A DNA stretch of 44,939 bases. It comes from a virus. The position numbers were made by a program, and so were the translations under genes. The notes beneath the pieces are model-generated. The model saw only the letters and a list, made by a program, of their open reading frames with translations. It had not been told where the DNA came from and searched no databases. This document shows positions 1 to 44,939 of this stretch, piece after piece (position 1 is the stretch's first letter; each line of letters starts with the position of its first letter). The stretch is from IMG/VR virus record IMGVR_UViG_3300045988_013489; one strand, written 5' to 3'.

Positions 1-55
1 AAGTAAAAGTGGAGATACTAAAGTGACCATCACTCCGGCAAAAGCGAGCGCAGGA
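1..55. repeat. Terminal overlap copy 1, identical to 44885-44939; signature of a circular assembly
   Basis: Read directly: aagtaaaagtggagatactaaagtgaccatcactccggcaaaagcgagcgcagga occurs at both window ends. It lies inside the capsid ORF. Confidence 0.95.
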
Positions 56-82
56 CATGCGACTGTAGCAGCAAAACCATAA
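2..82 (+). CDS. Major capsid protein, C-terminal end (continuation of 43962..44939 across the circular junction)
   Basis: The frame of 43962..44939 continues through the overlap into cat gcg act gta gca gca aaa cca taa, with the stop at 80-82. Confidence 0.8.
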   Translation, partial: SKSGDTKVTITPAKASAGHATVAAKP

Positions 83-100
83 ATGTAGGAGGTAACTGGC

Positions 101-595
101 ATGGCTTATGCAGATTATAAATTCTATACAGAATCATTCGGCAATGTCGTGCCAGAAACCGACTTTCCGCGACTGGCAGAAAGAGCCAGCGATTTTGTGG
201 ACACAATGACGTTTGACAGGTTGGTGGACGGACTGCCAACAAATGAACGCTCGCAGAAGCGTATCAAAAAGGCAGTCTGTTCATTGGCTGAATTAATGTA
301 TCAGATTGAACTTGCTGAAAAGAATGCTACCAATGCCGCTGTGAGCGGTACGTCAACTGCAATTGGGCCCGGTGGTAACACGACAGGCGTTGTAACATCT
401 GTATCATCTGGCAGTGAATCCATCTCTTACGCCACACCTCAGCAGATCGGGGCGAGTGCAAAAGAATGGAGTGCGGTGTATGCCGCCGCCGGAGATGCAC
501 AGAAAACGAACGACTTGCTCTTAAAGACAGCTTTACCGCTTCTAATGGGAGTAAGGACGGATGATGGAATACCAGTATTGTATGCAGGAGTGTGA
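101..595 (+). CDS. Putative head-tail connector/adaptor protein
   Basis: First gene after the capsid gene, with an AGGAGG RBS. The N-terminus (YADYKFYTESFG..PETDFPRLAERASDFVD) resembles connector proteins of Firmicutes phages from memory. Position-based call. Confidence 0.45.
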   Translation: MAYADYKFYTESFGNVVPETDFPRLAERASDFVDTMTFDRLVDGLPTNERSQKRIKKAVCSLAELMYQIELAEKNATNAAVSGTSTAIGPGGNTTGVVTSVSSGSESISYATPQQIGASAKEWSAVYAAAGDAQKTNDLLLKTALPLLMGVRTDDGIPVLYAGV

Positions 596-891
596 ATATG
601 AAGTTTAGAAAAAAGCCTGTTATCATTGAAGCATTTAAGTATGATGGTGATCTGAAAGACCGGAACGGCTTGTTTTACGTTCCATTTTGGGCGCAAGAAG
701 CTTATAAGAAAGGCATTATGTATTACGGCGCAGAAACTTGTGATTTACCTCCGTGTGAGCTGTATATCGAAACATTAGAGGGAACACATCATGTTTCTGT
801 TGGAGACTATGTTATCCAGGGTGTAAACGGAGAGCTTTATCCGTGTAAGCCGGATATTTTTGAAAAAACTTATGAGGAGGTATCTGAATAA
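592..891 (+). CDS. Small virion-module protein, possibly PGDYG-like domain
   Basis: ATGA overlap with the upstream gene. Contains KKPVIIEAFKY ... VGDYVIQG..GELYPCKPDIFEKTYE, which resembles the PGDYG family as I recall it. Confidence 0.45.
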   Translation: MNMKFRKKPVIIEAFKYDGDLKDRNGLFYVPFWAQEAYKKGIMYYGAETCDLPPCELYIETLEGTHHVSVGDYVIQGVNGELYPCKPDIFEKTYEEVSE

Positions 892-1160
892 TGGACATTT
901 CAACATTAGGCTCATGTATAGCAATCGTTATGATTTGCTACATTGTGGGAATGGGCTGCAAAGCATCAAAAAGAATCCCTGATGAATGGATTCCGGTAAT
1001 CATGGCGGTTATTGGTGGGATTCTTGGAGCTGTCGGAATGGGAGTTATCCCGGATTTCCCGGCAACGGATTATATAACAGCAGTTGCGGTCGGTATGTTT
1101 AACGGATTGTCAGCTACTGGTGTGAATCAGGTTATTAAGCAGACAGCGCAGAAAGAATAA
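891..1160 (+). CDS. Putative holin (Phage_holin_5_2 / Hol44-like)
   Basis: 89 aa with 2-3 hydrophobic helices. RIPDEWIPVIMAVIGGILGAV and the C-terminal GLSATGVNQVIKQTAQKE match the pattern of clostridial phage holins as I recall them. Confidence 0.55.
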   Translation: MDISTLGSCIAIVMICYIVGMGCKASKRIPDEWIPVIMAVIGGILGAVGMGVIPDFPATDYITAVAVGMFNGLSATGVNQVIKQTAQKE

Positions 1161-1176
1161 TTAAGGAGAGGGTATC

Positions 1177-1638
1177 ATGTATTCATCTAAAATTACACTT
1201 TTCAACTATTATGAAAGTGCCACAACAGGAGATGTGTACTGGTATCCTCATGTTTTATCCGGCGTTGACCTCATTACAGACAAGGGAGCAATCCTCAAAA
1301 AGTACGGACCAGACGCAACCGACAACGCACAGTTACACGTTCGATACACTGTCCAGAACGGCAATGTAACCATTACTGATAAAGACGGCAAAATCCTCCC
1401 ATGGGTGCCGCCTAAAGAATGGAAACAGCAGATTAACAACGCTTTGGAAGACACTATTACATTCTCGGACGAATCGTTTTTCTGGGAAGGTGAGTGGGCT
1501 GGCGGAACGGTATCCGATGGTGATTATCGGAATGGATTCTACCAGTACATGAACGAGAACAGGGATAACGTGTTCAAGATTACTAGTGTAGGCGGTCCGT
1601 ATACACTGATTCCACATTTTGAGATTCTGGGTAAGTAA
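1177..1638 (+). CDS. Hypothetical head-tail joining protein
   Basis: RBS aaggagag. Sits in the connector gene cluster. No diagnostic motif recognised. Confidence 0.45.
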   Translation: MYSSKITLFNYYESATTGDVYWYPHVLSGVDLITDKGAILKKYGPDATDNAQLHVRYTVQNGNVTITDKDGKILPWVPPKEWKQQINNALEDTITFSDESFFWEGEWAGGTVSDGDYRNGFYQYMNENRDNVFKITSVGGPYTLIPHFEILGK

Positions 1639-1639
1639 T

Positions 1640-2131
1640 ATGAGTAAGATTCATCATTTTAAAGGATTCTCCGTAGTCGATGGAGATATGAAAATAAAGC
1701 TGAATATGAGCAGATTTTCCAAACAGTACCAAGAAGCCCAGTATCTCCTTGATGGAATGGTTATGGATAGCATGATAGAGTTTATGCCAATGATTTCGGG
1801 AGATTTTATTGACCGAACAAGAGTCAAAAGTACATCAATGCAAGGAACTGGATTTGTATGTGCAGCGGCAGAACCATATGGACGTTTTCTTTATTTTGGA
1901 AAAACCATGGTCGACCCTGCGACAGGTAGCACATGGGCAAGACACGATGCGGAAAAGGTTCTTGTGAGCCAGTACTCCGGTAAAACGAATGCAAAAGAAA
2001 ATCTTCAATATACAAAATCACCGCATACTCAGGCGCAAGCTGAATGGTTCGATGCCGCTAAACGAAAATACGGCAGTACATGGCTTCGCAAGGTAAAAGC
2101 ACAGGCAGGAGGTGGCAGACATGGCGGATAA
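1640..2131 (+). CDS. HK97 gp10-like / minor capsid-type neck protein
   Basis: The ATG at 1640 (MSKIHHF) directly follows the upstream stop, whereas the track start at 1619 overlaps it. FMPMISGDFIDRT...EPYGRFLYFGK resembles the gp10 family (..P..TG.L..S.....PYA..Y.G). Confidence 0.5.
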   Translation: MSKIHHFKGFSVVDGDMKIKLNMSRFSKQYQEAQYLLDGMVMDSMIEFMPMISGDFIDRTRVKSTSMQGTGFVCAAAEPYGRFLYFGKTMVDPATGSTWARHDAEKVLVSQYSGKTNAKENLQYTKSPHTQAQAEWFDAAKRKYGSTWLRKVKAQAGGGRHGG

Positions 2132-2621
2132 ACCTATCGGTAAAGATGCAACTGGATACGAGATTCTGACAGATGCCATGAAAGCACTTCTGAAGCAGTA
2201 TCCGGGACTGTATGAAAATGAAACAATCAAATTTGAGGAGCTTGGCAAGGAATCAGGAATTGCGTTCTCAGCAGATAACGGAGCGTTGGTCTATTCAGAA
2301 AAAGAAGATGTCTGCGGTACGATGCATCAAGTGTGTCAGTATCCATTTTATATAGTGTACCGAACAGCATCCGACAAGGAGAGGCAGAAGCTATCTGTTC
2401 AGAAGTTCCTGGATAATCTTGGCAAATGGATATGCCGAGAACCAGTTGTCATAAATGGCTCTGAGACGCGCTTAGATGCGTTTCCTGAGCTTTCACAGGG
2501 GCGAGTGATAAAACGTATCACCCGTGATAACTCCTATGGTTTAGAGCCACAGGAGAGTGGCGTACAGGATTGGCTATTGCCATTATCGGTGCGCTACGAA
2601 AACACTTATGAAGTAATCTAA
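2121..2621 (+). CDS. Hypothetical neck/tail-terminator candidate
   Basis: Last ORF before the major tail gene. The start is either 2112 or 2121 (MADKPIG). Call is by position only. Confidence 0.4.
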   Translation: MADKPIGKDATGYEILTDAMKALLKQYPGLYENETIKFEELGKESGIAFSADNGALVYSEKEDVCGTMHQVCQYPFYIVYRTASDKERQKLSVQKFLDNLGKWICREPVVINGSETRLDAFPELSQGRVIKRITRDNSYGLEPQESGVQDWLLPLSVRYENTYEVI

Positions 2622-2630
2622 CAAGTAACA

Positions 2631-2700
2631 ACCGGCTATCAGTTAGAGATAGTCGCTAACCTACACGGCCTTTAAAGTTATAGGCAGAAAGGACATTTCT
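2631..2700 (+). promoter_or_regulatory. Conserved leader motif, copy A (upstream of the major tail gene)
   Basis: About 70 nt alignable with 43893-43961. Hairpin ggctatc/agttaga/gatagtc, then gctaacc, then stem ccta...tagg, RBS agaaagga and ATGGCA. Confidence 0.5.
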
Positions 2701-3201
2701 ATGGCAGTTACAGGCAAGATTGACCGTAAATATATGGCTCATTATATTGATGCAGGTTCCCTTTGTGGAGGACTGACACCGAAATATGAGCGTCTTGGTA
2801 AGGATCTGGAAGAGTACAATGTAGAGCTCAATCCAGATACTGAAACATCTAAAAATATTCTCGGAGAATCCACATTCAAACATAACGGTTATGAAGTTTC
2901 TTCTGATGCTGATCCGTTCTATGCAGACACTACTTCTGATCTGTTCACAGCGTTACAGAAGATCGTAGATGGACGTCTCAAAGACGATAACCTCAAAACA
3001 AAAGCAGTTGAGGTTCATCTCTGGACAGAAGCTATGGCAGGCAAGTACGAAGCATATCAGCAGGATTGTTATGTTGTGCCGACATCCTACGGCGGCGATG
3101 CATCCGGCTATCAGATTCCGTTTACCGTGAACTATGTTGGAGAACGTGTCAAAGGAAAATTTGATATCAGTTCCGGTACATTTACAGCTGACAGTGAATA
3201 A
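2701..3201 (+). CDS. Major tail (tube) protein
   Basis: 166 aa, located upstream of the chaperone pair and the tape measure gene. The N-terminus (MAVTGKIDRKYMAHYID ... YERLGKDLEEYNVELNPDTE) resembles siphovirus major tail proteins. Confidence 0.7.
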   Translation: MAVTGKIDRKYMAHYIDAGSLCGGLTPKYERLGKDLEEYNVELNPDTETSKNILGESTFKHNGYEVSSDADPFYADTTSDLFTALQKIVDGRLKDDNLKTKAVEVHLWTEAMAGKYEAYQQDCYVVPTSYGGDASGYQIPFTVNYVGERVKGKFDISSGTFTADSE

Positions 3202-3220
3202 TTTTAGGAGGATATAGAAA

Positions 3221-3646
3221 ATGGCAAAAACAATTAACACAAACATTGATGATGGATTTCTTCTTTTCACATTCACAAACAAACAGGGTGAAGTGTTCTC
3301 TTCGTTCAAATTGAACCCTACTGACATTAATATTGCAGCAAGAGCGGAAGAATTGGAAACTTTCTTCGAACAGGCTCAGGAATCTGTTAAAAATGTTTCT
3401 TCCAGCAAAGAAATGGCGGAGATTAATAAGCAGATTGAGGACAAAATCAATTATATGCTCGGATATGAAGCATCTAAGGATTTATTCAAAGAACCAATTA
3501 CCGCAACAACTGTTTTTGGAAATGGTCAGGTGTTTGCCTATATCGTTCTGGACAAAATTAATGAAGCACTTACTCCGGAAATTGAAAAGAGAAAGAAAAA
3601 AATGCAGGAAGTAGTCAATAAGTACACGGAGAAGTATACAAAATGA
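3221..3646 (+). CDS. Tail assembly chaperone (gpG-like)
   Basis: Lies between the major tail gene and the tape measure gene. Acidic and helical. ATGA overlap with the next ORF. Confidence 0.55.
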   Translation: MAKTINTNIDDGFLLFTFTNKQGEVFSSFKLNPTDINIAARAEELETFFEQAQESVKNVSSSKEMAEINKQIEDKINYMLGYEASKDLFKEPITATTVFGNGQVFAYIVLDKINEALTPEIEKRKKKMQEVVNKYTEKYTK

Positions 3647-4215
3647 CCGCCTATGAGTTGCCCACCTCACTAAATATCAGTGGGGTGGATTTTTCTATCA
3701 GAACGGATTTTCGAGTAATTATTGATATTCTGGTCGCCATGAATGACCCAGAATTGGACGAACAAGCGAAAGCTGTTGTTATGTTACAGATTCTATTTGA
3801 GGACTGGCAAAGCATACCCCCAGAACATCTTACAGAAGCTTGCCAGAAAGCTTGTGAGTTTATCGACTGCGGACAGGCTGACGATAATCCGAACAAGCCT
3901 AAGCCCCGCTTAATGGACTGGGAACAGGACGGAGACATGATCGTCCCGGCGGTAAACAAGGTTGCCGGTAAAGAAATCAGAGCGGTGCCTTATATGCACT
4001 GGTGGACGTTTTTTGGATACTTTATGGAATCTGGCGAGTGCCTGTTCAACACCGTAGTTGGAATCCGGTCAAAAAAAGCAAAGGGTGAAAAACTTGATAA
4101 ATGGGAGAAGAAATTCTATCAAGAAAATAAGAACATTATTGATATAAAAACACGTCTCAGCGACGAGGAGCAAGCGTACAAGGATGCGCTGAATGAGATG
4201 TTGAACCTCAAATAG
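3643..4215 (+). CDS. Tail assembly protein, Phage_Gp15-like
   Basis: YELPTSLNISGVDFSIRTDFRVIIDIL matches the Gp15-family N-terminus as I recall it. Immediately precedes the tape measure gene. Confidence 0.55.
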   Translation: MTAYELPTSLNISGVDFSIRTDFRVIIDILVAMNDPELDEQAKAVVMLQILFEDWQSIPPEHLTEACQKACEFIDCGQADDNPNKPKPRLMDWEQDGDMIVPAVNKVAGKEIRAVPYMHWWTFFGYFMESGECLFNTVVGIRSKKAKGEKLDKWEKKFYQENKNIIDIKTRLSDEEQAYKDALNEMLNLK

Positions 4216-4230
4216 TTAGGAGGTGAACAC

Positions 4231-7083
4231 ATGGCTGCTGATGGCTCAGTCATTATTGATACCAGAATGGATACAACCGGTGTCCAAAATGGCGTATCGG
4301 CTATAAAACAGTCATTTAACGGACTTGGCAGCGTAGTAAAAAAAATAGGCGTACTGATTGGCGGAGCATTCGCGATTGGGAAACTGACGCAGTTCGGTAA
4401 GGAATGTATAGAACTTGGCTCAAATCTGGCAGAAGTGCAGAACGTGGTCGATGTTACATTTACAACCATGTCGGATAAGGTCAATGAATTTGCAAAGAAC
4501 GCAATGACCACTGCTGGTCTGTCGGAAACGATGGCGAAACAGTATGTCGGAACGTTCGGAGCAATGTCTAAGTCGTTCGGATTCTCAGAAGCACAAGCTT
4601 ACGACATGTCAACAGCTCTGACACAGCTGACTGGTGACGTAGCATCATTTTACAACATCAGTCAGGACTTGGCCTACATTAAGCTGAAATCAGTGTTTAC
4701 GGGCGAAACAGAAACGCTCAAGGACCTCGGCGTGGTAATGACCCAGTCGGCACTTGACCAGTATGCACTGGCTAATGGATACGGAAAAACCACATCCGCC
4801 ATGACTGAACAGGAGAAAGTGGCTCTTCGCTTGGCTTTTGTACAGAAACAGTTATCGGCTGCATCTGGTGATTTCGTCCGAACATCTGGCAGCTGGGCGA
4901 ACCAGGTAAGAGTAATGCAGTTACAGCTGCAATCTCTCAAGGCGACAGTTGGACAGGGATTAATCAATCTCTTCACTCCTGTTCTGAAAGTTATTAATAT
5001 CTTGCTCGGTAAGTTAGCAACTCTGGCAAATGCCTTCAAGTCATTTACGGAATTAATCACCGGAAAGAAATCATCTGGTCAGACAGGCGCGAGCGGCGCA
5101 GGTCTTGTCGGAACAGATGCAATGGCTGACACAGCCGACCAATATGGAAATGCTGCCGATAATGCCGAAAAGCTGGCGGATGCAACAAATGATACAGCGG
5201 ACGCAACCAAGAAAGCTACTAAGGCGGCAAAAGGATATCTTAGTCCTCTCGACGAAATAAATAATTACTCAACGGATAAAAGTGCAGATTCATCGCCAAA
5301 AGTACCGGGCGTAACCGGTGGACTTGCAGATCAGATGAAAGATGCTGTACAAAATGTTGATTACGGAAAAATGGCAGAGGGTGAGACAGTCCTTGACAAA
5401 ATTAGCAAATCAGCTGAAAAGCTCGCGAAGCTCCTTAAAAAGCTCTGGAAGCCATTTCAGGACGCTTGGAAAAAAGAGGGTAAGAATACTATTGATGCGG
5501 CACAGATTGCTCTATCTGGAATTGCGAAGCTTGCTAAGAGTGTAGGCAGGAGTCTCATGGAAGTCTGGACAAACGGTACAGGTACGACAATGCTTACAAC
5601 CATGCTAAGGATTGCTCAGAACGTGCTTAAAACTATTGGGAATATTGCATCCGGTTTTGCCGACGCGTGGAATAAGAACAATGTCGGAACGCAGATTATA
5701 CAGAACATCGCAGATGCTCTTGTGGTGGTTATGCAGTTCATTGAGAGGATTACCGCAGATACGGCAACGTGGGCGGCAAACTTAGATTTCTATCCGCTGT
5801 TAGAATCTATCAGTAATCTGACAAGTGCATTTGCACCAATTCTGGAATCCATTGGAAATGTTCTTGAATGGATTTACAATAACATCGTTCTTCCGATGTT
5901 GAAATGGGTTATTGAGGTAGGACTTCCGACAGTGATTAATTTAGTCGCAAAAGTAGCAACTTTTCTTGCTGATCATCAGTCGATTGTTGAAGCGTTCGGC
6001 GCAGCCCTAATCGGAGCGTTCGCGGCAGCAAAGATTGCAGAATTAGCATCGGGAGTTATCAAAAGTGTATCTGGAATAGCTACAGCCGCAAAAGGACTTA
6101 TCGCGTTAATGACTGGCACTGGCGGGATCATGGGTGGAATCAAGGCCATTGCGACAGCAATCGGCACTGGCGGGATTTTCGCGATCGCAGTCGGTGCTGC
6201 TATAGCAATCGGAGTTTTGCTGTACAAAAACTGGGATGAAATATGCGCGGCAGCAACAAAATTAAAAGACTGGGTTGTTGAAAAGACTCGCGCATTGTCA
6301 GAATCAGTAACACGTACATTAAGCAATTTAAAACAAAAAATAATTAACGTTTGGAATATTATTAAAACGTCAACATCTACTACTTGGAACTCAATCAAAA
6401 CGAAAGTTTCTGGATTATGGAACACTCTTAAAACCACGGCAAAAACAGTATTCGATGCAATTAAAACTAAAATTACAGGTATATGGGATAGCATAAAGAG
6501 TAAGACAACTCAGACATGGAACAATGTCACAAGTTTTATTTCTGATAAAGTGGAAGCAATAAGAAATGCCATCACAAGTAAATTTAATGCCGCCAGAGAT
6601 GCGGTAAAATCTGCGTTTGAGGGCATTGTAAATTTCATCAAAGCTCCAATTAATAAGGCAATTAGTATTGTTAACAATGCAGTTGGAATGATTAATAATG
6701 CAATTGGTGGAATCGAATCGGCTTTCTCCTTTGGGCCTTGGTCTGTTCCAACACCGTTTGGCACAAAGACTATTGGATTTCACGCAACATTTCCACGCGT
6801 CAGCACCATACCATATCTGGCCAGTGGCGCAGTTATTCCGCCAAGGTCAGAATTCCTTGCGGTATTAGGTGACCAGAAAAAAGGAAATAACCTGGAAGCA
6901 CCGGAAAGCCTGTTGCGTCAGATCGTCCGGGAAGAATCAGGGAAAGGACATGGAGATGGAAATACCTATAATGTTACAGTCAATGCATCCGGTAGAAAAC
7001 TTTTAGATATTATCATTGATGAAGCAGAACTTAGGAGACGTAGAAATGGCGGTCAGAATCCATTCTTATTAGGAGGTGTGTAA
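4231..7083 (+). CDS. Tape measure protein
   Basis: 950 aa, highly helical, with Gly/Ala-rich transmembrane-like segments (GGIMGGIKAIATAIGTGGIFAIAVGAAIAIG) and periodic W/K repeats. Canonical position. Confidence 0.9.
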   Translation: MAADGSVIIDTRMDTTGVQNGVSAIKQSFNGLGSVVKKIGVLIGGAFAIGKLTQFGKECIELGSNLAEVQNVVDVTFTTMSDKVNEFAKNAMTTAGLSETMAKQYVGTFGAMSKSFGFSEAQAYDMSTALTQLTGDVASFYNISQDLAYIKLKSVFTGETETLKDLGVVMTQSALDQYALANGYGKTTSAMTEQEKVALRLAFVQKQLSAASGDFVRTSGSWANQVRVMQLQLQSLKATVGQGLINLFTPVLKVINILLGKLATLANAFKSFTELITGKKSSGQTGASGAGLVGTDAMADTADQYGNAADNAEKLADATNDTADATKKATKAAKGYLSPLDEINNYSTDKSADSSPKVPGVTGGLADQMKDAVQNVDYGKMAEGETVLDKISKSAEKLAKLLKKLWKPFQDAWKKEGKNTIDAAQIALSGIAKLAKSVGRSLMEVWTNGTGTTMLTTMLRIAQNVLKTIGNIASGFADAWNKNNVGTQIIQNIADALVVVMQFIERITADTATWAANLDFYPLLESISNLTSAFAPILESIGNVLEWIYNNIVLPMLKWVIEVGLPTVINLVAKVATFLADHQSIVEAFGAALIGAFAAAKIAELASGVIKSVSGIATAAKGLIALMTGTGGIMGGIKAIATAIGTGGIFAIAVGAAIAIGVLLYKNWDEICAAATKLKDWVVEKTRALSESVTRTLSNLKQKIINVWNIIKTSTSTTWNSIKTKVSGLWNTLKTTAKTVFDAIKTKITGIWDSIKSKTTQTWNNVTSFISDKVEAIRNAITSKFNAARDAVKSAFEGIVNFIKAPINKAISIVNNAVGMINNAIGGIESAFSFGPWSVPTPFGTKTIGFHATFPRVSTIPYLASGAVIPPRSEFLAVLGDQKKGNNLEAPESLLRQIVREESGKGHGDGNTYNVTVNASGRKLLDIIIDEAELRRRRNGGQNPFLLGGV

Positions 7084-7461
7084 ATGTCGCAAGAACAGTT
7101 TAAGATTGATGGGGTCATTATAAAGGCCCCTGACACATACAAGCCGGTGTTCGCAACTACATCAACGGAAAGCTCTAAGAGAAGTCAGGATCTTGTTATG
7201 CACAACACTCCGATGGGAACTATTGCCGGATACGACATGGAATGGGGCGAGCTTAAATGGGGAGAGATTGCGAACATTCTAAATTTGATGATTAACAAAA
7301 GTCAGTTCACTTTTCATCATAAAGACCCTCGGACACCTGGCAAATGGATTGACAAAACGTTCTATGCGTCTAATTTCAACATGGCAGCGCAAACGCTCAA
7401 AGGCAATGAGGAACGATGGACAGGATTAACTATTAATGTAAGGAGCATTCGACCGGTATGA
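7084..7461 (+). CDS. Putative short distal tail protein
   Basis: Lies between the tape measure and tail fiber genes. At 125 aa it is shorter than a typical distal tail protein. Confidence 0.35.
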   Translation: MSQEQFKIDGVIIKAPDTYKPVFATTSTESSKRSQDLVMHNTPMGTIAGYDMEWGELKWGEIANILNLMINKSQFTFHHKDPRTPGKWIDKTFYASNFNMAAQTLKGNEERWTGLTINVRSIRPV

Positions 7462-10400
7462 TTAATGTTACAAATCAGTTAAAGACAGAATCTCTCTTAA
7501 ATAGTAACTATTATGTTACGGCGAATGCGGTACTGCGTGATGGGACAACTTTAAGCCTGGAAAAGGAAGATTTCTACCTTGACGGAAACGGTATCGTAGA
7601 TTCTTCTGATTCCGGGGATTTCCCGATAGGTGTAGCCATTGAAAAAACAGCAACATTGGCGCTGGTCAATGATGATGATAGGTTCTCTGACTACGACTTT
7701 GCCGGGGCACAGTTCACCCTATTTTTAAATTTGCAACTGTCTGATAGATTGGAAACCATTCGCCGCGGCACATTCATTGTATCAAAAAAACCTGCCACGT
7801 CCGATGAGATTAATCTCACTTTGCTGGACTATATGAACAAGGCAGAGACAGGCTACAATACAAACCTTGTTTTCCCGTGCTCTGTCAGAGAGGTTTTAGA
7901 AGATGCCTGCCAGCAGACTGGGATTGTGTTAGGTGACGCAACATTTAAAAACGCAGACTATCAGGTACAGAAGAAGCCCGAGAACACCACTTTTAGAGCA
8001 GTAATCGGTATGGTTGCAGCTCTGGCAGGCGGTAACGCTCGCATTGATGAGAATGATAATTTGCGAATCATCACTTTTGACGATGGTGCAGACACTATTA
8101 CATTAGAAACAGTTCCATGGTACGACATTAATGGAAACACTATCCTTGACATTGACAGCAACGAGATCGAGACAGTTCTTGAACGAAAAGGATTTAAACC
8201 AAATGCTATCAGAAATCTTACCTATGATGTTGACGATGTAGTTGTTACTGGGGTCAAATATACAGATAATGAGACGGAATATAAGTACGGTACAGACGGA
8301 TATGTCATCACGATTGACAACAAGCTTCTGAGCGGTAATGAACAGATGGGTGTCGACCTGATTGGAAAAGAGCTTGTCGGTATGAGATTAAGACCATTCT
8401 CTTGTGACAGCATAGCAATCGGATACGCCACATTTGGAGATAGAATTACATTTTCCGACATTAAAGGTAATGTTTACTATTCATACCTGACAGATGTGGA
8501 CTTTACTTTTTCCGGAAGTACGAGCCTTTCTTGTAATGCAAAGAGCATGGAAGACATCAATGCTGACTATCCAGACAGCATGCAGGTCGAGGTCGACAAC
8601 ATAAAGAAAGATTCCGAGAAAAAGATTACTGCCTATGACGCAAAATTAAAGCAGATGAACGAACTAGCGGCCAACACTCTCGGCTTTTACTATACAGAAG
8701 AAATTCAAGCAGATGGATCCACGATTTCATATAGGCATAACAAGCCTACACTTGCTGATTCCAAGGTGATATATAAGACGGGTGCTGATGGATTCTTCTT
8801 GTCGGTAGACGGAGGTCAGACTTGGAAAGCCGGATTTGACAGTAACGGCGATGCAGTGCTGAACATTCTGTATGCTATCGGTATACAGTCGGATTGGATC
8901 AACACAAGAGGATTCACGGCAAAAGACAATGATGGGAACATTACATTCCGCATTGATGCAGAGACAGGGGCCGTCAATCTTAATGCCACGGAGCTTACAA
9001 TCAAAGGGAAAACACCAGAAAATGTGGCAAATGCCGAGGTTGAGAAGTTCATTACAGAGGTGTATTCTCCACAGATTAAGGTTCTTCAGGAGCAGATTGA
9101 CGGACAGATAGAAGCATTCTTTGGAGACTATGTTCCTGATGGCAATAATGAACCGGCATCCACTTGGACAGATGATACAACTAAAAAGAAACACTTAGGT
9201 GACCTATTTTACATCGTAAACAACGAAGAGTATGGTGGACAAGCTTACAGATATGCAAAGATTAACGGTGAATACAAGTGGGACTATGTAAAAGATACTG
9301 CGGTGGTCAAAGCTCTGGCAGATGCGGCAAAAGCTCAGGACACAGCAAATGTAAAGAAAAGAATATTTGGAACGGAACCAGTACCCCCTTACGATATTGA
9401 CGATTTATGGGTTCAGGGAAAGACCGGGGACATTCTCAAATGTCAAAAGGCAAAGGCAGAAGGTGCAAGCTATGACGCCGATGACTGGGTGAAAGCATCT
9501 AAATATACAGATGATTCTGCAATCACAGCATTTATCAAGGGCGTTTTTGCCGATACGATTGAAAGTCTTCAAGAACAGCTTGATGGTAAGATTCAGACTT
9601 GGAGTCAGGATACGGACCCGGCGCTTGAATGGACAGAAACGGAAGAGATTCCGTGGACAGATGCTGGCGGTAATTCCATTCTGGACGTAGACGGGAATGA
9701 GATTTTAATTGTCTGGGAAAAAGGTAAATATATCCACAAAGGAGACCTTTGGCAGAACACCGCCAATAACGCTAACACGCGCTGGCGGTGGGATGGTAGT
9801 GAATGGGTCGAGCAGAAAGCACCGGATTATCTGTTTGATAAGATTGATGGAAAAGCGGCAGTCTATTTTGAACAGCCAAAGCCGCCGTATAACATGGGAG
9901 ATTTTTGGGTCACATCAAAGGCAGATGGTGAAGCTTCTATCAAAACAGCAGTCAGGAGCCGAGCGGACGGTGCATTTACTGACACTGACTGGATTGATTT
10001 CAAATATGTGGACAAAACCGACATTGATAATGCGGTCAAGGAGTATGATACAAGTCTTGGTCAAGACGAGGTATTTAATAAGCTGACAAACGGCGGTGAA
10101 GACCAGGGAATTTATATACAGGACAAGAAACTGTATATCAATGCAAATTACATCCTTGCAGGCGTTCTGGCAGGTAAATTTATCAATGCAAAAGGGATTA
10201 AGGTTATTGACAATGATAATCAAATCACGCTCCATATTGACGATAATGGAAAGGTATACATTGCCGCAACAGAGTTTTCATTAAAAGGAAAAGCCGTATC
10301 TGAAATAGCAAAAGACACAGCTTCTAATACTGCGACCGAAATCGCGACAAAATACGCCACGCTGAATGTATTGCTATCAAATGAATTCCAAGGAATTCCA

Positions 10401-11891
10401 ACAGATTCATCCGGAAATTATACCACATTTCCAACATGCAAAACTACGGTAACTGTACTGTATGGTGCCGAGAATGTGACCACACAGTCAAACATTTCAT
10501 TTTCAGCAGGAAGTGGAGTGAGCGGTTCAGCATCAGGGGCAACGTATACGGTCTCTGGGCTGTCTGTGGATAGTGGCACGATTACCGCAACCGCAACTTA
10601 CAACGGGATGTCCGCGGAAAAGGAATTTGTAGTCGCAAAGCAAAAGCAGGGTGACACCGGGAACGGAATTTCAAAGATTGTACAGCATTATCTTGCTACG
10701 TCCAGTTCGTCTGGTGTATCAACAAGCAGTTCCGGATGGACAGAAGCTGTGCAGACTCCAACACCGGATAATCGGTATCTATGGAACTATGAGGAGACTT
10801 TCTTCACAAACGGAGCTAAAGCAACAACACTTCCTTGCGTGATTGGCGTATACGGGGAAAAGGGTCAAGATGGGCAGGATGGACAGGACGGAAAAGATGC
10901 CAGTGATATGACCCAGTTGGAAATTTTTAATAAATTAACCAACAACGGGGAAACGCAGGGGCTATATCTTTATGATAACAAGGTGTATCTGAATGCTTCG
11001 TATATTGACACCGGGTATCTGGCTGGATGGCAGGTTTTAAGTGGATATTTATATGCGGCGAGTGGTGATAATAGCGTTACACTGGATGGAAATAATGGAC
11101 GCATTCAAACCGTAGGAAAAACAAGATGGTATGACCCATCAACTGGCGAGTTACATGACACGTCAATTCTGGAAGGAACTGAGTTTCACACATGCGATGT
11201 ATATTGTAATGCAATAAGCGTTACTGCAGACATAACAGGAAAAAATTCTGGGCAATCTGTTCTGACCATGACATATATAAAAGCATATAGCACTATAAGT
11301 GCAGGTGGAACTATAACCTCAGGTTACAAAATCATATCAGAGTCACACATCGAAACCAGCGGACACTTTTTCAGTAAAGGCACAGGCACCGACCTTGCGG
11401 ATTTAAGTGTGCGTGGCTCGAAGAAGAGGATTCTTCCAACAAAAAACTATGGCACACAGGCGTTTTATTGCTACGAAATGGCATCCCCTATGTTCGGAGA
11501 CATCGGAGAAGCGTTCATATCTGAAGATGGCACATGCCTGATAGATATAGATGATATATTCCAGGAATCCACAAATGTAAGGATTGAATATTATGTATTC
11601 TTACAAAAGGAAGGAGATGGAGATTGTTGGGTAGATAAAAAAGAACAGACATATTTCACTGTAAAAGGTACTCCGGGGCTTAAATTTGCATTTGAAATCA
11701 AAGCGCGGCAGGCTGACTATGAACACATGCGTTTTGCCGATGCAAGTGAAACAGCTTACGACAGGGCAATAGACACAGACATGCCAGAGCCAGACTACGG
11801 TGAAAGCCTTGAAGTATCAGAACCAGATTATGAAAAAGAACTTCTTAGTGACAGGGAAAAAATTATTGACGAAATGGGGAAAATATCATGA
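7458..11891 (+). CDS. Tail fiber / tail-associated host-recognition protein with collagen-like triplets and internal repeats
   Basis: 1477 aa. Contains GEKGQDGQDGQDGKD (10855-10898), duplicated FNKLTN(G/N)GE.QG.Y..D.K.Y.NA.Y modules and duplicated PPY(D/N).(D/G)D.WV modules. Confidence 0.75.
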   Translation: MINVTNQLKTESLLNSNYYVTANAVLRDGTTLSLEKEDFYLDGNGIVDSSDSGDFPIGVAIEKTATLALVNDDDRFSDYDFAGAQFTLFLNLQLSDRLETIRRGTFIVSKKPATSDEINLTLLDYMNKAETGYNTNLVFPCSVREVLEDACQQTGIVLGDATFKNADYQVQKKPENTTFRAVIGMVAALAGGNARIDENDNLRIITFDDGADTITLETVPWYDINGNTILDIDSNEIETVLERKGFKPNAIRNLTYDVDDVVVTGVKYTDNETEYKYGTDGYVITIDNKLLSGNEQMGVDLIGKELVGMRLRPFSCDSIAIGYATFGDRITFSDIKGNVYYSYLTDVDFTFSGSTSLSCNAKSMEDINADYPDSMQVEVDNIKKDSEKKITAYDAKLKQMNELAANTLGFYYTEEIQADGSTISYRHNKPTLADSKVIYKTGADGFFLSVDGGQTWKAGFDSNGDAVLNILYAIGIQSDWINTRGFTAKDNDGNITFRIDAETGAVNLNATELTIKGKTPENVANAEVEKFITEVYSPQIKVLQEQIDGQIEAFFGDYVPDGNNEPASTWTDDTTKKKHLGDLFYIVNNEEYGGQAYRYAKINGEYKWDYVKDTAVVKALADAAKAQDTANVKKRIFGTEPVPPYDIDDLWVQGKTGDILKCQKAKAEGASYDADDWVKASKYTDDSAITAFIKGVFADTIESLQEQLDGKIQTWSQDTDPALEWTETEEIPWTDAGGNSILDVDGNEILIVWEKGKYIHKGDLWQNTANNANTRWRWDGSEWVEQKAPDYLFDKIDGKAAVYFEQPKPPYNMGDFWVTSKADGEASIKTAVRSRADGAFTDTDWIDFKYVDKTDIDNAVKEYDTSLGQDEVFNKLTNGGEDQGIYIQDKKLYINANYILAGVLAGKFINAKGIKVIDNDNQITLHIDDNGKVYIAATEFSLKGKAVSEIAKDTASNTATEIATKYATLNVLLSNEFQGIPTDSSGNYTTFPTCKTTVTVLYGAENVTTQSNISFSAGSGVSGSASGATYTVSGLSVDSGTITATATYNGMSAEKEFVVAKQKQGDTGNGISKIVQHYLATSSSSGVSTSSSGWTEAVQTPTPDNRYLWNYEETFFTNGAKATTLPCVIGVYGEKGQDGQDGQDGKDASDMTQLEIFNKLTNNGETQGLYLYDNKVYLNASYIDTGYLAGWQVLSGYLYAASGDNSVTLDGNNGRIQTVGKTRWYDPSTGELHDTSILEGTEFHTCDVYCNAISVTADITGKNSGQSVLTMTYIKAYSTISAGGTITSGYKIISESHIETSGHFFSKGTGTDLADLSVRGSKKRILPTKNYGTQAFYCYEMASPMFGDIGEAFISEDGTCLIDIDDIFQESTNVRIEYYVFLQKEGDGDCWVDKKEQTYFTVKGTPGLKFAFEIKARQADYEHMRFADASETAYDRAIDTDMPEPDYGESLEVSEPDYEKELLSDREKIIDEMGKIS

Positions 11892-12088
11892 AAAAAATTC
11901 TTACAAGTTTTATGAATCTTAGTACTGGAGAAGGAAGTCGTATCGCTTACACCTATTCTGAGGTAAACGAGGAAACAGGGGAAGTTGTCAGTCAGAACAA
12001 CAAAGGCAATTTTCTTGTGTTGGATGACGATGTACAAGCTCATCTTGATGCAGTCAAAAAATATATCAGGGACAAATATTTAGCATAA
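11888..12088 (+). CDS. Hypothetical small protein
   Basis: ATGA overlap with the tail fiber gene. 66 aa. Confidence 0.5.
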   Translation: MKKILTSFMNLSTGEGSRIAYTYSEVNEETGEVVSQNNKGNFLVLDDDVQAHLDAVKKYIRDKYLA

Positions 12089-12095
12089 GGAGGGA

Positions 12096-13142
12096 ATGGA
12101 TATGCCAAAGTGGACAGATTACACAATAAAAACAGAACCCGCAGATAATGATGAAGTAATGGCACTTGATACAGCAGGCAAGGCAAACAAACGTCTTGGT
12201 TTATCGGCGTTGTCAGATTGGATTTTGAATAAACTCGCAGACAAAACATTCCAGAAGCTCGCGACAAGCAACAAAACAATCCTTGGGGCGATTAATGATT
12301 TGAACAGTGTTGCTTATCATAACATTCCGCGCATTGTTCCGAAAGATATTACCCCATATTATAACGATGGTTCGCTTTGGAAGCGTCTTGAAGGAACGGG
12401 CGGTTATTCTCTCTTTGAAGATTTGTTTGCAGGGGATTATCTCAAAATGTCGCGTCCCATATCCGCTCCAAATCCAGTAGCAGATTATCAACTGACAGGT
12501 TCACAATATGTGACGATTGCTTCTCTTGGTGGTCTTGCAGGAAATGGAGACAATTCGTCTGCCAGCGATAAATGGGCGGTCATGGTTCCCGGCATGGGAT
12601 TTGGCGGAACACAACACTTTGGAAGAAGCCGAATGAACCCGACCAACACTACAGAAGGGGCTTACAAAGGCTCAGAGATGAATACAAAGGTTATTGGAGC
12701 AGTTGCAACAACCGGCTCGACTGCTGCAGGAGCAACCATTAATCAACAGCTCTTTGCAGAGTTTGGCTCTCACCTTAAAACGACAAGAGAACTCATAACG
12801 AATAGTATCAATGCTACTGGAGCAAATAGATTTGGTGTCACTACCGGATGTTCTAATAATTGGGAGTGGCTTAGCATGCAGGCAGTACTCATGAGTGAAA
12901 TTGAAGTCTACGGTTCATGCGCATTCTCATCTTCCGGATATGACACAGGAAACGCAAATCATCAGTTTGAGTTGTTTGTTTTTTCGAAGAATGCAATCAA
13001 TAATAGAAGTGCGTGGTACTTTCTGAAAGATGTAGCCTCTGCCGCGGATTTTTGCTATTGCGGCAACAGTGGCAATGCGCGCTACGTCGGCGCGTCTGGT
13101 GCGAACTACTATGTTCGCCCACGCTTCGTAATCGGAGCGTAG
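12096..13142 (+). CDS. DGR target protein (tail-fiber-associated receptor-binding candidate; C-terminal VR, probable C-type-lectin-like fold)
   Basis: 348 aa, directly after the tail fiber gene. The VR encodes YCGNSGNARYVGASGANYYVRPR and ends 18 nt before the stop codon. Confidence 0.85.
   Translation: MDMPKWTDYTIKTEPADNDEVMALDTAGKANKRLGLSALSDWILNKLADKTFQKLATSNKTILGAINDLNSVAYHNIPRIVPKDITPYYNDGSLWKRLEGTGGYSLFEDLFAGDYLKMSRPISAPNPVADYQLTGSQYVTIASLGGLAGNGDNSSASDKWAVMVPGMGFGGTQHFGRSRMNPTNTTEGAYKGSEMNTKVIGAVATTGSTAAGATINQQLFAEFGSHLKTTRELITNSINATGANRFGVTTGCSNNWEWLSMQAVLMSEIEVYGSCAFSSSGYDTGNANHQFELFVFSKNAINNRSAWYFLKDVASAADFCYCGNSGNARYVGASGANYYVRPRFVIGA
13033..13124 (+). repeat. DGR variable repeat (VR)
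   Basis: 92 bp, colinear with 13834-13925 at a constant offset of 801. There are 15 mismatches, all opposite a TR adenine. Confidence 0.9.
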
Positions 13143-13148
13143 CGAAAT

Positions 13149-13182
13149 CTTCAAATCTCCACCCCTCGTGGGTGGGTTGAAG
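13149..13182 (+). promoter_or_regulatory. Hairpin/cruciform downstream of the VR (candidate DGR target-recognition element)
   Basis: cttcaa-atct-ccaccc-ctcgt-gggtgg-g-ttgaag: a 6-bp GC-rich inner stem plus a 6-bp outer stem, with no T-run. No equivalent follows the TR. Confidence 0.55.
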
Positions 13183-13220
13183 ATGAAGCGATAAATATTA
13201 ATTGAAATGAAAGGAAAGTT

Positions 13221-13808
13221 ATGTCGGTACTCAAAAACAAAAGAGACCTGTCTGATATGGAATTTTACAAAAACGCCATTCGTATGAATCAGGAACTTGT
13301 AACATGGATGATGCGGAATTTCGGAACGGAGAGGAATCCACGCTCCGTAAATCAGGTCATCAAAAATATCAGTGAAGATGACCAGAAAGCAATTGACGAT
13401 ATTTTTTCAAAATACGGGCAGTCACCAAATCATGAATTTGTAAGTGAATTCCCTAAATGGTACATAGACCGCAAAAGGAAAAGACTGCTAGACCTCTGTG
13501 ATGAATTAATCGAAAACATCACTAATGCTAATTCAATCTATCCGACAGAAGAATTTTTGCACGAGGAATATGCCATGCGAAGAGAATTTCAGACAATGGC
13601 AATCTGCAACTGTAAAGATATTGAACAGGTTTTGCAGGGAATCAGGGTGGATTTCAGAATTGATATCAATAAGCTTGACAAATTCTTTGATATGTCCAAA
13701 CGCGAAGTTGACCTGTTAAAAGGCTGGCGGCAGTCCGACAATAAGGCTCGCAAAGATATTGAAAAGAAGATTGAAGCTGAAAAGAAGAAAGAATTGGAAG
13801 GAGAATAA
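13221..13808 (+). CDS. Avd-like accessory protein (in the position of the accessory variability determinant; atypically long)
   Basis: Lies between the target gene and the TR. Helical and basic, with a lysine-rich tail (KARKDIEKKIEAEKKKELEGE). LIENITNANSIYPTEE...RREFQ resembles four-helix-bundle Avd proteins. Confidence 0.5.
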   Translation: MSVLKNKRDLSDMEFYKNAIRMNQELVTWMMRNFGTERNPRSVNQVIKNISEDDQKAIDDIFSKYGQSPNHEFVSEFPKWYIDRKRKRLLDLCDELIENITNANSIYPTEEFLHEEYAMRREFQTMAICNCKDIEQVLQGIRVDFRIDINKLDKFFDMSKREVDLLKGWRQSDNKARKDIEKKIEAEKKKELEGE

Positions 13809-13833
13809 AAAATATTTATCGGGTAAGGTTTGC

Positions 13834-13925
13834 AAGCCTCTGCCGCGGATTTTTGCAATTGCAACAACAATGGCAATGCGAACTACAACAACGCGTCTAA
13901 TGCGAACAACTATGTTCGCCCACGA
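13834..13925 (+). repeat. DGR template repeat (TR)
   Basis: Intergenic. In the VR frame it reads N C N N N G N A N Y N N A S N A N N Y V R P R, which includes 11 AAY codons. Confidence 0.9.
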
Positions 13926-14001
13926 TTTGAATGATGCACAATCGACCAGTATGTCATGTGTGTCTTACGAAGGAAATCTTATCCGTCCCGATGGGTAAAT
14001 A

Positions 14002-15114
14002 TTGAGCATGATGCCAATGGATACGTCTAAAGGCTATATACATGTTCTATTAATTGAAATGCAATATAAATATTTTGAAACATTATTAGATTTAAACGTC
14101 CTATACGATTCTTTTCAGAAATGCAAATCAAGCGTTGACTGGAAATGTTCAATTCAACGTTTTGAAGCCAATATTTTCCAAAATATCAAGGATATCAAGA
14201 AAAGGCTCAAGAGCGGCAGATATAAGCCAGACAAGTTCGTGGAATTTGATGTAGATGAACGGGGCAAGACGCGACATATAAAGTCACCATCCATCAGAGA
14301 CAGAGTCCTGCAACGAGCTATCTGCGATTATGTTTTAGAGCCTCTTATTTATCCGAAACTTATTTATAATAGCGGTGCATCCGTAAAAGAGAAAGGTGTT
14401 AATTTCTCGCGAAAACAACTGGATAAGCATTTGAGAAAGTACTACAACAAGCATGGCAACAAAGGCTATATCCTTGTAGGAGATTTTAGCAAATTCTTTG
14501 AGAGTATACCACATGATAAGTTAATTGAATCCTTAAAGAAATGTATCTCTGACCAGAAGATGATGGATTTGTTGGAAATGATAATTCGATCGTTCAGTGA
14601 TACGGGCGTGGGACTTGGAATCGGTTCTCAGGTATCACAGATTTGCGGAATCTACTATCCTACTCCAATAGATATCTATTGCACCACAGTTATGGGGTGT
14701 AAAGCGTATGCGCGGCACATGGATGATTTTTATATTATCCACGAAGACAAGGAATTTCTTAAAACGGTCTTGGCAGGCGTCAAGAAAATAACCGCTGAAC
14801 TCGGCTTGAAGCTGAATGAAAAGAAAACTCAAATTTGCCGAATAGATAAAGGGTTCAACTTTCTTAAGCAAAGAATTTTTATCACGGATACAGGTAAGAT
14901 TACGCACAAGCCAAACAAATCCAGTTTTGTCAGAGAAAAGCGTAAGCTAAAATCTTTTAAATTTAAGTACGACATAGGTGAGATGACCAAGGAAGAGATT
15001 GAAAATCAGTATAAATCTTGGAGAAACAATATTGTCAAATTTGATTGCAAGAGAACAATACACAATGTAGACGAATTATATAACGAATTATACGAAGAAA
15101 GGAACGTGACATGA
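14002..15114 (+). CDS. DGR-type reverse transcriptase
   Basis: Contains TRHIKSPSIRDRVLQRAI, the DGR hallmark IGSQVSQ (I/LGxxxSQ) and catalytic RHMDDFYII. Start uncertain: TTG at 14002 or ATG at 14008. Confidence 0.9.
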   Translation: MSMMPMDTSKGYIHVLLIEMQYKYFETLLDLNVLYDSFQKCKSSVDWKCSIQRFEANIFQNIKDIKKRLKSGRYKPDKFVEFDVDERGKTRHIKSPSIRDRVLQRAICDYVLEPLIYPKLIYNSGASVKEKGVNFSRKQLDKHLRKYYNKHGNKGYILVGDFSKFFESIPHDKLIESLKKCISDQKMMDLLEMIIRSFSDTGVGLGIGSQVSQICGIYYPTPIDIYCTTVMGCKAYARHMDDFYIIHEDKEFLKTVLAGVKKITAELGLKLNEKKTQICRIDKGFNFLKQRIFITDTGKITHKPNKSSFVREKRKLKSFKFKYDIGEMTKEEIENQYKSWRNNIVKFDCKRTIHNVDELYNELYEERNVT

Positions 15115-15353
15115 CGGAACAGAATTTTGAACAGAATATAGAAAAAGAAAATCTTGAAGCGGAACTCAGAGTATTGAGGTCGGAATTGCAGACGAATACA
15201 TCTGAGATTGGAGACTGGAAGGTAATCAAGGCTCTTGAATATCAGCTCACAGGGCGGGCGATTCCATATGATATGGACAAGCTTAATTCTGACAGACAGA
15301 CTGTCAGAGACAGAATCAATGAGATTGAGAAGCAATTGGAAATCATAGAATGA
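15111..15353 (+). CDS. Hypothetical coiled-coil protein
   Basis: ATGA overlap with the RT gene. 80 aa, acidic and helical. Confidence 0.55.
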   Translation: MTEQNFEQNIEKENLEAELRVLRSELQTNTSEIGDWKVIKALEYQLTGRAIPYDMDKLNSDRQTVRDRINEIEKQLEIIE

Positions 15354-15399
15354 TAGACATGCAAAGAAATCCTCAGAAAAAGATATAAGGAGTGATATT

Positions 15400-17037
15400 A
15401 TGGTAGAAATCAAAGGAATTGACGTATCATCTTATCAGGACAAGCCAGACTGGGCGAAGGTGGCTAAATCCGGCATTAAATTCGCAATATTAAGAATCCA
15501 TCAGAAAACAGGCATTGACAGCTCTTTTGAATACAATTACAAGAACTGCAGATCAAACGGAATCCTTATCGGTGGGTATAAATATTCATATGCTCTAACA
15601 CCGTCACAGGCGATTGACGAAGCAGAAGATGTGATTGCCGCACTCAACGGACGTGGGCTGGACTTCCCGGTGTTCTACGACCTTGAATGGACTAATCAGC
15701 GAAAACTTGGCAAACAGGCAGTCGAGAATATTGCAGTAGCGTTTCTGACAAGAATAAAGAAAGCCGGTTATAAAGTTGGCATCTATTGCAATCTTGATTG
15801 GTACAATAACGTTCTATCAGATGCTCTGAAAAAGTACGACTGCTGGATTGCTCGTTATCCGGCTAGCGATAATGGTTCTGTACAAGAAAGATTACGACCA
15901 TCTGCTGGTGTAGGCTGGCAGTATTCCAGCAAGGGGAAAGTTCCGGGAATCAATAGAAGCGTAGATATGAACGTATTCTACAAAGATTATAGAGATTCTG
16001 GACAGAAAGGGGAAACGGCAGTGAGCAAAACAAAATTACAAAAATTCACAGAACTTGGTGATTATTATGCTTCAAATGATGGATACCTTGAAAAGAAAAG
16101 CAATGCCTATCTGGATGATTTTAAAAAGAATGCAGGATATAACAATTATACCAAATTCGCCCGTGATGTAAATTCTTGGGGGCAGCCGGGTTGCCAGGCT
16201 CAACCATGGTGCGCGGAGTACCAGTTCTGGAAGCTGGTGAATGTTCTGGGAATCACAAGAGCATTGCAGATTATGGGCGGCGGATTTTATAACTGTCAGT
16301 CCATTACTACCCATGCAAAACAGGCAGACACCTGGCGTCTTACTCCAAAAGAGGGCGCGTTGGTTATCTTCCGCAACGGTTCGCATATTGGATCAGTAGA
16401 GTCTTTCACATCTCAGCGTATTAATACCAATGAGGGCAATACATCCAGCGTACCGGGTGTAGTGGCAAATGGCGGAGCCGTCAGAAATAAATCTTATTCC
16501 ATTAATGATCCGAACATTGATGGATATGTATGGATTGACTGGGGCGAAGAGAATGCTGTTGTAGAAACATGGAAAGCAACCGGCACAGCTACATCTACGG
16601 TTGACGACCTTTACATTAGAGAGACGCCGAATGGTTATGTTCTTGGACAAATCAACAAGGGAAACCGTGTGGAAATTAACGGTGAAAAATCCGGCATGTG
16701 GACAAAGGTTAAAGTTGCAGGTATTGGCATCGGCTGGGCGGCTACTAAATATCTCGAGATTGACGGAGCAAAAAACACAACCACAACGATCTCTAAAAAG
16801 CAAGACAAGAATCAGAGGTTGTACGCTGGAGAGGTTACAGCTTCTTCTCTGAATGTCCGCACATGGGCAGGCGCAGAATATCCAAACATCAAAAAGTATC
16901 CGACATTAAGTAACGGAAATAAGGTCGATGTCATGAACTTTACTCAGAAAGCCAAAGATGGAAGTTCCTGGTATTACATTCGTATTGCTGGAAAATATTT
17001 CGGTTTTGTTTCTGCAAAATACATCAAAAAAGTATAA
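15400..17037 (+). CDS. Endolysin: N-terminal GH25 muramidase, central uncharacterised Cys-containing region, two C-terminal SH3-like repeats
   Basis: IKGIDVSSYQDKPDWAKV...FAILRI...FYDLEW...CWIARYP is the classic GH25 pattern. Two SH3_3-like segments follow (LYIRETPNG..., LNVRTWAGAEYP...). Confidence 0.85.
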   Translation: MVEIKGIDVSSYQDKPDWAKVAKSGIKFAILRIHQKTGIDSSFEYNYKNCRSNGILIGGYKYSYALTPSQAIDEAEDVIAALNGRGLDFPVFYDLEWTNQRKLGKQAVENIAVAFLTRIKKAGYKVGIYCNLDWYNNVLSDALKKYDCWIARYPASDNGSVQERLRPSAGVGWQYSSKGKVPGINRSVDMNVFYKDYRDSGQKGETAVSKTKLQKFTELGDYYASNDGYLEKKSNAYLDDFKKNAGYNNYTKFARDVNSWGQPGCQAQPWCAEYQFWKLVNVLGITRALQIMGGGFYNCQSITTHAKQADTWRLTPKEGALVIFRNGSHIGSVESFTSQRINTNEGNTSSVPGVVANGGAVRNKSYSINDPNIDGYVWIDWGEENAVVETWKATGTATSTVDDLYIRETPNGYVLGQINKGNRVEINGEKSGMWTKVKVAGIGIGWAATKYLEIDGAKNTTTTISKKQDKNQRLYAGEVTASSLNVRTWAGAEYPNIKKYPTLSNGNKVDVMNFTQKAKDGSSWYYIRIAGKYFGFVSAKYIKKV

Positions 17038-17041
17038 ATTT

Positions 17042-17074
17042 AAGCCCCAAGGAATTTGTTTCCAAGGGGCTTTT
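17042..17074 (+). terminator. Rho-independent terminator after the endolysin gene
   Basis: Stem aagcccc..gga / tcc..ggggctt followed by tttt. Confidence 0.7.
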
Positions 17075-17116
17075 CGTGTTATATTGTATCAAATTCGGAA
17101 TAATAAGAACATTCTG

Positions 17117-17356
17117 GTTAGTCACACGTTAGTCACAATTTTGAAATTCTGAAAAGCTGAAATGCCTTTAAATAGGGCGTTTCAAGCCAATTAACTTAAA
17201 TGCACTTTTAGCTTATAGGTAATGAAAATGAAATGTTGGGAGTCCTTGTAAAATCTCTAAAACGTTGATTTTAATAGGGTTTCCGGCATTTCGATAATGA
17301 TATTTCGGTTGTTTTAGAAAGATTAAAATAGGTTCCGTTAGTCACAGTTAGTCACA
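17117..17356. other. Candidate attP / integrase arm-site region
   Basis: The 10-mer gttagtcaca occurs 4 times as two tandem pairs (17117-17137 and 17337-17356). These flank an AT-rich non-coding stretch beside the int gene. An 8-bp inverted repeat, gaaatgcc/ggcgtttc, lies at about 17160-17185. Confidence 0.35.
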
Positions 17357-18516
17357 AATGGAACTTTTATTTTTTCAATTTCTGCTCGAAGTTCTTCCAG
17401 CGTTCTGTGTCCATATACCGCGTTTGTAATATCTCCGCCAAAGGAATGGCCAAGCATTCGTTTCCGGTCGTTCTCACGAACACCGTATTTTTCACATAAA
17501 GCAGAAAAGGTGTGCCGACAGTCGTGCGGCGTGTGTTTCGGATTGCCGACTATTCCCAAACGCTCCAGTGTAGGGTAGAATAACGCTTTTCTATAATAGG
17601 GTTGAGCATATACGCATAGTCTCCCATCTTGTGCCAGCACTTTCTGTTCAGTAAAACGATATATAGCAGAATGTATCGGAACAATTCTGTTTTTACCGGC
17701 TTTTGTTTTGATTCCGCCTTGAAAACATTTCTCTTCCAGGTTGATTGTAAGTTTTAGCATTTCCCCAATTCTCCAGCCGGAGTAACACATGATAAGGATG
17801 AGCTGTACTTCTGGGTCGCCGGCGTTATTCCACAGCACTTGCATCTCCTGATCGGAAAATGGTGTCCCATGTTCTGTGTCATCATCAGCATTAACATGGA
17901 CATATAATGCCTTATTTTCTGTTACGATTTCTGAATATACTGCATATTTGTACATCTGTTTAAACAGAGTCAGGATAGACTTTTGGCTTTGTTTTTTTAA
18001 TGCGCAATCATCAATAACCTTTTGCATATCAGGAGCCTTTAAATCCTCGAATATGCGATTATGCAGAATAGCACAGTTCGCGTAAGCTGCCCGGTATGCT
18101 TCTTTTGAACTATATGATAGCTTTGTCCCCTCTGGAAATTTCCACGCATAGAACTGTTCATATACCTCTGAGAACGTCAATTTCTTAATCTCTGGATGTT
18201 TGTCCTCTACTCCTTTTATTGCGCCGTAATCAGCCAATATGCGGCTCACAAGGGCATCTGTGTCGGTGGTGAGTGATATGGATAAATCCTTTTCCATCCC
18301 TGGTTGATACGTGCCAGCTTTGTAGGCTGTTAAAATAGAGAATCCTTTTAGCCAATCATCTACGTAGCAGATCGCCGGCGGGCGGATCGCTTTTCCTGTT
18401 GCGTCAATCGTTGCCGGTGGATGTACTGCAAAACAATTTCTCCGATTCTTGCCAAGATAACGGATGCTGCCGAAACTATTCGGCAATTTGGGGTATTTCT
18501 TTCTTTTCTTCGCCAT
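17338..18516 (-). CDS. int: Tyrosine integrase
   Basis: 392 aa. C-terminal catalytic region HTPHDCRHTF...LGHSFGGDITNAVYGH, plus WRIGE. Confidence 0.9.
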   Translation of the reverse strand: MAKKRKKYPKLPNSFGSIRYLGKNRRNCFAVHPPATIDATGKAIRPPAICYVDDWLKGFSILTAYKAGTYQPGMEKDLSISLTTDTDALVSRILADYGAIKGVEDKHPEIKKLTFSEVYEQFYAWKFPEGTKLSYSSKEAYRAAYANCAILHNRIFEDLKAPDMQKVIDDCALKKQSQKSILTLFKQMYKYAVYSEIVTENKALYVHVNADDDTEHGTPFSDQEMQVLWNNAGDPEVQLILIMCYSGWRIGEMLKLTINLEEKCFQGGIKTKAGKNRIVPIHSAIYRFTEQKVLAQDGRLCVYAQPYYRKALFYPTLERLGIVGNPKHTPHDCRHTFSALCEKYGVRENDRKRMLGHSFGGDITNAVYGHRTLEELRAEIEKIKVPFVTNCD

Positions 18517-18550
18517 TTTTATTCCTCTTTTCTTTAAACGGTTGATTGAG

Positions 18551-18593
18551 TATAAAAATAACAGTCGAACAAATTTTCTGTCTTGTTCGACTG
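18551..18593 (-). terminator. Candidate minus-strand terminator between the OB-fold gene and int
   Basis: Perfect 11-bp inverted repeat cagtcgaacaa/ttgttcgactg (18562-18593), followed on the minus strand by ttatttttata. Confidence 0.4.
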
Positions 18594-18611
18594 CTCCGAA
18601 GATGATACAAT
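18583..18611 (+). promoter_or_regulatory. Sigma70-like promoter on the plus strand, antisense to the int leader
   Basis: TTGTTC (18583-18588), a 17-nt spacer, then TACAAT (18606-18611). Confidence 0.45.
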
Positions 18612-18617
18612 ATGTTT

Positions 18618-18688
18618 TGCCAGCATATACATTTCTTCGGAGATGTATAAACGCCGTCCTGGTACGCCAATGCCGGGGCGGTTTTTTA
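18618..18688 (+). ncRNA. Candidate ~70-nt antisense small RNA
   Basis: Begins downstream of the promoter at 18583-18611. Hairpin 18626-18649 has a TTCG tetraloop. A 10-bp terminator stem gccgtcctgg/ccggggcggt contains 3 G-U pairs (valid only on the plus strand) and is followed by tttttt. Confidence 0.35.
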
Positions 18689-18690
18689 TT

Positions 18691-19203
18691 TTATTCTATT
18701 TCTTCAATATCAAGAGAATAGCCAAGAACTTCTCCAACGTCTGTACATTTTCCTTTTAAAGTAACAGTGTCGCCCTTTGACATGGATGCTATTTTGGCTT
18801 TTTGGTCGTCACTTTTGATGTAACACTGGACTCCAATAATCTCAAAATCTCCATCAGCCATAAGATCAATATATTTTCCAGCCGCGTCAATGTTACTGAG
18901 TTTTCCAGTAATCTCAAGATATTTGCCTTTGTATTTATCAGATGCACCCATTGCATTACTGTCAAGCTGAGACATCATATCATTGACTGATACGGATGTG
19001 TATTCAATTGGCGCAGGTGTATCAACTTCTTTTGCAGATTCTGTCTTTGCGGATGTGTTGGAAGAAGATGTGGTGCTTGAATCCGAATTTCCACCAACGG
19101 CACCAATAACACCAACGGCAACAACTGCCAAAACTACCCATTTAAGTTTTCCGCCTTTTTTCTTACTCATAGAATTGCTCCTCCTAATAGCTTTATTCGC
19201 CAC
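18691..19203 (-). CDS. Membrane-anchored protein with OB-fold (tRNA_anti-like) domain; possible superinfection-exclusion factor
   Basis: N-terminal transmembrane segment (KWVVLAVVAVGVIGAVGG), a Ser/Thr linker, and a C-terminal GKYLEITGKLSNID...GDTVTLKGKC pattern. Confidence 0.55.
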   Translation of the reverse strand: MANKAIRRSNSMSKKKGGKLKWVVLAVVAVGVIGAVGGNSDSSTTSSSNTSAKTESAKEVDTPAPIEYTSVSVNDMMSQLDSNAMGASDKYKGKYLEITGKLSNIDAAGKYIDLMADGDFEIIGVQCYIKSDDQKAKIASMSKGDTVTLKGKCTDVGEVLGYSLDIEEIE

Positions 19204-19319
19204 ACTTCGCGCTTTCCATGCGGATTATGTATTTTGTACCGCTGATTTTGCAATGTTATGTAAAGTACGGTTATATGTGGTATTTTTATTTTATCATTTT
19301 AAGAGCATATTGTAAAGAT

Positions 19320-19628
19320 TTAGAATGGAATAGAGTGATTTAGATGAAAAAGAAATGTTTTAAGTGCTTTGTACTTCTCTTGCTGGTCTATAAGGTATTT
19401 AGCCTTGCACATACCCCACAAAAGATAATTTCCAATAATAATAATCAGAAAGATATGCAGATAGTTCATTCGTATATGGTATATCAGGAGCATTCTGTCC
19501 AGAAGTATCCGCGTGCAGACGATGGCAGTGGAAAAGTTTGTAATCTCGCATTTTTCCTCTGCGAAAGCATAATTTTCTTTGAGATTGCAAAGTTTATGTA
19601 TGAGATGGCGAAAATCCATGTATATCAT
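19320..19628 (-). CDS. Hypothetical protein in an AT-rich moron-like region; strand ambiguous
   Basis: Overlaps the plus-strand ORF 19344..19679. Minus is preferred only because the lysogeny module runs on the minus strand. Neither ORF has a clear RBS. Confidence 0.3.
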   Translation of the reverse strand: MIYMDFRHLIHKLCNLKENYAFAEEKCEITNFSTAIVCTRILLDRMLLIYHIRMNYLHIFLIIIIGNYLLWGMCKAKYLIDQQEKYKALKTFLFHLNHSIPF

Positions 19629-19750
19629 TGGCAGTTGCCAAGAGTCGGAATAGATGGTATAATAGCAAAAACGAACTAATGTTCGGTTCTATTTCCCACA
19701 GCCGGGCATATACTGTAATGTAGGTGGTAATTGTAACAGGGAGGGTTGTT

Positions 19751-19849
19751 ATGGATTATAAGAAAGAGATTATTGAGATGGTTGAAAAATGCACGAATAA
19801 TCATTGGATAGAAGTGATTTATATATTTGTGAAAAGGCTAATCGGATAA
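19751..19849 (+). CDS. Small ORF (32 aa, MDYKKEIIEMVEKCTNNHWIEVIYIFVKRLIG)
   Basis: RBS gggaggg lies 6 nt upstream. The ORF ends just before a strong terminator. Too short for the ORF track. Confidence 0.4.
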   Translation: MDYKKEIIEMVEKCTNNHWIEVIYIFVKRLIG

Positions 19850-19853
19850 CATT

Positions 19854-19896
19854 AAAAAAGACAAGGGTTTGCGCATTGCCCTTGTCTTTCTTTTTT
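19854..19896. terminator. Bidirectional rho-independent terminator
   Basis: 10-bp stem aagacaaggg/cccttgtctt, flanked by an upstream A-run and a downstream T-run. Lies between convergent genes. Confidence 0.7.
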
Positions 19897-20257
19897 ACTT
19901 ATTAGAAATCATGTCAATAAGTTTTTCTAAATTGTCCCATCCCTCATCATCCAATCTGGCTAATGCAGACACGAGACGGTGTCGGAAAGAATCTTCTCCA
20001 GATTTCATTACGTCTGCAAGCATGGCAGAAATTTGTTTGTCTTTAATTCCGGGTACAAACATATCTCCGTTTCCAGTTCTGAGCCATTCTTCGTTTACGT
20101 TAAATTCTCTGCAAACATCATCAATAGTCCGATCTGACGGAACTTTGCTTCCCATTTCAATTTGCGCTACAAAATTCCTACTTATCTTTAGTTTGTCTGC
20201 AAATTCTTGCTGAGTTACGTTTAATTCTTTTCGCAACTCTTTAAACCTGTCTTTCAA
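19895..20257 (-). CDS. CI-like repressor (XRE-family HTH)
   Basis: LRKELNVTQQEFADKLKISRNFVAQIEMG is a canonical HTH_3 motif. A likely TTG start at 20257 is preceded by aaaggagga. The track start at 20290 would place the RBS inside the ORF. Confidence 0.8.
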   Translation of the reverse strand: MKDRFKELRKELNVTQQEFADKLKISRNFVAQIEMGSKVPSDRTIDDVCREFNVNEEWLRTGNGDMFVPGIKDKQISAMLADVMKSGEDSFRHRLVSALARLDDEGWDNLEKLIDMISNK

Positions 20258-20295
20258 TTTAATTCCTCCTTTCTGAAAATATAATATCATAAAAT

Positions 20296-20365
20296 GTTTA
20301 CAAAGTCAACAAAAAAGTATTGACAAATGTTGTCTAAGGGACTATACTGTGTTTACAAGGTAAAC
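20296..20365. promoter_or_regulatory. Lysis-lysogeny switch region: plus-strand promoter with two operator-like palindromes
   Basis: TTGACA (20320-20325), a 17-nt spacer, then TATACT (20343-20348). Operator-like sites are gtttacaaggtaaac (20351-20365, a perfect 6-3-6 palindrome) and gtttacaaagtcaac (20296-20310). Confidence 0.55.
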
Positions 20366-20381
20366 AAAGGAGGTGAAAAAT

Positions 20382-20471
20382 ATGAAACGCCATCCGATTA
20401 TGGAATATGTGATTCCAGCAATTGTAGCAAGTGTGGCAACAGTTTTAATCCGTTTAGTGCTAGGGTGGTAA
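20382..20471 (+). CDS. 29-aa hydrophobic peptide (MKRHPIMEYVIPAIVASVATVLIRLVLGW)
   Basis: Strong RBS aaaggaggtg 7 nt upstream. It is the first ORF downstream of the switch promoter. It overlaps the 3' end of the minus-strand gene 20398..20775. Confidence 0.4.
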   Translation: MKRHPIMEYVIPAIVASVATVLIRLVLGW

Positions 20472-20775
20472 GAATCGAAACAATAATCGGAATAGCCACA
20501 TCTTTCAATAGTAACTTTTTAAATTCATGTTTTCTTTCAGCAATATAAGATTTTCCCTGTTCGGAAATCGTAATAGAAAGAGTTTTTCCTTTTGCATATC
20601 TGACCTGACCGTCTTGATTGATTTTAGGAAAAGATTCTCTATTAACAGAAATCAATTTTTCTTCTTCGAGAAAATTTGAAATTTTGATTTCATTTTCCGA
20701 TAGAGAAGAATATTCAATTTTTTCTTTGCTTGAAAGATATTTCAAGAAATTAAATTGTTCTTTATTGAGATACAC
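20398..20775 (-). CDS. Hypothetical protein with a C-terminal transmembrane helix
   Basis: GTG start with RBS gggaggtga. An extended -10 (tgatatact) lies upstream on the minus strand. 125 aa. Confidence 0.55.
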   Translation of the reverse strand: MYLNKEQFNFLKYLSSKEKIEYSSLSENEIKISNFLEEEKLISVNRESFPKINQDGQVRYAKGKTLSITISEQGKSYIAERKHEFKKLLLKDVAIPIIVSILTTLALNGLKLLPHLLQLLESHIP

Positions 20776-20825
20776 AATATCACCTCCCGTCTACTGGGAG
20801 TATATCACAAGAAAGGAGTGAGTAC

Positions 20826-20981
20826 ATGTCTGAAAAAGAAAAAAGAATCGTTGAAAAGCTGAAAAACGCGATTCCTAATATGTCAGAATTTGACAAGGGA
20901 TACATTCTTGGTAAGACGGAAAGTTTTTCCGAGAATAAGCCAGATGATTCTGGCCAGAAAGAAAACGAGAAAGGAGCATGA
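20826..20981 (+). CDS. Small early protein (51 aa, MSEKEKRIVEKLKNAIPNMSEFDKGYILGKTE...)
   Basis: RBS aaaggagtg. Found by manual translation; too short for the ORF track. Confidence 0.45.
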   Translation: MSEKEKRIVEKLKNAIPNMSEFDKGYILGKTESFSENKPDDSGQKENEKGA

Positions 20982-20982
20982 A

Positions 20983-21312
20983 ATGAGCGAGATTGATACT
21001 TACATCAAAGAAAATGCAGAAGTTCATCAGTTCGCCGCAGAGGTTGCAAGAATCATATCAGGCATTCCACAGATGCCAGAATTCTCATCAGAGAGTATGA
21101 GCGTATCCGATGCAAGCCAACTGATCGGACTTCCTATTACAGCAATCCGAGCAGGGATTGTGTATGGATGGTTGCCGATTGGCGTAGCTGTGCAGAATAA
21201 CAAGCCAGCAAAAAGCCTTTCCGGTGGCCGAATCACATACATCATAAGCCCTAGGAAAGTCTATGAAGTAACTGGTCATGTCTGGAAAGGCAAAGAGGCT
21301 CTCAATAAGTGA
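20983..21312 (+). CDS. Putative DNA-binding protein (HTH; excisionase/Cro-like candidate)
   Basis: ATG at 20983 with RBS aaaggag. MSVSDASQLIGLPITAIRAGIVYGWLP resembles an MerR/Xis-type HTH. The track start at 20890 is probably too early. Confidence 0.45.
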   Translation: MSEIDTYIKENAEVHQFAAEVARIISGIPQMPEFSSESMSVSDASQLIGLPITAIRAGIVYGWLPIGVAVQNNKPAKSLSGGRITYIISPRKVYEVTGHVWKGKEALNK

Positions 21313-21448
21313 GTGCCCCGGAGGGAGCTGGAACCTCCACCCCGGAGCTTTGCACCCACTAAAGTACCTTAGTGGATAGATACATTATAGTTCTCTATCT
21401 GCTAATTGTAAAGACAAATAAGAAAAAATAAGGAGAAATTAGCACGAT

Positions 21449-21625
21449 ATGAGTGAAATTAAAAACGGAAGCCAGCTCACATGGGCTGACATCGAAGTAG
21501 CACTTGCGACTGAAATTGTCGAAGAAAGCAAGAAAAAGTCAAAAAGATGGTTCACTGCATGGATTGTGACAGCCGCCGCACTGGTGGCAAGCAACCTTGC
21601 GTGGATTCTGGGAGAAATGAAATAA
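21449..21625 (+). CDS. Small membrane protein (58 aa)
   Basis: RBS aaggag. Contains the transmembrane helix WFTAWIVTAAALVASNLAWIL. The opposing 94-aa minus-strand ORF is probably a shadow ORF. Confidence 0.45.
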   Translation: MSEIKNGSQLTWADIEVALATEIVEESKKKSKRWFTAWIVTAAALVASNLAWILGEMK

Positions 21626-21626
21626 A

Positions 21627-21758
21627 ATGAAAGAGTATATGCTAATTGCTGTTTGTATGCTTGCCGGGAAATATGTGGATATACCCATCTGGCTGAACAT
21701 CTTTTTCGGTATCTCGGCAGCATGGGCAGTACGCCAGATGAAAGCAGACTGGCAGTAG
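21627..21758 (+). CDS. Small membrane protein (43 aa)
   Basis: Starts 1 nt after the upstream stop. Hydrophobic. Weak RBS. Confidence 0.35.
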   Translation: MKEYMLIAVCMLAGKYVDIPIWLNIFFGISAAWAVRQMKADWQ

Positions 21759-21778
21759 GAAATAAGGAGGATAAGAAG

Positions 21779-22117
21779 ATGTTCGAGAAAGAGATTGATG
21801 AAATTTACGAACTCTGTAAAAGAGTTGTAAATGAAGTTCCGACAGCAAGTGTCACATTCGATTTTTCAGGCTACGGCTTGGAGGTAAGAGGACTTAAAAG
21901 AAAAGAAGATGTTGAGCTTCCTAAAGGCGTGTTTAAGTGGGACTTATATCAGAGAGTATCTCTTAGTTCTTTTTTTGAAAAAGAGAGTCGTGAAAGTATC
22001 AGAATAATTAAAGGTTTCTTGTTGGAACTTCTGATAGATGGGAGGTGCCCACTAGATGTTGAATCAAATGGAGCTGAAGCTCATGCCGACAATGGAACTA
22101 ATAACGACAGTAAATGA
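21779..22117 (+). CDS. Hypothetical early protein
   Basis: ATG at 21779 preceded by aataaggagg. The track start at 21653 overlaps the small membrane ORF. Confidence 0.55.
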   Translation: MFEKEIDEIYELCKRVVNEVPTASVTFDFSGYGLEVRGLKRKEDVELPKGVFKWDLYQRVSLSSFFEKESRESIRIIKGFLLELLIDGRCPLDVESNGAEAHADNGTNNDSK

Positions 22118-22313
22118 GCTTCTGTCAGAGTTGAATAAGCGTAAGCAGTACATTATCGACTGGGAGAATCCAGACATGTATCTGAATCATCTTGAATATC
22201 ACAGTGCCAGCGGGTTACTTCCGGGTGGCGGTATTAACCCTGCAAGGGGAGACGGTTCTGACAATGTTTACTGCTTTTTTAGTGAGGTGGAGAAAGATGC
22301 AGGAGAGGATTAA
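22056..22313 (+). CDS. Hypothetical early protein
   Basis: RBS gggaggtg. Overlaps its upstream neighbour by 62 nt. Confidence 0.4.
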   Translation: MLNQMELKLMPTMELITTVNELLSELNKRKQYIIDWENPDMYLNHLEYHSASGLLPGGGINPARGDGSDNVYCFFSEVEKDAGED

Positions 22314-22470
22314 TGAAATTCTTAATTTGATAGACGGGCAACTTTCTATTGTGACAGATAACCCAATTGAAGAATCATACAAGGCAAAAACATTGGTGAG
22401 CTACGTACAGGCTCTGAATGGGCTTTTAACGGCTCAGAAATCGTATAAGGAGGAAAGTATCAATGAGTGA
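22297..22470 (+). CDS. Hypothetical early protein
   Basis: ATG at 22297 preceded by gaggtggag. Same frame as the track ORF 22192..22470. Confidence 0.45.
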   Translation: MQERINEILNLIDGQLSIVTDNPIEESYKAKTLVSYVQALNGLLTAQKSYKEESINE

Positions 22471-22663
22471 TTTTAAAATTCATATTCCGGCAAGGAAGAA
22501 GCAGGCAATAACTGAAAAAGACGCAGCAGTAAAAGTAACAGGAGAAGCTTATAATGAATTGACCGAAATTTACAACGAAAGCACATTGTCCATGCGCCAG
22601 ATTGCAAGCCTTTTAATATTAGAAGGCAGTAAACATATCGTATACGACAAAGAGGAGGAATAA
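22463..22663 (+). CDS. Hypothetical early protein
   Basis: 66 aa, co-directional, with a short overlap. Confidence 0.5.
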   Translation: MSDFKIHIPARKKQAITEKDAAVKVTGEAYNELTEIYNESTLSMRQIASLLILEGSKHIVYDKEEE

Positions 22664-22665
22664 TC

Positions 22666-23307
22666 ATGGCGAACTTAATTGGAATCATGGGAGAGCCTGG
22701 AAGTGGTAAAAGCACATCCCTTCGTAATCTCAATCCAGAAGAAACTTATTACTGTGATTGCGATGGGAAGGGCCTGAATTGGAAGGGCTGGAGAGATCAG
22801 TATTCCACCGATAAGAACAATTATGTGAAAACCAGTTTTCCACAGACTATAGTCAAATATCTTTTAAACATTGCAGAAAAAGCGCCGCATATCCATTATT
22901 TCGTTGTTGATACCGTAAATAACTTAATGGTATCAGACGAAATGAGAAGATGCAAAGAGAAAGGCTATGACAAGTGGATGGACCTCGCATCGAGCATCTG
23001 GGACTTGGTGGATATTCCGTCAAAGCTCAGAGACGATTTAACAGTAATTCTGCTGTTCCACACGCAAACAGAAATGACTGACGCGGGTTATGAGTTTACC
23101 AGAATTAAGACCAATGGAAGAAAGACTGAAAAAAATAACATCGACAGTAAATTCAACTGGTTGCTCAGATCAATGAAGCAGGAGAACACCTATTGTTTTT
23201 CAACCACTTCTCATAACGACACTGCAAGAACGCCACTGGGGGCATTTGAAGAGGAATATATTCCGAATGATATCACAAAGGTTATTGAAGTTATGAAGGA
23301 GTTTTGA
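22666..23307 (+). CDS. Sak4-like (AAA_24) RecA-fold ATPase
   Basis: Walker A IGIMGEPGSGKST and Walker B-like YFVVDTV. Paired with a DUF669-like gene, as in Sak4 recombination modules. Confidence 0.65.
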   Translation: MANLIGIMGEPGSGKSTSLRNLNPEETYYCDCDGKGLNWKGWRDQYSTDKNNYVKTSFPQTIVKYLLNIAEKAPHIHYFVVDTVNNLMVSDEMRRCKEKGYDKWMDLASSIWDLVDIPSKLRDDLTVILLFHTQTEMTDAGYEFTRIKTNGRKTEKNNIDSKFNWLLRSMKQENTYCFSTTSHNDTARTPLGAFEEEYIPNDITKVIEVMKEF

Positions 23308-23489
23308 TGAGAGAACAAAACTGGTATGTATTTTTAATAGGCCGGTACGCCTATCGGATAAGATGCGAATCGCATTATATCCATCAATTATACCGTGATA
23401 AAGCAATTCGTGAGTACAGGAAATGTGCAAGTAAAGAAGAAGCCATTTCTATGTGCTATGACTACAATAAATATTTTAAAAGGAGATAA
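23304..23489 (+). CDS. Hypothetical protein
   Basis: ATGA overlap with the upstream gene. 61 aa. Confidence 0.4.
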   Translation: MMREQNWYVFLIGRYAYRIRCESHYIHQLYRDKAIREYRKCASKEEAISMCYDYNKYFKRR

Positions 23490-23493
23490 AAGC

Positions 23494-24084
23494 ATGGCAA
23501 TTAAAAGATTTGGAGATTATGAAAAAACACAGGCTTATGGAGATTATGATGTACTTCCAAAAGGTGGTTACATTGTAAAGATTCTTGGAGCCGAAGTTTG
23601 TGGCAATAGTGTAGGCCAGTATGTAAAAATCAGCTGTGATATCGTAGAAGGCGAATATGCAGGCTTTTACGCAAAAGAATATAAGTCTCAGCAGAATGAG
23701 GATAAGAAATGGCACTGCAATTATCTTCTGAATATCCCGAATGATGACGGATCAGAGAAAGATAACTGGACAAAGAGACGTTTTAAAACATTTACAGAAG
23801 CTCTTGAAGAATCTAATCCGGGATACCATTTTGACTGGGATGAGCAGAAATTCAAAGGCAAAATTGCCGGCGGTCTTTTTAATGAAAGAGAATATGAAAA
23901 GAATGATGGAAGTGTTGGAAGAGCTACCAACTTGGCAGCCTTCTGCAAAGTCGATAAAATTCGCTCCGGTGATTACAAACTTCCAAAAGACAAAATCTTA
24001 AGCGGCAATAATTCCTCACGTACTAATTCAGATGATTTCATGAGCGTTCCAGACGGCACAGATGAGGAGATGCCATTCAACTAA
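23494..24084 (+). CDS. DUF669-like ssDNA-binding protein candidate
   Basis: ATG at 23494 with RBS aaaaggag. YDVLPKGGYIVKILGAEV...YVKISCDIVEGEYAGFY matches the DUF669 pattern as I recall it. Confidence 0.55.
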   Translation: MAIKRFGDYEKTQAYGDYDVLPKGGYIVKILGAEVCGNSVGQYVKISCDIVEGEYAGFYAKEYKSQQNEDKKWHCNYLLNIPNDDGSEKDNWTKRRFKTFTEALEESNPGYHFDWDEQKFKGKIAGGLFNEREYEKNDGSVGRATNLAAFCKVDKIRSGDYKLPKDKILSGNNSSRTNSDDFMSVPDGTDEEMPFN

Positions 24085-24647
24085 TGGATATTTTTGATCA
24101 AAAAGAAGTCTTAAAGTCTTTCCAGATTCTTGTTGATTCCAGGGAGCAAGCGACCGAGCGAGCGGAGAAGCGGTATAAATCCTTTTCCGCTCCATATAGT
24201 CGAGCAACATTGGATTATGGTGATTACACCTACAATGCAGTATTGCCAGATGGTAGTTCACTTTTTGACACATGTGAAACCATTAAACCATTCTGCGTGG
24301 TGGAACGGAAAATGAATTTAGATGAATTGGCTGCATGTTTTACCAGAGGGCGCGAGAGATTCCAAAGAGAGTTTGAGCGAGCACTAGATCGGAAATGTAG
24401 GGTTTATCTTGTTTGTGAAAATTCGAGCTGGGAAAACCTTTTGGACGGTAAATATCGAAGCAAATTCAACTCCAATGCGTTTTTAGCGTCCAGTATCGCA
24501 TGGATGGTCCGATACAACATGAATGTGGTTTTTTGCAAGGAAGAAACATCCGGGAGACTGATAAAAGAAATATTGTACAGAGATTTAAAAGAAAGACTTG
24601 AAAGGGGTGAGTTTGATGGTTGTAAATTCGATTCAACTCACAGGTGA
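24084..24647 (+). CDS. ERCC4/XPF-type nuclease-domain protein
   Basis: ILVDSREQ ... GDYTY ... VVERKMNLDEL fits the ERCC4 nuclease core (D..RE...GD....ERK). Confidence 0.5.
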   Translation: MDIFDQKEVLKSFQILVDSREQATERAEKRYKSFSAPYSRATLDYGDYTYNAVLPDGSSLFDTCETIKPFCVVERKMNLDELAACFTRGRERFQREFERALDRKCRVYLVCENSSWENLLDGKYRSKFNSNAFLASSIAWMVRYNMNVVFCKEETSGRLIKEILYRDLKERLERGEFDGCKFDSTHR

Positions 24648-24652
24648 TAGCA

Positions 24653-26752
24653 ATGAGTGAATATCCGAGTATGTATGATGCAGCTATCGAATATGCTAAA
24701 AAAGGATTTGCTGTCTTCCCGTTAAAATACCGCGATAAAGTTCCGCTTACCAGAAATGGATGTAAAGATGCAACTACGGACGCGGCTCAGATAAAAGCCT
24801 GGTGGCAAAAATACCCAAACGCAAATATAGGTCTTGCGACTGGCTCCGTTAGCCAGAATGTATTTGTAATTGATTTGGACATTGACGAAGATCGCGGAAT
24901 AGATGGGTACCATTCGCTTGAAGACTGGCAGCGCGAACACGGAGATTTCCCAGAAACATGGACGGCTATCACGGGGCGTGGCGGATACCACTTGTACTAT
25001 CGTGGAAATGGCAAAATAAAGAACCGAGCCGGAATTATTGATGGTGTAGATATTCGTGGAAATGGCGGGTATGTAGTAGCTCCTCCATCAATACACAAGA
25101 ATGGCAATCGGTACGAGTGGGAATATTCTCCAGATGAATTTGAAATTGCAAAGGCTGACAACAATGTGGAATATTTCTTAAATCATGATGATCAGAAGCA
25201 AGGTACAACTTTTACCATGCCAAATATTGTAGCAGCAGGACAAAGAAATCAGATGCTTTTTCGTTTTGCATGTATGATGCAGGCGAAGGGAGCATCAGAT
25301 CAATCAGTGTTCGCCGCTACCATGGCTGAGAACGAAAACTCCTGCTCACCTCCATTAACTGAACAGGAGGTCAAAGTCATTGTATCAAGCGCGACTAGAT
25401 ATGACAAAGGAAAGCCCATTCACATTGACTCAGAAGGGGTTGCAACGCAAGGATGGAGGGAGCCGGAGTTTGATTTTACAGAAAAAGGAACAATGATTCA
25501 GAGCATTAAGAACATGTGCGAAGCCATCGAGTACGACCCTGATCTGTATGGACATATCAAATATAACGAGTTATCATACGCGCCCTTTGTTTGTGGAAGC
25601 CTCCCGTGGGAGCATGTAAACATGTACAGAGAATGGAGTAACAGCGATGACAGTAATTTGAAGTCATACATCGAATCAAAATACAGACTAAAGAGTCTGG
25701 AGAAGATCATGGAAGCACTTAATATCGTGGCAAATAGGAACAGATTCAACCCTGTTGTTGATATGCTTACTGACATTCATAAGAATAAGTGGAATAAAAA
25801 GACAGGATATATCAGCAAATTACTTCCAGAATATCTAGGAGTGGAAGACACAGAGTATTCCAGGGAGTGCATGAAACTGTTTATGCTAGGTGCGATCAGC
25901 AGGGCATTCCATCCGGGATGCAAGTTTGACTACATGCCAGTATTATACGGCTCACAGGGAATTGGAAAATCTACATTTCTGAGACTCTTATCACTCAATA
26001 ACGCATGGTATAACGACAACTTTAATACAGTTGAGGGTGATAAGGCCCCGGAAAAGCTGCGTGGCATGTGGATGGTGGAACTGGCAGAACTACTGGCTAC
26101 TAAAAAAGCAAAAGAAGTCGAGAGTATCAAAGCATTTCTAACGTCCACAGTAGACACGTATAGGCCTCCATACGGCCGTAGAACGGAGCAGAGACCAAGA
26201 GTGTGTGTGTTTGCCGGAACAACCAACAATGACCGTTTCCTGACTGATAGAACAGGCAATAGACGATTCCTTCCGATAGTCACAAGAAAGGAGCATGTCC
26301 TGAAATCCATGTTCGATGATCCACAAGCCGTAGCGTCAGACTTTACAAACGCTTGGGGAGAAGCCATGGAACTTTTTGAAAAGGCCGATAGAACACCTAA
26401 ATTAATTCTTCCGAAGAATTTGCAGCAATACATAGAGGATAAGCAGGAAGAATTTATGGAAGAGGACGTGAGGGTTGGGATTATTCAAGAATGGTTGGAC
26501 CACACAACAGAGCCACGTGTATGCGTCGCAATGTTATATGAGCAGGCGCTGGGCAACGAGGGCCGCAAGCCCACAAGGTTCGAGTCCAACGAAATTCACT
26601 CTATTATGCAGAACTGCATTGACGGATGGGAAAGGGAAAATGGTGGGAAACGAGTGAGGTGTGGAAAGTATGGTCCGCAGATATGCTACCAAAAAGTCAG
26701 AAAATTAAGTGAATTTGAAAAAATGTGTGAGTGTGAGATACCATTTGAATGA
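24653..26752 (+). CDS. Bifunctional primase-polymerase / VirE-D5-type helicase
   Basis: N-terminus GFAVFPL...ANIGLATG..VFVIDLD...ITGRGGYHLYY is Prim-Pol-like. C-terminal P-loop VLYGSQGIGKSTF. ATG at 24653 preceded by aggtga. Confidence 0.85.
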   Translation: MSEYPSMYDAAIEYAKKGFAVFPLKYRDKVPLTRNGCKDATTDAAQIKAWWQKYPNANIGLATGSVSQNVFVIDLDIDEDRGIDGYHSLEDWQREHGDFPETWTAITGRGGYHLYYRGNGKIKNRAGIIDGVDIRGNGGYVVAPPSIHKNGNRYEWEYSPDEFEIAKADNNVEYFLNHDDQKQGTTFTMPNIVAAGQRNQMLFRFACMMQAKGASDQSVFAATMAENENSCSPPLTEQEVKVIVSSATRYDKGKPIHIDSEGVATQGWREPEFDFTEKGTMIQSIKNMCEAIEYDPDLYGHIKYNELSYAPFVCGSLPWEHVNMYREWSNSDDSNLKSYIESKYRLKSLEKIMEALNIVANRNRFNPVVDMLTDIHKNKWNKKTGYISKLLPEYLGVEDTEYSRECMKLFMLGAISRAFHPGCKFDYMPVLYGSQGIGKSTFLRLLSLNNAWYNDNFNTVEGDKAPEKLRGMWMVELAELLATKKAKEVESIKAFLTSTVDTYRPPYGRRTEQRPRVCVFAGTTNNDRFLTDRTGNRRFLPIVTRKEHVLKSMFDDPQAVASDFTNAWGEAMELFEKADRTPKLILPKNLQQYIEDKQEEFMEEDVRVGIIQEWLDHTTEPRVCVAMLYEQALGNEGRKPTRFESNEIHSIMQNCIDGWERENGGKRVRCGKYGPQICYQKVRKLSEFEKMCECEIPFE

Positions 26753-26755
26753 TTT

Positions 26756-26931
26756 TAGTTACGGCTAGTTACACTTAGTTACACTCTGGAAACACCCTCA
26801 AACCCTTATAAATACTGGATTTTTTACTTAGTGTAACTAATGTAACTAATATTTTACTATAAAGTATATTTTAATAATTATATAAAAAGGTAATTATAGG
26901 AAAAATTAAATACTTATGTTACACGTTACAC
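26756..26931. repeat. Candidate replication origin: GTTACAC-type iterons flanking an AT-rich core
   Basis: tagttac(ac) x3 direct (26756-26784), gtgtaacta and tgtaacta inverted (26831-26848), gttacac x2 direct (26918-26931). An AT-rich block lies at 26850-26910. Confidence 0.45.
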
Positions 26932-26947
26932 ATTCAAGGGAGAAGAA

Positions 26948-27193
26948 ATGGCAAGTGTAAAGAAAGAAGATATTCCAATGATGGCAATGTTTATGCCTAA
27001 ATTATGGGAATTAATAAAAGAATTTTATCTGGTTGAACTTTCTGACGAATATTCAAAAGCAGCCTATGACCGTTGCATAGAATTGGTAGAAGTATATCCA
27101 GATCCATTAGCAAAAGAATTTGTTTTAGCATTTTTCAAATTTGTTGATTCTAAACAAAGGGAGTTGAGAAAGAATGTACAACACGAAGAATAG
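26948..27193 (+). CDS. Hypothetical protein
   Basis: RBS agggagaag. 81 aa. Confidence 0.55.
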   Translation: MASVKKEDIPMMAMFMPKLWELIKEFYLVELSDEYSKAAYDRCIELVEVYPDPLAKEFVLAFFKFVDSKQRELRKNVQHEE

Positions 27194-27440
27194 ATACGAA
27201 CAGGGACAGGCTCTCAGAAAAGAGATATATATGTACATCGTCAGCTATGTCAAACTGGTTGGATATGCACCTTCAATTACAGAAATTTCTGAAAGGGTGG
27301 ATGCCGGGAGAGCTACGGTCTGGAAACATATCAACCAGCTAATTGATGATGACCTACTCAGAACGAACCATCCCAGTACTGACAGAGCATATGCTCCAGT
27401 TGGGTACGGAATAAGAAAGATAAGCAAGGAGATAAAATGA
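27174..27440 (+). CDS. Winged-helix DNA-binding protein (LexA-N-terminal-like)
   Basis: GYAPSITEISERVDAGRATVWKHINQLIDDDLL resembles a wHTH recognition unit. Confidence 0.45.
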   Translation: MYNTKNRYEQGQALRKEIYMYIVSYVKLVGYAPSITEISERVDAGRATVWKHINQLIDDDLLRTNHPSTDRAYAPVGYGIRKISKEIK

Positions 27441-27694
27441 AACTTTATGATATTGTTGCAGCAAACGGTGAATTTGTAGAGTCCTTGACGCAAAGAGAAA
27501 TTATGAATAAATTCGGACTTACAAAATGCAGATTCCGTACATTCTTGGATAACAGCTATCTGATTGACGGCAAATATTGGATAGATGACTCCGCTGAAGA
27601 TATGCAGGTGACCAGAAACGGATGTCGGAAGATGTTAAAACAGTTTGATGCTTTAACAGAAAACATAAGGAGGGCTGTTGGATGGGAAACCTAA
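27437..27694 (+). CDS. Hypothetical protein
   Basis: ATGA overlap with the upstream gene. 85 aa. Confidence 0.55.
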   Translation: MKLYDIVAANGEFVESLTQREIMNKFGLTKCRFRTFLDNSYLIDGKYWIDDSAEDMQVTRNGCRKMLKQFDALTENIRRAVGWET

Positions 27695-28062
27695 AAATTA
27701 AGCAGAAAAAGAAAGCATTCATTCCATATACGAATCAGCAGGCTCATATGTTTGCACAGTCTATCCAGAACTGCCAGAAAGAGCTTAAGGAAATGGAAAA
27801 GAAAGCTTATGAAGATGGTTTTACTGTTGGTGAAGATTGGAGCAACACGATCAACACTGTCACCACCATGATGGCTCTGAGACGTTTATATGGCTTTTCT
27901 ACGAAGCGATTGCTTGATGTGGTAAGAACTGCCAATGAGTACGTTGAAATGGCAAATGAGGGCGAAATGAGCGTTCTGAGCATGATACAGGATATTGAAG
28001 AGAACACAGATGTGAGATTTGATGAGATGAATAAGAAACTGGTTAAGAAGATGGGAGTTTAA
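27682..28062 (+). CDS. Hypothetical protein
   Basis: 126 aa, co-directional. Confidence 0.55.
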   Translation: MGNLKIKQKKKAFIPYTNQQAHMFAQSIQNCQKELKEMEKKAYEDGFTVGEDWSNTINTVTTMMALRRLYGFSTKRLLDVVRTANEYVEMANEGEMSVLSMIQDIEENTDVRFDEMNKKLVKKMGV

Positions 28063-28063
28063 A

Positions 28064-29452
28064 ATGAAATTTATAGATTTTTTCGCAGGAATCGGAGGAT
28101 TTCGCAGGGGAATGGAATTAGCGGGGCATGAATGCGTTGGCTTTTGCGAATTCGATAAATTTGCTACTGCGAGTTACATCTCAATGCACTTACTGACAGA
28201 AGAGCAGCGAAAGGCATTGGAAGATATTCCTATCAAGAAAAGACAGAAAGAAATATTAAAGGAGGAATACAGAAATGGAGAATGGTATGCAAATGACATT
28301 CGAAGAGTGTATGCCGGAGACATTCCAAAAGCCGACTGTTGGTGCTTCGGATTCCCTTGCCAGGATATATCCGTTGCAGGAAAACAAGCCGGATTTCAGG
28401 GAAACCGTTCAAGCCTGTTTTTCAGAGTTATGTACCTTGTCGGACAGCTCAAAGAAGAAGATAAACCCACTTACCTTTTCATTGAGAACGTTAAAAATTT
28501 GCTTAGTGTTAATGGAGGATGGGATTTCGCCAGATTGCTCATTGAAATGGAGCAGTGGGGGTATGATGCAGAATGGCAGGTGCTCAACTCCAAAGATTTC
28601 GGAGTGCCGCAGAACCGGGAAAGATGTTTTATTATCGGACATCTTAGAGGGAGAAGTACCTCAAAAGTATTTCCTATCGAAGGAACAGACGGAAAAAATA
28701 GTATTCAAATAATCGGACATAAAAACGGATATAGAAGAAATACGCAAGTGTTTGCACCTGACGGAATTACAGAAACTCTTGATACTGGACAAGGTGGTGG
28801 AAGAGGACATCATGTAGCATTGCCGTGTTTTATTGATTTGAGTTATCAAGAAACAGAGTTGACCAATAAGGCAAGGTGCTTACAAGCCAGATACAATAAA
28901 GGAATTGCAAATCATAAAGCCGAAGTAAGTGGAGTTGCAATTCCAGTTCTTACACCAGATCGAGCAGAAAAGCGTCAGAACGGAAGAAGGTTCAAAGAAG
29001 ATGGAGAACCAATGTTCACATTAACATCTCAGGATAGACATGGAGTTGCCACCAGTTTAAATCTTTTGGGTGGACTTTATACAGGAGTATCCAAAGAATT
29101 TAACCGTGGAATATACGAAGGTTGCTTTCGTTGTTTAAAGGCAAGCACACATGATAGCGGTGTTGCACTCAAACTGAATGTTTTAAACATAAATTCTAAC
29201 AAAGGAATATTTGTAAAGGTTTCTGATGAATTGATCGTATATGCAGTCTGGTATGAAAAATATAAGTGTTACATAGCAATCAGAAAGCTGACACCGAAAG
29301 AATGTTTTCGGCTGCAAGGTTGGTCTGATGATTATTTTGAGAAAGCCCAGTTTGTTAATTCTGACAGTCAGTTGTACAAGCAGGCAGGGAACGGCGTAAC
29401 AGTGACAGTTATAGAAGCTATAGCAAGAAAAATGAACGTAAATCTAAATTAA
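28064..29452 (+). CDS. DNA (cytosine-5)-methyltransferase, orphan
   Basis: Motif I DFFAGIGG, motif IV GFPCQDIS, motif VI FIENVKNL, motif VIII QNRER, motif X YKQAGNGVTV. No adjacent restriction endonuclease gene. Confidence 0.92.
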   Translation: MKFIDFFAGIGGFRRGMELAGHECVGFCEFDKFATASYISMHLLTEEQRKALEDIPIKKRQKEILKEEYRNGEWYANDIRRVYAGDIPKADCWCFGFPCQDISVAGKQAGFQGNRSSLFFRVMYLVGQLKEEDKPTYLFIENVKNLLSVNGGWDFARLLIEMEQWGYDAEWQVLNSKDFGVPQNRERCFIIGHLRGRSTSKVFPIEGTDGKNSIQIIGHKNGYRRNTQVFAPDGITETLDTGQGGGRGHHVALPCFIDLSYQETELTNKARCLQARYNKGIANHKAEVSGVAIPVLTPDRAEKRQNGRRFKEDGEPMFTLTSQDRHGVATSLNLLGGLYTGVSKEFNRGIYEGCFRCLKASTHDSGVALKLNVLNINSNKGIFVKVSDELIVYAVWYEKYKCYIAIRKLTPKECFRLQGWSDDYFEKAQFVNSDSQLYKQAGNGVTVTVIEAIARKMNVNLN

Positions 29453-29494
29453 TAGCGTGTCAGTTACTTACGTGGGGGAAATGAGGATGAGAAA

Positions 29495-29686
29495 GTGAAA
29501 AATAATAATTACGCTTCATTCTTCAAAACGAAGCCAAAGAAAGTAGAGAGATACATCCGTTGCAGAAAATGTGGTGGAAACATGGAATGGGTTGAGTACT
29601 ATCCGCCGGAAATCAAATGTCCGAAGTGCGGATATACGGTATATCCTAAGCCTTATGAACCTAACTGCAATGAGATTGAGAATTAG
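29495..29686 (+). CDS. Zinc-ribbon small protein
   Basis: CRKCGG ... CPKCGY. GTG start. Confidence 0.5.
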   Translation: MKNNNYASFFKTKPKKVERYIRCRKCGGNMEWVEYYPPEIKCPKCGYTVYPKPYEPNCNEIEN

Positions 29687-29700
29687 AAGGAGGACGCAAA

Positions 29701-30000
29701 ATGAAATTATTTAAAACAGTAGATGAGAAATTAGCGGAAATTGGATTTGTAAAAGAAGAAGAAGACAAGTATGGGTGCGTGTATAAAAGAAAAGATAAGG
29801 AATATAATTTTACGCAAAAAGTCTTCATTGGACACAAAAAATCTGGTGGACATATTTTGCAGTCATATGATCCAGATTTAGGAGATGATAAAGGGATTGG
29901 AAATACTTGTGTTGGTCTTACAGAATATGAAATGAAATTATTTCTCAAAAAGATGAAGCGGATGAAAATGTATTCTGGAAAGAAAGTAAGCATCAAATAA
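29701..30000 (+). CDS. Hypothetical protein
   Basis: RBS aaggagga. 99 aa. Confidence 0.55.
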   Translation: MKLFKTVDEKLAEIGFVKEEEDKYGCVYKRKDKEYNFTQKVFIGHKKSGGHILQSYDPDLGDDKGIGNTCVGLTEYEMKLFLKKMKRMKMYSGKKVSIK

Positions 30001-30034
30001 TATAATGAAATTGGAATTTCAAAGGAGGAAATGT

Positions 30035-30385
30035 ATGTTAATCAGAAGTCAAGATAAAGAAATTTTAGTCAATATGGAAACCTCAATAGTTTTTCACATT
30101 TCAGGTGTCATTGGCAAGAAATATCCAATATTCGTATATTGGAAAGGTAATGGTTATGTGATTGGCCTTTATTCCACCAAAGCAAAAGCCATGAAAGTAC
30201 TGGATATGATTCAGGAAGCCTATGAAGAATATAAAATTACCTGCACTTTTTTGACAGGATTTACAGGACATCGAGCAATTGTAGAATCAAACGATATTCA
30301 AGTCAATGGTTTCAAAGAACTTGTAAAAAGTTTTAAAAAGAATATGGTCTTTCAGATGCCAGAGGATAGCGAGGTGGAAGTATGA
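30035..30385 (+). CDS. Hypothetical protein
   Basis: ATG at 30035 preceded by aaaggagga. Same frame as the track ORF starting at 30005. Confidence 0.55.
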   Translation: MLIRSQDKEILVNMETSIVFHISGVIGKKYPIFVYWKGNGYVIGLYSTKAKAMKVLDMIQEAYEEYKITCTFLTGFTGHRAIVESNDIQVNGFKELVKSFKKNMVFQMPEDSEVEV

Positions 30386-30726
30386 GCGACGAAATGACAT
30401 TTGCACAGAACGAAGACGGCACATTTAGTGCATACGATGATACCTATGACATTACAATACATTGTGAGGCAGAAGAGGAGCAGAAGAAAGTTATTGAGCG
30501 TTTAAGAGCCACCAACTGGATTCCGGTTAGTGAGAGACTGCCGGATGTAAGCGGAACATATCAAGTAACTTGCACGGACGGAAGAATACATCGTTCAACC
30601 TACGCAAAATTTCAAAGCAAATTGAAACGATGGGAATTAACTGGTGCTAGGTCGTATTGGAAGGTCATAGCCTGGATGCCACTTCCAGAGCCATATAAGG
30701 AGGATAAATGGGAAGATGTAAATTAG
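30382..30726 (+). CDS. DUF551-like protein
   Basis: WIPVSERLPD ... VIAWMPLPEPY is the DUF551 signature as I recall it. Confidence 0.55.
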   Translation: MSDEMTFAQNEDGTFSAYDDTYDITIHCEAEEEQKKVIERLRATNWIPVSERLPDVSGTYQVTCTDGRIHRSTYAKFQSKLKRWELTGARSYWKVIAWMPLPEPYKEDKWEDVN

Positions 30727-30860
30727 TGTGTCCAGACGGTGAAATAGAGTGCTGTATCTGCTGTGAGAAACAAGGCGGTTGCGATAGCCGGTGCGACATG
30801 ATGGATAGCTACGAATACGCAGAAGATTGCGAAGATTATGTTGAGGAGGATGAGCCATGA
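30708..30860 (+). CDS. Cys-rich small protein (50 aa, MGRCKLVCPDGEIECCICCEKQGGCDSRCD...)
   Basis: RBS aaggagg 4 nt upstream. Found by manual translation; too short for the ORF track. Confidence 0.4.
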   Translation: MGRCKLVCPDGEIECCICCEKQGGCDSRCDMMDSYEYAEDCEDYVEEDEP

Positions 30861-30958
30861 TTACATTCTTATTAGGATTCACCCTTGGAACCATATTCGG
30901 AGTGGTTGGTCTTGCATGTGCAGCGATCATGTACGACAAGCACCACCCAGACGATTAG
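30857..30958 (+). CDS. Small membrane protein (33 aa)
   Basis: ATGA overlap with the upstream ORF. RBS gaggagga. One transmembrane helix. Confidence 0.4.
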   Translation: MITFLLGFTLGTIFGVVGLACAAIMYDKHHPDD

Positions 30959-30971
30959 AAAGGAGAACAGT

Positions 30972-31286
30972 ATGCTGACAAGGAACAAAAAACTGAAAGA
31001 CTACGGTATTCCGGCAGAGGACATTGAAAAACTGAATACGATGCTGAAAGACTTCCCGGCAGAGTATGGATACCTGCTTACCGGTGCTGCCTTGTCAGCT
31101 TGCCCGAAAAACACGGTGATAGCGGATATGGTTATTGAGAATATCTTGCACCGGAAAAGTTACAGGAAAATCAGCAGAGAAAGATATATCCCGATGAACC
31201 CGAAAGATTTCTATGGATACAGACGCAAGACCGTCGCTGTACTGTATGAGAGAATGCGGTTGTTGGGAGTGTGGGAGGATGAGTAA
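30972..31286 (+). CDS. Hypothetical protein; possible RinA/ArpU-like transcriptional regulator
   Basis: ATG at 30972 with RBS aaaggag. The resemblance (DFYGYRRKTVAVLYERM) is weak and from memory. Confidence 0.35.
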   Translation: MLTRNKKLKDYGIPAEDIEKLNTMLKDFPAEYGYLLTGAALSACPKNTVIADMVIENILHRKSYRKISRERYIPMNPKDFYGYRRKTVAVLYERMRLLGVWEDE

Positions 31287-31511
31287 ATGAAGTTAATTGA
31301 TTTAATATCAGCAATTGGCGGCGATCCTGAAAGTGAAGATAAAATTCAGATATGCCATCCGGGTAGAAGATGGGAAGATTACGATACATTCAATGCCGGT
31401 TCGAAGCTGCTGAAACCATTTTATGACTTAGAAATAAGCTGTCTTTCTGCAATAGGAACGGATGTGATCAGAGTTGATTTGGCTTTTGATGAGAAAGAGG
31501 GTTGTGATTGA
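31287..31511 (+). CDS. Hypothetical protein
   Basis: Starts directly after the upstream stop. 74 aa. Confidence 0.5.
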   Translation: MKLIDLISAIGGDPESEDKIQICHPGRRWEDYDTFNAGSKLLKPFYDLEISCLSAIGTDVIRVDLAFDEKEGCD

Positions 31512-31811
31512 ATGAGCAGACTGATTGATGCAGATAAGATCGATTTTAACGAAGTTTTTGTTGGTGCAAGTGAATTTGCACAAGACACAAGAAATGCGGC
31601 ACAAATGTTGATTGATAATCAGCCGACAGCTTTTGATGTAGATAAAGTTGTGGAACAGATTGAATCCATCAAAGAAAAGGAACAGGGAGCTTGTACAGAT
31701 GAGCAATGCAGATTCTGCGAATATTTCAATGATTGTTGGGATGGCGATATGTGCGACAAGTTGGCACTGGATAAAGCAATCGAAATTGTGAAGGAGGGTG
31801 GAGTTGAATGA
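31512..31811 (+). CDS. Hypothetical protein
   Basis: Abuts the upstream stop. 99 aa. Confidence 0.55.
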   Translation: MSRLIDADKIDFNEVFVGASEFAQDTRNAAQMLIDNQPTAFDVDKVVEQIESIKEKEQGACTDEQCRFCEYFNDCWDGDMCDKLALDKAIEIVKEGGVE

Positions 31812-32218
31812 GAGAAATTCTTTTCAAGGCAAAGAGGGTTGATAATGGAGAATGGGTTGAGGGGTGTTTGGTAATAGATCATTCACGGTCAAACTTATTT
31901 GAATATCGAATGCAACCAGTTGAATCAGGTGTTTTATACGCACCACCTATTAATCCAGAAACCCTCTGCCAGTTCACGGGACTTTGCGACAAGAATGGGA
32001 AGAGAATCTGGGAGAATGACATTCTGATGGCACACTTGGACGAATCCTACCCAGAGGATGCGGCATATGAAACCGTTGAATGGAACGTTGCCGGATGGGT
32101 AGCGCACGAAACTGGTAGCACGGATAGAGAATATATTGATAAGTTTGATCTTGAACATTATGAAGTAGTTGGAAACACTTTCGACAATCCAGAATTGTTA
32201 CAGGAGGAACACAAATGA
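31808..32218 (+). CDS. YopX-family protein
   Basis: ILFKAKRVDNGEWVEG ... EVVGNTFDNPELL is typical of YopX proteins. Confidence 0.7.
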   Translation: MREILFKAKRVDNGEWVEGCLVIDHSRSNLFEYRMQPVESGVLYAPPINPETLCQFTGLCDKNGKRIWENDILMAHLDESYPEDAAYETVEWNVAGWVAHETGSTDREYIDKFDLEHYEVVGNTFDNPELLQEEHK

Positions 32219-32457
32219 GTAGTGCAAGTGTAAGATTCGGAACAAAAGCGTATGTATGCGCAAGATATTTTCTCAGACCGGGAAAGTGTTTCAAATACAT
32301 CGACCAGTGCGGTGAAGATGCCACAGAACACGTCTATGAAGTCATGGCATTATATCCGTACTGTGTTCTGTTAAGAGATACCAGAAACGGGGTCAGGACT
32401 TGTCCGGGGTACAATACTTTGAGCCTGATGCTGAGAGGAAGTGAAGTGAATGAGTAA
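32215..32457 (+). CDS. Hypothetical protein
   Basis: ATGA overlap with the upstream gene. 80 aa. Confidence 0.5.
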   Translation: MSSASVRFGTKAYVCARYFLRPGKCFKYIDQCGEDATEHVYEVMALYPYCVLLRDTRNGVRTCPGYNTLSLMLRGSEVNE

Positions 32458-32692
32458 ATTGATGGATACACCAGAGGACTGCGGAAAATGTAAATTTATA
32501 AGCGTATTTTGGTGCAGAGCAATGGGCGGCAGGAGAGTTCCAAACAATGATTTAATCCCTGATTGGTGCCCACTTATGGATTTGCCAAAGAAAGACAATG
32601 GAGACTATCCAGCTGATACATCTGATGCTGGCTTTGCAGAGGGATGGAATCAGTGTATTGATGAGATTACAGGAGGCGAAGTAGATGATTGA
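32450..32692 (+). CDS. Hypothetical Cys-containing protein
   Basis: 80 aa. Contains CGKC ... WCP. Confidence 0.5.
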   Translation: MSKLMDTPEDCGKCKFISVFWCRAMGGRRVPNNDLIPDWCPLMDLPKKDNGDYPADTSDAGFAEGWNQCIDEITGGEVDD

Positions 32693-33065
32693 TCTGGCAA
32701 ATAAATGCGTATTAGTCAGAACACGTGAAGAGTATACAAATATTCTGAAAGCAGCAAAGAAACAAGGATTTAGATGGTACGGCGGAAAAGAAGTGTATCC
32801 ATATCCCTTTGAAGAACAGCAGATCCCGGATATATTAAAGTTCTACAGTAATAAAGAACTAACAAGAAATGCCAGCCTTACACCGGGATATGAGTTAGTA
32901 GAAGCATCAGACGTAATTGAATATGAGAAGAAGCTCAAGGATATAGTAAGCCTTGCCCGAGCATTCGCTAAATACCCAGACAGAACAGCTTTGACGGACT
33001 CATTTATTCAGTCCTTGAAGCTACTTGCAGATACTATAGAAAGTCAGATGGAAGAGGTGAAATAG
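32685..33065 (+). CDS. Hypothetical protein
   Basis: 126 aa. Confidence 0.55.
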   Translation: MIDLANKCVLVRTREEYTNILKAAKKQGFRWYGGKEVYPYPFEEQQIPDILKFYSNKELTRNASLTPGYELVEASDVIEYEKKLKDIVSLARAFAKYPDRTALTDSFIQSLKLLADTIESQMEEVK

Positions 33066-33716
33066 ATGGAGCGATTAACACTTGACGATATGATAAAGGC
33101 ACTTAAATGCGTTGCCAGTCAAGATACAGAAGGCGACTGCTATAAGGACCACGAGAATTTTAAGCACATGGAAGACGATAAATATAAACGCATTGTCTGT
33201 GGAACTGGCGAGGATTTAAGAGATTATATCAGTGGGAAGGAAGCGGTTGGCTGCCCGTATCATCAAAATACTTATGGATGTTGTTTCGAAGAGGGAGAAT
33301 TGTATTGGTTGAAAGATGTTGCAGAACTGTTGGAAGAATTAAAGTCTTATAAAGACTTAGAAGAACAGGGCTTGCTTGTGAGACTACCGTGTAAGGTCGG
33401 AGATATTGTTTATGTAGATAGCGAAATACTTCCAATAGAGGATATGGTATGTCATGAAGACGTAGACAATAAGATTCCCTCATATTTTCAAGGTCGAGTT
33501 GTTTCATTCCGGTTTGCGAAAAGGAACTGGGTAAAAATTGCGGTTAAGGCGAAGTGGTTATATGAATGGATTGATGATGAGACCGGGCCAGAAAGTGATT
33601 ACATAGAGTGCGAGAAAAACTTTTCAATCTTATTATCAGCGATTGGTAAAACAGTATTTCTCACCCGTGAGGAAGCTGAGAAGAAACTAGAGGAGATTCA
33701 AAATGACAAGACCTGA
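33066..33716 (+). CDS. Hypothetical protein
   Basis: 216 aa with a Cys-rich N-terminal half. Confidence 0.55.
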   Translation: MERLTLDDMIKALKCVASQDTEGDCYKDHENFKHMEDDKYKRIVCGTGEDLRDYISGKEAVGCPYHQNTYGCCFEEGELYWLKDVAELLEELKSYKDLEEQGLLVRLPCKVGDIVYVDSEILPIEDMVCHEDVDNKIPSYFQGRVVSFRFAKRNWVKIAVKAKWLYEWIDDETGPESDYIECEKNFSILLSAIGKTVFLTREEAEKKLEEIQNDKT

Positions 33717-34188
33717 GATTACAGCAAAACTATCAGCAATGATTGAAAAGAAAATCAATCCTCACAATGATCCACGTATTTATTGGGCGAAAGAAGTGAC
33801 ATTCGATTATTCAACAGATCATGCGGTCAGAGTGGATTATATGCGGTTCGTGCCAGCAAATAATAGTGTGTCCGGGATAGAAAAAGGTGACTGCTATTGT
33901 TATGAGGTTAAATCATCAGCTGAAGATTTTCATTCTGGTCATGGGTTGAATTTTGTTGGCGATTATAACTACCTGGTTATGCCGACAGATGTATACGCTG
34001 CGGTATCCCTTGAAATTCCACATTATGTAGGAATATATGTACCAGAAGCAAATGATCTTACATGCATCAAAAAAGCAAAGCGAAGAAATCGGACAAGGCC
34101 TGTGTCTGAAATACTTTTGATGATGTTCCGGTCTGCAAATAGAGATTGTAGAAAAGCAGTAAAACAGTTGGAGGAGATGAGGAAATGA
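33703..34188 (+). CDS. PD-(D/E)xK nuclease-like protein (MmcB-like)
   Basis: EVTFDY..VRVDYM...CYEVKSSAEDF..GDYNYLVMP fits an E...D...EVK nuclease core. Confidence 0.45.
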   Translation: MTRPEITAKLSAMIEKKINPHNDPRIYWAKEVTFDYSTDHAVRVDYMRFVPANNSVSGIEKGDCYCYEVKSSAEDFHSGHGLNFVGDYNYLVMPTDVYAAVSLEIPHYVGIYVPEANDLTCIKKAKRRNRTRPVSEILLMMFRSANRDCRKAVKQLEEMRK

Positions 34189-34379
34189 ATGACAAACTTA
34201 CACCAGAAATAACCCCGCAACTCGCCGTATCAGCATTCTCAGTACTACATCAATATTGCAGCTCAATCAGTCCGCATGACTGCATCAGATGCACATTTTA
34301 CGAGCATTGCCCGGAGTGCTTCATGGGGTGTCCGGGAGATCAGGGCGAGACGATCAGGAAATTACAAAGCAATGAATAA
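34185..34379 (+). CDS. Hypothetical Cys-rich protein
   Basis: ATGA overlap with the upstream gene. 64 aa. Confidence 0.5.
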   Translation: MNDKLTPEITPQLAVSAFSVLHQYCSSISPHDCIRCTFYEHCPECFMGCPGDQGETIRKLQSNE

Positions 34380-34385
34380 AATTAG

Positions 34386-34412
34386 AGAGCTGGTATTTAC
34401 CGGCTCTTTTTT
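34386..34412 (+). terminator. Rho-independent terminator ending the early region
   Basis: Stem agagctgg/ccggctct, loop tattta, then tttttt. Confidence 0.7.
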
Positions 34413-34427
34413 AGCATAAAATTCCTC

Positions 34428-34470
34428 AAACATGTACCACAACTTTTCTGCTGACCTGTGATAGAATATA
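34428..34470 (+). promoter_or_regulatory. Late-promoter-like element, copy 1 (upstream of the terminase gene)
   Basis: aaacatgtaccacaactttt, 8 variable nt, then ctgtgatagaatata. Extended -10 TGaTAGAAT. The 20-mer is identical to 42743-42762 and has the same 34-nt offset to the -10. Confidence 0.5.
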
Positions 34471-34520
34471 CTCAGAAGTATTACTATGCGATTTTATAGC
34501 TTAATTCAGAAAGGATATGA

Positions 34521-36083
34521 TTGGATGTTGATAAGATGGCAAACGAGAAAAATTTAATACCAAATTCTGAACGAACTCCGAGCGAACTTCGAGAAATAAC
34601 AAAAAAAGGCGGTATTAAGTCGGGAGAAGTACGCCGTCAAAAAAAGACCCTTTCTGAATTAGCAAAAATGATAGCTGAAAATCCTGCCCCGGCTGCTGCA
34701 AAGAAGAAACTCGCGAAGATGGGAATATCTGACGAGGATGCAAATAACAATGCCTGTATTGCGGCTGCCGTGTATGATAAAGCCATAAAAGGTAATATGC
34801 AGGCGGTAGACAAATGGGAACAGTTAACAGCAGCTTCAAAAAATGATGATGAAAAATATTATCTGCCAGGCAGAGTACTTGGCAAGGCGTTTGTGGACAT
34901 TAACCGACAGATTAAACCTAACATTGAATATGTATTCGAGGGCGGTCGAGGTGGCCTGAAATCCTCTTTTGTAGCTTTTAAAATTGTTGAGCTTATCAAG
35001 AATAATCCTCAGATGCACGCCTGCATCACAAGACAGGTGGCCGGTACTCTGAAAGATTCTGTGTATGCTAACATGAAATGGGCTATCAACGAACTGGGAC
35101 TGATGGAAGAATTTGAATGTAAAGTTTCGCCACTTGAGATCAAGTATATTAAAACAGGGCAGACAATATACTTCCGTGGTCTGGACGATGAAACCAAGTT
35201 GAAATCTATTAAGCCGGAGTTTGGCTACATCGGAATCCTCTGGAAAGAAGAAAAAGATCAAATGAAGGGAGATGCCCAGGAACGTTCCGTTAATCAGTCA
35301 GTACTTCGTGGCGGTGATGAATCCTATGATTTTTCATCATATAATCCGCCAAAATCGAAATCAAACTGGGTAAACAGGATCAAGCTCACACCTAACCCGA
35401 AAAGGGTTATTCATCATTCGAGTTATCTGGAAGCCCCGGCGGAGTGGCTTGGACAGAAGTTTATTGACGATGCAGCGCATCTGAAAGAAATCAATCCAGA
35501 AGCCTATGAGCATGAATACCTGGGCGTTCCGAATGGTGACGGCGGAAATGTATTTGAATATCTGGAGATTAGAGATATCACAGACGAAGAGATCAGCCAC
35601 ATGGATCGCATTTTCGCTGGTGTAGATTATGGATGGTACCCGGATGCCTTCTGCTATCTCCGGACTTATTACGATTCTGCCAGAGAGAAAATATATCTGA
35701 TTGACGAATTGTATGTAAATAAATGGAGTAACTCCAAGACCGCTGATTGGATCAAGAAAAAAGGCTATGATGATTACACAATGATATGTGATTCTGCGGA
35801 ACCTAAGTCCGTGAATGATTTCCGGGATGCCGGACTTCCTGCCAGAGGAGCAATCAAAGGCCCGGGAAGTATCGAGTATGGTTTCAAATTCTTGCAAACA
35901 AAGACCATAGTCATTGATCCGAAGCGTACACCGAATGCATACAAGGAAATTACGGAATATGAGTACGATCGGGACAAAGAGGGAAATGTGATAAGTGGTT
36001 ATCCTGATGGAAACGATCATGCAATCTCGGCACTTAGGTATGCTTATGAGCCGTTATTTAACAGGAGGGGGTACAGTGCATAA
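34521..36083 (+). CDS. terL: Terminase large subunit (PBSX-type) with an N-terminal small-subunit-like extension
   Basis: YVFEGGRGGLKSSFVAFKI (Walker A variant) ... IYFRGLDDETKLKS. The first ~110 aa (KGGIKSGEVRRQKKT...KGNMQAVDKWEQL) look TerS-like. Start is TTG at 34521 or ATG at 34536. Confidence 0.85.
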   Translation: MDVDKMANEKNLIPNSERTPSELREITKKGGIKSGEVRRQKKTLSELAKMIAENPAPAAAKKKLAKMGISDEDANNNACIAAAVYDKAIKGNMQAVDKWEQLTAASKNDDEKYYLPGRVLGKAFVDINRQIKPNIEYVFEGGRGGLKSSFVAFKIVELIKNNPQMHACITRQVAGTLKDSVYANMKWAINELGLMEEFECKVSPLEIKYIKTGQTIYFRGLDDETKLKSIKPEFGYIGILWKEEKDQMKGDAQERSVNQSVLRGGDESYDFSSYNPPKSKSNWVNRIKLTPNPKRVIHHSSYLEAPAEWLGQKFIDDAAHLKEINPEAYEHEYLGVPNGDGGNVFEYLEIRDITDEEISHMDRIFAGVDYGWYPDAFCYLRTYYDSAREKIYLIDELYVNKWSNSKTADWIKKKGYDDYTMICDSAEPKSVNDFRDAGLPARGAIKGPGSIEYGFKFLQTKTIVIDPKRTPNAYKEITEYEYDRDKEGNVISGYPDGNDHAISALRYAYEPLFNRRGYSA

Positions 36084-36274
36084 TGTGTAAATTTTGTGAT
36101 GAATTAGCTTCTTGGAAAGAATGTCATGATAATCCAGAACGCAAGAAGAGCAAATATATATACGGCTGCATGTTGTACATATACATGAAAGACCGAAAAG
36201 GGAGCATTACTTCCAGACCGTTTGACCTTAATTATTGTCCGATGTGTGGAAAAAAGATAGCGACAGGTGACTAA
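36083..36274 (+). CDS. Zinc-ribbon small protein
   Basis: CKFC ... CPMCGKK. ATGA-type overlap with terL. Confidence 0.5.
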   Translation: MCKFCDELASWKECHDNPERKKSKYIYGCMLYIYMKDRKGSITSRPFDLNYCPMCGKKIATGD

Positions 36275-37762
36275 ATGGGACTTATAACAACACTAAAAAG
36301 GTGGTTTAACATGATATTCAAAAAACAAGCCGAAGAGGATTTCAATATTCAGGCAGCAGAGTTTCCAGAGATGGAATCGCTGATTAATAAATGCGCAAAC
36401 ATATATCGAGGCGTTCCATACTGGCTAGATGATAAGGATAATATCAAGACGATCAATTTCGCAAAATCTGTCTGCTCAGAGACAGCTCGGCTCGCAACGC
36501 TGGCGATCGGTATTCAGATAGACGGTTCTGCAAGGGCTACGTGGCTTCAGGAGCAGATTGACAAGGTATATTTCCAGATCCGGCACTGGGTAGAATACGG
36601 ATGTGCCTATGGAACAGTATTTATCAAGCCAAACGGTGAGAGCCTTGACGTATTTACTCCGGCAGATGTGATGATTGTAGATTACGACAATCAGGAGATC
36701 AAAGGGATTATATTTAAGGATTCTTATACTGTCGGAAGAAAATACTATACACGGCTTGAATATCATAGATTTGTTGAGACCACAATAGACGGCGTGACAA
36801 CTTATCCGTACTACGTTTCTAATAGAGCCTATGTATCAAAATCCCCTCAGAGCATCGGAGATAAGATTGACCTTAAACAGACCAAATGGGCGGACCTCAT
36901 GGCAGATACACCGCCAATTCTCAAGGCAAATAGGGAGAAGCTGGACGGACCTCTGTATGGAGTTTTACGGACACCACAGGCGAACAATGTGGATATTAGC
37001 ACGCCACTGGGCTTACCAATATTCGCAGAAGCTATCGAAGAACTAAAAGACATTGACATTGCATACAGCCGTAATGCCGGAGAGATATTCGATTCTCAGA
37101 AGATTGTTCTGGCAGATGATAGACTGCTGATGCCAAACGGCGCACCTGTATCAGCTATGTCGCCACAGGGCATGGAGAACAGACGGAATGAGATGAGGTT
37201 ACCGCACTTTGTTAAGAATGTATTCGGACAGGACGCGAAAGAATTCTACCAAGAAATTAATCCAGTTCTCAATACAGATACCCGTATAGTCGGCATGAAT
37301 GCCATTCTAAACCAGATAGGATATAAGATTGGATTCTCTAACGGATATTTTGTTTTTAATGAAAAAACAGGTATGGTGACGGCTACGCAGGTAGAAGCAG
37401 ACGACAGACGGACAATTCAGTTTATCAAGGACGTTCGGGATAAGCTGGAGTGTTGTTTGAATGACACTATATACGCCTTAAATACATTTGCAGATTTATA
37501 TGGCATCGCACCAGATTCTAACTGGATTTACGACGAAAAGAAAAAGAAATATGTCCAGTATATAGTTAACTATGATTTTGGTGATTTTACATACAGCAGA
37601 GAAGAAGACAGGATAGCGTGGTACAGTTATGTAAATTCTGGACATGTGACATTTTGGCGTTATTTGGTGAAATTTTATGGATATACCGAAGAGGAAGCAA
37701 AAAAAATTTCACAAGAAGCCAAAGAGGAAAACAAAACGAGAGGTTTTTTTGAAGAAGAGTAA
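36275..37762 (+). CDS. Portal protein
   Basis: 495 aa, between the terminase and MuF-like genes. The N-terminus (YRGVPYWLDD...INFAKSVCSETARLA) resembles SPP1-type portal proteins. Confidence 0.75.
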   Translation: MGLITTLKRWFNMIFKKQAEEDFNIQAAEFPEMESLINKCANIYRGVPYWLDDKDNIKTINFAKSVCSETARLATLAIGIQIDGSARATWLQEQIDKVYFQIRHWVEYGCAYGTVFIKPNGESLDVFTPADVMIVDYDNQEIKGIIFKDSYTVGRKYYTRLEYHRFVETTIDGVTTYPYYVSNRAYVSKSPQSIGDKIDLKQTKWADLMADTPPILKANREKLDGPLYGVLRTPQANNVDISTPLGLPIFAEAIEELKDIDIAYSRNAGEIFDSQKIVLADDRLLMPNGAPVSAMSPQGMENRRNEMRLPHFVKNVFGQDAKEFYQEINPVLNTDTRIVGMNAILNQIGYKIGFSNGYFVFNEKTGMVTATQVEADDRRTIQFIKDVRDKLECCLNDTIYALNTFADLYGIAPDSNWIYDEKKKKYVQYIVNYDFGDFTYSREEDRIAWYSYVNSGHVTFWRYLVKFYGYTEEEAKKISQEAKEENKTRGFFEEE

Positions 37763-37828
37763 TGAGGTTAGAACAATGGTTAAAGAAGCTCAGCCAGATG
37801 AACCGAAATTATTTGGAGATGAGTAGCT

Positions 37829-39115
37829 ATGTTAAGTCCGGAATATCTACGGCAAATCACAGAGGGCAGTGAGCAAATTGCTGAAGAATTGCACCAGTAT
37901 ATCATCTCTGAGATCGTGTCGCGGATGATGGCGAGAATCGGCAGAGGTGAGGAATATATTCTGACCAATGCCGATGCGTGGAGAATCAGAACGCTACAGG
38001 AATCCGGCGAACTGTTAGAGGACATTCTAGCGGAGCTGTCCAGATATACCAAACGCGAACGGCAGGAGCTTTTTGAAGCGTTTGAAGATGCCGGAATCAC
38101 TGCAATGGACTACGATGATAAGGTATATAAGGCGGCAGGACTAAGCCCTGTACCGCTCGAACAATCCCCGGCTATGATAAGACTCATGGAACGGAATATG
38201 CTTGCGACCATGGGCGAGTGGAAGAACTTCACAAGAACAACCGCAAGTGCCGCTCAGAGGCTCTATATCGAACAGTGTGACCTTGCGTATAATCATGTGA
38301 TGACTGGGGCAGTCGGGTATACACAAGCCATCAAAGAAGCGGTTAATAATGTCGTATCAGATGGTGTTACCGTCACATATCCATCTGGTAGAAAAGACAC
38401 GATTGAAACAGCAGTTGCACGTTCCGTCAGAACTGGCGTGGCGCAGGCGTGTGCTGATATTCAGTTGACAAGAATGAAAGAAATGGAATATGGTTTAGTA
38501 CTGACATCGGCGCATATAGGAAGCCGCCCAAGTCATGAAGTATGGCAAGGGCAGGTATTTTCCATAGACTGGGAAAAATTAAAAGAAATTAAGCCGGAGT
38601 TTTTTCAGGAACGAGATACACCGGAATATCGTAGAATGTTGGAGCAAAAAGCAAGCCACTATCCAGATTTTATTGAAAATTGTCATTATGGTGAAGCTGA
38701 TGGAATATGTGGAGTAAATTGCAGACATCATTTTTCAGTTTGGGTGGAAGGAATGCCGAATCCCTATACAGAACTATCGGCACAGGATAAAGCCGACAAA
38801 GGGAAGCAGTACGAAAAGGAACAGCGGCAACGTACTTATGAACGAAGAATCCGCAAAACAAAACGCGAAGTCCTTGGGCTGCAAGCAGGAGTCGACAATG
38901 CACCGAATGAAAAGGCAAAATTTGCATTACAGCAAGACCTTGACCGAAAGTCTTATCTTCTGCAGAAACAAAATGCTGCATACAAAGATTATTGCAAACA
39001 GAATGGCCTGAGGGAACTACAAGACCGCCTTATGATTGCAAAGTGGAATCGTCAGAACGCCGCAAAAGCCAGAGGAGCGGCAAAACGATATAAAACAGCA
39101 AAGGGGATTGACTGA
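37829..39115 (+). CDS. Minor head protein (MuF / SPP1 gp7-like)
   Basis: PEYLRQITEGSEQIAEELHQYI..., plus the conserved ...GICGVNCRHHF... segment typical of the MuF/minor capsid 2 family. Confidence 0.75.
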   Translation: MLSPEYLRQITEGSEQIAEELHQYIISEIVSRMMARIGRGEEYILTNADAWRIRTLQESGELLEDILAELSRYTKRERQELFEAFEDAGITAMDYDDKVYKAAGLSPVPLEQSPAMIRLMERNMLATMGEWKNFTRTTASAAQRLYIEQCDLAYNHVMTGAVGYTQAIKEAVNNVVSDGVTVTYPSGRKDTIETAVARSVRTGVAQACADIQLTRMKEMEYGLVLTSAHIGSRPSHEVWQGQVFSIDWEKLKEIKPEFFQERDTPEYRRMLEQKASHYPDFIENCHYGEADGICGVNCRHHFSVWVEGMPNPYTELSAQDKADKGKQYEKEQRQRTYERRIRKTKREVLGLQAGVDNAPNEKAKFALQQDLDRKSYLLQKQNAAYKDYCKQNGLRELQDRLMIAKWNRQNAAKARGAAKRYKTAKGID

Positions 39116-39504
39116 TGGACAGATGGGAATATTACAATCCGAATCCTGTTAAGGGTAAGAGAACAGGAGATTGCGTTGTCCGGGCAATATGTAAAGCAAC
39201 TGGCTTCGACTGGGAAACAGTATTCGCCGGATTAATGATACAGGCGTGTACTCTGTCAGATATGCCAAGCGCAAATTATGTCTGGGGAGCGTACCTCTAT
39301 AAACATGGATACAGACGAAAACTGATTGAGCAGTCGGAGCGATATATTTATACAGTCAATGACTTTTGCGCAGATCATCCGACAGGCACATACATTCTCT
39401 GCATAGATGGCCACGTGGTGACAGTACAAGAGGGCAAATATTTCGATACATGGGATAGCGGTAATGAGATCCCGGTATATTACTGGGAAAAGGAGAATAA
39501 ATGA
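39115..39504 (+). CDS. Hypothetical protein (GDCVVRA motif; possible papain-like fold)
   Basis: ATGA overlap with the upstream gene. 129 aa. YNPNPVKGKRTGDCVVRAI. The fold assignment is speculative. Confidence 0.5.
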   Translation: MDRWEYYNPNPVKGKRTGDCVVRAICKATGFDWETVFAGLMIQACTLSDMPSANYVWGAYLYKHGYRRKLIEQSERYIYTVNDFCADHPTGTYILCIDGHVVTVQEGKYFDTWDSGNEIPVYYWEKENK

Positions 39505-39806
39505 GCATATCAGAATTTATACAGATTTTCCTTTCGATCTGCGGAGGGGTATCTATCGTCGGGGGAGCGGCGGCTGTAATCTTTAAATGGATTACTCCAG
39601 CATTTCGACTTAATAAGCGAGTAGAGACACTGGAAGAACATGATAGACGAGACTATGAAAGCCTTCAGAGAATCGCAGAACGAGATTCATTAATTTTGGA
39701 AGTGTTATCAACCATGTTGGATAGTCAGATCAGTGGGAATAATGTCGAGGAATTAAAAAAAACAAAACAGAAGCTTACAAATTATCTCGCACAGAATCAA
39801 CGTTAG
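39501..39806 (+). CDS. Membrane-anchored coiled-coil protein
   Basis: N-terminal transmembrane helix FIQIFLSICGGVSIVGGAAAVIF. Confidence 0.55.
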   Translation: MSISEFIQIFLSICGGVSIVGGAAAVIFKWITPAFRLNKRVETLEEHDRRDYESLQRIAERDSLILEVLSTMLDSQISGNNVEELKKTKQKLTNYLAQNQR

Positions 39807-39820
39807 CATTAGTAAGGGGT

Positions 39821-40027
39821 ATGCTCATGAAATTATATGTGTTCACAAAGAAAGATATAGACAGATTCTTGATAGAGTGTAATTTTACACCGGATGAAGA
39901 AAGATTGTTCCGGCTGAGATGTCAGGAGCACACTCTTGAATACTGTGCTGAACAGATGAACGTGAGCATATCCACGGCGAAGCGATTAAGTCGCCGGATA
40001 AACAATAAAATAATCAAAGTGTGCTGA
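39821..40027 (+). CDS. Small sigma-70 region-4-like HTH protein (candidate late-gene regulator)
   Basis: 68 aa. LRCQEHTLEYCAEQMNVSISTAKRLSRRINNKI resembles a sigma region 4 / LuxR-type HTH. Confidence 0.45.
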   Translation: MLMKLYVFTKKDIDRFLIECNFTPDEERLFRLRCQEHTLEYCAEQMNVSISTAKRLSRRINNKIIKVC

Positions 40028-40047
40028 TACTTTTTAGATACTTATAT

Positions 40048-40081
40048 GGGTCTTAGACGAACTGTCTAAGGCTCTTTTTTT
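40048..40081 (+). terminator. Rho-independent terminator
   Basis: Stem cttagac/gtctaag, extended by G-C and G-U pairs, followed by ttttttt. Confidence 0.7.
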
Positions 40082-40115
40082 ATTTTAGAATATAATCAGA
40101 AAGGTGGTGCATAAG

Positions 40116-40586
40116 ATGGCATTATATAACAATCCTTATCAATATAGTTTTGGTGTTCCGGGACAGATGAACCAATTTCAGCAACAGCCTGTCCAGATGC
40201 CAACTCAACCAGTACAGCAACCCCAGCAGAATAACAATGGAATCCTGTGGGTATCTGGCGAAGTTGGAGCAAAATCCTATCTGGTAGCACCCGGAACAAG
40301 TGTTTTGCTGATGGATTCAGAGAGCGAAAAATTCTATATAAAATCCACAGACGTTTCCGGCATGCCGCAGCCATTACGGACGTTTGAGTATCACGAAGTA
40401 GGCACTCAGATGACACCTAAACAGCCTGTTCAGAACATGGACAGTAAATATGTCACCAGACAGGAATACGACGATTTAAGGGACAAATACGAAGCTATCA
40501 TAAACCGATTAAATTCTTTTTCTGAACCTGTTAGAGCTAATACCGCGCAGGAATCAGCAGCCAAGGGAGGAAATGCAGATGAGTAA
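40116..40586 (+). CDS. Hypothetical Q/P-rich protein
   Basis: ATG at 40116 with RBS aaaggtgg. The N-terminus (QFQQQPVQMPTQPVQQPQQ) is followed by a beta-rich segment (ILWVSGEVGAKSYLVAPGTSVLLMD). Confidence 0.55.
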   Translation: MALYNNPYQYSFGVPGQMNQFQQQPVQMPTQPVQQPQQNNNGILWVSGEVGAKSYLVAPGTSVLLMDSESEKFYIKSTDVSGMPQPLRTFEYHEVGTQMTPKQPVQNMDSKYVTRQEYDDLRDKYEAIINRLNSFSEPVRANTAQESAAKGGNADE

Positions 40587-40800
40587 TCCATTATTCAATG
40601 CCCTCGGTGGTGGGATGCCACAGGGAAACGGGCCAATGCAGATGATACAGCAGTTTATGCAGTTTAAGCAGAATTTCAAGGGAGACCCGAAAGCGGAAGT
40701 TGAGAAGATGTTACAGTCTGGAAAGATTTCTCAGCAGCAGCTTAATCAGATTCAGCAGATGGCAGGACAGTTTCAACACATATTGAAAGGAATGAAATAG
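40573..40800 (+). CDS. Hypothetical Q-rich small protein
   Basis: 75 aa. Contains QMIQQFMQFKQNF and ISQQQLNQIQQMAGQFQ. Confidence 0.5.
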   Translation: MQMSNPLFNALGGGMPQGNGPMQMIQQFMQFKQNFKGDPKAEVEKMLQSGKISQQQLNQIQQMAGQFQHILKGMK

Positions 40801-40853
40801 TACATTACAATCTGGCCAGATTGATGTAAATACACAAAAAGGAGATTATAACT

Positions 40854-41636
40854 ATGGATGGAAATTTAACAGCATCAGATGTTGCTCTTTTAACTGGGAA
40901 CAACAGAAATGATGGAATGTTTGGCGGAGATGGCGCATGGTGGCTTATCGTGCTTTTCTTGTTTGTATTCTGCGGATGGGGAAACAACGGCTGGGGCAAT
41001 AATGGCAACGGCGGCGGATATGCAGCCACAGCAGCTACTCAGGCAGATATTCAGAGGGGATTTGACAATTCCGCAGTAATTAGCAAACTTGACGGAATCA
41101 ACAGTGGTCTCTGTGATGGTTTCTACGCCATGAATAATGGTATGCTTACCGGTTTTAACGGAATCAACACCAACATCATGCAGACTGGTTTTGGCATCCA
41201 GCAGGCTATTAATGCCGATACTGTAGCTAATATGCAGAATACAAACGCATTGCAGGCACAGCTTGCGAACTGCTGTTGTGAAACCAGGGAAGCTATCCAG
41301 GGCGTAAACTACAATATGGCACAGAATACCTGCGCATTGCAGAACACCATGAACAGTAACACAAGAGACATCATTGATAACCAGAATGCAAATGCGAGAG
41401 CTGTTTTAGATTATCTTTGCAATGAAAAGATTTCTAACTTGCAGGCTGAGAACAATGACCTCAGGCGTGCCGCTTCTCAGGATCGCCAGTCTGCACTTCT
41501 CACAACTGCAATGGCTTCTCAGACACAGCAGCTCATTAATGCGATTAATCCAGCGCCGATTCCGGCATATCAGGTTCCTAACCCGAACACATATTACGGA
41601 TGTGGATGCGGATGCAACACCGGATGCAATTGCTGA
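40854..41636 (+). CDS. Hypothetical membrane protein, Gly/Asn/Trp-rich with N/Q-rich repeats and a CGCGC tail
   Basis: WWLIVLFLFVFCGWGNNGWGNNGNGGG, periodic N/Q-rich helical region, CCC in the middle, C-terminal YYGCGCGCNTGCNC. Confidence 0.55.
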   Translation: MDGNLTASDVALLTGNNRNDGMFGGDGAWWLIVLFLFVFCGWGNNGWGNNGNGGGYAATAATQADIQRGFDNSAVISKLDGINSGLCDGFYAMNNGMLTGFNGINTNIMQTGFGIQQAINADTVANMQNTNALQAQLANCCCETREAIQGVNYNMAQNTCALQNTMNSNTRDIIDNQNANARAVLDYLCNEKISNLQAENNDLRRAASQDRQSALLTTAMASQTQQLINAINPAPIPAYQVPNPNTYYGCGCGCNTGCNC

Positions 41637-41696
41637 TAACTTCATATTGAGAGTATCTTTCGATTGATTCGAATGTCGGCTTATGCCGTTTTACAC

Positions 41697-41724
41697 AGAG
41701 GGGCAGGCTGAGACCTGTCCTTTT
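41697..41724 (+). terminator. Rho-independent terminator
   Basis: Stem gggcagg/cctgtcc, loop ctgaga, then tttt. Confidence 0.6.
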
Positions 41725-41746
41725 GTAATATGAAAGGAGTATTTTT

Positions 41747-42169
41747 ATGGCAGAATTTACAAATGTAGCTGCTCAGACTGTAGCAGCAAATGGAAACGTA
41801 GTGTTTTCAAACACAGCAGTTAAAGGCTCTAACTGCATTCAGCACAGAGAAGGAAGTGGAATTATTACACTGAGAGGACTGACTAACCAGTGCAAAGCGA
41901 GGTTCTTTGTAGATTTTTCTGGTAATATCGCAATTCCAACAGGCGGTACTGTCGGAGCTATCTCTTTGGCGATTGCAATCTCTGGCGAACCGGTATTATC
42001 TTCACAGATGATTTCCACACCGGCAGCAGTAGATCAGTATAACAATGTGTCCTCTGGCATCTATATTGATGTACCTCGTGGATGCTGCGTTAATATCGCA
42101 GTAGAGAACGTGAGCGATCAGGCTATTTCTGTTGCAAACGCAAACATCGTTGTAACCAGAGAAGCATAG
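41747..42169 (+). CDS. Hypothetical beta-sandwich protein, possibly BclA-C-terminal/C1q-like
   Basis: 140 aa. Contains NGNVVFSNTAV, GIITLRG, and RGCCVNIAVENVSDQAISVANANIVVT, which resembles small clostridial C1q-like proteins from memory. Confidence 0.4.
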   Translation: MAEFTNVAAQTVAANGNVVFSNTAVKGSNCIQHREGSGIITLRGLTNQCKARFFVDFSGNIAIPTGGTVGAISLAIAISGEPVLSSQMISTPAAVDQYNNVSSGIYIDVPRGCCVNIAVENVSDQAISVANANIVVTREA

Positions 42170-42180
42170 GAGGTGTGATT

Positions 42181-42735
42181 ATGAGAGACATTAAAGACTT
42201 ATGCGCAAGAATCGAAGACGAACTGTCCAAAATTGCTGATAGCGGGCTGACCACTGGAAATCTGGAAATGACATACAAGTTGATTGATATGTACAAAGAT
42301 ATCAAAAACACTCAATACTGGGACAAAAAGGTGGAATATTACAACGCTGTCCTTGATGAGATGCGCGGCGGATACAATGACGATTACAGCGAGCGTGGAA
42401 GAAAACGTGATAGCATGGGGAGATACAGCACAAATGACGGCAGAATGATGCCAGATTACGACCGGGGCAGTTCTTACGCCAGACGTGGTGAACATTATGT
42501 CAGAGGGCATTACAGCCGCTCTGACGGACGAGATGCTTATGACGACTATATGACACAGAAACAGAGCTATCGTTCCGGCAAATCTGAGGACTGCAAAAGA
42601 AAGATGCTTGCCGCATTGGAAGAACATCTGGACGAACTCACAACAGAAATGAGCGATATGTCCAAGGACGCAGAGTGCCGGGAGGAACGTGATCTTGTTA
42701 AAAGATACGTGGAAAAACTCCGGGATATGCTCTAA
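42181..42735 (+). CDS. Hypothetical protein with an R/D/Y/S-rich low-complexity centre
   Basis: ATG at 42181 follows taggaggtg. Helical ends flank DYSERGRKRDSMGRYSTNDGRMMPDYDRGSSYARRGEHYVRGHYSRSDGRDAYDDY. Confidence 0.55.
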   Translation: MRDIKDLCARIEDELSKIADSGLTTGNLEMTYKLIDMYKDIKNTQYWDKKVEYYNAVLDEMRGGYNDDYSERGRKRDSMGRYSTNDGRMMPDYDRGSSYARRGEHYVRGHYSRSDGRDAYDDYMTQKQSYRSGKSEDCKRKMLAALEEHLDELTTEMSDMSKDAECREERDLVKRYVEKLRDML

Positions 42736-42742
42736 TTGGCTA

Positions 42743-42785
42743 AAACATGTACCACAACTTTTTGAAGGTTCTGTGGTAAAATGTA
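42743..42785 (+). promoter_or_regulatory. Late-promoter-like element, copy 2 (upstream of the structured leader and the scaffold/capsid operon)
   Basis: aaacatgtaccacaactttt, 8 variable nt, then ctgtggtaaaatgta. Extended -10 TGgTAAAAT. Same architecture as 34428-34470. Confidence 0.5.
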
Positions 42786-42788
42786 TTC

Positions 42789-43251
42789 ATAGGGAAGATT
42801 CGTAAGCAGAAATGCTTGACATAGACATTTTTATTGCTTTCCTCCTTTCTTTAAGCAGATGCGTGTCCTTAATAGAAACAGGTTCGGGGTGGAATCTGGA
42901 GGTTGAAAAGCGGATGCAATTTCCGACACGTATCATTGCCGTTAGTGCATGGCGGCATACCTCCTTGTGAGCACATATAACTGAACAGTGGAATTCAACC
43001 CGTGCAGAGGTGTGCGACCGTATAGGCGGTGTTGACGTAGCCCGAAACGTCTCGTGTTTAGGCATAGCACGTTAAATACCTTGCTAACCCGGGAATCCGG
43101 GTTATGTGGAACCTATCGGCTATAGAACGAATATCTATAGATACAAGTTTTCCAGTTCGACTCTGGAAGCTCCACTTACCTCGCCAGTGGTCTAACTGGC
43201 TTAATCCATACCTGCGGCGGCAGGTCAATAAAAACGGCCAGGAGGATATAT
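42789..43251 (+). ncRNA. Candidate large structured RNA / leader with a tRNA-like 3' module
   Basis: About 460 nt with no credible ORF and local GC above its flanks. Perfect hairpins at 43034-43051, 43087-43102, 43120-43140, 43183-43200 and 43210-43225. T-arm-like tccag-ttcgact-ctgga (43151-43167) followed by agctccac. Confidence 0.4.
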
Positions 43252-43884
43252 ATGCAGAAACTTATTGACACATTAAAATCATTTGGAATTGAGATCCCGG
43301 AGGACAAACAGGCAGATGTGAAAAAGGCACTCTCTGAGCATTACAAGAATGCCAAAGAAGTGGCAAAAACCCTGTCAAAAGTTGAGGGAGAACGAGACAG
43401 CTGGAAAGAACGTGCCGAGACAGCAGAAGAAACCTTGAAAGGCTTTGACGGTATCGACCCGGCAAATGTTAAGACCGAGTTAGAGACTTGGAAACAGAAA
43501 GCGGCAGATGCAGAGAAAGAATTCAATGCGAAAATCTACGACCGTGATTTCTCAGATGCACTCAAAGCAGCACTCGACGATGTTAAGTTTTCCAGCGAAG
43601 CGGCAAAGAAGTCTGTTATGGCAGACATTAAAGAAGCAGGTCTTAAACTGAAAGACGGTAAAATTCTTGGATTAAATGACCTGATTGAACAGATGAAACA
43701 GTCTGATGCATCTGCTTTTGTAGATGAATCTCAGCAGCAGGCTCAGCAGAATCAGGCAAGATTTACCACTCATGTTGGACAGCAGCAGACACCTGGAAGT
43801 ATGACAAAGAAGGATATTGAAGCAATTAAAGACCCGTCTGAGAGACAGGCTGCAATTGCTCAGAATATTCAGTTATTCCAGTGA
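43252..43884 (+). CDS. Scaffolding protein (Phage_GP20-like)
   Basis: 210 aa, acidic coiled-coil, immediately upstream of the capsid gene. Contains KIYDRDFSDALKAAL...KDGKILGLNDLIEQMKQSD. Confidence 0.8.
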   Translation: MQKLIDTLKSFGIEIPEDKQADVKKALSEHYKNAKEVAKTLSKVEGERDSWKERAETAEETLKGFDGIDPANVKTELETWKQKAADAEKEFNAKIYDRDFSDALKAALDDVKFSSEAAKKSVMADIKEAGLKLKDGKILGLNDLIEQMKQSDASAFVDESQQQAQQNQARFTTHVGQQQTPGSMTKKDIEAIKDPSERQAAIAQNIQLFQ

Positions 43885-43892
43885 TTTTTTAC

Positions 43893-43961
43893 ACCGACTA
43901 TACGTTAGAGTATAGCCGCTAACCCAATACCTTAATAATTATGGGTAGAAAGGATTTTTAT
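43893..43961 (+). promoter_or_regulatory. Conserved leader motif, copy B (upstream of the major capsid gene)
   Basis: Alignable with 2631-2700. Hairpin ctatac/gttaga/gtatag, then ccgctaacc, stem ccca...tggg, RBS agaaagga and ATGGCA. Confidence 0.5.
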
Positions 43962-44939
43962 ATGGCAGCAAAAGCTAATCTTATTATGACAAATGATATC
44001 CAGGTCACAGCACGTGAGATTGATTTTGTAACCAGATTCGAAAGAAACTGGGAACACTTGCGCGAGATTCTTGGTATCATGCGTCCAATCAAAAAGACAC
44101 CCGGAGCGGTTCTTAAATCAAAATACGCAGAAGGCACATTGCAGGATGGAAATGTTAAAGAGGGTGAAGAAATCCCTTACAGCAAATTCACTGTAAAGGA
44201 AAAGCCTTATGCAGAAATGAGTATTGAGAAGTACGCAAAGGCTGTATCTATCGAAGCAATCAAGGATCACGGTTATGAGAACGCCGTTCAGATGACCGAT
44301 GATGAATTCCTTTTCCAGCTTCAGACCAATGTTACTGAAAGATTTTACGACTATCTGAAAACAGGTACCCTCACATTTACAGAAACTACTTTCCAGATGG
44401 CTTTGGCAATGGCCAAGGGTCGGGTTGAGAACAAATTCAAACAGATGCACAGAAATGTGACTGGTGTTGTTGGATTTGTCAACATTCTGGACGTATATGA
44501 ATACCTCGGAGCAGCTGAGATCACTATCCAGAATCAGTTCGGATTCCAGTACATGAAAGATTTCATGGGCTTCAACACCATCTTCCTGTTATCCGAAAAG
44601 GAAATTCCAAGAGGAACAGTTATCGCTACCCCTGTTGAGAACATCGTACTGTACTATGTTGACCCGAATGAATCTGACTTTGCAAGAGCAGGTCTTGTAT
44701 ACACCGTATCTGGTGAGACAAACCTGATCGGATTCCACACACAGGGCAACTATCACACAGCAGTATCCGAAGCATTCGCAATCATGGGACTTACCCTCTT
44801 TGCAGAGTACATTGATGCTATTGCTGTTGGAACCATCAACACAACTCAGACGCTTGGAACTCTGACTGTAAACTCCACAGCAGGAAGTAAAAGTGGAGAT
44901 ACTAAAGTGACCATCACTCCGGCAAAAGCGAGCGCAGGA
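43962..44939 (+). CDS. Major capsid protein (HK97-fold type), runs off the window end and continues at 56..82
   Basis: Open frame from ATG 43962 to the window end (326 codons), so it is absent from the ORF track. Follows the scaffold gene. Begins MAAKANLIMTNDIQVTAREIDFV.... Confidence 0.85.
   Translation, partial: MAAKANLIMTNDIQVTAREIDFVTRFERNWEHLREILGIMRPIKKTPGAVLKSKYAEGTLQDGNVKEGEEIPYSKFTVKEKPYAEMSIEKYAKAVSIEAIKDHGYENAVQMTDDEFLFQLQTNVTERFYDYLKTGTLTFTETTFQMALAMAKGRVENKFKQMHRNVTGVVGFVNILDVYEYLGAAEITIQNQFGFQYMKDFMGFNTIFLLSEKEIPRGTVIATPVENIVLYYVDPNESDFARAGLVYTVSGETNLIGFHTQGNYHTAVSEAFAIMGLTLFAEYIDAIAVGTINTTQTLGTLTVNSTAGSKSGDTKVTITPAKASAG
44885..44939. repeat. Terminal overlap copy 2, identical to 1-55
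   Basis: Exact 55-nt identity with the window start. Confidence 0.95.

Follow-up and report, generated by a model that had tools for sequence, protein, structure and literature searches.

A RAGATH-21 RNA and a tRNA relic upstream of phage scaffold and capsid genes

Results and discussion

The 516 nt between the stop codon at 42735 and the ATG at 43252 of the IMG/VR virus record IMGVR_UViG_3300045988_013489 (44,939 nt, below called the window) contain a RAGATH-21 RNA, a plus-strand RNA structure that is tied to the start of scaffold/capsid operons. Beyond this, we find it fairly probable that the virus is a gut phage of the Lachnospiraceae type, that the gap serves its scaffold/major-capsid operon as untranslated leader and at the same time as a small island of RNA genes, and that this leader is cut at a tRNA-shaped element. 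The kinds of element involved, RAGATH-21 and a tRNA slot, are known; the informative part is the context that surrounds them.

An earlier note on this stretch had pointed to the region as the largest non-coding gap and had offered a long leader as one description of it. The region is indeed non-coding, the gap is the largest between long plus-strand ORFs of the window, and "long leader" is a fair term. The note had also pictured one hairpin-dense RNA of 460 nt, whereas we find a mosaic of at least four modules that differ in conservation (Table 1). All five hairpins that it listed are present where it placed them, with gacgt/acgtc lying in a part of unexceptional folding. There is excess structure overall, but it is uneven along the gap: the whole gap (42736-43251) folds with z = -3.63, and none of 100 shuffles fold as well, compared to z = -1.10 and 31 of 200 shuffles for 42935-43105. 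In this middle part none of the 47 predicted pairs showed a compensatory change among nine distinct close relatives, and a terminator-like match in the spacer at 42967..43059 was weak; as the spacer sequence is unrelated in other lineages, no wider alignment is possible. The idea of a structured RNA thus holds for RAGATH-21 and for the two-hairpin element, where covariation is found, but is without support in the middle 170 nt.

Table 1. Features of the gap and of the genes that follow it, in window positions
Feature	Position	Strand	Description
Promoter-like element	42743..42782	+	20-nt upstream box 42743-42762, 11-nt spacer, extended -10 TGGTAAAAT 42774-42782
5' leader	42789..42857	+	Small hairpin, U-rich tract, box 1
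Box 1 CCTCCTTTC	42841-42849	+	End of 5' leader, upstream of P1
RAGATH-21 (RF03097)	42858..42934	+	P1 closes a multi-stem junction with hairpins P2, P3 and P4
Hairpin and box 2	42937..42966	+	Hairpin TGCCG...CGGCA 42937-42957, then box 2 ACCTCCTT 42959-42966
Lineage-specific spacer	42967..43059	+	Includes hairpin gacgt/acgtc 43034-43051, then TCGTGTTT
5' flank of cassette slot	43060..43105	+	GCATAGCACGTTAAATACCTTGCTAA, hairpin AACCCGG-GAAT-CCGGGTT 43086-43103, then TA
Degenerate tRNA (relic), 71 nt	43106..43176	+	Cassette slot
Relic, acceptor 5' strand	43107-43113	+	TGGAACC, then TA at tRNA positions 8-9
Relic, hairpin	43120-43140	+	ctataga/tctatag, 7 bp, loop ACGAATA
Relic, T arm	43151-43167	+	tccag-TTCGACT-ctgga
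Relic, acceptor 3' strand	43168-43174	+	AGCTCCA; discriminator C 43175
Two-hairpin pre-RBS element ("block C")	43177..43239	+	T-TACCTCG, hairpin 1, CTTAATCCAT, hairpin 2, CAATAAAAACGGCC
Hairpin 1	43183-43200	+	gccagt/actggc
Hairpin 2	43210-43225	+	acctgc/gcaggt
Shine-Dalgarno and start codon	43240..43254	+	AGGAGG 43240-43245; scaffold ATG 43252
Scaffold gene	43252-43884	+	PF06810 Phage_scaffold 3.5e-23, phrog_194
Major capsid gene	from 43962	+	phrog_544, major head protein

RAGATH-21 and its conservation

The match to RAGATH-21 scored 86.9 bits against a gathering score of 70.3 (E = 9e-16) over the full length of the Rfam model (1-76), and was the only above-threshold Rfam match in the window. 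The Rfam search that the earlier note had proposed as a check did reveal a catalogued RNA, but tmRNA, tRNA and ROOL, which the note had named, gave no match above threshold in the window. Other families appearing at permissive thresholds (mir-344, SAM_alpha, PyrR208 and ZMP-ZTP, 11-19 bits) were discarded as noise. The four helices and the invariant junction nucleotides of the family are all found in the window, whose core shows no difference from it.

Helices P1-P4 are kept, by compensation, on the plus strand. Among 59 distinct homologues 96.4% of the cells were paired, and compensatory changes were seen at 16 of the 23 pairs, a covariation that was reached by 0 of 500 shuffles and that collapsed in the slid controls. 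They include 8 of 10 pairs in P1 and all 7 in P2, while P3 and P4 are nearly invariant in the 59 sequences; the homologue search pattern fixed the sequence of P3 and P4, so these two helices were not free to vary. The frequent G-U pairs, including a U-G pair at P3 in 56 of the 59, fit the plus strand alone, and the fold has z = -3.34 on this strand versus -1.37 on the minus strand. RAGATH-21 was also tried as a strict 12-bp tRNA minihelix mimic and rejected, as contiguous P1 helices of 9, 10 and 11 bp occur in similar numbers and hence have no fixed length.

The sequence ggggtggaatctggagg, which had been compared to a tmRNA 5' end, is present at 42886-42902, where it makes up the loop and 3' strand of P2 and the P2/P3 junction. 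Since it lies inside RAGATH-21 it cannot be the acceptor partner of aagctcc, and the pairing proposed between the two is ruled out.

We take the motif to come from the comparative-genomics set of Weinberg et al. 2017. A literature search, which covered the main text of that paper, found no paper mentioning RAGATH-21, nor the word RAGATH in this main text. What surrounds the 76-nt model in the present loci is an upstream CCUCCUUUC box, a frequent downstream box, a fixed place ahead of PF06810 and a slot for tRNAs or ROOL.

Order of the locus and the boxes flanking RAGATH-21

The elements follow one fixed order in about 120 loci of related phages and prophages, running from a promoter-like element over the CCUCCUUUC box, RAGATH-21, a variable spacer, the cassette slot and a two-hairpin element to the scaffold and capsid genes. 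With the Lachnospiraceae genomes added to the approximately 120 viral loci, the succession of upstream ORF, RAGATH-21, variable spacer, PF06810 scaffold and capsid is constant as well, and RAGATH-21 is always co-oriented with the PF06810 scaffold gene and upstream of it, at a distance of 79 to ~1230 nt.

CCTCC is found 11-18 nt upstream of P1 (extremes 8-20) in 84 of 92 distinct contexts, where chance would give 0.009 per 40 nt, and the remaining 8 contexts have one-base variants of box 1. Downstream, a hairpin followed by (A)CACCUCCUU 17-43 nt after P1 (61 nt once) is exact in 50 of the 92 distinct contexts; one-base variants occur in further contexts, and the hairpin sequences vary between lineages. 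In the window this second box contains ACCUCCUU again. Hairpin and box 2 are missing from the loci that carry a GP20-b motif.

A Shine-Dalgarno role of box 1 for a minus-strand gene was rejected, since no conserved start codon lies at a workable distance and the minus-strand mini-ORFs behind the box vary in frame and length between lineages. Duplexes of box 1 with the scaffold ribosome-binding site were predicted at -9 to -18 kcal/mol, values that are uninformative because any CCUCC pairs with any Shine-Dalgarno sequence.

We consider it rather unlikely, although worth weighing, that RAGATH-21 and the flanking CCUCC boxes are a cis-acting regulatory leader for scaffold and capsid synthesis, with the tRNA slot as passive cargo. 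Such a leader could be riboswitch-like, a protein-binding switch or a processive antitermination element like the HK022 put RNA. Box 1 would then alternate between two partners, the invariant GGAGG (and AGAAA) in the junctions of RAGATH-21 and the scaffold Shine-Dalgarno. The constant placement ahead of the PF06810 gene, whatever intervenes, agrees with this, and so does the combination of covarying helices with junction and loop nucleotides that hardly vary, a pattern seen in RNAs that bind ligands or proteins. Box 1 as found in the 84 contexts is complementary to GGAGG and AGAAA across the P2 base and also to AGGAGGAU. Moreover, the element is promoter-proximal, and polymerase must cross a long untranslated structured stretch (up to ~1.3 kb where ROOL is present) before it meets essential genes, and this is the situation where antitermination leaders act, as in rRNA operons and put systems. 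On the other hand, processing of the slot tRNAs would sever the leader from the mRNA, so that long-range pairing could control translation before cleavage only. No terminator or expression platform is seen at a fixed distance after RAGATH-21. Box 1 does not covary with any partner, as all partners are invariant; its UUUC extension is missing in the GP20-b-type loci, and one-base variants of box 1 and of GGAGG occur uncompensated.

Promoter-like element and 5' leader

The exact 20-mer AAACATGTACCACAACTTTT of the upstream box recurs at 34428-34447, upstream of the large terminase gene, and in both copies an extended -10 follows after exactly 11 nt (TGATAGAAT at the second site). Exact occurrences of ACATGTACCACAAC are confined to these two sites. 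The duplication of a late-promoter-like element, which had been noticed earlier, is thereby confirmed. The element is kept in relatives, and other lineages have an analogous ATGTnnnnACAAC and TGnTAnAAT upstream of RAGATH-21. A sigma-70 promoter scan of the window gap gave no matches. The element has no -35 hexamer and was found only through its exact repeat. Judging from these sequences it would be a functional promoter with late timing, and transcription is predicted to start near 42789.

The 5' leader has a hairpin AAGCA-GAAA-TGCTT at 42804-42817, and its fold (42788-42857) is unexceptional (z = -0.95). In GP20-b-type loci a terminator-like hairpin and U tract lie ~25 nt upstream of RAGATH-21, which a simple promoter-proximal leader leaves unexplained.

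The cassette slot in relatives

The spacer ranges from ~170 to 1307 nt among phages with >95% identical flanking proteins, and in nearly all relatives it holds tRNAs on the same strand. Between one and three tRNAs occupy the slot, and in three loci (L057, L062 and L084) tRNAs are joined by a full ROOL RNA of 375-385 bits, which lies between them, flanked by tRNA-Met and tRNA-Ser. In the window ROOL (RF03087, a model of ~570 nt) had no match. Sigma-70-like promoters in the ROOL-bearing L057 were not above chance (2 sites versus 3.4 expected), one being on the opposite strand and one having a -10 that ends at the first base of a tRNA. The slot tRNAs keep the same acceptor and D and T arms, with anticodon arms that differ or are broken.

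Set between conserved flanks, the slot is never empty, the cassettes measuring 69-984 nt, and relatives of the window type differ solely by the swap of a ~71-nt cassette. The 5' flank is present in all slot-type loci and is 94-96% identical in loci with differing neighbouring sequence; other lineages have a different flank hairpin in the same place, GCGGGA/TCCCGC in L132 and CCGGC/GCCGG in L005. The GP20-b motif comes straight after RAGATH-21, with no tRNA, in 11 loci that have a short spacer, hence tRNA processing is not universal in how RAGATH-21 works.

ROOL and GOLLD sit near phage tRNA islands and may be co-transcribed (PMC5737381, PMC12286853). Compared with such islands and their large RNAs, the slot of the relatives likewise carries co-oriented tRNAs, and ROOL in the three loci, whereas the window has neither ROOL nor a working tRNA but only a relic. 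A further difference is that the tRNAs here are not set apart in a tRNA region of their own; they occupy a single defined slot within the 5' leader of the scaffold/capsid operon.

In one locus, L135, RAGATH-21 itself stands in the tRNA position ahead of the two-hairpin element. This bears on another explanation, in our judgement very unlikely, by which the 5' part is a free trans-acting small RNA, a tRNA-shaped RAGATH-21 with mimics of the 16S rRNA 3' tail (CACCUCCUU) on either side. As a decoy or sponge it would capture Shine-Dalgarno sequences, or else factors or defence nucleases recognising tRNA or the 16S 3' end, and would accompany tRNAs that replace host tRNAs cut by defence systems. 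The boxes do match the 16S anti-Shine-Dalgarno tail, each after a hairpin, but this is not specific, as any sequence pairing with a Shine-Dalgarno converges on the 16S tail. At 76 nt, RAGATH-21 carries three hairpins on its closing stem, P4 abutting the P1 3' strand, and ARAGORN at a relaxed threshold folds it as a cloverleaf; against this, it has no Rfam tRNA match, P4 is only 3 bp with an A-U closing pair, and a contiguous P1 of 9-11 bp gives 12-14 bp for P1 plus P4 instead of the fixed 12 bp of tRNA. The 7-nt P4 loop UGCAAUU has five bases in common with UGCAACU, the T loop of tRNA-Tyr-like genes that occupy these slots, and the varied or broken anticodon arms of the slot tRNAs recall phage tRNAs that escape anticodon nucleases (PMC10264068, PMC11555353). 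L135 is, however, one locus only.

A wider speculation, which we think quite unlikely, is that RAGATH-21 is tRNA-derived and tRNA-shaped (76 nt, lacking a D arm, its T-loop-like P4 stacked on P1) and processed like a tRNA, making the locus a "translation-apparatus mimic" island. If so, an RNase P cut at the RAGATH-21 5' end would leave a short leader RNA with the 3' tail …CCUCCUUUCUUUAAGCA, imitating the 16S rRNA hairpin and anti-Shine-Dalgarno tail, with a second mimic after RAGATH-21. A tRNA mimic, 16S-tail mimics, swappable tRNAs and the ROOL nanocage RNA would then be combined, for translational take-over or as decoys against defence nucleases attacking tRNA or rRNA.

The tRNA relic of the window

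The T-arm look-alike of the window is a true tRNA remnant, as acceptor and T arm are kept in the register of real tRNAs. The cassette has the acceptor, a 5-bp T stem with a TTCRA T loop and a discriminator, and their register is that of 54 of the 55 distinct tRNA or tRNA-like ends upstream of the two-hairpin element. The T-arm look-alike and the agctccac after it, both reported before and both at the stated positions, are accordingly the 3' part of a degenerate tRNA. A positional homologue exists in tRNA-Asn(GTT), which lies between the same flanks in the same slot in L019, L033, L061, L078 and L105; in near-identical relatives tRNA-Asn(GTT) or other cassettes are found at exactly the place of the relic.

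Other tRNA features are missing. Between positions 8-9 and the 7-bp hairpin there are just 6 nt (TCGGCT) and no D stem-loop, and the loop of this hairpin is not a canonical anticodon loop, as it has C33 and T37 in place of U33 and a purine at 37. Seven acceptor pairs would be expected of a tRNA; the window allele forms 5/7 and the major allele 6/7. The fold has z = -2.86. The relic cassette was found in 40 contigs with two main alleles, and since all copies are nearly identical they are uninformative on selection for shape. ARAGORN at default settings, a check also named in the earlier note, called 0 tRNA or tmRNA genes in the window; at an 80% threshold it gave a poor tRNA-Phe(gaa) model with a mispaired acceptor, and its relaxed and mitochondrial modes produced many overlapping poor models on both strands, which we do not trust. 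Rfam gave no tRNA or tmRNA match up to E=10 (42600-43400). With two mismatches in the 7-bp acceptor stem and failure in every tRNA detector, the relic may no longer be a substrate and may be a plain pseudogene.

The suggestion of a degenerate tmRNA or tRNA-like element therefore survives in its tRNA half, by slot and register, and not in its tmRNA half. The likeness to both lies in the 5-bp T stem, the TTCGACT loop, the 7-nt acceptor strand and the discriminator; unlike them, the element has no detector call, D arm, U33 or purine 37, and no tag frame (sought by ARAGORN only). tmRNA (RF00023) was rejected, with none found by ARAGORN or Rfam and the proposed 5' strand belonging to RAGATH-21.

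We give hardly any credence to the region encoding a tmRNA, a working tRNA or a small protein. Points that could be cited in its favour are a canonical T loop with an acceptor-like strand after it, a GGAGG-N11-AUG inside RAGATH-21, and the presence on both strands of ORFs of 52-92 aa. For the RNA genes, however, the detectors were silent and the 5' partner is accounted for by RAGATH-21. The ORFs are broken by 1-2-nt indels in close relatives; the minus-strand ORF of 92 aa, whose composition the earlier note had called implausible, is unconserved, with 1- and 2-nt indels in near-identical relatives. Of the peptide that would start in RAGATH-21, no more than MQFP is conserved, owing to the covariation of the P1 strand.

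That in this phage everything apart from RAGATH-21 is mostly decaying remains without present function, i.e. a recombination hot spot with a dead tRNA and filler, is in our view highly improbable. The middle 170 nt without excess structure or covariation would fit, and so would the relic, which fails all tRNA tests and has an extra acceptor mismatch in the window allele, and the variation in spacer length amid nearly identical flanking proteins. Decay does not, however, account for slot flanks that are so similar across lineages, for the covariation of the two-hairpin element, or for a slot that is never empty and in which acceptor and T arm have stayed in register in every one of several "tRNAs" that broke independently.

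The two-hairpin element

Among 27 distinct homologues of this element, including Lachnospiraceae prophages, 96.9% of the cells were paired and 7 of 12 pairs showed compensatory changes, with a covariation score reached by 0 of 500 shuffles; the fold of 43177-43251 has z = -2.56. In 54 of 55 contexts, window included, the element starts 1 nt after the discriminator of a T-arm/acceptor unit, and AGGAGGAT is found in every slot-type lineage examined. It had no Rfam match up to E=10.

The element resembles GP20-b (RF03003), a candidate cis-regulatory motif upstream of GP20/PF06810 scaffold genes (Rfam), and appears to be a counterpart that is not yet catalogued. GP20-b itself gave no match in 43165-43275 up to E=10, while in L034 and L035 it was matched with 40.9 and 39.4 bits against a gathering score of 36.2, directly after RAGATH-21. 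Both share the position between RAGATH-21 or a tRNA and the scaffold RBS, and a layout of two hairpins followed by an A-rich stretch. The element of the window differs by conserved linkers of its own, UACCYYG, CUNAAUCCA and UUAAUAA.

Proposed processing of the leader

We return to the reading that we favour, a leader cut at the tRNA-shaped element. RNase P and RNase Z release tRNAs embedded in longer transcripts, and both accept acceptor/T-arm minihelices. The whole stretch would share one transcript with the head genes, starting at the promoter near 42789, and host RNase P and RNase Z would cut at the tRNA-shaped element, of which the relic has kept the acceptor/T-arm minihelix, i.e. what these enzymes need. 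Cleavage would part the scaffold/capsid mRNA from a ~320-nt 5' RNA that bears RAGATH-21 and both anti-Shine-Dalgarno-like boxes. The mRNA would then begin a few bases ahead of hairpin 1 of the two-hairpin element, which would stabilise the mRNA.

tRNA-like processing signals are known from mitochondrial tRNA punctuation, the MALAT1 mascRNA and the phage T4 tRNA cluster with its stable RNAs. There, likewise, a tRNA shape sits in a longer transcript, the minihelix is kept and other tRNA features are dispensable, and in T4 small stable RNAs of unknown function are likewise co-encoded with phage tRNAs. The present case differs in that the cleavage is inferred only and the acceptor stem of the window has two mismatches.

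Conclusions

RAGATH-21 and ROOL are both catalogued RNAs for which we know of no function, and the locus and its relatives, taken together, assign both to one defined transcription unit. RAGATH-21 lies at the beginning of the scaffold/capsid leader, and a few hundred bases further downstream a single slot takes up ROOL and tRNAs as interchangeable cargo. For annotation, the gap is neither empty nor a tmRNA. The relatives include natural near-isogenic phages that differ in slot content alone (the relic, one tRNA, two tRNAs, or tRNAs with ROOL), and a related prophage is carried by a cultured host, Blautia sp. MSJ-19, on contig NZ_JAHLQA010000034.1, where RAGATH-21 occupies 5425-5500 of locus L138; together these are material for asking what such RNAs do for the phage. 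The CCUCC box and the register between tRNA 3' end and two-hairpin element are specific, testable leads, and they concern the way in which an essential late mRNA accommodates structured RNA genes and has them processed out of it.

Structure and coding potential of the gap

The only Rfam match at gathering thresholds in the whole window was RAGATH-21 (RF03097), a catalogued structured RNA family with helices P1-P4. It lies on the + strand at 42858-42934, spans the full model and scores 86.9 bits, the cut-off being 70.3. The window reads as a phage genome whose head genes are all on the + strand, and RAGATH-21 falls within the 516 nt that separate the stop codon of ORF 42175-42735 from the scaffold ATG. 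This exceeds every other gap between long + strand ORFs, as the earlier note had proposed, and the sequence features listed there were all found where it had placed them. Folded as RNA, 42736-43251 did better than 100 of 100 shuffles (z = -3.63). The excess was confined to three pieces, RAGATH-21 (z = -3.34), 43106-43176 (z = -2.86) and 43177-43251 (z = -2.56), and the same shuffle test found ordinary folding in 42788-42857 (z = -0.95) and 42935-43105 (z = -1.10).

Coordinates of genes and RNA features in the window and in related loci
Feature	Sequence	Coordinates	Strand	Remarks
Large terminase	window	34521-36083	+	
Portal	window	36275-37762	+	
Minor head protein	window	37829-39115	+	
Box 1	window	42841-42849	+	upstream of RAGATH-21
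Scaffold	window	43252-43884	+	PF06810, phrog_194
Major head protein	window	from 43962	+	phrog_544
RAGATH-21	L135 (Faecalimonas MAG)	1808-1891	minus	
ROOL RNA, full-length	related phage loci	L057 4213-4771; L062 8634-9194; L084 7044-7602 (minus strand of locus)		

A covariance model of RAGATH-21 was built from 12 sequences and 59 distinct homologues were aligned. In this alignment 96.4% of the cells were paired and compensatory changes were found in 16 of the 23 pairs (P1 8/10, P2 7/7), P3 and P4 being set by the search pattern and hence unable to vary. None of 500 shuffles matched the covariation, and the signal collapsed when partners were slid by 1-3 columns. G-U pairs, which become mismatches on the opposite strand, are common (e.g. 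U-G in P3 in 56 of 59). The RAGATH-21 fold is real and belongs to the + strand.

The earlier reading of the region as a structured RNA, possibly a degenerate tRNA or tmRNA, held for the structured RNA and the degenerate tRNA. ARAGORN returned 0 tRNA and 0 tmRNA for the window, a permissive Rfam search of 42600-43400 up to E=10 gave noise only and no tRNA or tmRNA match, and ggggtggaatctggagg, previously likened to a tmRNA 5' end, is the P2 loop, 3' strand and following junction of RAGATH-21; we therefore reject the tmRNA.

Coding in the gap was excluded, as 1- and 2-nt indels in close relatives break both the minus-strand 92-aa ORF and the + strand ORFs. A peptide read from GGAGG-N11-AUG within RAGATH-21 was also discarded; its conservation stops at MQFP because the next codons form the covarying P1 strand. 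The middle stretch, 42967-43059, is lineage-specific, with no excess structure and compensatory changes in 0 of 47 predicted pairs, and its gacgt/acgtc hairpin is a weak terminator-like match.

The duplicated late-promoter-like element reported upstream proved genuine, being an exact repeat of AAACATGTACCACAACTTTT at 42743-42762 and 34428-34447 with an extended -10 exactly 11 nt past the 20-mer in both copies (TGGTAAAAT, 42774-42782, and TGATAGAAT, respectively). The second copy is 3' of a terminator and 5' of the terminase gene. Judged from sequence, the copies at 34428 and 42743 putatively mark two late transcription units. The region 34390-34456, some 65 nt ahead of the ORF for the large terminase, reads as a terminator-like hairpin (gagagctgg…ccggctc) with a T run, then the 20-nt box copy, then TGATAGAAT. 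Elsewhere in the window, ORF 40854-41636 (phrog_16490, function not assigned) is Asn/Gly/Gln-rich, with a CCC motif mid-protein and a cysteine-rich C-terminal tail (…YYGCGCGCNTGCNC).

Relatives and gene order

Searching phage records by blastn showed that uncultured human-gut phages span the region at 74-97% identity. Viral contigs scanned with the conserved RAGATH-21 3' core gave at least 120 loci, and species-representative genomes gave 23 exact-pattern matches with the full motif in 15. Most of these 15 are isolates or MAGs of Lachnospiraceae or other Clostridia (among them Blautia sp. MSJ-19, Enterocloster, Dorea, Faecalimonas, Marvinbryantia, Mediterraneibacter, Eisenbergiella and Lachnoclostridium); the remainder are MAGs carrying the labels Bacteroidales, Odoribacter and Akkermansia, for which we suspect mis-binning.

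The order RAGATH-21, spacer, scaffold (205-263 aa), capsid (285-396 aa) was constant in the loci gathered, and closer relatives carry a homologue of the 186-aa ORF 5' of RAGATH-21. The distance from the RAGATH-21 start to the scaffold ATG is 394 nt in the window and varies widely even where the flanking proteins are >95% identical (~170, 316-398, ~500, ~585, ~630, ~690, 756, 835, 1026, 1118 and 1307 nt). One decayed prophage (L132, Ruminococcus MAG, 690-1570 in RAGATH orientation) has RAGATH-21, tRNA and the two-hairpin element described below intact, with its scaffold and capsid genes internally deleted.

A cargo slot and its tRNA relic

ARAGORN and Rfam found co-oriented tRNA genes in the spacer of nearly all relatives, most commonly Met-CAT, along with Tyr, Ile-TAT, Gln, Ser, Asn, Val, Thr, Ala and Leu. 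In L057, L062 and L084, a full ROOL RNA (375-385 bits) sits between tRNA-Met and tRNA-Ser. These ROOL RNAs occupy the slot homologous to that of the window, within the 5' leader of the scaffold/capsid operon, in phages otherwise ~96% identical to the window. The cargo is confined to one slot, whose flanks are conserved (…AACCCGGGAATCCGGGTTA, cassette, TTACCYYGCCAGTGG…); cassettes are 69-984 nt long, and none of the loci gathered has an empty slot. The 5' flank (43060-43105 in the window) keeps 94-96% identity despite unrelated adjacent sequence. Near-identical phages differ from the window only in a ~71-nt cassette, where five (L019, L033, L061, L078, L105) carry tRNA-Asn(GTT) and others three further versions.

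In the window this cassette is 43106-43176. Of the tRNA features it retains the TA of positions 8-9, a T stem of 5 bp capped by the canonical TTCGACT loop, the 7-nt acceptor 3' strand and the discriminator; the T-arm look-alike recognised previously is therefore a true tRNA remnant. The relic is without a D arm, and its anticodon arm is replaced by a 7-bp hairpin (loop ACGAATA) without U33 or a purine at 37. Its acceptor stem has two mismatches in the window and one in the major allele (~31 of 40 contigs). Neither ARAGORN nor Rfam called the cassette a tRNA, and ARAGORN also rejected several further cassettes which yet have acceptor and T arm (L092, L082/L011, L072, L089).

Many slot tRNAs (L045, L070, L118, L120, L082/L011, L066, L001, L012 and others) are almost alike in the acceptor, the D arm and the T arm (GGAATGTAGCTCAG…TTCGATTCCTGCCATTCCG), but their anticodon arms differ, being Met-CAT, Ile-TAT, Leu-TAA or truncated. 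From these sequences the anticodon arm of slot tRNAs appears to turn over in place. In the tRNA-Tyr-like slot genes of L146, L065, L073 and L028 the T loop is UGCAACU, unusual in having G at position 55, and its first five bases are those of the invariant RAGATH-21 P4 loop UGCAAUU.

A two-hairpin element ahead of the scaffold gene

All slot-type loci, distant prophages included, conserve the segment that runs from the slot end up to the scaffold Shine-Dalgarno (43177-43239). Its layout is UACCYYG, hairpin 1, CUNAAUCCA, hairpin 2, UUAAUAA…ACG…, AGGAGGAU. Across 27 distinct sequences 96.9% of its cells are paired; compensatory changes occur in 7 of 12 pairs, and its covariation score was reached by no shuffle. 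It had no Rfam match up to E=10; in 11 short-spacer loci GP20-b (RF03003) holds the same place, directly 3' of RAGATH-21.

In 54 of 55 distinct contexts, window included, the element starts 1 base past the discriminator of a T-arm/acceptor unit. Only in L135 does it instead come after RAGATH-21 itself. The junction there reads …GATGTGTGCA then TTACCCCG…, with RAGATH-21 in the place held elsewhere by a tRNA 3' end; its P1 has 9 bp and the terminal A is unpaired.

CCTCC boxes

In 84 of 92 distinct contexts a CCTCC, mostly as CCUCCUUUC, lies 11-18 nt 5' of P1 (extremes 8-20 nt), against a chance expectation of ~0.009 per 40 nt, and the other 8 have one-base variants. Several lineages have a second box 3' of RAGATH-21, made up of a hairpin and then (A)CACCUCCUU (42937-42966 in the window). 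The anti-Shine-Dalgarno tail of 16S rRNA is identical to both boxes. Complementary to box 1 are the invariant RAGATH-21 junction strings GGAGG (42898-42902) and AGAAA (42874-42878) and the invariant scaffold Shine-Dalgarno AGGAGGAU; as all these partners are invariant, covariation gives no choice among them. Box 1 as the Shine-Dalgarno of a minus-strand gene was ruled out, the start codon being unconserved and the mini-ORF frames varying by lineage.

In the short-spacer lineage (L034, L035, L046, L064, L074, L125 and related loci) RAGATH-21 is directly followed by GP20-b. A strong terminator-like hairpin, a U tract and a doubled box CCUCCCUCC lie ~25 nt 5' of RAGATH-21, with a repeated GCCAGAC/GCCAGTC string just 5' of the hairpin.

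Proposed processing of the leader

The order, conservation and strand of the modules were observed directly, and we are highly confident of their composition. Transcription would start from the promoter-like element near 42789 and run on into the head genes. A scan of the gap found no sigma-70-like promoter, and in ROOL-bearing L057 such sites were not above chance, the -10 of the sole + strand site ending on the first base of a tRNA.

Transfer RNAs embedded in a transcript must be excised by RNase P and RNase Z, hence the leader of the relatives would necessarily be severed at the slot. The relic is most likely still a processing signal, since it keeps the minihelix on which RNase P and RNase Z depend and the downstream element stands in fixed register to the predicted cut site. 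A cut at the relic would yield a ~320-nt 5' RNA with RAGATH-21 and a separate scaffold/capsid mRNA whose 5' end would lie a few bases ahead of hairpin 1. In Bacillus-type bacteria, 5'-proximal hairpins stabilise mRNAs. For the window phage itself we put this processing model forward tentatively, as somewhat short of probable. RAGATH-21 could possibly control read-through or expression in cis; equally it could possibly be a free tRNA-like or decoy RNA.

Known and possibly new context

ROOL and GOLLD have been described near phage tRNA islands, with co-transcription suggested (PMC5737381, PMC12286853), and phage tRNAs have been linked to evasion of tRNA-cutting defences (PMC10264068, PMC11555353). 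The literature searched did not mention RAGATH-21, and the original supplement of the motif may already note some of the context given here. At its core the finding is a RAGATH-21 RNA, of a family already catalogued, beside a tRNA pseudogene that occupies the tRNA slot of a phage. What may be new is the context: the association of a CCUCC box with RAGATH-21, the constant position of RAGATH-21 at the head of PF06810 scaffold operons, the single swappable slot common to tRNAs and ROOL, and the fixed register in which the covarying two-hairpin element follows the tRNA 3' end. We consider the finding of moderate interest, owing to this context revealed around RAGATH-21.
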